Part shown: piece by piece, positions 1 to 32,641 of the stretch
Layout of the letters: each line of letters starts with the position of its first letter
Position numbering within the stretch: the first letter of the stretch is position 1
DNA from: Chrysochromulina tobinii
Lineage: Eukaryota
Assembly: GCA_001275005.1 (NCBI GenBank)
Contig: JWZX01002042.1
Span: 1-32,641 of the forward strand
Reading direction: 5' to 3'
Length of the DNA: 32,641 nucleotides
The notes under the pieces: generated by a model
Databases searched by the model: none
Told to the model about the DNA's origin: nothing
What the model saw: the letters and a program-made list of their open reading frames with translations, nothing else
Translations under genes and position numbers: made by a program

Positions 1-1611
1 CGCGCGCTGTGCCACGATGGCTGCACACGCGTCGTCGCGAGCGCCACCGAATGGGAAGGACGCCGCGCCAACGGCGCGCGGAAGCGCGTCGCCCACGACG
101 GCGCCCATCCAGGTCGCGATGAGGAGCATCGCGAGTGCAAGTGTGAATGTGAATGTGGCCATCTTGGGTGAGCGTAAGGGTGAGCGCAGGTCGGGCGTGA
201 GCACGCCTCGCACGCCTCGCGCGCCTCCATGACCCAGGCGCTTGCCATGAGACGATGGAGCCATGGACGGGGCGATGCTGCTGCCACCGTTCGGCGGGAG
301 CGGTTTGATCGTGACGGAGAGTGCCGCGTGGTCAAGGTTGAGGTCGTGGTCGAGGTAGGGCGGCAGTGCACAGAAGAGAGGAGCACAGCACGCACAGAGC
401 GCACACACGAAGCCGCAAGCCATCGCGACCGTCCGCCAGCCGAACTCGTCAAAGCTCACCTCAAACACACGAGGGAAGCCGATGGTGACCCCGTCAGCCG
501 TCGCCAATAGTAAACCGACGAGCAAAGGTAGGGGATCACTCGAATAAGCACTCGAGCGCACGTGCCGTGCGACGAGGGTGACGAGCACGGGCAAGTCGAC
601 AAGCGCCATGGCGAGCAGGAGCGCCACGCGTGCCGTCATGTAGGCACCGACCGAGTGTGCCGTGCCGAGAGCAGCGCAGCCCAAGCCCAGTACGAGCAGC
701 CCGATGCTGGCGAGTCGCGGCGCGGAGATGGCGTCGATCGCGGGCGCCACCAAAAGAGTAAGGATCGGGCGGAGGAGCACACACGTGGTGGCGAGCACGC
801 CCCCGTCGCTGATCGAAGGCCTTCCGAAGACCTCCGCCGCAGCCGCGCCCGTTGCCGTCGGCAGCACGCGCGCTGCGCATGTGGCCACCCCGAAGGCAAC
901 GACGCTGCCAACGATTGGTAAAAAGATTGGGCCGAACCACGACAGGCTGCGCGGCGGCGCGGGCGGCGGCGCGGGCGGCGGCGCTGGCGGCGGTGCGGGT
1001 GGCGGCGCGGGTGGCAGTGCATCAGGCGCCGGGATGAAGGCTTCTTCATCATCCCCGAAGTAGCGCACGACGTATAGTGGAGCGTCCGCCTGAGCGTCCC
1101 TTGGAGTGTCCTCCTGAGCGTCCTCCTCTTTGTCTAGCGACTCCGCTTCCGTATCATCGACCAAGATGCCAACGGTGCGGTACGCTTCCACCAAGAGCTC
1201 GGCCTCAGTCATCGGTGGGGCGGCGACCGGTTCCTCGGGAGCCCACGAACCTCGTCCGAGGGCTACCACCAGATCCGCTGACGCCACGGGTGCTGCGGCC
1301 AGAGGGGCTAGCTCTGAGCTTGCTGACCTCGTCGCACTCGATGTGCGCGTTGGCGGGCCGGCGAAAGTTGTCTCCTCGTCCTCGAGCCACTTGTATTGCT
1401 CCTTGATCACGTGGGCTTTGTCTCCTTGCTGGCTTGGTGAGCGCTTTGCAAGGTTTGCCGAACGCGCGCGTTCGATCCGCGAGTCAACATGTTCGGCACT
1501 CGCCGGCACGGCAAGGCTGTCGACATGCAGCCCTTCCTCGCTTTCGCGTCGCGTGCGCGGGATGAATTGAACCGGGCTCGGCGGCGGCTGGTGCCCCGGC
1601 GGTGGCGTCAT
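1..1611 (-). CDS. Putative MFS-like multi-pass membrane transporter, 3'-truncated by the window edge
   Basis: Hand translation: ATG at 1611 (MTPPPGHQPP...) stays open to base 1, so the ORF track misses it (no stop codon). Acidic/Pro-rich N-terminus, then successive hydrophobic helices (WFGPIFLPIVGSVVAFGVA, LASIGLLVLGLGCAALG, ARVALLLAMALVDLPVLVTLV) and the MFS-like motif FGWRTVAM. Confidence 0.65.
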   Translation of the reverse strand, partial: MTPPPGHQPPPSPVQFIPRTRRESEEGLHVDSLAVPASAEHVDSRIERARSANLAKRSPSQQGDKAHVIKEQYKWLEDEETTFAGPPTRTSSATRSASSELAPLAAAPVASADLVVALGRGSWAPEEPVAAPPMTEAELLVEAYRTVGILVDDTEAESLDKEEDAQEDTPRDAQADAPLYVVRYFGDDEEAFIPAPDALPPAPPPAPPPAPPPAPPPAPPRSLSWFGPIFLPIVGSVVAFGVATCAARVLPTATGAAAAEVFGRPSISDGGVLATTCVLLRPILTLLVAPAIDAISAPRLASIGLLVLGLGCAALGTAHSVGAYMTARVALLLAMALVDLPVLVTLVARHVRSSAYSSDPLPLLVGLLLATADGVTIGFPRVFEVSFDEFGWRTVAMACGFVCALCACCAPLFCALPPYLDHDLNLDHAALSVTIKPLPPNGGSSIAPSMAPSSHGKRLGHGGARGVRGVLTPDLRSPLRSPKMATFTFTLALAMLLIATWMGAVVGDALPRAVGAASFPFGGARDDACAAIVAQRA

Positions 1612-1874
1612 GTTCTGCAAGGATGTTCTGACTCAATTCAATTGCGAGAAAAGTTTTGCGACACGACGCCACGTTTCGGAGCGTCACAGAGGGCGAAATT
1701 GCATGCAACGGTGTCAAACGAGCAACCGAGAAAGCGCCACGAACCCTCCATCGTGTTCAGACACGGGGTAATACATTCACATTCACACACGCGCCATTCA
1801 CGTCCTCCATGGTCGGAAAGCGTCCCGTCCGTGTCGTCCCGTTGTGCGTGACGCCAAGTCGCTGAGTGTACCTT

Positions 1875-4800
1875 ATGGTCGATGCTGCGCTCGTGTACCG
1901 TCGCGGCGTTGAAGCGTTCAACTCCAACGACTTGGTGTCAGCACGTGCCCACTTTGAGGCGGCCACCTTGGCCGCACCAATCGCTTGGGAACCTCTCCTT
2001 TCACTCGCGCACGTACACGTTCGTGCTGGCGAGGTCTTTGCGGCAGCAGAGAGCATGGACGCTGCTGTGGCCCGCTTGTCGGCGTCGGCGGCGGAAAGAA
2101 CGACGATGGACGCCTTTTGCTCCGCGGCTCGGCCGCTGCTACCAGTTCTGCCACAAGGACGTGCAGTGGACATTTGCAATTCGCCAAGTGCGCAGTATGA
2201 CTTTCCCGGGCCGCCATCCACGCCAGTGCCATTGGAAGAATCCCGAGCAGCAGCAGCAGCTCCGCTCCACCTCACAGATCACGCATGCAGCTCGAGCGCT
2301 GGCCAGCTGGAAGCACGCCATTTGGTCTGCGCTGCCGAGTCGTCGGCCACTCCATTTGACACCGAGGCTGCTGCCTTGCTGAGCGCGTCCACCTTTGGGG
2401 AGGGCGTGTGCGTGTGCGCGTCCCTGCATGAGGGCACGAATGCTGATTTGGAGGATTGGCTCGCACAGTACCGCTGCTCCACGCGAGGAGGCAGCAGCCG
2501 ACGCCCCCATTCTGGCGCCCATGTCGTGCTCTACGACGATCGGCGTTTGTCGGGTGTCGAATGGGAAGCTGCCTCGTGGTCGCTAGAACCGTGGGTCGAA
2601 TCGGGCTGGCTCACCTGGAAGCACACAGCACCGGAGCCACACGATAAGCGAGCGCAAGGTTCGTCACAACACGAGCACTTGCATGCGACGTCGCCCTCCG
2701 CCTCGGATGCCCGACGGCCTCCCGGGCAGGCGCGTCGCGTCGCGTGCCATGAGCAGCTTGCACGCCATCCGGGGTGCAACTGGATGGCGATGATCGAGGC
2801 ACCCTATGAGAGTCTCGTTCACGGGAGCTCGTCGGAGATCCCGCAGCGAGATCACGGGAGCTCGTCGGAGATCCCGCAGCGAGATCACGGGAGCTCGTCG
2901 GAGATCCCGCAGCGAGATCACGGGAGCTCGTCGGAGCATAGAGGGGCTTGCGAGCAGTCGCGAGCGCCGCCGGTATCGACGACTTCGATCCCATCGCAAG
3001 ACGTTGAGCCCGACGCGGGCGCGTCGGCGAGCGCGTCGCCGAGCGCCAGGGGTGAATGCCCTGCTGCCGCCGGTGAAACCAGCCGCTCACGCCTACCTGG
3101 CGATGGCACAATGCGAGTGGGCGTCGTGCGCTTCGGCCTAGGCGGCTCGCGCCCTTCTCGCGGTTCACAGCTGGAGGTTGAGCTGCCGGTGCGCCCGTTG
3201 CCGGTGGTTTCGGATCGTCGAGAAGCCACGTGGGGGCGCTGCATCCGGACGGACGGAACGCTGTGCGCATCGCTCGACGAGACGGCGGTACTGATCCGCC
3301 TCACGGGCACGCACGAGTCTACCGCAGGGGCTGATGACAATCACAATCGGACGCACGAGTCTACCGCTGGGGCTGATGACCATCACAATCGGACGCACGA
3401 GTCTACCGCTGGGGCTGATGACAATCACAATCGGACACTCGATCCGTATGGCACTCTTCATCATCGGACGAAGGACGAAACGTCTCGTCGACGTGGGGCC
3501 AATAGTGCGGTGCCACCGCTGCTCTGGCCACCGACGGCGCTCGGTGCGCTCAGGGTTCACCGATACACTGGCCGCGCTTGGGGTGATCACAGCAGTGGGA
3601 GGGGCGATGGCCGTAGAACGGGGCATGTTGGACATGGGGGCAAAGATGGGCGGGGAGGGCCGAGCGGCGCAACTTCACACCGCGCAGCTTCACACTCAGC
3701 TTCACAGCGCCTCTTCGGCCTCGTCGTCGATCCGTTCGGAAGGGAAGCTTTCGAGGCTTGCTTGGCAACGGGCACGCCCAGCTATGATCGCGACGACGCG
3801 CGCAGCGGCAGCGACGACGCGCTCGCTTTTGGCTCTTGGGCAGCAGCCGCCTCGGAGGCTGTGACGCACGGTGACGGCCTCGCCATGTTTCGAGGCGCGT
3901 TGAGCCGCGCCGAAGCTTCTTTGCTACGTGAAGACCTTTTGAGCGCGATCCCGCCCGCAAAGCGCACGACGCGTGTCTTCGCCAACCACATGTGCCAGGT
4001 GCGATCTCCCTTGATCTCCCTTGGTTGCCCTTGATTGCCCCCGATGGCCTTCTGAGCGCTCGTTGGCTCCGTGGCCGAACAGTGCGTCGAAGGAGAGCCG
4101 CGCTCATCGGGCCACGACCCGAGCTGCGAGCCACTCTCTCCCGTGCTGCTGCAGCTCGCAGCTCACCCGCACGTGCTCCGGCTCGTGCGCTCGCTCTTGG
4201 GCGAAGACTCGAGGCTTCACAACGCCGGGCTCTCGCTCGTCACGCCGCCTCCCGAAGCAAAAGGCGAGACGCCCGGGACGACGCCCGAGCGATGGCTCGC
4301 TGCGCCCGGGACGACGCCCGAGCGATGGCTCGCTGCGCCCGGGACGACGCCCGAGCGATGGCTCGCTGCGCCCGGTACGACGCTCGCTGCGCACCTGCCC
4401 CATCAGGACCAGCCCGTGAACAGCGCGCGTGTGTGGAGAGGGCGCGCACCGCCACCCACGCACCCGCTCTCGCTGCAGGCGCTCTGGATGCTGGATGACT
4501 TCACTTGGGACAATGGGGCCTTCTACACGCTTCCTCGCACGCAACGCCGAACCGAGCACATCGACTCGTGGGCTACGGAGGCCGCGTCTCGCGCCAACGC
4601 GTCCTCCGCGGCGGCTATGCGCGCCGCCGCGGCCCGCGGGCTCCTACCCACGCGTCTCGTCACCGGGCGCGCTGGCGACGTGGCCTTTGCGCTCGGCTCC
4701 CTCTGGCATGCCCCCTCCACATCCCTCCCGGGTCAACGTCCCCGGCTTGCGCTCCTCTTTGAGTACGCACCCTCGTTCGTGCAGCCACGGGACCGGTACT

Positions 4801-6285
4801 CGCCCGCAGTGCTGCGTCGTCATCGGCTCCCCGAACAGCTCTGGCCCATTTTCCCACTGCTCCAGCCACATGCACATGGGCAGCGGCCGGTGCCGTCCTA
4901 TGGTGCCGCCGAGTCTCCATCCAATGCACCCTGGACTTCTTCCGCCGCTTTTGCCTCCAATTCTTCCGCCCCTTTTGCCTCCAATCCTGCCGCCGCTTCT
5001 ACCGCCAATGCACCCTCATCCGGGCCCAGGGCAGTGGATAGGGGCTGCGGGCCTCAGGACGTCGTCTCCGTGTTCGAATGGTATGCGATGGCGCGGGAAC
5101 GGCCCTGGTGCGTGCACGCGCGCACTCGAGTCGTGCTGCGTGGTGGCGTGACAAGCGTGCCGGTAGTCGGCCTTGGAACGGGATCGCCCGACGATGAGCC
5201 GGAGGTGATCGCGGCGGCCCTTCGAGGAGTATCGGATGACCTCTGATTGCATCTGATGACCTCTGAGTGCCTCCCTCATCAGGTGATCGCGGCGGCCCTC
5301 GAAGAGTATCGGATGACCTCTGATTGCATCTGATGACCTCTGAGTGCCTCCCTCATCAGGTGATCGCGGCGGCCCTTCGAGCAGGCTTCACCCTCATCGA
5401 CACCGGCGAGCTCTATGGCAACGAGGAGCGCATCCGCGAGGGCATCCTATTGAGCGGCATGCATCGTGAGAGCTTGATTCTCTCGAGCAAGGCAGGCCGC
5501 TGGTGCGAGGGCGAGTTGCCACCAACGGTCGCCGCGCGTCTACCTGCCGAGTATCGATCGCACGCGCAACAGGGCAGCCCACTTCTACGCGGAGTCTACC
5601 CAACACCCCGAGGCACTCTAGGGCGTGGTGTGTGCATCGGGGGTGCGGCCGAGACGCGCGCCGCGCTCGAGAGGACGCTCGCCCGGCTCGGCACCGAGTA
5701 CGTGGATCTCTATTTGCTCCATTGGCCTCTCACGCATGCCGCCTATGCGCTGGATGACGCTCGGCATGCGGCCGTTCGTCTTGAGGCGTGGCGGGAGCTC
5801 GTGCGCCTCAAGAGGCGTGGCAAGATCCGTGCGATCGGCGTGAGCAACTTCTCGCCGCGCCAGATCGACGAGATTGCGCCCATTGAGATCCCACAGCTGG
5901 TGCAGGTTGAGTTGCATCTGCAGCTCCAACGGCCGGAGCTGCGCGCCTACTGCGAGGCACGAGGCATCTTGCTCCAGGCGTATGGCCATCACCGTCCCGA
6001 GCTGCGAGCCCATCCGATACTGGCGCTGGCGGCGGAGGTGCTCACGCGCGGCACGTCGATGGCACAGAGCAGCAGCAGCGTTGGGCTCGTCGGTATGAGA
6101 TGGTCGCTGCAGGCCGGGGTAACGGTAATCCCTCGCTCGCGCCGGCTGGCTTACGTGCAGGACAATGCGAGGGTCTTCGAAGTGCCGCCTTGACGGACGA
6201 TATGCTCCAGGTCCTCGAGGGCGTCGATGCGAATGCGAGTCTGTATGGACTGCACGAGGCGTTCGTACAAGATTGGATTGCGTAA
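1875..6285 (+). CDS. Multidomain protein: TPR, degenerate GT92/GT-A-like region, PhyH-type Fe(II)/2OG dioxygenase, aldo-keto reductase
   Basis: Exons 1875-3998, 4083-5204 and 5360-6193 (or to 6285 after a frame slip near 6188). Both introns are phase-0 GT-AG and join in frame (NHMCQ|CVEGE; DEPE|VIAAAL). TPR: YRRGVEAFNSNDLVSARAHFEAA. PhyH: PHQD...LQALWMLDDFTWDNGA...GDVAFALGSLWH...RLALLFEY. AKR: VPVVGLGTG, IDTGELYGNE, LGTEYVDLYLLHWP, GKIRAIGVSNFS. Confidence 0.8.
2820..2936 (+). repeat. 33-nt in-frame coding tandem repeat x3.5 (HGSSSEIPQRD)
   Basis: CACGGGAGCTCGTCGGAGATCCCGCAGCGAGAT repeated perfectly. Confidence 0.95.
3309..3434 (+). repeat. 42-nt in-frame coding tandem repeat x3 (THESTAGADDNHNR)
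   Basis: Units start at 3309, 3351 and 3393 with one or two substitutions. Confidence 0.95.
3999..4082 (+). other. GT-AG intron (84 nt) built from decamer repeats
   Basis: CAG|GTGCG ... GAACAG|TGC. Contains GATCTCCCTT GATCTCCCTT GGTTGCCCTT GATTGCCCCC and an in-frame TGA (4032). Confidence 0.8.
4271..4390 (+). repeat. 33-nt in-frame coding tandem repeat x3.5 (PGTTPERWLAA) just before the PhyH HxD motif
   Basis: Units start at 4271, 4304, 4337 and 4370. Confidence 0.95.
5205..5359 (+). other. GT-AG intron (155 nt) made of two stacked 78- and 77-nt units, with a 24-nt flanking direct repeat
   Basis: AGGTGATCGCGGCGGCCCTTCGAG at 5203-5226 and 5358-5381, with a degenerate third copy at 5281. Removing the intron restores the AKR N-terminal sequence. 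Confidence 0.85.
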
Positions 6286-6757
6286 CCGTAAGGGCACGGT
6301 TACGATCGCGATAGCCGATCGCGATCGGTCGGATTGTGTAAGGGCACCGGGTATATCGGAGCCCATACGATCCCGGTCGGGTCGAGACGAGATTAACGCG
6401 CGTTGCGCGAGCGGACTAGTCTACGGCCGGACCTAGCGTAGGCGGATCCGCGAACCCAACGGCGCGGCGTGAAGTCCAATAGTCTACGGCCGCGGCCTTG
6501 CCGGGCCGTAGGCGGATCGCGAACGCGCGCTGCGGCGTGAAGTCGATACGTACGACGATTTCATAAACGAATTGTACCACAACACGCTATCTCTCGCAGA
6601 GCTGGTCACCACTGCCTGCCCCACCAACCGAATCGGCGCACATCAAGGCCAGCCAGTGGCAAGACCACCCAACCAACCAGCTTCCCACTACCCGCGCCTC
6701 GGAATATGACGCAGGGTTGAGGGTATACCGTTGGTAACGGCCGGCTAGATCAGCTGC

Positions 6758-7729
6758 TCATGCCACCACGAGCTCGCGCGGCGCCTCAGGCGCAGCCCCG
6801 GCCGCCGACGCGGGCGCGTCTGCCACGATCGGGACGCCTGACTTGGCTGCCAGAACACTCTGCTTCAGCATTCCCGCCTTTTCACGGGTCAGGCCCGCCT
6901 TCGCCAGCACCGCACTAGGGATCAGCATCGAGCTGAATCCGAGATTCACCTCCGCCGTGGGGGCCGATGACGCCGCCGCCGCCGCCGCCACCGGCGCTGC
7001 CGCCGCGGCTGGCAGGATGACGGAGTCGATGATGTGGATGACGCCATTGGTGCACTCGACATCGGTCGTCACGACCTTGGCGCCGTCGACCATGACGCCG
7101 TCCGCGCCGACCTTGATGCTGACCTCGGCGCCGTTGACGGTGGGCACCTTGGCGCCATCCATGGTGACGACAGCGCTCGCCATCACCTTGCCGGAGACGA
7201 CGTGGTACGTGAGGATCGCGGCGAGCTTGGCCTTGTTCTCGGGCTTGAGGAGCTCCTCGACGGTGCCCGCGGGCAGCTTGGCGAAGGCGGCGTCCGTTGG
7301 CGCGAAGACGGTGAACGGCCCCGCGCTCTTCATCGTGTCGACGAGGCCGGCAGCACCAAGCGCTGCGGCGAGGGTCTTGAAAGCGCCGGCGCCGACCGCA
7401 GTGTCGACGATGTCGGCCATCTTCGGCGCTGCGGCGGGCGCGGGTGCAGGCGCAGCAGCGGCCGTGATATCGCCCGTGTTGGGACCGGGGCCGAACTTTG
7501 CGACACGCAGGTTACGGCTGGAAGGCCGAGAGACGCCAAATGACTTAGCTTTGCGCTTGCCCTTCGCCGTGCGCTTGTCGCCGCGACCCATGAGCACATC
7601 GCCGGTGCGCGCGACGGGCGCGACGGCGGCCGTCGGCGTTACCACCGCGCTGGCCGTTCGGCAGGCGGCCAACTGGTATCCACTCGCAACCGCGATGAGC
7701 GCGACGTGGCCGATGAGGAAGAGCTTCAT
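6758..7729 (-). CDS. PSRP4: Plastid-targeted bTHX/PSRP4 (30S ribosomal protein S31/Thx) module fused to a fasciclin FAS1 domain (323 aa)
   Basis: ATG 7729: signal peptide [18 protein letters not shown], then an Ala/Thr/Arg transit peptide ending [28 protein letters not shown] (7591-7523) matches the Thx/PSRP4 consensus. FAS1 at 7420-7011 (DIVDTAV...[17 protein letters not shown]...ILTYHVV...[13 protein letters not shown]). Confidence 0.85.
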
Positions 7730-7949
7730 TCGGAGACGCGAGGAATTTCTTGTTCTTCTCGCTCGGAGATCAGACCTCCGTTCGTGATCGCAAGGTGGAC
7801 AACGGGAGTTACCTTTTTTGCTGCAGTCTCCTTTGCGAGGAGGGCGTATGGGCGAGGACTTCAAAATCTGCTCATGTACTTTTTGCCGTTTCAGAACTCT
7901 TCGGAGGCTTCCGCGCACTCGAAGGTCATTTTGATTTCCAAGGGGAACT

Positions 7950-8871
7950 ATGCCGCCTCGTAAAGCGACTTCGCCAGCACCGCAGCGACGGGCGAGGTCG
8001 CCAGCACTGCAGCGGACGGGCTCGGTGACGATACCGACCCTCGAGAACTGGAAGTGGACTGCTGGCAACACTGTGACCGGCAACGTGTACGGAAAGCCCG
8101 GCACTCCCGATGGCACGCAGATGATGACCAGCACTGTGCCGCCCGAGGGCAGGCTTGGGACGCACGTGGTGCGCGTGCTGCCTCAGAGTGCTCTCGCCGC
8201 CGCCACCGCTGCTGTTGCGGCTGGCTGCTGCGCGTGTGGCCGCCTGCTCGCGTAGCTCTGCGTGTGAGCGTGCCGCTGACGCACGCCGTCGCATTGTCCA
8301 GGTGACCGAGTCGGGCAGTTCCTACCTGCTCGGGAAGCCCGAGCAAGTCTCGGGCAATAGCGGCGGGCTCGAAACTGCAGAGCAGGGCTTAACGACTGGT
8401 GAGGCACTCACGCTTCTTGAGAAGGAGGCTGGAATTGAATGCTCCTGCAAGCTCGTCCTTCTTTTCGCCGTTATGAGCATTATAATCCAGGCCGTTTCTT
8501 ATCTCATCTTTTGGCCCGCCTTTGGCGAGAAGCTGACAATGGTAATGCACTGGATAATCTCCCTTTACTGGGTGTCGCAACATGGTTCTCACCCGGAACG
8601 TTATCTCCTTGGAATGAAACTGATCTCTACGCACTCTCTGAAGCCATGGCGCTCGCCAGTCGGCTTCTTTGTCATGCAAATATGCGCGATGTTCCTTGGG
8701 GCTACTCTTATCGGTTTCCTCCTCCTTTTCCCATGTGGCTGTTGTGGTACTCCGTATCAGAGCTGGCTCGACACTCAGTTCAGTGTCATGTGGGTGAGGT
8801 CTGCAGACTATTCAAAGTTCATGGCAGTCAACGAGAAGCGGATTCGCCGTGTCGACAAGTACGACGACTAG
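7950..8871 (+). CDS. Hypothetical membrane protein with an N-terminal SANTA-like beta domain and about 3 TM helices
   Basis: Exons 7950-8168 and 8302-8871 with phase-0 GT-AG intron 8169-8301. Spliced motif LENWKW...VTGNVYG...TS...[12 protein letters not shown]. Hydrophobic C-terminal half with a PCGCCG motif. Confidence 0.65.
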
Positions 8872-10050
8872 CGAGGATTTCGTGACGACTTTGTCGACTC
8901 TGGCGCATGCTAGTTCCTCTTGCTCGGTGTCTTCTTTGCGGGGCATGCCTTGCCTCTGTATGCTGCAGCAGCTGCTGCCCCCCTTCGCACGCAGCAGCAG
9001 CTGCTGCCGCCTCCCCATATCCCTTGCAATAGCACTGGGAGCCCCTCCCCCTGGGCACGTGCAGCTGTGTGAGACCGAGTGGGATCGTGTGTGTGAGGGG
9101 CAGTGTAAGGGGCGGTGCCATGGGGCGGTCGGATCAAGAGGGCTTGGCCCTGGCCCGGGTCTTGGCCATGCGTGCATGACTGTTCGAGGCGTAGCCGCGA
9201 CGACTGAGGTGGAGTGGCTGCGATCCGATCATCGGTCCACCGCCCATGGAGCATGGCGCTCGTCGCAACGTCGAATTTGATTACATTCGTGGGACGGTGC
9301 TGGGTCGGGCGGGTGCGTCATGGGGTGCGTGGTTTCTCGTGTCTCGGTTGCGGAAGTCACCGTTCCGCGTTGTGATACATTGCGTTGATATCAATGCCCG
9401 TACGATCGCGTATGGCGATGGGAATGGCGATCCTTTCGCGCCAGGCCGTGCCACCCCCGTCCGGTCGTGAAGGCTCGTGCTTTTCAACTTCCGGTCGTGA
9501 ATGTTAAACAAAAAACAACCGTGACGCGAATACAGTGACGATGATAGAAAAAGGCGCATCGTCGGGATCTGGCTCGGCCTCGCCCTCGGGCTCGAAATCC
9601 GACGTAAAAAAGCTATAAAGGTCGAGCCGCGCGGCAAAGACGAAAGAATAAGAGCACAAACCACGATGGCACAAATTGGCATAACTCCAAAGTCCGCGCG
9701 CGCTGTACCGGTACGCACGCCCGCGCACGCGACACGAAAAACGAGCCGCAACAGCGCAGTCACGGCGATGGGGGTGCAGCGAGCGCATCATCAAGGTCAC
9801 TGGCAACGCATGCCGCCTCGCAAAGCAATCTCGCGCCAGCACACCGCAGCGTTAGACGAGCTTTCCCGCGGGATGACCCGCCTCATGCGCTCATCTGGCG
9901 ATTGAACTCCCCACATTCCATATCCCAGGGTACACCGGCAGCTCCCACAGGAGAGAGAGGCCATTCCAGCTCGCACGAGCAGGTTCGCTTGATCACATCG
10001 GCTCGAGGGGACGTTGCGTCGGTCTTGAGGAGGTGGTACGAGCGCCGTGA

Positions 10051-10203
10051 TGAGCACTTGCATGCTGGCTCGAGCGCGGGAGCGTGAGGGTGATTCAAAT
10101 TGCTCCCATTCAAATGGCTCGAACGCGGGAGCGTGAGGGCTGGTTGTGACGCCGTGGTGAGCACTTGCATGCTGGCTCGAGCGCGGGAGTGGGAGGGCTG
10201 GTA
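10051..10203. repeat. Dispersed short direct repeats downstream of the gluconokinase-F-box gene
   Basis: TGAGCACTTGCATGCTGGCTCGAGCGCGGGAG occurs at about 10051 and 10158, with a partial copy TGGCTCGAACGCGGGAGCGTGAGGG at about 10115. Confidence 0.8.
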
Positions 10204-10237
10204 GTGAGAGGCCGAGAGGCCTCGCGTCACCCGCCGG

Positions 10238-12814
10238 CTACGAATCCCACTGGTCGGGCAGGCGATGGTACACGTGCTCGATCTCGCCCAGCCACGAAAA
10301 GACGAACCTGTGCGCATCAAGCACCTGCAGACGCCCTTCGGAGTACTGCGACGAGCGGAAGCCCGGCGCGGCCAGGCAGCCGTAGCCCTTCCACAGAGGC
10401 TTGGCCTCGAGCGGGAGCGTGCCCGCCGAGGTGCTCGGCACGGCGCCCGAAGCGGCCGAGGGCCATACCGGTAGAATGGGCTCTTCTTCGAAGCGGCGCT
10501 GCTCGCTGTGGCCTTCGAGAGGCACGTAGAAGGTCGTCGCGCCTGCGGGCACATGCACATCGCCGACCACCTTGGTGGCGACGAGTGTGGCTGCACCCAG
10601 CCGCGGCGCCTCACGGCACAGGTGCAGCCGCCGGCGAGCCGCCTCGCCGGGGCGCTCTTCTTCGCCGAGGCGCTCGCCGCGCCACATGCGTCGCGCCGTG
10701 TCGAGCGCGGACGGCCCGAGGCGCATCACGCGCACCGCAACCACCTCGATGTTCCGAGGCGCGTACTGCTGCCCATAGTCACTCGCATACAGCCCAGGCG
10801 CGGGCAGCATGCTCGCATCGATGCCTTCGCCAAAGTTCAGGGGTGGGTGGAGCGGGCACGACTGTGAACAGCTCGGCAGGCGTGAAAGGATGATCGCACA
10901 CTCGACGGGCCCCTCGACGGTGGTTTCGTCAAACGCCGACGCGGAGCTGCTGCCAGCGGCGGCGGCGAGGCCGCTGCGAAAGAGGAGGTCGGTCGCGACG
11001 CCAGGGTGCAGCTCGCCGAAGAGGACGCGAAGCCCCTCCATGAGTCGGTTCCTTGCCCCCGCCCCCGCTGCCCCGGAGGCCGCCGGGGACGTGGGGTTCT
11101 GAGCCCGCAGCGCGCGCAGTGCGCGCATGCGTCGGCTGGCCAGCCGTCCCATGTCGCCGCGGCTTGCGGCTTCGAGTCGGTCTAAAACCCACTCGATCCC
11201 CAGGGTGTGGCGGTGCTGCGGTGCCCAGCGCGGTTGGCCGCCGTTCAGAGCGACTTGGTCGGCAGGGTTGAGCTGCGGCGCCAAGGGGATATGCGCAGCA
11301 GTCGTGCCGGCTGGAGCCGCGTCGGAGGCGACACGACTGTCCGCGGGCGGCGGCGGCGCGGGCAGCCAGGCGAACCGGAGCACTGCAGCCGAGCGCCCCT
11401 CGTGCATCGAGGCGAGGAAGCCCAAGGGTACCATCTCCTCATATGGGCAATAGGGTGGCTGGGCGCTCTTTGCGCGGTGGTCGATGCTCATCTCGTCAGT
11501 TGGGTCGGTGAGATACTCAAGGGAGCACGCGCGTCCGATTACGGACGCGCGCGGCACGACGCTCAGGCGCGGCGGCGGCGACGGCAGTAGCAGCGGTGGA
11601 GTCCTTAAATGCTGAACCCAAGCGCTTGTACCATCAGCAGCGGTGGCGGCGGCAGGGTCGGCGGCGGCGGTAGCGGCGGTGGCGGCGGGATCGTCGTCGT
11701 CTTCATCATTGGCGGCGGTGGCCTGACGGCACTCGAAGTTGATGAGGATCGATGGCCCCGGCTCTGCGGCGAGCGTGAGCGTGGCTGTGCGCCCAGTGCC
11801 TCGCAGTGCGAGCCGCATGCCGACGGCTTCAAGCCCGCGCGGCCGACGCCCAGCATGACGCCCAGCTGCCGATCGCTCACCACAAAGTCGCAGGTGCATC
11901 AGCCCACACCACGGGAAGTCAGAGACGAGCGCCCATCGGCCGCCGTCCTGCACCGCGAGCGGCCCAATGTACCTCTCGAGCGCCTCGAAGAGCGACCGCT
12001 CATCGGCGAGTCCCCACTCCGAGGGCGTTTCGCCCACGAACGAGGGCCAGCGCTCGAAGATGAGAGCACGCCAAAGCATGCCGGAGAGGGCCAAGCTTCG
12101 AATGGCTTTGCACGAGGCGGTGGCGGCGGCCGCCGCCGAAAGAGACGTGGACGAGGTGAGAATGCTACAGAGCAGTGCGTCCGGTAGGTCGATCAGATGG
12201 AGTGGTGGAGACACCACGTCGGTGGCTCTCGCCGGCTCGATCAGATGGGCTGGCGGAGAAGCCTGAGGAGGCGGCGGCACAGTCGAGCCTTGCGTCATCG
12301 TCAAGCCTTGAGGCCTGGCCGCTCCGGCGACGGTCGCACAGATCTGTTGGGGCGTGAGGCTGATGCTGACTTGTAAGCAGATCTCATTTGTGGGGTCCGG
12401 GCGCTCTAGCGTGGCGAGCTGGCTGCCGAGCAGGCTGGACGGCATGAAGTGCCCCTTGCGCGCGTTGAGGCGCGCCTGCAGGAGCTCCTGACCACCGTCG
12501 AGGAAGACGAAAAGGAGCTCGGGGTCGCCAGCGCGCAGGCGATCGCGGTAGGCCTTCTTCAGCGCGGAGCAGGTCACGACCATAGCCTCGCCCCGGCCCT
12601 TGCCATCGGCGATACGCGTGGCCAAGGCGGCCAACCATCCCGCACGGTCGGCGTCGGTCAGTGGCGTGCCCGCGCTCATCTTGGCGATGTTCTCCGGCGG
12701 ATGGAAGAAATCTGCCTCGATGAGCACGGCGTCAGTGTGTCGCGCGTACAGCTCCGCCACGGTGCTCTTGCCGCAGCCGCAGACGCCCATGAAGACGAGG
12801 TTCGGAGACGCCAT
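10238..12814 (-). CDS. Gluconokinase (GntK/IdnK family) fused to an F-box and an FBXO31-like (cyclin D1-binding/DUF3506) C-terminal domain, 858 aa
   Basis: P-loop MGVCGCGKST, DFFHPPENIAKMSAGTPLTDADR, CSALKKAYRD and RKGHFMPSSLLGSQLATLE (aa 1-165). F-box LIDLPDALLCSIL...ASCKAIRSLA...LWR. C-terminal PGLYASDYG...IEVVAV...LVATKVVGDVHVPAG...WKGYGCLAAPGF. One uninterrupted ORF. Confidence 0.85.
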   Translation of the reverse strand: MASPNLVFMGVCGCGKSTVAELYARHTDAVLIEADFFHPPENIAKMSAGTPLTDADRAGWLAALATRIADGKGRGEAMVVTCSALKKAYRDRLRAGDPELLFVFLDGGQELLQARLNARKGHFMPSSLLGSQLATLERPDPTNEICLQVSISLTPQQICATVAGAARPQGLTMTQGSTVPPPPQASPPAHLIEPARATDVVSPPLHLIDLPDALLCSILTSSTSLSAAAAATASCKAIRSLALSGMLWRALIFERWPSFVGETPSEWGLADERSLFEALERYIGPLAVQDGGRWALVSDFPWCGLMHLRLCGERSAAGRHAGRRPRGLEAVGMRLALRGTGRTATLTLAAEPGPSILINFECRQATAANDEDDDDPAATAATAAADPAAATAADGTSAWVQHLRTPPLLLPSPPPRLSVVPRASVIGRACSLEYLTDPTDEMSIDHRAKSAQPPYCPYEEMVPLGFLASMHEGRSAAVLRFAWLPAPPPPADSRVASDAAPAGTTAAHIPLAPQLNPADQVALNGGQPRWAPQHRHTLGIEWVLDRLEAASRGDMGRLASRRMRALRALRAQNPTSPAASGAAGAGARNRLMEGLRVLFGELHPGVATDLLFRSGLAAAAGSSSASAFDETTVEGPVECAIILSRLPSCSQSCPLHPPLNFGEGIDASMLPAPGLYASDYGQQYAPRNIEVVAVRVMRLGPSALDTARRMWRGERLGEEERPGEAARRRLHLCREAPRLGAATLVATKVVGDVHVPAGATTFYVPLEGHSEQRRFEEEPILPVWPSAASGAVPSTSAGTLPLEAKPLWKGYGCLAAPGFRSSQYSEGRLQVLDAHRFVFSWLGEIEHVYHRLPDQWDS

Positions 12815-12958
12815 GTTTGTTGGCGCCGGCCCAGCCGAAAAACTGTATCTCGAAGTCGGCGCCCGCGAATCTTCTCTTCGAAGATTGAGTACATGAACAA
12901 GTTGTAGTGCAACGAAAATTCACAGACATTCGTGGTTCACAATCGGTTCACACGCGCG

Positions 12959-13828
12959 ATGGAGGCTCTGGGCGGACGGACGCGGCAGACTCAGCCGCCG
13001 AGTGCGCAGATGGTGGAGACGCCCGCCATCGACGCCTTACTCGCGGCCTATCACTCGGGGAAGCTGGCGCAGAGCCGTGCTAAGATCGTCGTGCCCAGCA
13101 CCTTCTTGCCGAGCACCTCGATCTGTGCACTTCCGCTTAGGGTGCGGTGCACTAGCATGGCCCCAGCGATGAGACCACAGGACGCCGCCGCCGCCGCCGT
13201 CACTGCCGCCGCCGCCGCTGTTGCCGCGCCGGCCGCCACAGGGTCCGTTGATGCCCCGTCGTTGTCCGAGGCTGCGACTTCGAGCTCGGCCGCTCCAAGT
13301 CCCGCTTCTCCTGAGCTTATGACGTTGTCCGAGGCTGCGACTTCGAGCACGGCCGCTCCAAGTCCCGCTTCTCCTGAGCTTACGCCGCCGACCGCGCGCC
13401 ACTCGGCAAGCGGCGAGCCTTATCGGCCTTCACTTGTAAACATCGCCTCCGCAGACGATCTAGCTCCTGACGCCGCAGCGCCTGCGGAGCCCTTGACCGT
13501 GCATTTGCCTTCGACCGCGTCCGCGACGGCGCCTGAAGGGCCCTTGCCAACGCCAATGCCGTTGCGCTCGCTCGCGCCCACTACGGCGCTTATCGAACCC
13601 TTTCCCATGCCGTCGCCCTCGGCCATGCCCGCGACGGCACCTGACGAGCCCTTGCCCATGCCCATGCACTCGCAGCCGCCACCGATTCACCCGCCACCAG
13701 TGCACCCACCAACGGTGAAGCCGCCTCCTGTGCAGCCGCCATCGCCAACGCGCAGCCACTTCATCGCATCTCCTCCCCACAGCCCGTTCCACGAAGGACA
13801 AAAGCTCTCTTCATTCGTGGGGCTTTAG
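12959..13828 (+). CDS. Hypothetical Pro/Ala/Ser-rich protein with an internal 63-nt tandem duplication
   Basis: Long ORF from ATG 12959, divergent from the gluconokinase gene. LSEAATSS(S/T)AAPSPASPEL is duplicated at about 13260 and 13323. Confidence 0.5.
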   Translation: MEALGGRTRQTQPPSAQMVETPAIDALLAAYHSGKLAQSRAKIVVPSTFLPSTSICALPLRVRCTSMAPAMRPQDAAAAAVTAAAAAVAAPAATGSVDAPSLSEAATSSSAAPSPASPELMTLSEAATSSTAAPSPASPELTPPTARHSASGEPYRPSLVNIASADDLAPDAAAPAEPLTVHLPSTASATAPEGPLPTPMPLRSLAPTTALIEPFPMPSPSAMPATAPDEPLPMPMHSQPPPIHPPPVHPPTVKPPPVQPPSPTRSHFIASPPHSPFHEGQKLSSFVGL

Positions 13829-14092
13829 TGGGTCTTCATTGGCGAATGGCGTGTTCTTGCAAGTGTCAGCGTATACGACACTAAAGACCGCGCGTGCCTG
13901 CGTGCGCGGCGGAGGCGCGCGGCTGTCCCTCTGGCGCCATTTTAGGGGGTTTTGAGGCGGCCGTCTCGCGCATTACTTAGAGTAAGTAAGTAAGCCAAGT
14001 ATACAACCCAACCGCGCCCCCGGTGCCGCGGAGCTCACCAGCTCACGAGTGGCCTCCTCTCCCCCACACACACGGTAACTCGACGGCGTTTG

Positions 14093-14878
14093 TCACCGAC
14101 CCGCAAACTTATCGTAGAACCTGTTCATGTAGTCCTTGCGACGCTGACCAGCGAGAAGCACCCGCTCGGGTGCATCTTCCGCACGCTCGGGAACGTGAAA
14201 TCGACCCTCGATGGAGCTCCACGAGTTGAAGCGCACGTTGTAAACGGACTCGTCGCGTGCCCATGCCTCGAGATGCCCACGGGTCCGATGCGGGGATGCG
14301 CTCCCACAGTGCACATTCAGCCCTCGTAGCGCCGGTGGCCGTGGTTTGTAAGGCGTGTCGTCCCAAAGTCCTTCAGCCCTACTGGAGCGAGAAACGCGCG
14401 CAGAACTGAACCCCGTGGACGAGCTGTACCTTGCTGAGTCGAAACTAGCACGAGGCGTCGGTGAAGCTGCGCGAGGAGTCCGTGCTGAGCTGGAGCGAGG
14501 TGACCGTGCTGAGTTCTTCGCGGATCTTGCTGAGTTGGGTACCCGCGCTGAGCTCCTCGCGGGACTCGGAGGGCGTATTGTTGGATTCTCTCCCTTGAGC
14601 TTTTCCAAGAGACGGTCTCCGGCCTGCTTCTGTTCTTTCGTCCTGGTATCTATCTTTGGGGGCGTTTTGGAGTCACCTACACCCGCCGGTGGAGACTTGG
14701 AAGGTGCTGGTGCTGCAGCTGCTGGTGGCGCGGCGGGACTATCCGCCGATGCTGGGGCTGATGAAAAACCTATCTCAATAGGCGGAAGCGAGTCCAGCTC
14801 GGGCTTGCTGCTATTCGGCCTGTCTTCGGGTTCTGGTTCGGCGCTGACGTGCAAGTCGCGCTCGAACTCTGCTTCCAT
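14093..14878 (-). CDS. Hypothetical protein with SAR/SPR-rich low-complexity middle and ordered C-terminus
   Basis: ORF with probable ATG at 14878 (MEAEFERDL). No recognised domain. Confidence 0.6.
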   Translation of the reverse strand: MEAEFERDLHVSAEPEPEDRPNSSKPELDSLPPIEIGFSSAPASADSPAAPPAAAAPAPSKSPPAGVGDSKTPPKIDTRTKEQKQAGDRLLEKLKGENPTIRPPSPARSSARVPNSARSAKNSARSPRSSSARTPRAASPTPRASFDSARYSSSTGFSSARVSRSSRAEGLWDDTPYKPRPPALRGLNVHCGSASPHRTRGHLEAWARDESVYNVRFNSWSSIEGRFHVPERAEDAPERVLLAGQRRKDYMNRFYDKFAGR

Positions 14879-15300
14879 GGCGCGCGTCTGCCTGGACTGG
14901 CCTGCCAGCCGCGATTTAGGCTTACCTTCCCGCGAGCGAGCGTTCATGGACCACCATTTTCCCACAGGTCAGAGGTCGAACGGGATGTTTTTGTTACATG
15001 TAGGCTTGTATACAAAAGGTCTCGAGGTCTCGATATACACATGCGTGTGTAGCGGTTTGTGTAGGTTACAATTGAAGGAACAAAATTCCATCTTACAATT
15101 GTACCATGCAAAATACGTTCAGCCGTGGCCTTACGGCTGCCAGATCGGTCGCACGGCATAGTACCAAGCTCGTAAATCCCAGCTATGCACCAAAGGCGCT
15201 CACTTTTCGATGACCAGATTCATCAACGTCAGCACCGCTTCCATGAGGCGTACAGTACTTTCTCACCGAAGGGGAGCGCCTCTCTTTCTTTCACCGCACA

Positions 15301-16032
15301 ATGGCGGCGGCGGCCTTGTCGGAGGCGCTGACATGGCACGAGGCACCCCTGGGGAGTGCACTGATGTCCTCCACCGAATCGGAGCTTGCAGAGGCTGTCT
15401 GCAGCAGCCGATCGGTGATCATCGTGCCCGATTTCTGCACGCCCGAAGAGGTCACCCTCCTGGTCAAGGCGGGCGTGCGTGCGGCTGAGCAGCATATGCA
15501 AAACCCGCTCACGTCGAGCGAGTCGCGCTTTCGAATCGAGGTGTTTGGTCGGCGGTTGATTTCCAATGGCGTCACCTTGACTTCGCTAGATCGCGAAGTA
15601 CAGGTGCTTGCCACGGATCTTGTGTACCGGGCCCTGGATCTCATTCAGTCACGTAATCCCGTGCTGGCCGACGGGATGCGCATCAGCGGCTGTACGGCCG
15701 ACACGAGGCTGAGCTACTCAGCCGGCGAGCCCGCCATCAACGTGTACTACGCGCCGGGCGGCGACTTCAAGCCGCACCGCGACATGCAGTCAATGACGCT
15801 CCTGGTGTCGCTCTCGCCACTCACCGACTACGAGGGCGGTGGCACACACTTTTACGAGCCTGCTGCGACGCCCTCCGAGGCCATACGGGGTAAGGCTGTC
15901 CCCATCGCGACTTTGCGTCAGCCGGCAGGTGCAGCCCTGCTCTGGGGCGGCGAGTTGACGCATGCAGCGGCAGCTGTGACTAAAGGCCGAAGGCTCGTCT
16001 TTGTCGCGAGCGTGACGCCGCAAGACGTATAA
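15301..16032 (+). CDS. 2-oxoglutarate/Fe(II)-dependent oxygenase (P4H/PLOD-like fold)
   Basis: FKPHRD (HxD), MTLLVSLS..DYEGGGTHF, GAALLWGGELTH, VTKGRRLVFV (distal His and 2OG-binding Arg). Confidence 0.88.
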   Translation: MAAAALSEALTWHEAPLGSALMSSTESELAEAVCSSRSVIIVPDFCTPEEVTLLVKAGVRAAEQHMQNPLTSSESRFRIEVFGRRLISNGVTLTSLDREVQVLATDLVYRALDLIQSRNPVLADGMRISGCTADTRLSYSAGEPAINVYYAPGGDFKPHRDMQSMTLLVSLSPLTDYEGGGTHFYEPAATPSEAIRGKAVPIATLRQPAGAALLWGGELTHAAAAVTKGRRLVFVASVTPQDV

Positions 16033-16384
16033 AATATTTGGCGCGGGTCGGTATAGATGTGAGTGATCATCTTAGCAATTACTAGGTGCATCGAACAGTA
16101 GAGAGTAGAAACAGTACGTCGTCTACGGGTAGTTGTGGTTGACTGTCGGTAAGCGCGCGGCATGAACTGCGCACGAGTGGTTCCTATATAACGCCATGTC
16201 CTAACTCCTAAGCACAAGGGTCAAGGCGCCAAGTACCGTTAAAAGTACCTGCTTCTTGCCGCGGCTCCGGGTCTTTTTATTACGCGGGCGGACCGCGCGG
16301 CAGTTCCACTATCCAGCCGAGCTTCCGCGCGCGGCGGTGACTCGGGGTTCGGGGAGAGCTCCACAAGTCGAGTCACTCCGAGTT

Positions 16385-18920
16385 CTACGTGTCTTGCGTG
16401 CGGACCCAGTCCAAGAGGGACGGTTCGACGCCAGCGGCGGCGAGAATGGCGGCTCCCGGCGGCGCAGGCTTCGCTAGCGGTGCGAGCCGAAGCGGGAGCT
16501 CGCGTGGGCGCATGTTGAGCGCGGCCAGCTCACGCGGCGAGCTGCACGCCAACGCAGCTACATCTCGACTACCACCGGACGCGGTGGGCACCTGTCGAGG
16601 CACCTGGGAGGAGAGCCTTCCCACACCGCCTCCGCCGCCAGATGTGCCCAGATGGGACAGAGCCATTGGCCGAGGCGAGTGGAGGGTGCCGCCAATGCCT
16701 TCGGAAGGGCGTGACAGCCGCAAGCGCGTTTCGGTCGGGGTCGCCCCACCGGCCGCCCCACCGAGGCAACGCGGCGAAGCCAACGCCGCCGAGAAGCCGC
16801 CGCTGCCTCCACTAGCGCCTGCGCCGCCGCCTGCGCCTCCGCCTGCGGGTGGCTGCCCATCGAGGATCCACTCGTGCCTGAGCGCCTCGTCGGGTGTGAA
16901 ACGGCTCGACGCCTCCCATCTTAGGCAACCTTCGAGGAAGGAGACGAACCCCGCATCGGAGCAGCGGAGGGCGCCCATAATGTCCGTCGAGCCTGGTCGC
17001 CGTCGGAGGCCCTTGGAATTCGTTACGAGCCGAGGCTGCCCGTGCTCGTCGAAGAAGGTCTTCCGGCGCGACGCCTCCTTGGCGAGCTCGGGCGGCGGCG
17101 GCCCGAGCACCTCCATCACACAGCAGAGCTGCTCCACCTCTGACTCGCCGGCGAAGAGAGGGTTGCCCGTGAACAGCTCCGCCAACACGCAGCCTAGGGA
17201 CCAGATGTCTATGGCGCAAAAGTAGGGCCGGCCGAGGAGCACCTCGGGCGCGCGGTAGAAGCGGCTCTGAATGTACGCGTACACGGGCTGCGCGTCGAAG
17301 CACGACGAGCCGAAGTCGACCAGCTTGATCGCCGACCGGCCCGGAGTGGTCAGCAGGATGTTCTCGGGCTTCCGATCGCAGTGTGAAGTGAACGTGGACG
17401 TGTCAGTGGCCCTCAGAGGCACTCGGTGGTACTCAGAGGCACTCAGAGGCACTCAGAGGCACTCAGAGGCACGCAGAGGCACGCAGAGGCATGCAGAGGA
17501 ACTCAGAGGCACTCAGAGGCACTCAGAGGCACTCAGAGGCACGCAGAGGCACGCAGCGGCATGCAGCGGCACTCAGAGGCACTCAGCGGCACTCAGCGGC
17601 ACTCAGAGGCACTCAGAGGCACTCAGCGGCACGCAGCGGCAATTCACGACACTCACCTTCAGATCACAGTGCACGATCTCGCGCTGGCGCAGGAAGCGCA
17701 GCGCCTCGAGTAGCTGCACCGCGAAGCGCCGGATCAGCGGGAGCGAGACGCCCATGAAACAATTGGCCTTGAGGAACTCGTACAGGCTCATGGAGAGCAG
17801 CTCGCATGCAAGACACAGGTGGCCCCGGAAGGAGAAGTGCTCATGCAAGCGCAGGCAATGGCACTCGTCGCGGGGGTCGTACTCAGCGACCGTGCGCAGC
17901 ACCTGCGCCAACCAGACGGACTCAGAGACCCTCACTAGCCATTCGATCACTCATCATCAGCGTGCTCGTGCTGCCTCAGGCGTGCTCGTGCGCACTCAGG
18001 CACACTCAGCGCAGTCAGCGCACCTTGGCCTCGACGAAACCCGCGCACGTAATCCGCGGACGTAATCCCGGCACGTAATCAGCGCACTTAATCAGCACAC
18101 GCATTCAGCGCACCTTGGCCTCGACGAGCGCTTGCTTGTGGAAGCGCGCCTTGTTCCGGATCACCTTGATGGCCACCGGCCGCTGCATCTGGTGGTCGAA
18201 GGCGCGGAGTACCTGCCCGAAGGCGCCGCGACCCACGACGCCGAGCACCTCATACCGGTAGTTCAGGTGGTCGTGCAGCGTCACATGGTAGTCGCCACGC
18301 TCGTCGTCGTACCTGTGAGGGAGGGACGGGGCGAAGTGCTGAGCCGTTGCATGCAAGGCAGCTCGGCCTTCCTCGTCGTCGTACCCGTGATTATGCTCGC
18401 CCGGCAGCAGCGTCGCGCGCGGCTTGCTCGCGGTCTCGCCAGCCCAATAGACGGTCCCCACGTCGCGGATCTCGGCACGCTCATACTCCGTAAGCCCGGT
18501 GGTGCCCAGTCCACGCAGCACTTCGTCGCCTGACAGCGACACGCCAAAACCAAGCCCGAGTGAACCACCACCCAGCCGGCCATCGTTGCCGCTCGTGCTG
18601 CCACCGTCATCAGCTCGCGGCTGCGCAGCCGGAGGTGCATGCGACGATGGCGGTAGCTGGTGCTGCGACGGCTCCGGCGGCGGCGGCTGCGTCTGTGGCG
18701 GCTGCTGCGGCCTCTGCGGCGGCTGCGGCGGCTGCGAGACCTGTTCGCTCACTGCCAGTCCCAACGCTGTGGCCGCACTCGTCAACGTTATCACGTTCTG
18801 CCGCGGGCTGGGCTGTCGCCGCTGCAGCAGCGCAGACGCGGGCCGTAGGGACAGCGGCTGCCGCTGCGGCTGCGTGCTCCGCTTGGAGGACAGCGTTGGG
18901 AGTGCACCATGAGTCCGCAT
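16385..18920 (-). CDS. DYRK: Dual-specificity tyrosine-regulated kinase (class 2 DYRK-like), 4 exons
   Basis: Exons 18920-18385, 18312-18114, 17902-17657 and 17368-16385. Spliced product has the DH box HNHGYDDERGDY, GRGAFGQV, VAIKVIRNK, IVHCDLK|PENILL, DFGSSC and the activation loop YAYIQSRFYRAPEV. Confidence 0.92.
17369..17656 (-). other. DYRK intron (288 nt) containing about 23 decamer repeats, with a 15-nt imperfect flanking direct repeat
   Basis: AAG|GTGAGT ... CGGAAG|CCC. Array 17411-17640 of ACTCAGAGGC variants (GAGTGCCTCT on the sense strand). Confidence 0.9.
17903..18113 (-). other. DYRK intron (211 nt) composed of two stacked GT..AG units (18113-18024 and 18023-17903)
   Basis: 23-nt repeat TCAGCGCACCTTGGCCTCGACGA at 18015-18037 and 18105-18127 spans the exon end plus the donor site. 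Confidence 0.85.
18313..18384 (-). other. DYRK intron (72 nt, stop-free, frame-preserving) with a 14-nt flanking direct repeat
   Basis: CTCGTCGTCGTACC at 18300-18313 and 18372-18385. Removal restores the DH box. Confidence 0.8.
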
Positions 18921-19031
18921 TTGCGTCCAACTTCCTCGCCAAACTTCTTATCAGATCTAGTGGACGCGACGACTTCCAAGCACTGGCGGCTCAACGTCTG
19001 GCGCCTCGTAGTGTGAATATCCGTCGTTCTC

Positions 19032-19931
19032 ATGGCGTCAGCCGAGAGCGCGCGGGTGGCTCCCAAGCCATTACCGACACCCTTCACCCTGCTCGACGCC
19101 GACGACGACGACGACGAGACAGCGGGCGACAGCCCGAGCTTCAACCAGGCCGCCAGCGATGTCGCGCTCGCCCTCGTGGAGGCACCTCGGCGCTCGCTGC
19201 AAATGGCATCGCGGGAGGCGGGGCCGCCGCACGCCCTCGGTGGCCAGATGGCGCACAGGGTGCTGCGTGACGCTCTCGCCCTGCAGCTTGCGCGGCGGGG
19301 CTTCGACGGGCTGCGGAATACGGCGCTTTGGCTCGTGGCCGAGCTCGCCGCCGACTTTATCAAGGCGCTCGGGGCACAGCTCGCCGCGCAGCCGGCCGCG
19401 ACGCCAGCCGCGACCGTGCGGCGTCTCCAGCGTCACACCAACATGCTCAGCGCGTCCGAGTGGCACCAGGCACAGATCAGCTTCGTGCGCGTCGCCGAGC
19501 CCGTCGGGCCCGGCGGCACCGCCATGCGCGGCCAGAGCGGCTCGGTCGCTGCCTCGGTCGCGCCTCTGTACACGGCGATGCGCGGCGCGTGGAATTACAA
19601 GCAGACGCTCGCCGGGCGGCAGTCACATCAGAATGCGGGCCAGACCGACGTGCCCACCCCCAGCACAACCGCGGGCTCCGCTGCAGGCCTCAGCGGTCGT
19701 GAGCTCTCTGAATCCCTTCGGCTCTCGAAGAAGCAACGGCAATTGGCTGAGACTTGGCTGCAGACGGGCAGCGTGGGCTTCCCGGTCACGGCGCCCGTGC
19801 TGCTGCCCGGGCGGGCGATCGCAAAGGAGGCTGCCGCCGCCGCGGCCGCGGCCGCGGCTGCGCCAACCGCTCCACCGCCAGTGCCGCGAGGAGGGCGCGG
19901 AGGGCGCGGAGGGCGCAACGCCGGAAGGTAG
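19032..19931 (+). CDS. Histone-fold (bromodomain-associated/BTP-like, SPT7/TAF8-type) protein
   Basis: HRVLRDALALQLARRGFDGLRNTALWLVAELAADFIKALG resembles the BTP histone fold. Acidic N-terminus and RGG C-terminal tail. Confidence 0.55.
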   Translation: MASAESARVAPKPLPTPFTLLDADDDDDETAGDSPSFNQAASDVALALVEAPRRSLQMASREAGPPHALGGQMAHRVLRDALALQLARRGFDGLRNTALWLVAELAADFIKALGAQLAAQPAATPAATVRRLQRHTNMLSASEWHQAQISFVRVAEPVGPGGTAMRGQSGSVAASVAPLYTAMRGAWNYKQTLAGRQSHQNAGQTDVPTPSTTAGSAAGLSGRELSESLRLSKKQRQLAETWLQTGSVGFPVTAPVLLPGRAIAKEAAAAAAAAAAAPTAPPPVPRGGRGGRGGRNAGR

Positions 19932-20062
19932 CTACGACCTACGTGTTTCGCGACTTCCGCTTCCGTGTTGTGGCTATTAGGCCACGTGTTTATGCGCCAG
20001 TGGGCCACTTCACGTTCACAGAACGCAAGATACGGAGCTCATGAAAAAGGGAGAATCTTCGA

Positions 20063-21234
20063 ATGCGGACTGTCGCTCTTCTCCTCCTTCCTATCGTCTC
20101 AGCGCTGCAGATCGGCAGTCCAAGATGCGACTCGGCAGTGAGGGCACGTACGCCCGTGATGGCAAGCCCAGCGGCTTTTGATGGCAGTCTGGTGCCCGCT
20201 GGGAAATCGTCACCTGGGATGGCCATCCTCTTCGGTGCGTGCTTCGCAGAGTTCCCAAGTGCAGGGTTCGTGAAGAGTGCCGCCCACAGATGGCCGTCCG
20301 ATTCCCGCTCCCATGCTTAGACTGCGACGGCGTCCTCGCGGACACGGAGCGCGATGGCCACCGCGTGAGTTTCAACAAGGTCTTCGCGGAGCGCGGCTTC
20401 GGCTTCGAGTGGGGCGTCGAGGAGTACGGTAGGCTGTGCGAGGTCGGCGGCGGCAAGGAGCGGATCACAGCGTACATGAACGCAAACGGCTGCTGGCCAG
20501 CTGACTGCAGGAATCCGACGACGACGGACCTGACCGGTCCTAAGGGTCTGCCCCTCGATCCAACGCGCCTCGCCCTCGTCTCCGAATGCCACAAGCGCAA
20601 GACAAAGCTCTTCCAAGAGCTCATCGGTTCGGGAGTGGTGCCGCTGCGGCCGGGCGTCCTACGGATCGTGGACGAGGCGATCGCGGCCGACGTTCCGCTC
20701 GCCGTTTGCTCCACGAGCAATGAGGACGCGGTGCGCACCCTCATCACGACACTCATGGGCGACGAGCGCGCAGCCAAGTTCTCGTTCTTCTGCGGCGACT
20801 GCGTGCCCAACAAGAAGCCCAAGCCGGACGTGTACAACTTGGCATCGAAGACGATGGGCCTCGACAAGTCGGAGTGCATCGTGGTCGAGGACTCCGGCAT
20901 TGGGACTAAGGCGGCGAAGGCGGCAGGCATGCCTTTGCCACGTCACCGCTGAGCCTGATTCCCACTCCTGGTCTCTGAGTGTCTCTGATGAATGCCCCTG
21001 ACTGCAGGCATGACCTGCCTCGTGACGATGAGCACTTACACGGCTGACGACGACTTTAGCGGCGCCGACCGGATCGTATCGGAGCTTGGGGAGCCCGGCA
21101 GCAAGCTGTGCGTCACGCTCGCCGACATGCGCGCGCTGCTCCGATCAGCTGACGTCGTCGGTACGGTGGTGCCCACGAGCGGCTCCAGCGTGGTCGCGCC
21201 CACAAGCGAGGTCGCGCCCACGACAAAGTTCTGA
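20063..21234 (+). CDS. cbbY: Plastid-targeted CbbY-family HAD phosphatase (xylulose-1,5-bisphosphate phosphatase-like), 3 exons
   Basis: Exons 20063-20234, 20321-20926 and 21008-21234. Signal/transit peptide, AILF|DCDGVLADTERDGHR, GGGKER, KKPKPDVY, VVEDSGIG, AAG|MTCLVTMSTYTADDDFSGAD. Intron 2 is GC-AG. Confidence 0.9.
20927..21007 (+). other. GC-AG intron (81 nt) with a 9-nt flanking direct repeat
   Basis: GCAGGCATG at 20923-20931 and 21004-21012. Internal GAGTGTCTCT/GAATGCCCCT units and an in-frame TGA at 20950. Confidence 0.8.
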
Positions 21235-21736
21235 CGCGTGAGTCGCCACGGGCACGCGTAGTACGCGGTACGTTAAGTCAAAAAAATTAGACTGAGTCCC
21301 TCGCGCGCACAGATCCTGTCAGAAGTGTCTTCTGTCTCGCTCGCGACCGATCGCGCGCCGGGCTCGTGATTTACTCGTGCTCCGGACCACGACCCGACCT
21401 ACGAGGGGACCTACCGATGTCATGCATCAACGCGCATGTCAACGGTTGTCTCAAACGCACTCGCACTCGGCATTCCCGATTCCCCATCGAATTGATTTTT
21501 ATATTAACGAGGGCGCGCGCCGGCAAGGGATTCCTTAGTGACGTGTCGACCCGTAAACCTGCCGTAAAACGCCGGCTCCGGCCGCCAGTTAACCCCTGTT
21601 GCCGGCGGCGCCCTCGTTAGATGAAAAATCAATTTCGGATTGTTTTCTGTTCTGGGTATTGAAACAAACTCGGCAAGTTGATCAGTATCCGATCGGCTAT
21701 CGGTATCGCGGCGGTTTCGCCTTTCGACGTTTCGTC

Positions 21737-21843
21737 TTTCGATGCATCGGTTAATCCCTGGTCGCTAACCTCCGTATCGCGCCTCAACCGTTAATGCTTA
21801 ATGACCCCCCGACTACAACATTTTCGATGCATCGGTTAATCCC
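21737..21843. repeat. 22-nt direct repeat pair with an internal palindrome in intergenic DNA
   Basis: TTTCGATGCATCGGTTAATCCC at 21737-21758 and 21822-21843. Confidence 0.9.
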
Positions 21844-21984
21844 GATTAACGCCTCCGCACGGCACCGGCTACAACATTACAGCTCCACGCTACCTCTGTA
21901 AGCTCTCGGTCCTAGTACGCTCTACGGTTCGAATCTACGGTATTGTACTGTGGTACGGGGCAGATGTGGCCCAAAGATGGGGCC

Positions 21985-23424
21985 TCACTGAAAAGTTGGT
22001 GCGTGCGCGCGTAGTGCTGTCCGTTTTTCATGTAGTTGCAGGTTGGGCTTGACATATTGCACGAGAGGACCGCGTCGCACCCCCTTTGGTTTCTGCGCAA
22101 TCTTGTCCGCGTCCCCTTCGCAAGGCTCTTCGCATTCGCGCCTGCGATTTTGCGCGCCAGCGAAGACGAATCCAGCATAGTCGAGGTTCTGGCGCACCTC
22201 TTCTTCGCGCTTCGAAAGGCCCGCCGGCCGCGCAGGACGCGCTTCTTCGACTGCCAGGGCATCTTGCACTGCCCTCCATTCGCGCAGTTTGGTCGTCTCC
22301 CACACCTGCGGGGGATGACGGGGGATGACCTCGCGCGGCGCGTCAAACTGCGTGTTGCGATGCAAATGATGAACCCCTTCGCGCCTTTGAGGCGCCCAGA
22401 CCTCGGCCTTCCGTTCGGCCTCGGTCGTTGGGATGAAGACACCGCCGAGCTGTTTCGAGACAAAGTCCACTCGGGCCTCGGGCACTCCATTGCGAATTTT
22501 CCACCTCTTGCGCAGCTCCGCAAGTTTCCTGGCGAACGCCGGGTCGAGCCCCAGCGTCGGATCGGCCGCTGAGCGCGCACTTGCCGGTCGTTTGCGTTGC
22601 AGACGCTGATACGCCGCGTAGATGGTCGCTGGACGGTCGTTGGACGGGGGAGGACGCGGCTGTGGCACGAGCTTGCCAGTTGCAGTGAGTGGCGGCTGTG
22701 GCGGCGGTGGCCTGCTCGTCTGTGGAGGCTGTGCTGACTTTGCCGGTTGTGGTATACCCGTCTGTGTCGGTTGTGCCGGTTGTGCCGGCTGTGTCGGCTG
22801 TGCCGGCGGTGCCGGCTGTGGCGGTTGTGGCCTCCCCGTCGGCGTAGGTTGTGGTTCCTGGTTCGGTTGTGGCCTGCCCGTCTGCGTAGGTTGGGGTTGC
22901 TGTGGCGGCTGTGGCTTGTCCGTCTGCCGTGGCTGTGTCGGCTGTGGCTGCCGCTGCCGTTCTGAGTCCGAAGCCGAGCTGCTCGTTCGTGCCGACGCTG
23001 GTCGCCTCGTAGAGTGAAAGCGAGGTGGCTCGCGGTGCGACGGAGGCTGCGGTGCAAAAAATGCTGGCGCATCCCGATACCAGGTCTCGCCATCGTATCG
23101 CGGGTGGTTTGTTCCCATCGACGAGAAGAGCGTCGCGCGTGCTGATTGTGGACGCCGAACTGGCCGTTCGGCCAGAGGAGGCGGCGGCGGAGGATCTTTC
23201 TCATAGTAGCGCGCCCATAGCATCGAGCGTGGAAGTGGCTGCGAGGCTGCGTTTTCTAGATCCTCGGGCCGCTGGTCTGGCCAATCGCCCGGAGTGTTGG
23301 CCCGATAGATAGCTGCCGACGGGCCACGCATCACGTCCTGACCGGACGGCATGGCCGGCCTTTGGTGCACGACTCGTGTCGGCTCGGCAAATGCAGACGG
23401 TGACCGGCTTTTTGTGCGTTTCAT
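21985..23424 (-). CDS. Hypothetical protein with a Pro/Gln-rich repeat region (QPTQ/QPAQ, RPASAR motifs)
   Basis: Long ORF, first ATG at 23424. No recognised domain. Confidence 0.65.
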   Translation of the reverse strand: MKRTKSRSPSAFAEPTRVVHQRPAMPSGQDVMRGPSAAIYRANTPGDWPDQRPEDLENAASQPLPRSMLWARYYEKDPPPPPPLAERPVRRPQSARATLFSSMGTNHPRYDGETWYRDAPAFFAPQPPSHREPPRFHSTRRPASARTSSSASDSERQRQPQPTQPRQTDKPQPPQQPQPTQTGRPQPNQEPQPTPTGRPQPPQPAPPAQPTQPAQPAQPTQTGIPQPAKSAQPPQTSRPPPPQPPLTATGKLVPQPRPPPSNDRPATIYAAYQRLQRKRPASARSAADPTLGLDPAFARKLAELRKRWKIRNGVPEARVDFVSKQLGGVFIPTTEAERKAEVWAPQRREGVHHLHRNTQFDAPREVIPRHPPQVWETTKLREWRAVQDALAVEEARPARPAGLSKREEEVRQNLDYAGFVFAGAQNRRRECEEPCEGDADKIAQKPKGVRRGPLVQYVKPNLQLHEKRTALRAHAPTFQ

Positions 23425-23599
23425 TTTCCTTTCCACTTTAGCGCGTCAAGACGCATATCGCCTCAAGACCGGTGTGAACATTCGCTAAGCGACGGGGGAA
23501 AAGCTTATTCCGAAGAACAAGTGAACTGAGAGCGATCGCGCCCTCGCAGCCTCAATCGCTGCAGGCTACCGCACGGCCCGCACGACAGGCTACCGCAGG

Positions 23600-26089
23600 C
23601 TACCGCACCGACGCCATGCTCACTGCCGTTCCACCCGTGAATGGAGCGGGCGCCGTTGTGCCAAACCAAGAGAGGGGCCTCTCGCTCGTCGATGCGACGC
23701 TGCGCGCGACGGCGGCCGCGGCGGTCGCGGCGGCGCTGGACTTTCGTGCCGAGGCCGCGTGGGCGCTCTCCGCCTGCTCAATGAGCGAGGTCGCCTGCGC
23801 GGTAGCCGCGCGCCGCGCCGCAAGCACCTGCATCGCTCCCTGATGGCTCGCCTCCGCGTCCTCGCCCTGCAATCGAGCCTCATCGGCCTCTGCTGCTACG
23901 ACCGCCTCGGCGAGGGCGATCGCATGCTCGGACGCCGCCAGCGCCTCTAGATGCGCCGCGCGGGCGAGCTCTTCCGCACGCTCGGCGACTGCGCGCCTCG
24001 CGGCCGCCCCTCGTGCCGCGCTCGCCGCCTTCTCGACCGCGAGCGCGTGCGCGGCCGCCGCCTCCTCCGCCGCTCGCCACTCCGCCGCCACGAGCTTGCG
24101 CTGCGCCGCGCTCGCCTCATCGAGATGCTTCGCGGCCTCGATCTTGGCCAGAGCCTCCGTATGCGCCCTCGCCGCACTCTCACGCGCGGCGCTGACCTTG
24201 GCCTCGAGAAGGGCGGCGCGTGCCGCATGCGCGGCACCCGTGCGCAGCAGCGCCGCCTGTGCCTCGCGGGATCTGCGCTCGACGGCACGCTCAACGGCCA
24301 CACGCTCCGCCGCCGCGCGCTTGGCTGCCTCCGCAGCTCGCTCCGCGTGGAACTTCTTCTCATCCGCCGCGGCGCGAGACGAGATCACCTTCAGGGGCGC
24401 CTGGCGCTTCTGCTCCGGCGCAAAGAGCCATGGAGACGGCGTCTTGTCACTCGCGAGAGCCGCCACCGAAGCAGCCGTCGAGTTGGCATCCGCACTGGCG
24501 CGTGTGATGACGCCACCGAGTCCAGGTCCGCGTTCGGCGGTAGAGGCGGAGCTTCCGCTGCGCCGTCGCAGGTCCGCCGCCTCCTTTTGCATCAGCAGCA
24601 CCTTGTCAGTCGCTTCCTGCGCCTCCTTCTCTTTGGCGAGCTCGCGAGCCTTCGCCTCCTCGACTGCGCCCTGAGCCTTGGCAGCAACTTCCCGTGCGCG
24701 GGCCGCCGCACGCCGCGCGACGCCGAGCTTCACCTCGGTGTTCGAGACGCTCGCCACCGCCGCTCGGGCCTGCGCCGTCTCAAATCTCGTGGCCGCAGGC
24801 TTGGGCTTGGGCGCCGCCAGGCCAGCTACCGGTAGCTTCGCCGGCGGCGGCTCGGCAGCGGGCCTCGTCGCCGCCGCGTCGGCCATCAGCGGGTCCGTCG
24901 CCGTGAGTTTGGGCGACGACGCTGTTCCCCTGCTTTCAGGGCCCACGACTGGGCCGACGGTGGAGGCAACGGCCTTCACCGACGGCTCGCCGACCTCTGG
25001 CCTCGCCTTGGACGCAGTGGCCGGTGGCCGGGGCGACGAGGGTGACGAGAGCGCCATTCTCTTTCGCTCGTCGAGTTGAGCGACGCGCCCTTCACACGTA
25101 ATCGCGGTGCGCTCGAGCGCCTCCGCCTGAAGCTCGCACGCCTCGCGCGCGCGCGTCGCGAGCTTCAGGGCGCTGAAGCTGATGCGGCGCGCCTCGATCG
25201 CCATGCGCAGCCCTTCAATGGTCGCCTTGCGCTTTGCCTCTCGTTCGGTCGCGATCGCCACGTCCAGCTGCGCTTGAGAGGCCGCGTGACGCGCGCTCAC
25301 CAAGCGCTGCTTGGCTTTCTCCTCGACGCTCATCTTCTCGTGTACGCGAACCGCGTCCTCTGCCGCCGCCTGTGCGGCCACAGCTCGGCCGCGCTCGCTC
25401 GCCTCGAAACCACGTCGCCGCTCCGCCTTCGCTTCTGTCTCGATGCCACGTGCTACCGAGCCCGCCGAGCGCACTGCGAGCTCGGCCTCGTCGATGCGCG
25501 CGGCCGCAATCTTGTGGGTCGACTCTCGTTGCGTGAGTATCGCCTGCGAGCGTGCAGCCCCCTCGACGAGGTTGTGCTCACGCGCCGCCTCGGCCTCCGC
25601 CAGCATCTGCAACTGCGCGGCCTCATCGCCCGACTCACGCGCCTCGATGGCCGCCTTTAAGGACGCGGTGGCGAGCTCGCTCGATCGCTCGTCCTTGGTC
25701 CGAGCCACCTCAGCAGCATGTGCTGCGCTCTCGCGCGAGGCGAGCACGAGTGCGCGCGCCTTACGCAGGCCCGCTGTGCGGGCAGCCTTGGCCTGGTCAA
25801 CGGCCGAGGCGGCCGCCTGTACCGACACCGCGACGAAGCTGTCTTTGGATGCCCGCATGCCGTCCGCCAGTTCCCGCGCGCGTCGCTCCATCTCCAGCGC
25901 GGCTGCGCTCTCCGAAAAGAGCCGCTGCATCTCCATCGCTCCGTACGTGGCAGCGGTCGAGGCGGCCAGTACTTGAGGATGCGGCACCGTAGGCGCCGCG
26001 TGCATGAAGAGCGGAACACTTACACTTGGCAAGTAGCTGTATGGCGCCACGTAGATCGCGTGACTCATCGGCGGAGGGGTGGGAAGCAT
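23600..26089 (-). CDS. Hypothetical Ala/Glu/Arg-rich coiled-coil protein (829 aa)
   Basis: Uninterrupted 2.5-kb ORF with long helical low-complexity composition. Confidence 0.75.
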   Translation of the reverse strand: MLPTPPPMSHAIYVAPYSYLPSVSVPLFMHAAPTVPHPQVLAASTAATYGAMEMQRLFSESAAALEMERRARELADGMRASKDSFVAVSVQAAASAVDQAKAARTAGLRKARALVLASRESAAHAAEVARTKDERSSELATASLKAAIEARESGDEAAQLQMLAEAEAAREHNLVEGAARSQAILTQRESTHKIAAARIDEAELAVRSAGSVARGIETEAKAERRRGFEASERGRAVAAQAAAEDAVRVHEKMSVEEKAKQRLVSARHAASQAQLDVAIATEREAKRKATIEGLRMAIEARRISFSALKLATRAREACELQAEALERTAITCEGRVAQLDERKRMALSSPSSPRPPATASKARPEVGEPSVKAVASTVGPVVGPESRGTASSPKLTATDPLMADAAATRPAAEPPPAKLPVAGLAAPKPKPAATRFETAQARAAVASVSNTEVKLGVARRAAARAREVAAKAQGAVEEAKARELAKEKEAQEATDKVLLMQKEAADLRRRSGSSASTAERGPGLGGVITRASADANSTAASVAALASDKTPSPWLFAPEQKRQAPLKVISSRAAADEKKFHAERAAEAAKRAAAERVAVERAVERRSREAQAALLRTGAAHAARAALLEAKVSAARESAARAHTEALAKIEAAKHLDEASAAQRKLVAAEWRAAEEAAAAHALAVEKAASAARGAAARRAVAERAEELARAAHLEALAASEHAIALAEAVVAAEADEARLQGEDAEASHQGAMQVLAARRAATAQATSLIEQAESAHAASARKSSAAATAAAAVARSVASTSERPLSWFGTTAPAPFTGGTAVSMASVR

Positions 26090-26418
26090 TTGAAAACGTC
26101 AGGTGGTGAGGTGGTCACGACTGGCGTCTTCTCGTCGATACTAGCCGGTGGACGGGTGGTGGCTCGTGCGCGCAGCGCGTTCATTCACACGCTGATTCGT
26201 TTCCCAATCTCCGCCGGGCATCAAACTTCAGAACGGGTTTCCGACGAACCCATGGGGCCCTATTAGTCCGGCACTCAATTACCGATCTCACGGAATCTCG
26301 ACGCGTCGTCCCGTGTTTGTAACCTGTGGACTTCAGGTTAGTCGCTCGGTAGTGCTCAGGGCGCGGCGACGCCACGACTCCGCCTGCAACCGCCTGACAC
26401 CACCGCAGCCCGCTCATC

Positions 26419-27609
26419 ATGCCCATGGCCGTGATTGGCGTTGTGCTCCTAGCCATGCCACATGCGTCGCTGGTCGCGCATGTGGCTCAGACAAACTGGT
26501 CAAACATGGACAGTCGCTTGTCGTTGCGGGCGCAGCAGACGATCATCGCTAATGAGTGGTGGTGCGCACAGCCCGAGCCAGGGCGCAACGCGTCACTTGC
26601 GTGCCGCCGGCACACGCTGCGGCGGCTCTACGCGGCGAGCGCCGAGAATCCTGGGCGCACGGAGATACGCATGCAAATCTCAGAGATGGTCATGGATGCT
26701 GGCGAGGCCGCCCTAAGCGCGATGCGATCCGACACGAAGGAGATGCTGCGGCAATTCTGCTCGATTGAGAGCAACGCGCTGCTCGAGGTGTGCACCAGTG
26801 GGTCGTCCGATGCGGTGGCAGGCCGGCCAAATAGGCGCCGGATGCACAGCAAGAATCGGAGGCTTGGGCGTGGCGGAGGCGGCGGCAAGAGAGGTAGCGG
26901 GCGCGGTAGCGGGCGCGGGAACGGGCGCAAGGGTATGGCGCAGCTGTGGACGCCAGAGACGCTCCAATGGCTGCGCACCTGGTGGTGTGCCGAACGGACC
27001 CACGCGCGAGAGCCTCGGTGCTCCCGCGGCGTGCGCTGGACGCGGCAGCAGCCCGGCCTCAGTGCGATGCGGCGGCTCTACTGTGCGAGCTCAGAACGCG
27101 GGGGAGCCCACGTCGCCAAGCTGTGCCTTGGAGCACCGGGCGTCGCGCCCGCTGTCGTGGGCTTGTCGCGCAGCGAGCGCCGGACAGCTCTCCCCGCCCT
27201 CGCCAAGAATGCGGCCGCCCTTGTGCATGGGCGGCCACGTCGCTGGATCCGACCAGGCACCGCCAGCAAGATCATCATCGCGTTGCTCGTGCTCGCCGGT
27301 GCCTCCTTTGGGTGGATGATCTCGCGTGCGTGGGCGCGCCGGGCGGCCCGCGCCACAGCCGCTGCTGCGGTGGCACCGCATCGGACGCACGCTTGCTGCT
27401 TCTACTTCCTCTCGCCGAGCCGCTCGCGCGCCGTCGTGGGCCCATCGCGCGCGGTCGACCCTGCCCATGTGATGGTCGCCGAAGAGTTTGTCGTCGGCGC
27501 TCCCTGCGCACGCAAGCGCAGTAAGCGAGCGCGGACGGGCAGCCCTGCCTTTTTAGCCGCCGAGGGCCAACTTCATCAACTGACAGATATCAGTGGGCAG
27601 TTGAAGTAG
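26419..27609 (+). CDS. Putative type-I membrane protein with four paired-Cys repeats
   Basis: Signal peptide MPMAVIGVVLLAMPHA. Repeats EWWC..C, RQFC..C, TWWC..C, RLYC..C. TM segment IIIALLVLAGASFGWMI. Confidence 0.6.
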   Translation: MPMAVIGVVLLAMPHASLVAHVAQTNWSNMDSRLSLRAQQTIIANEWWCAQPEPGRNASLACRRHTLRRLYAASAENPGRTEIRMQISEMVMDAGEAALSAMRSDTKEMLRQFCSIESNALLEVCTSGSSDAVAGRPNRRRMHSKNRRLGRGGGGGKRGSGRGSGRGNGRKGMAQLWTPETLQWLRTWWCAERTHAREPRCSRGVRWTRQQPGLSAMRRLYCASSERGGAHVAKLCLGAPGVAPAVVGLSRSERRTALPALAKNAAALVHGRPRRWIRPGTASKIIIALLVLAGASFGWMISRAWARRAARATAAAAVAPHRTHACCFYFLSPSRSRAVVGPSRAVDPAHVMVAEEFVVGAPCARKRSKRARTGSPAFLAAEGQLHQLTDISGQLK

Positions 27610-27755
27610 GCAGGTTGGCAACGAACTAGGTTTACGCATTCACCGAGTACGCGGCACGGCTTACGCTTTCCGGCGAGGCCTGGGGTCAACGAAGGTTACG
27701 GTATGGCTCAAGTTTCCCGGCTAGTTCGCGTCGGCGGGCGGCAGGATTTGCAGTA

Positions 27756-29168
27756 TTATTTCGCCACTCTCTGCGCGCCCGATAGTAAGAAGGCGTTCCG
27801 GTTTATTAGTATTAACAAGGAGCTCAGCGTATGCTTCATGGAATCCTGGTCCGGATCGTCGGGCTCTGCAGGGTGCCCGTGGCGTCTTTCCAGATGAGGC
27901 GATTGAGCCTCGCCTCGACGGACGGTGAGACCGGCCGAAGTCCGCCGAACGCGCGCGGATCGGGCGACCACGAGCTCGACGTGGCGCTCGACTTCGCGCT
28001 GATTGGCCGTGGGGTGCACCTCACGCACACACACTCGGCTCCGAGGCACCCGAGACCACAGTGTGAGCTCGTGTCGGAGGCAATCTCGGAGTATATCTCG
28101 GAGCCGGGCGGCGAGGGAAGCGGCGAGGGAAGCGGCGAGCACTGCAGCGGGCCGATGGCTCGACGGCCGCGCCTCATCCTCGGCGCGCCACCGCTCGGCC
28201 ATTGCATGCATCTCGGCCCGCCGTGCGCTCGCGCTGCCCCAAGCGCTCGCGCTGTACCGAGCGCTAGCGCCGTCTCGGGCGCTCGCGCTGCTCCGAGGAC
28301 TCACGCCGTCCCGGGCGCTCGCGCTGCCCCAAGCGCTCGCGCCGTCCCGGGCGCGCGCGCTGCTCCGAGGGCTCGCAGCTCGCGGGCTACACGACAGAGG
28401 GCTCATCGACTGGGCGCTCGAGACGACGCTCGGCACGGCGCTCGGCACGGCGCTCGCGCGCGAGCTCGAACCTCCGGAGTGGAGGCTGCTCGGAGAGGTC
28501 CGTCCGCTCGACACGGCGCTCGTGCTCATCGAGCTTAGAGTGCTCATCGTGTCTTCATAGTACACGGCGTCGTGCAGCTCGCGCTTGCGACGCCGCTCGA
28601 GGGCGTCGTCGAGGTGCTTCATGCGCTCGTTCAGGTCACGCTCATTGTAGCGCGAGTCAGCCTGCCACATTTCGAGAAGGCGGCACAGAGCTGAGTCCAT
28701 GGTAGGAGCTCAGCGAGAGAGCCTGAGGCCGAGCCTGAGGCCGGGGTCGTGAGTAGATGCAGAGGGCCGTGAACCCTCCTCCGTGCTCACCTGAGCTACG
28801 CGCTCCTGAAGTTTCTGAGCCTGATTGATCCGAACTTGAACACTCTGCTCCATGATGCGGTCGATCTTGGCGCCATTGGCTCGGAGCCGAGCCATCTCGT
28901 CCTCGTGCCGTTCTTGTTTGCGCATCTCGCGAGCCAGGCGCATGGACTCGGCGAGCTGCCGTTTCTCACACGTGACGCTGAGCCTGGCAATCCTCGGAGA
29001 CCTGATTCTAGAAGATGTTTGTGATAAGGCCGACTCTGAGGAGGACCGGCGCATACTGGCCACGGGTGAACCCAGCACTTCGCTTTGCTCCCTATGGTAC
29101 CACCATGTGCCGTGGTCCCCAGCATTGTCGTCGCAGTGGACGGCCACCAAAGGTCCGCGTCGAGACAT
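27756..29168 (-). CDS. Hypothetical coiled-coil and Ser-rich protein, probably two ORFs joined by intron 28790-28662
   Basis: CAG|GTGAGC donor at 28790 and TGGCAG|GCT acceptor give an in-frame RVAQ|ADSRYNER join that continues the coiled coil. Contains ARDGASA repeats. Start and 3' end are uncertain. Confidence 0.5.
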
Positions 29169-29693
29169 TGGACGTGTGGATGCCGACAGTGCGCCGAATC
29201 TTCGCATTTTGAGGAATTTGAGGAATTTGATTTCGCACCCACTAAATTTCTCATCAAGCATTTGAAAGTCCCTTTGCAGAGTTCAAAACATCGGGAAAGC
29301 GGGGACACACTCCATGTATAAAAGATGACGCAGACTTCCACCTTGTTCAGAGTGACCGGTTCATCTACATCTTCGACATCGGACCATGCATCGGACATGC
29401 AAACATCTGCGAGAATGGGGATGATGGTCGATGTTTACGTTATTCTTCAGATCTTCACGAGCCTCGTACCAGAGGTACGGCTCGGCGGCGCTCAGTCCGG
29501 CTCACGTCACGCGGGCTTCGCACCGACGTCGACGTGCCACACGCGTGCACGAATCCTAACCACACTGAGAAACTAGTGTACCTCAGAAGTAACGGCCCCA
29601 GCCCCCATACTCCAAGCGCGGCCCCTCCCTGTCGATATGCTTCCTGCTCGTCGAGGCTCCTTCGAGATCCGTCGGAGCTCACGCCAAAATCGG

Positions 29694-29809
29694 CACGAGA
29701 TCGTCACGAGATCCGTTGGTCGTCGCATGCCCCTCGGGCACCTCGACACGAGATCGTCACGAGATCGTCACGAGATCCGTCGGTCGTCGCATGCCCCTCG
29801 GGCACCTCG
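29694..29809. repeat. Tandem ~52-63 nt repeat built on an 11-mer (CACGAGATCGT) in the DHFR-TS 3' flank
   Basis: CACGAGATCGTCACGAGATCCGTYGGTCGTCGCATGCCCCTCGGGCACCTCG occurs twice. Confidence 0.85.
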
Positions 29810-29851
29810 GCATGCGCGCACCGCCACTCATAAGCGGCTGCGCACCTCGCC

Positions 29852-31942
<2,091 letters not shown>

Positions 31943-32366
31943 CGTCTTTCGCACGGTTGTCTTGGCGCCTTCGACCTCGTTCACACCCAATCGGCGCGAA
32001 AAAAGGACAAAGGAGTCAAGGGTGAAGGGAGGCAGAGCCGAGCCCTCCCAGACCACACAATGCAACGCCCCTCACACACGACCTCCCACACGTTTTCACC
32101 TGTGAGCGGGCAGTAACAGTGCCGTAGCACCGGTTGTCGTCTGTCGCGTCCGGTCGTGTTAACGTGTTCACACACTCGACACTGACAGGCGTACCTCGTG
32201 CCCAGGGGATGCAAGGGGAAATATTAAGTACGATAATTTTGCGGCACGGCGCTGCCTTTTCCGACTCGCAACAAGAATTTGTTCCATCAAGCATCTCGGA
32301 GATCCTCCTCAGTGCCTCCCTCTTCTCTCAGATCCTCCACTGTGCTTGTGGCCACACGCCCCGCGT

Positions 32367-32641
32367 TCACGCCGAGCCGTCAAGCAACTGATCTCGGCGA
32401 TTCGAGCCGTCGCCCGCGCGCAGGATGGGAACGCTGCCCGCGACGACGCTCGCGAGCTCCTCGGAGGCCAATCGCTTGGCCGTTGGCACGAAGAGGAGCG
32501 TCACCAGCATACCGAGCACGCTCACGCCCGCACAGACGAGGTAGACGCCGTCAAGCCCGACGACGTCCATGATCACCTCGAAGCTGGCAGAGCCGATGAG
32601 TGCGCCAACCTTGCCCAAGCCCGCGCACACGCCGAAGCAGG
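32367..32641 (-). CDS. C-terminal part of an MFS transporter, probably of the phosphate:H+ symporter (PHT1/Pho84-like) family, 5'-truncated
   Basis: GVCAGLGKVGALIGSASF (TM11 GxxAxxGKxGA motif) and GVYLVCAGVSVLGMLVTLLFVP (TM12). Confidence 0.7.
   Translation of the reverse strand, partial: CFGVCAGLGKVGALIGSASFEVIMDVVGLDGVYLVCAGVSVLGMLVTLLFVPTAKRLASEELASVVAGSVPILRAGDGSNRRDQLLDGSA

What the first reader, a model, noticed from the sequence alone, without database searches (positions are those of the whole stretch)
17369..17656. Strand-polarised 10-bp repeat family fills introns of unrelated genes
Seen: on the transcript strand the fillers are variants of one decamer. They are GAGTGCCTCT x~23 here (DYRK, minus strand), GATGACCTCT/GATTGCATCT/GAGTGCCTCC (AKR, plus), GATCTCCCTT/GATTGCCCCC (3999-4082, plus), GATGACCTCG/GATGACCTTT and GATTGCCTCT (DHFR-TS, minus), and GAGTGTCTCT (cbbY, plus). 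The orientation always follows the gene. Inference: unit junctions create CTGA(T/G), which resembles the branch-point core. A TGA every 10 nt cycles through all three frames, so retained introns would be terminated. The period is also close to one helical turn. This looks like reiterated copying of a short template, as in telomerase-style synthesis, or a selected splicing or chromatin signal.
Basis: partly seen in the sequence, partly recalled or inferred. Interest (0 to 1): 0.75.

Follow-up and report, generated by a model that had tools for sequence, protein, structure and literature searches.

The report
Mobile introns built from 10-base repeats
In the freshwater alga Chrysochromulina tobinii, introns of many unrelated genes are filled with same-strand copies of one 10-base unit, and duplicated host sequence on both sides suggests they were likely made by a small mobile element that creates new introns.

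Summary
Window 17403-17641 holds 23.9 copies of GAGTGCCTCT on the minus strand, inside a GT-AG intron (17369-17656) of a DYRK kinase gene. Six of 11 introns in the window (10 RNA joints plus the focal intron) carry the decamer family. All 32 intronic hits are in sense; hits elsewhere are at chance level.

A metagenome scan found the same arrays at 133 further non-redundant loci (scan truncated). The array strand matches the coding strand in 214 of 236 arrays by codon model. Pfam agrees in 24 of 27 informative loci (1 opposite, 2 with hits on both strands).

These are not plain minisatellites. About a third of arrays carry a conserved end: ...CCTCCCTCATCAG on the 3' side, or GTGAGTCTCGTYAATTGCCTCT on the 5' side, as in the DYRK intron. 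Arrays are bracketed by locus-specific direct repeats of 9-40 bp far more often than permuted controls. The downstream copy starts at the AG and begins with GT or GC.

Best reading: a low-complexity, introner-like mobile family. Its body is a reiterated branch-point-like plus pyrimidine unit. Polarity follows because it carries splice signals. Arrays also change length by whole units.

The copying mechanism is unresolved, and telomerase-style synthesis is neither shown nor excluded. I class this as a new variant of a known kind.

The parts
17369..17656 (-). Focal intron of the DYRK-type kinase gene (288 nt, GTGAGT...GGAAG). Its removal rejoins HCDLK|PENILL.
   Evidence: Sequence. Pkinase hits on both flanking ORFs, with HMM positions 59-126 and 120-263. 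DYRK3/DYRK2 are the top solved relatives. RNA contigs end at 17657 and run to 17383 with 2 mismatches. A further RNA contig runs unspliced to 17460, so a retained or unspliced form also exists.
17403..17641 (-). Decamer array, 23.9 copies of GAGTGCCTCT with variants GAGTGCCGCT, GCGTGCCTCT and GCATGCCTCT.
   Evidence: period 10, 89% matches, score 331. Units are laid out.
17635..17656 (-). 5' end of the insertion unit, GTGAGTGTCGTGAATTGCCGCT, which carries the donor site.
   Evidence: It matches 18 of 22 bases of GTGAGTCTCGTCAATTGCCTCT. That motif recurs directly upstream of decamer arrays in loci L001 (x3), L008, L068 and L101. Reversed-sequence control gives 0 hits.
17657..17671 (-). Upstream copy (exon end) of an imperfect 15-nt direct repeat, CACTGTGATCTGAAG.
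   Evidence: It matches 13 of 15 bases of the copy at 17369-17383. On its own this is marginal: a repeat score of 9 is reached by 6-7% of permuted pairs.
17369..17383 (-). Downstream copy of the 15-nt repeat, CACTGCGATCGGAAG. It forms the intron's 3' end and supplies the AG acceptor.
   Evidence: RNA contigs align here with exactly 2 mismatches.
5205..5359 (+). Intron upstream of the aldo-keto-reductase exon. It is two tandem 77-nt units, each GTGATCGCGG...GATGACCTCT GATTGCATCT GATGACCTCT GAGTGCCTCC CTCATCAG. The first 22 nt are repeated at the start of the next exon.
   Evidence: RNA joint 5202>5358 skips 155 nt and fits 24 positions equally well. GT..AG. Sequence and 22-nt flank repeat. TRF 77-nt unit x2.2.
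3999..4082 (+). Intron with degenerate units GATCTCCCTT, GATTGCCCCC and GATGGCCTTC.
   Evidence: RNA joint 3995>4080.. Two strict units in sense.
30152..30410 (-). Thymidylate-synthase intron between SCQMYQ and RSADLG. It holds 2.9 copies of a 90-nt unit containing GATTGCCTCT and GATGACCT(C/G)T units plus a copy of the exon edge.
   Evidence: RNA joint 30151>30411.. Seven strict units in sense, none antisense. The public protein P0003 reads ...[12 protein letters not shown] across it.
30573..30681 (-). DHFR-TS intron with GATTGC-type units. Eight exact bases are shared between the exon end and the intron end.
   Evidence: RNA joint 30570>30680, ambiguity 10..
30781..30898 (-). DHFR-TS intron with GATGACCTCG/GATGACCTTT units (7.5 copies).
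   Evidence: RNA joint 30777>30896. TRF. Six strict units in sense.
20927..21007 (+). GC-AG intron of the HAD (cbbY-like) hydrolase gene, with GAGTGTCTCT and related degenerate units. Nine bases are shared across the junction.
   Evidence: RNA joint 20922>21004, ambiguity 9. GC..AG. Sequence. One loose unit, CTGAB 5 in sense and 0 antisense.
17903..18113 (-). Neighbouring DYRK intron, rich in CTGA (8 sense, 0 antisense), with 13-nt GATTACGTGCGCG repeats and an internal copy of the exon end plus donor.
   Evidence: RNA joints 17898>18110 and alternative 17898>18020..

Best explanation
The 24-copy decamer array fills a spliced intron of a DYRK kinase gene and belongs to a family of sense-oriented decamer arrays present at 133 or more other loci; these arrays are likely the bodies of a small non-autonomous, introner-type mobile element that inserts with a 9-40-bp duplication of its target and is predicted to be spliced out because it brings a branch-point-like, pyrimidine-rich repeat plus one splice site and borrows the other from the duplication.

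Shown:
- The family, its strand polarity and its position inside genes.
- Two recurrent ends. One is [units]n-GAT(T/G)GCCTCC-CTCATCAG, followed by GT or GC. The other is GTGAGTCTCGTYAATTGCCTCT-[units]n, as in the DYRK intron.
- Locus-specific direct repeats bracketing the arrays.
- Splicing of the window's copies.
- Length change by whole units between alleles.

Inferred:
- The repeats are target-site duplications made at insertion.
- Splicing from the GT/GC at the start of the upstream copy to the element's AG (or from the element's GT to an AG in the downstream copy) restores the original message.
- Each unit (CTGAY + CCTCT) acts as a branch site plus a short pyrimidine tract.
- The commonest unit, GATGACCTCT, has no GT, GC or AG dinucleotide, so it offers no cryptic splice site.
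- Polarity arises because only sense insertions can be spliced out of coding sequence.
- Arrays grow and homogenise by slippage afterwards.

The enzyme or RNA that copies the element is unknown.
For: In the window:
- 32 of 37 pattern hits lie in 6 of the 11 introns. All are in sense, against 6.6 hits expected by chance for the whole window.
- 5 of 10 RNA joints fit 8-24 positions equally well, which means host sequence is duplicated across the intron.

Independent loci:
They form 133 non-redundant loci, none overlapping the window.
- 236 arrays had full flanks.
- By a codon model trained only on window exons, the array strand equals the flanking coding strand in 214 of 236 arrays and 110 of 119 loci.
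- In a Pfam test with 2 ORFs per strand for 50 loci, 27 loci gave hits. In 24 the hit was on the array strand, in 1 on the opposite strand, and in 2 on both.
- 74 of 99 array groups with 300-nt flanks have sense coding on both sides.

Ends:
- CTCATCAG lies within 30 nt downstream of 58 of 236 arrays. The reverse-complement motif lies upstream of only 3 of 236.
- The next dinucleotide after the AG is GT in 46, GC in 12 and other in 10 of 68.
- The 22-nt 5' end recurs in 4 loci plus the window, with 0 hits in reversed controls.

Duplications:
- A direct repeat of score 10 or more that contains no unit-like motif flanks 79 of 236 arrays, against 1.2% of permuted pairs.
- Among 69 arrays with the 3' end, 38 have a repeat of score 9 or more, against 6.2% of permuted pairs.
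- In 30 of those 38, the downstream copy starts within 3 nt of the AG. Lengths are 9-40 nt, median 22.5.

Instability:
- Culture and lake alleles (L005, L066) differ by 60-nt and 10-nt indels inside arrays.
- Adjacent units are identical in 59% of cases, against 15% for units from different arrays.

Literature:
- Introners that borrow one splice site from a target duplication are described, including in Chrysochromulina sp. That survey deliberately filtered out low-complexity families (PMC9860276, passages read).
Against: - 158 of 236 arrays show neither recognisable end.
- 31 of the 69 arrays with the 3' end lack a significant flanking repeat.
- No empty-site allele was seen, so mobility is inferred from footprints only.
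- Repeat lengths of 9-40 bp lie outside the 3-9 bp stated for known introners and do not point to any one transposase.
- No terminal inverted repeats and no autonomous partner were found.
- The focal intron's own flanking repeat is only 13 of 15 bases, which is marginal alone.
- The exact-excision test is noisy. Of 141 arrays with repeat score 8 or more, a GY..AG offset occurs in sense only in 60, antisense only in 23, both in 13 and neither in 45.
- Similarity between low-complexity sequences can arise convergently by slippage.
- Some long 'duplications' belong to tandemly multiplied intron units (window AKR and TS introns; L001, L020, L032).
Confidence: 0.68

Rival explanations
1. Ordinary in-situ minisatellites. 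Pre-existing introns expanded their own branch-point and pyrimidine region by replication slippage. Similar units arose convergently because splicing constrains what can expand. Nothing moved.
For: Arrays change by whole units between near-identical alleles. Adjacent units are far more alike than units of different arrays, 59% against 15%. 158 of 236 arrays have no recognisable conserved end. The introner survey treated such low-complexity similarity as possibly due to microsatellite expansion (PMC9860276).
Against: Slippage does not duplicate flanking exon sequence. Yet 79 of 236 arrays have a non-unit direct repeat of score 10 or more, against 1.2% of permuted pairs. The downstream copy starts at the AG in 30 of 38 cases. 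The same 13-nt 3' end and the same 22-nt 5' end recur at unrelated loci. Insertions sit inside highly conserved motifs: HCDLK|PEN, SCQMYQ|RS, and the EF-hand loop in L011.
Confidence: 0.15
2. Reiterated RNA-templated synthesis. A short RNA is reverse-transcribed at a nick or break. Copying stutters or stops within the repeat, giving variable unit numbers and target duplications of variable length, as with LINE/SINE tails. This would be the copying mechanism of the same family, not a separate entity.
For: Duplication length is variable, 9-40 bp. One end of the unit is constant. The other is the array, which abuts the duplication at variable phase, with element length modulo 10 spread over all classes. 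One to three bases (G, AG, CAG) are often shared between element end and target. That LINE/SINE insertion gives variable duplications and repeat tails is recalled knowledge, not tested here.
Against: No reverse transcriptase, template RNA or poly-A was looked for or found. Two unit types with the array on opposite sides of the constant end do not fit one simple tail model. Slippage and staggered-break repair explain the same features.
Confidence: 0.12
3. A selected signal is the primary cause. The decamers are kept in introns because they help splicing through multiple branch sites, silence retained introns through TGA in all frames, or phase nucleosomes through the 10-bp period. Their spread is a by-product.
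For: CTGA(T/C/G) occurs 42 times in sense and 7 times antisense in the window's introns. In the conserved 3' end, the last CTGAT lies about 16 nt before the AG and is followed by pyrimidines. Only 3 of 66 modelled introns can be read through. An E. huxleyi transcriptome paper found widespread intron retention with premature stops (PMC4028052, passages).
Against: No branch-point, decay or chromatin data exist here. Selection alone does not explain the flanking duplications or the conserved ends. RNA folding gave no consistent structure.
Confidence: 0.1

Closest known systems
Introners of Chrysochromulina sp. (marine metagenome-assembled genome; Gozashti et al. 2022, PMC9860276, Fig. 2C legend read)
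   Same: Same haptophyte genus. Related intron sequences sit in unrelated genes. No terminal inverted repeats. The element carries the 5' splice site and borrows the 3' site from a target duplication, as in the DYRK intron and the L001/L008 type here.
   Different: A 4-bp duplication is reported there, against 9-40 bp here. No decamer array is described. That survey removed low-complexity families on purpose, so this family would not have been kept. Most copies here are the opposite type, carrying the 3' site and borrowing the 5' site.
Introners of Symbiodinium microadriaticum (same paper, Fig. 2B legend)
   Same: The element carries its 3' splice site and takes the GT donor from the target duplication. 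This is the arrangement of the ...CCTCCCTCATCAG|GT units here.
   Different: Symbiodinium has 4-bp duplications plus terminal inverted repeats, a DNA-transposon signature. Here the duplications are long and variable, there are no inverted repeats, and the body is a minisatellite.
Introner elements of Micromonas pusilla and Aureococcus anophagefferens (cited as refs 12-14 in PMC9860276; details recalled, not read here)
   Same: Hundreds to thousands of short, non-autonomous, sense-oriented, efficiently spliced intron copies in an alga.
   Different: Those have complex, unique consensus sequences and short fixed duplications (3-9 bp). They are not tandem decamers.
Repeat-flanked mobile intron noted earlier in this scan in the same genome (e1-2577349)
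   Same: Same organism. An intron is bracketed by a 15-base copy of host sequence that supplies the GT donor, with relatives in lake metagenomes.
   Different: That note concerned a 66-base intron in a polyketide-synthase gene. As far as its summary shows, it did not describe the decamer array, its polarity or the two end types.
Ordinary intronic minisatellites (VNTRs)
   Same: Head-to-tail 10-nt units, unit-number polymorphism and local homogenisation.
   Different: Minisatellites are not expected to share one orientation relative to transcription across more than 100 genes, to carry conserved splice-site ends, or to be bracketed by duplicated exon sequence.

Membership tests
Introner / introner-like elements | Related intron sequences at many unrelated gene positions in one genome | tested here: met
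   The decamer family occurs in 6 of 11 window introns and at 133 non-redundant further loci. Shared 3' and 5' ends are seen. Caveat: the shared body is low-complexity.
Introner / introner-like elements | Sense orientation in genes and removal by splicing | tested here: met
   RNA-contig joints remove 5 window copies exactly; the focal copy's removal is supported only indirectly. 214 of 236 arrays are in sense by codon model. In the Pfam test, 24 of 27 informative loci have the hit on the array strand, 1 on the opposite strand and 2 on both. Splicing of the copies outside the window was not tested.
Introner / introner-like elements | Insertion footprint: a target-site duplication that differs from locus to locus | tested here: met
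   79 of 236 arrays have a non-unit direct repeat of score 10 or more, against 1.2% of permuted pairs. 38 of 69 arrays with the 3' end have one, against 6.2% of permuted pairs. The length, 9-40 bp, is atypical.
Introner / introner-like elements | One or both splice sites recruited from the duplication | tested here: met
   After the element's AG, the duplication begins with GT in 46 and GC in 12 of 68 cases. In the GTGAGT type, the duplication ends in AG.
Introner / introner-like elements | Evidence of recent gain: presence/absence between strains or orthologues | not tested
   No empty-site allele was available. Only perfect duplications up to 38 nt hint at recency.
DNA-transposon (MITE-type) introners | Fixed short duplication and terminal inverted repeats | tested here: not met
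   Duplication length varies from 9 to 40 nt. The element's array-side boundary is variable. No inverted ends were seen beyond a 5-7-nt GATGA/TCATC resemblance read from the sequences.
Ordinary minisatellite | No preference for strand or gene context | tested here: not met
Telomerase-like or retroposon tail repeat | Repeat synthesised from an RNA template by a reverse transcriptase | not testable with these tools
   Only indirect features are available: variable duplication length and variable repeat number next to the duplication. The telomere repeat of this alga was not examined.
Hammerhead ribozyme (CUGAUGA core) or any curated RNA family | Match to an Rfam covariance model | tested here: not met
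   No Rfam family reaches its gathering score anywhere in the window.

The most novel reading that the evidence does not exclude
The spliceosome's own 3' module (branch point plus pyrimidine tract) has become a self-propagating minisatellite. A decamer 'introner' would be copied into coding sequence by an RNA-templated, target-primed process that truncates within the repeat, leaving 9-40-bp duplications. It would account for most introns of Chrysochromulina tobinii, a class of intron-making element that earlier surveys discarded as low complexity.
Probability: 0.2. Interest if true: 0.85.

Novelty: new variant of a known kind. Interest (0 to 1): 0.6.

Why it matters
How new spliceosomal introns arise is a long-standing question. 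Introners are the best-documented source.

This family suggests an introner can be little more than a reiterated branch-point and pyrimidine unit with one splice site. It also suggests such elements leave long, variable target duplications. Because the main pan-eukaryotic survey filtered out low-complexity families, elements of this kind may be under-counted.

C. tobinii is culturable and compact. Six of 11 introns in this window carry the units. Intron gain, repeat instability and branch-site choice could therefore be studied directly in one organism.

Tried and rejected
- **Whole genome:** no genome is held for the window, so no genome-wide census of introns against intergenic DNA was possible.
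- **ORF test after in-silico excision:** uninformative in this GC-rich DNA. An open frame of 20 or more codons on both sides was found in sense for 41 of 66 and in antisense for 55 of 66.
- **Exact-match duplication finder:** too strict. Only 24 of 65 had an exact repeat of 8 nt or more starting right after the AG. It was replaced by a scored repeat with permuted-pair controls.
- **RNA structure:** the DYRK array folds better than shuffles (z = -2.69). A DHFR-TS array does not (z = +0.89). There is no consistent structure.
- **Rfam:** nothing in the window.
- **ESM Atlas:** gave no useful taxonomy. The organism came instead from a public protein name on a contig of the window's exact length.
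- **Allele pairs:** L008/L071, L021/L115, L037/L146, L001/L053 and L002/L007 showed no whole-unit array differences. Only L005/L066 did.
- **RNA depth:** the summed contig depth is 60-100 over the bin holding the array, against about 5-12 beside it. This may reflect many transcribed copies, but contig depth cannot be read as expression.
- **Literature:** nine full-text searches found no paper describing decamer repeats in haptophyte nuclear introns. I read passages of PMC4028052, PMC4839659, PMC13334186, PMC11347835, PMC4580454, PMC4815162, bioRxiv 10.1101/283549 and PMC10288648. The E. huxleyi genome paper (Nature 2013) and its supplement are not held and might bear on this. Supplements of PMC9860276 were not opened.
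- **Earlier findings:** look-ups by sequence and by a long word list returned nothing.
Full report
**What is there**

The window is GC-rich (about 64%) nuclear DNA of the haptophyte Chrysochromulina tobinii. A public protein named 'dihydrofolate reductase-thymidylate synthase [Chrysochromulina tobinii]' is 99% identical to the window's DHFR-TS exon. It sits on a contig of exactly the window's length.

At 17403-17641, Tandem Repeats Finder reports 23.9 copies of a 10-nt unit with 89% matches. The unit reads GAGTGCCTCT on the minus strand. The array lies in a 288-nt GTGAGT...AG intron at 17369-17656 on the minus strand. This intron splits the catalytic-loop motif HCDLK|PENILL of a protein kinase. 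The kinase's closest solved relatives are DYRK3 and DYRK2. Period 10 is the dominant short period in the whole window.

**Introns and polarity in the window**

RNA contigs from four public metatranscriptome runs give ten splice joints. All resolve to GT-AG, or in one case GC-AG, after allowing for junction ambiguity.

The focal intron is not listed as a joint, but the evidence fits splicing:
- One contig ends exactly at 17657.
- Two contigs run from the downstream exon to 17383 with exactly two mismatches, followed by 15 unplaced letters. This is what a spliced message would give, because the last 15 exon bases (CACTGTGATCTGAAG) resemble the intron's last 15 bases (CACTGCGATCGGAAG) at 13 of 15 positions.
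- Another contig reads on into the array, so an unspliced or retained form exists too.

The pattern GAKKRCCYYB occurs 37 times in the window, against 6.6 +/- 2.4 in shuffles. Of these, 32 lie in six of the eleven introns. Introns make up 1,592 nt, or 4.9% of the window. All 32 are on the transcript strand and none is antisense. The five hits elsewhere are at chance level. With a looser pattern, eight of eleven introns carry units. In the introns, TGA outnumbers TCA 93 to 18, and CTGA(T/C/G) outnumbers its complement 42 to 7.

**Beyond the window**

They reduce to 133 non-redundant loci, and none overlaps the window. Only the first 80 came with long flanks.

These loci hold 266 arrays of two or more units, of which 236 have 60-nt flanks. 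Many loci come from mixed-culture assemblies of what appears to be the same alga. Others come from lake metagenomes.

Strand was tested in two ways:
- **Codon model.** A codon log-odds model trained only on 13.5 kb of window exons places the coding strand on the array's strand for 214 of 236 arrays and 110 of 119 loci.
- **Pfam.** For the 50 loci with at least 500-nt flanks, I sent the two longest ORFs of each strand to Pfam. Twenty-seven loci gave a hit at E<=1e-5. In 24 the hit was on the array's strand, in 1 on the opposite strand (L046), and in 2 on both. One of the 24, L004, is an AT-rich contig that is probably not algal.

Of 99 array groups with 300-nt flanks, 74 have sense coding signal on both sides, which is an intron-like position.

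**Anatomy of the unit**

Reading the loci showed that the arrays are parts of insertion-like units.

The common type is [partial unit]-(GATGACCTCT / GATGGCCTCT / GATTGCCTCT)n-GAT(T/G)GCCTCC-CTCATCAG:
- CTCATCAG lies within 30 nt downstream of 58 of 236 arrays. Its reverse complement lies upstream of only 3.
- The dinucleotide after the AG is GT in 46 and GC in 12 of 68 cases.

A rarer type has the constant part on the other side: GTGAGTCTCGTYAATTGCCTCT-(GATTGCCTCT)n:
- It occurs in L001 (three tandem copies), L008, L068 and L101.
- The DYRK intron matches it at 18 of 22 positions.
- Reversed-sequence controls give no hit.

In all, 78 of 236 arrays show one or both ends, and 158 show neither.

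**Flanking duplications**

Arrays are bracketed by direct repeats of host sequence:
- After extending arrays through degenerate units, a repeat of score 10 or more that contains no unit-like motif flanks 79 of 236 arrays, against 1.2% of permuted upstream/downstream pairs.
- Among the 69 arrays with the 3' end, 38 have a repeat of score 9 or more, against 6.2% of permuted pairs.
- In 30 of those 38, the downstream copy begins within three bases of the AG.
- The repeats are 9-40 nt long, median 22.5.
- In 30 of the 38, the upstream copy ends 0-9 nt before the array.

The same holds inside the window. Five of ten joints fit 8-24 positions equally well. The intron before the aldo-keto-reductase exon has a perfect 22-nt repeat.

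Splicing from the GT at the start of the upstream copy to the element's AG removes one copy plus the element and leaves the message as it was. RNA contigs show exactly this for the window's copies.

Several units have since been multiplied in tandem together with their duplication. Examples are the 77-nt unit x2.2 at 5203-5376 and the 90-nt unit x2.9 at 30167-30433, and loci L001, L020 and L032.

**How it most likely works**

The footprints are those of introner-type elements. Related sequences sit at unrelated gene sites, with locus-specific duplications, and one splice site is carried while the other is borrowed. The published survey of introners describes both arrangements, one of them in a marine Chrysochromulina (PMC9860276, passages read).

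What differs here is the body. It is a reiteration of CTGAY plus CCTCT, which looks like a branch site followed by a short pyrimidine run. That CTRAY-like sequences are typical branch sites is recalled knowledge, not tested here. In the conserved 3' end, the last CTGAT lies about 16 nt before the AG.

By inspection, the commonest unit, GATGACCTCT, contains no GT, GC or AG dinucleotide, so an array of it offers no cryptic splice site. Because 10 is not a multiple of 3, its TGA falls in all three frames. Only 3 of 66 modelled introns can be read through.

The opposite strand of the array has no stop codon at all. In L046, an antisense array sits inside a long open frame.

Polarity is therefore most simply explained by the element carrying directional splice signals. 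Sense copies can be spliced out of coding sequence and survive. This step is inferred.

Arrays then drift in length:
- Culture and lake alleles differ by 60-nt and 10-nt indels within arrays.
- Neighbouring units are identical in 59% of cases, against 15% for units from different arrays.

**What is not settled**

- No empty-site allele was seen, so mobility rests on footprints.
- The duplications are longer and more variable than the 3-9 bp quoted for known introners. There are no inverted ends, and the array-side boundary is variable.
- These features would fit target-primed reverse transcription with truncation in the repeat. They would also fit capture at staggered breaks. I could not discriminate between the two.
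- The focal intron's own repeat (13 of 15) is marginal alone. Its assignment to the family rests mainly on its 5' end and its units.
- Branch-point use, decay of retained forms and any chromatin effect are untested.

**Novelty**

Nine full-text searches and passages from eight papers gave no description of such decamer introns in haptophytes. Calls are listed under Tried and rejected. The E. huxleyi genome paper is not held.

A preprint notes high repeat content in E. huxleyi introns (10.1101/283549). The introner survey states that low-complexity families were removed because their similarity might come from microsatellite expansion.

The present work agrees with it. It adds the decamer body, the polarity tests and the two end types.

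I class this as a new variant of a known kind.

Noticed in passing
window 18313-18384 (-): A 72-nt intron without any decamer unit is also bracketed by a duplication. Its first 13 bases, GTACGACGACGAG, recur at the start of the next exon, and the RNA joint fits 14 positions. The duplication footprint is therefore not limited to decamer introns.
   Followed up: partly
window 17903-18113 (-): This DYRK intron contains an internal copy of the exon end plus donor (GTCGAGGCCAAG|GTGCGCT). RNA contigs show two forms, skipping 211 nt or only 121 nt, so the duplicated donor appears to be used as an alternative site.
   Followed up: partly
window 5203-5376 (+) and 30167-30433 (-): Whole intron units, meaning element plus duplicated exon edge, are themselves repeated in tandem: 77 nt x2.2 and 90 nt x2.9. 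The RNA joints skip the entire block.
   Followed up: partly
L046:1205-1255 (+ strand coordinates): An antisense-oriented array (GGTCATCAGA units) lies inside a 638-codon open frame that bears a TIR_2 domain. It reads through as ...[16 protein letters not shown].... The antisense strand of the decamer has no stop codon in any frame, so such copies could persist as coding insertions.
   Followed up: partly
window 30899-32071 (-) against public protein P0003: The public C. tobinii DHFR-TS model (469 aa) lacks about 75 residues. These include the conserved start of thymidylate synthase, which the window ORF encodes (Pfam positions 2-87) and which a 77%-identical relative (P0004, 544 aa) retains. 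The public model probably removes coding sequence as an intron.
   Followed up: partly
window 1866-6190 (+): RNA joints link three long ORFs into one transcript: 1866-3998 (no family), 4083-5204 (PhyH dioxygenase domain) and 5360-6190 (aldo-keto reductase domain). This may be a multi-domain gene. The first ORF carries perfect in-frame tandem repeats of 33 and 42 nt (2819-2936, 3309-3436).
   Followed up: no
window 8024-8129 (-): An RNA joint in the fasciclin-domain gene skips 104 nt with two extra letters (AG) between the sides and GT..AC ends on the plus strand. I could not resolve it to a canonical intron.
   Followed up: no
window 17430 (loose end, run X15): An RNA contig passes from this array into a different decamer variant (GATTGCCACT / GATTGCCACC type) that is not in the window. 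Either contigs collapse across family members, or another transcribed copy exists elsewhere.
   Followed up: no
L005:150-1750 and L066 (reverse strand): This locus is flanked by AAAACAC-rich repeats. The culture and lake versions are 96-99% identical except for a roughly 390-nt stretch that is unrelated between them. It may be another kind of mobile or recombining unit.
   Followed up: no
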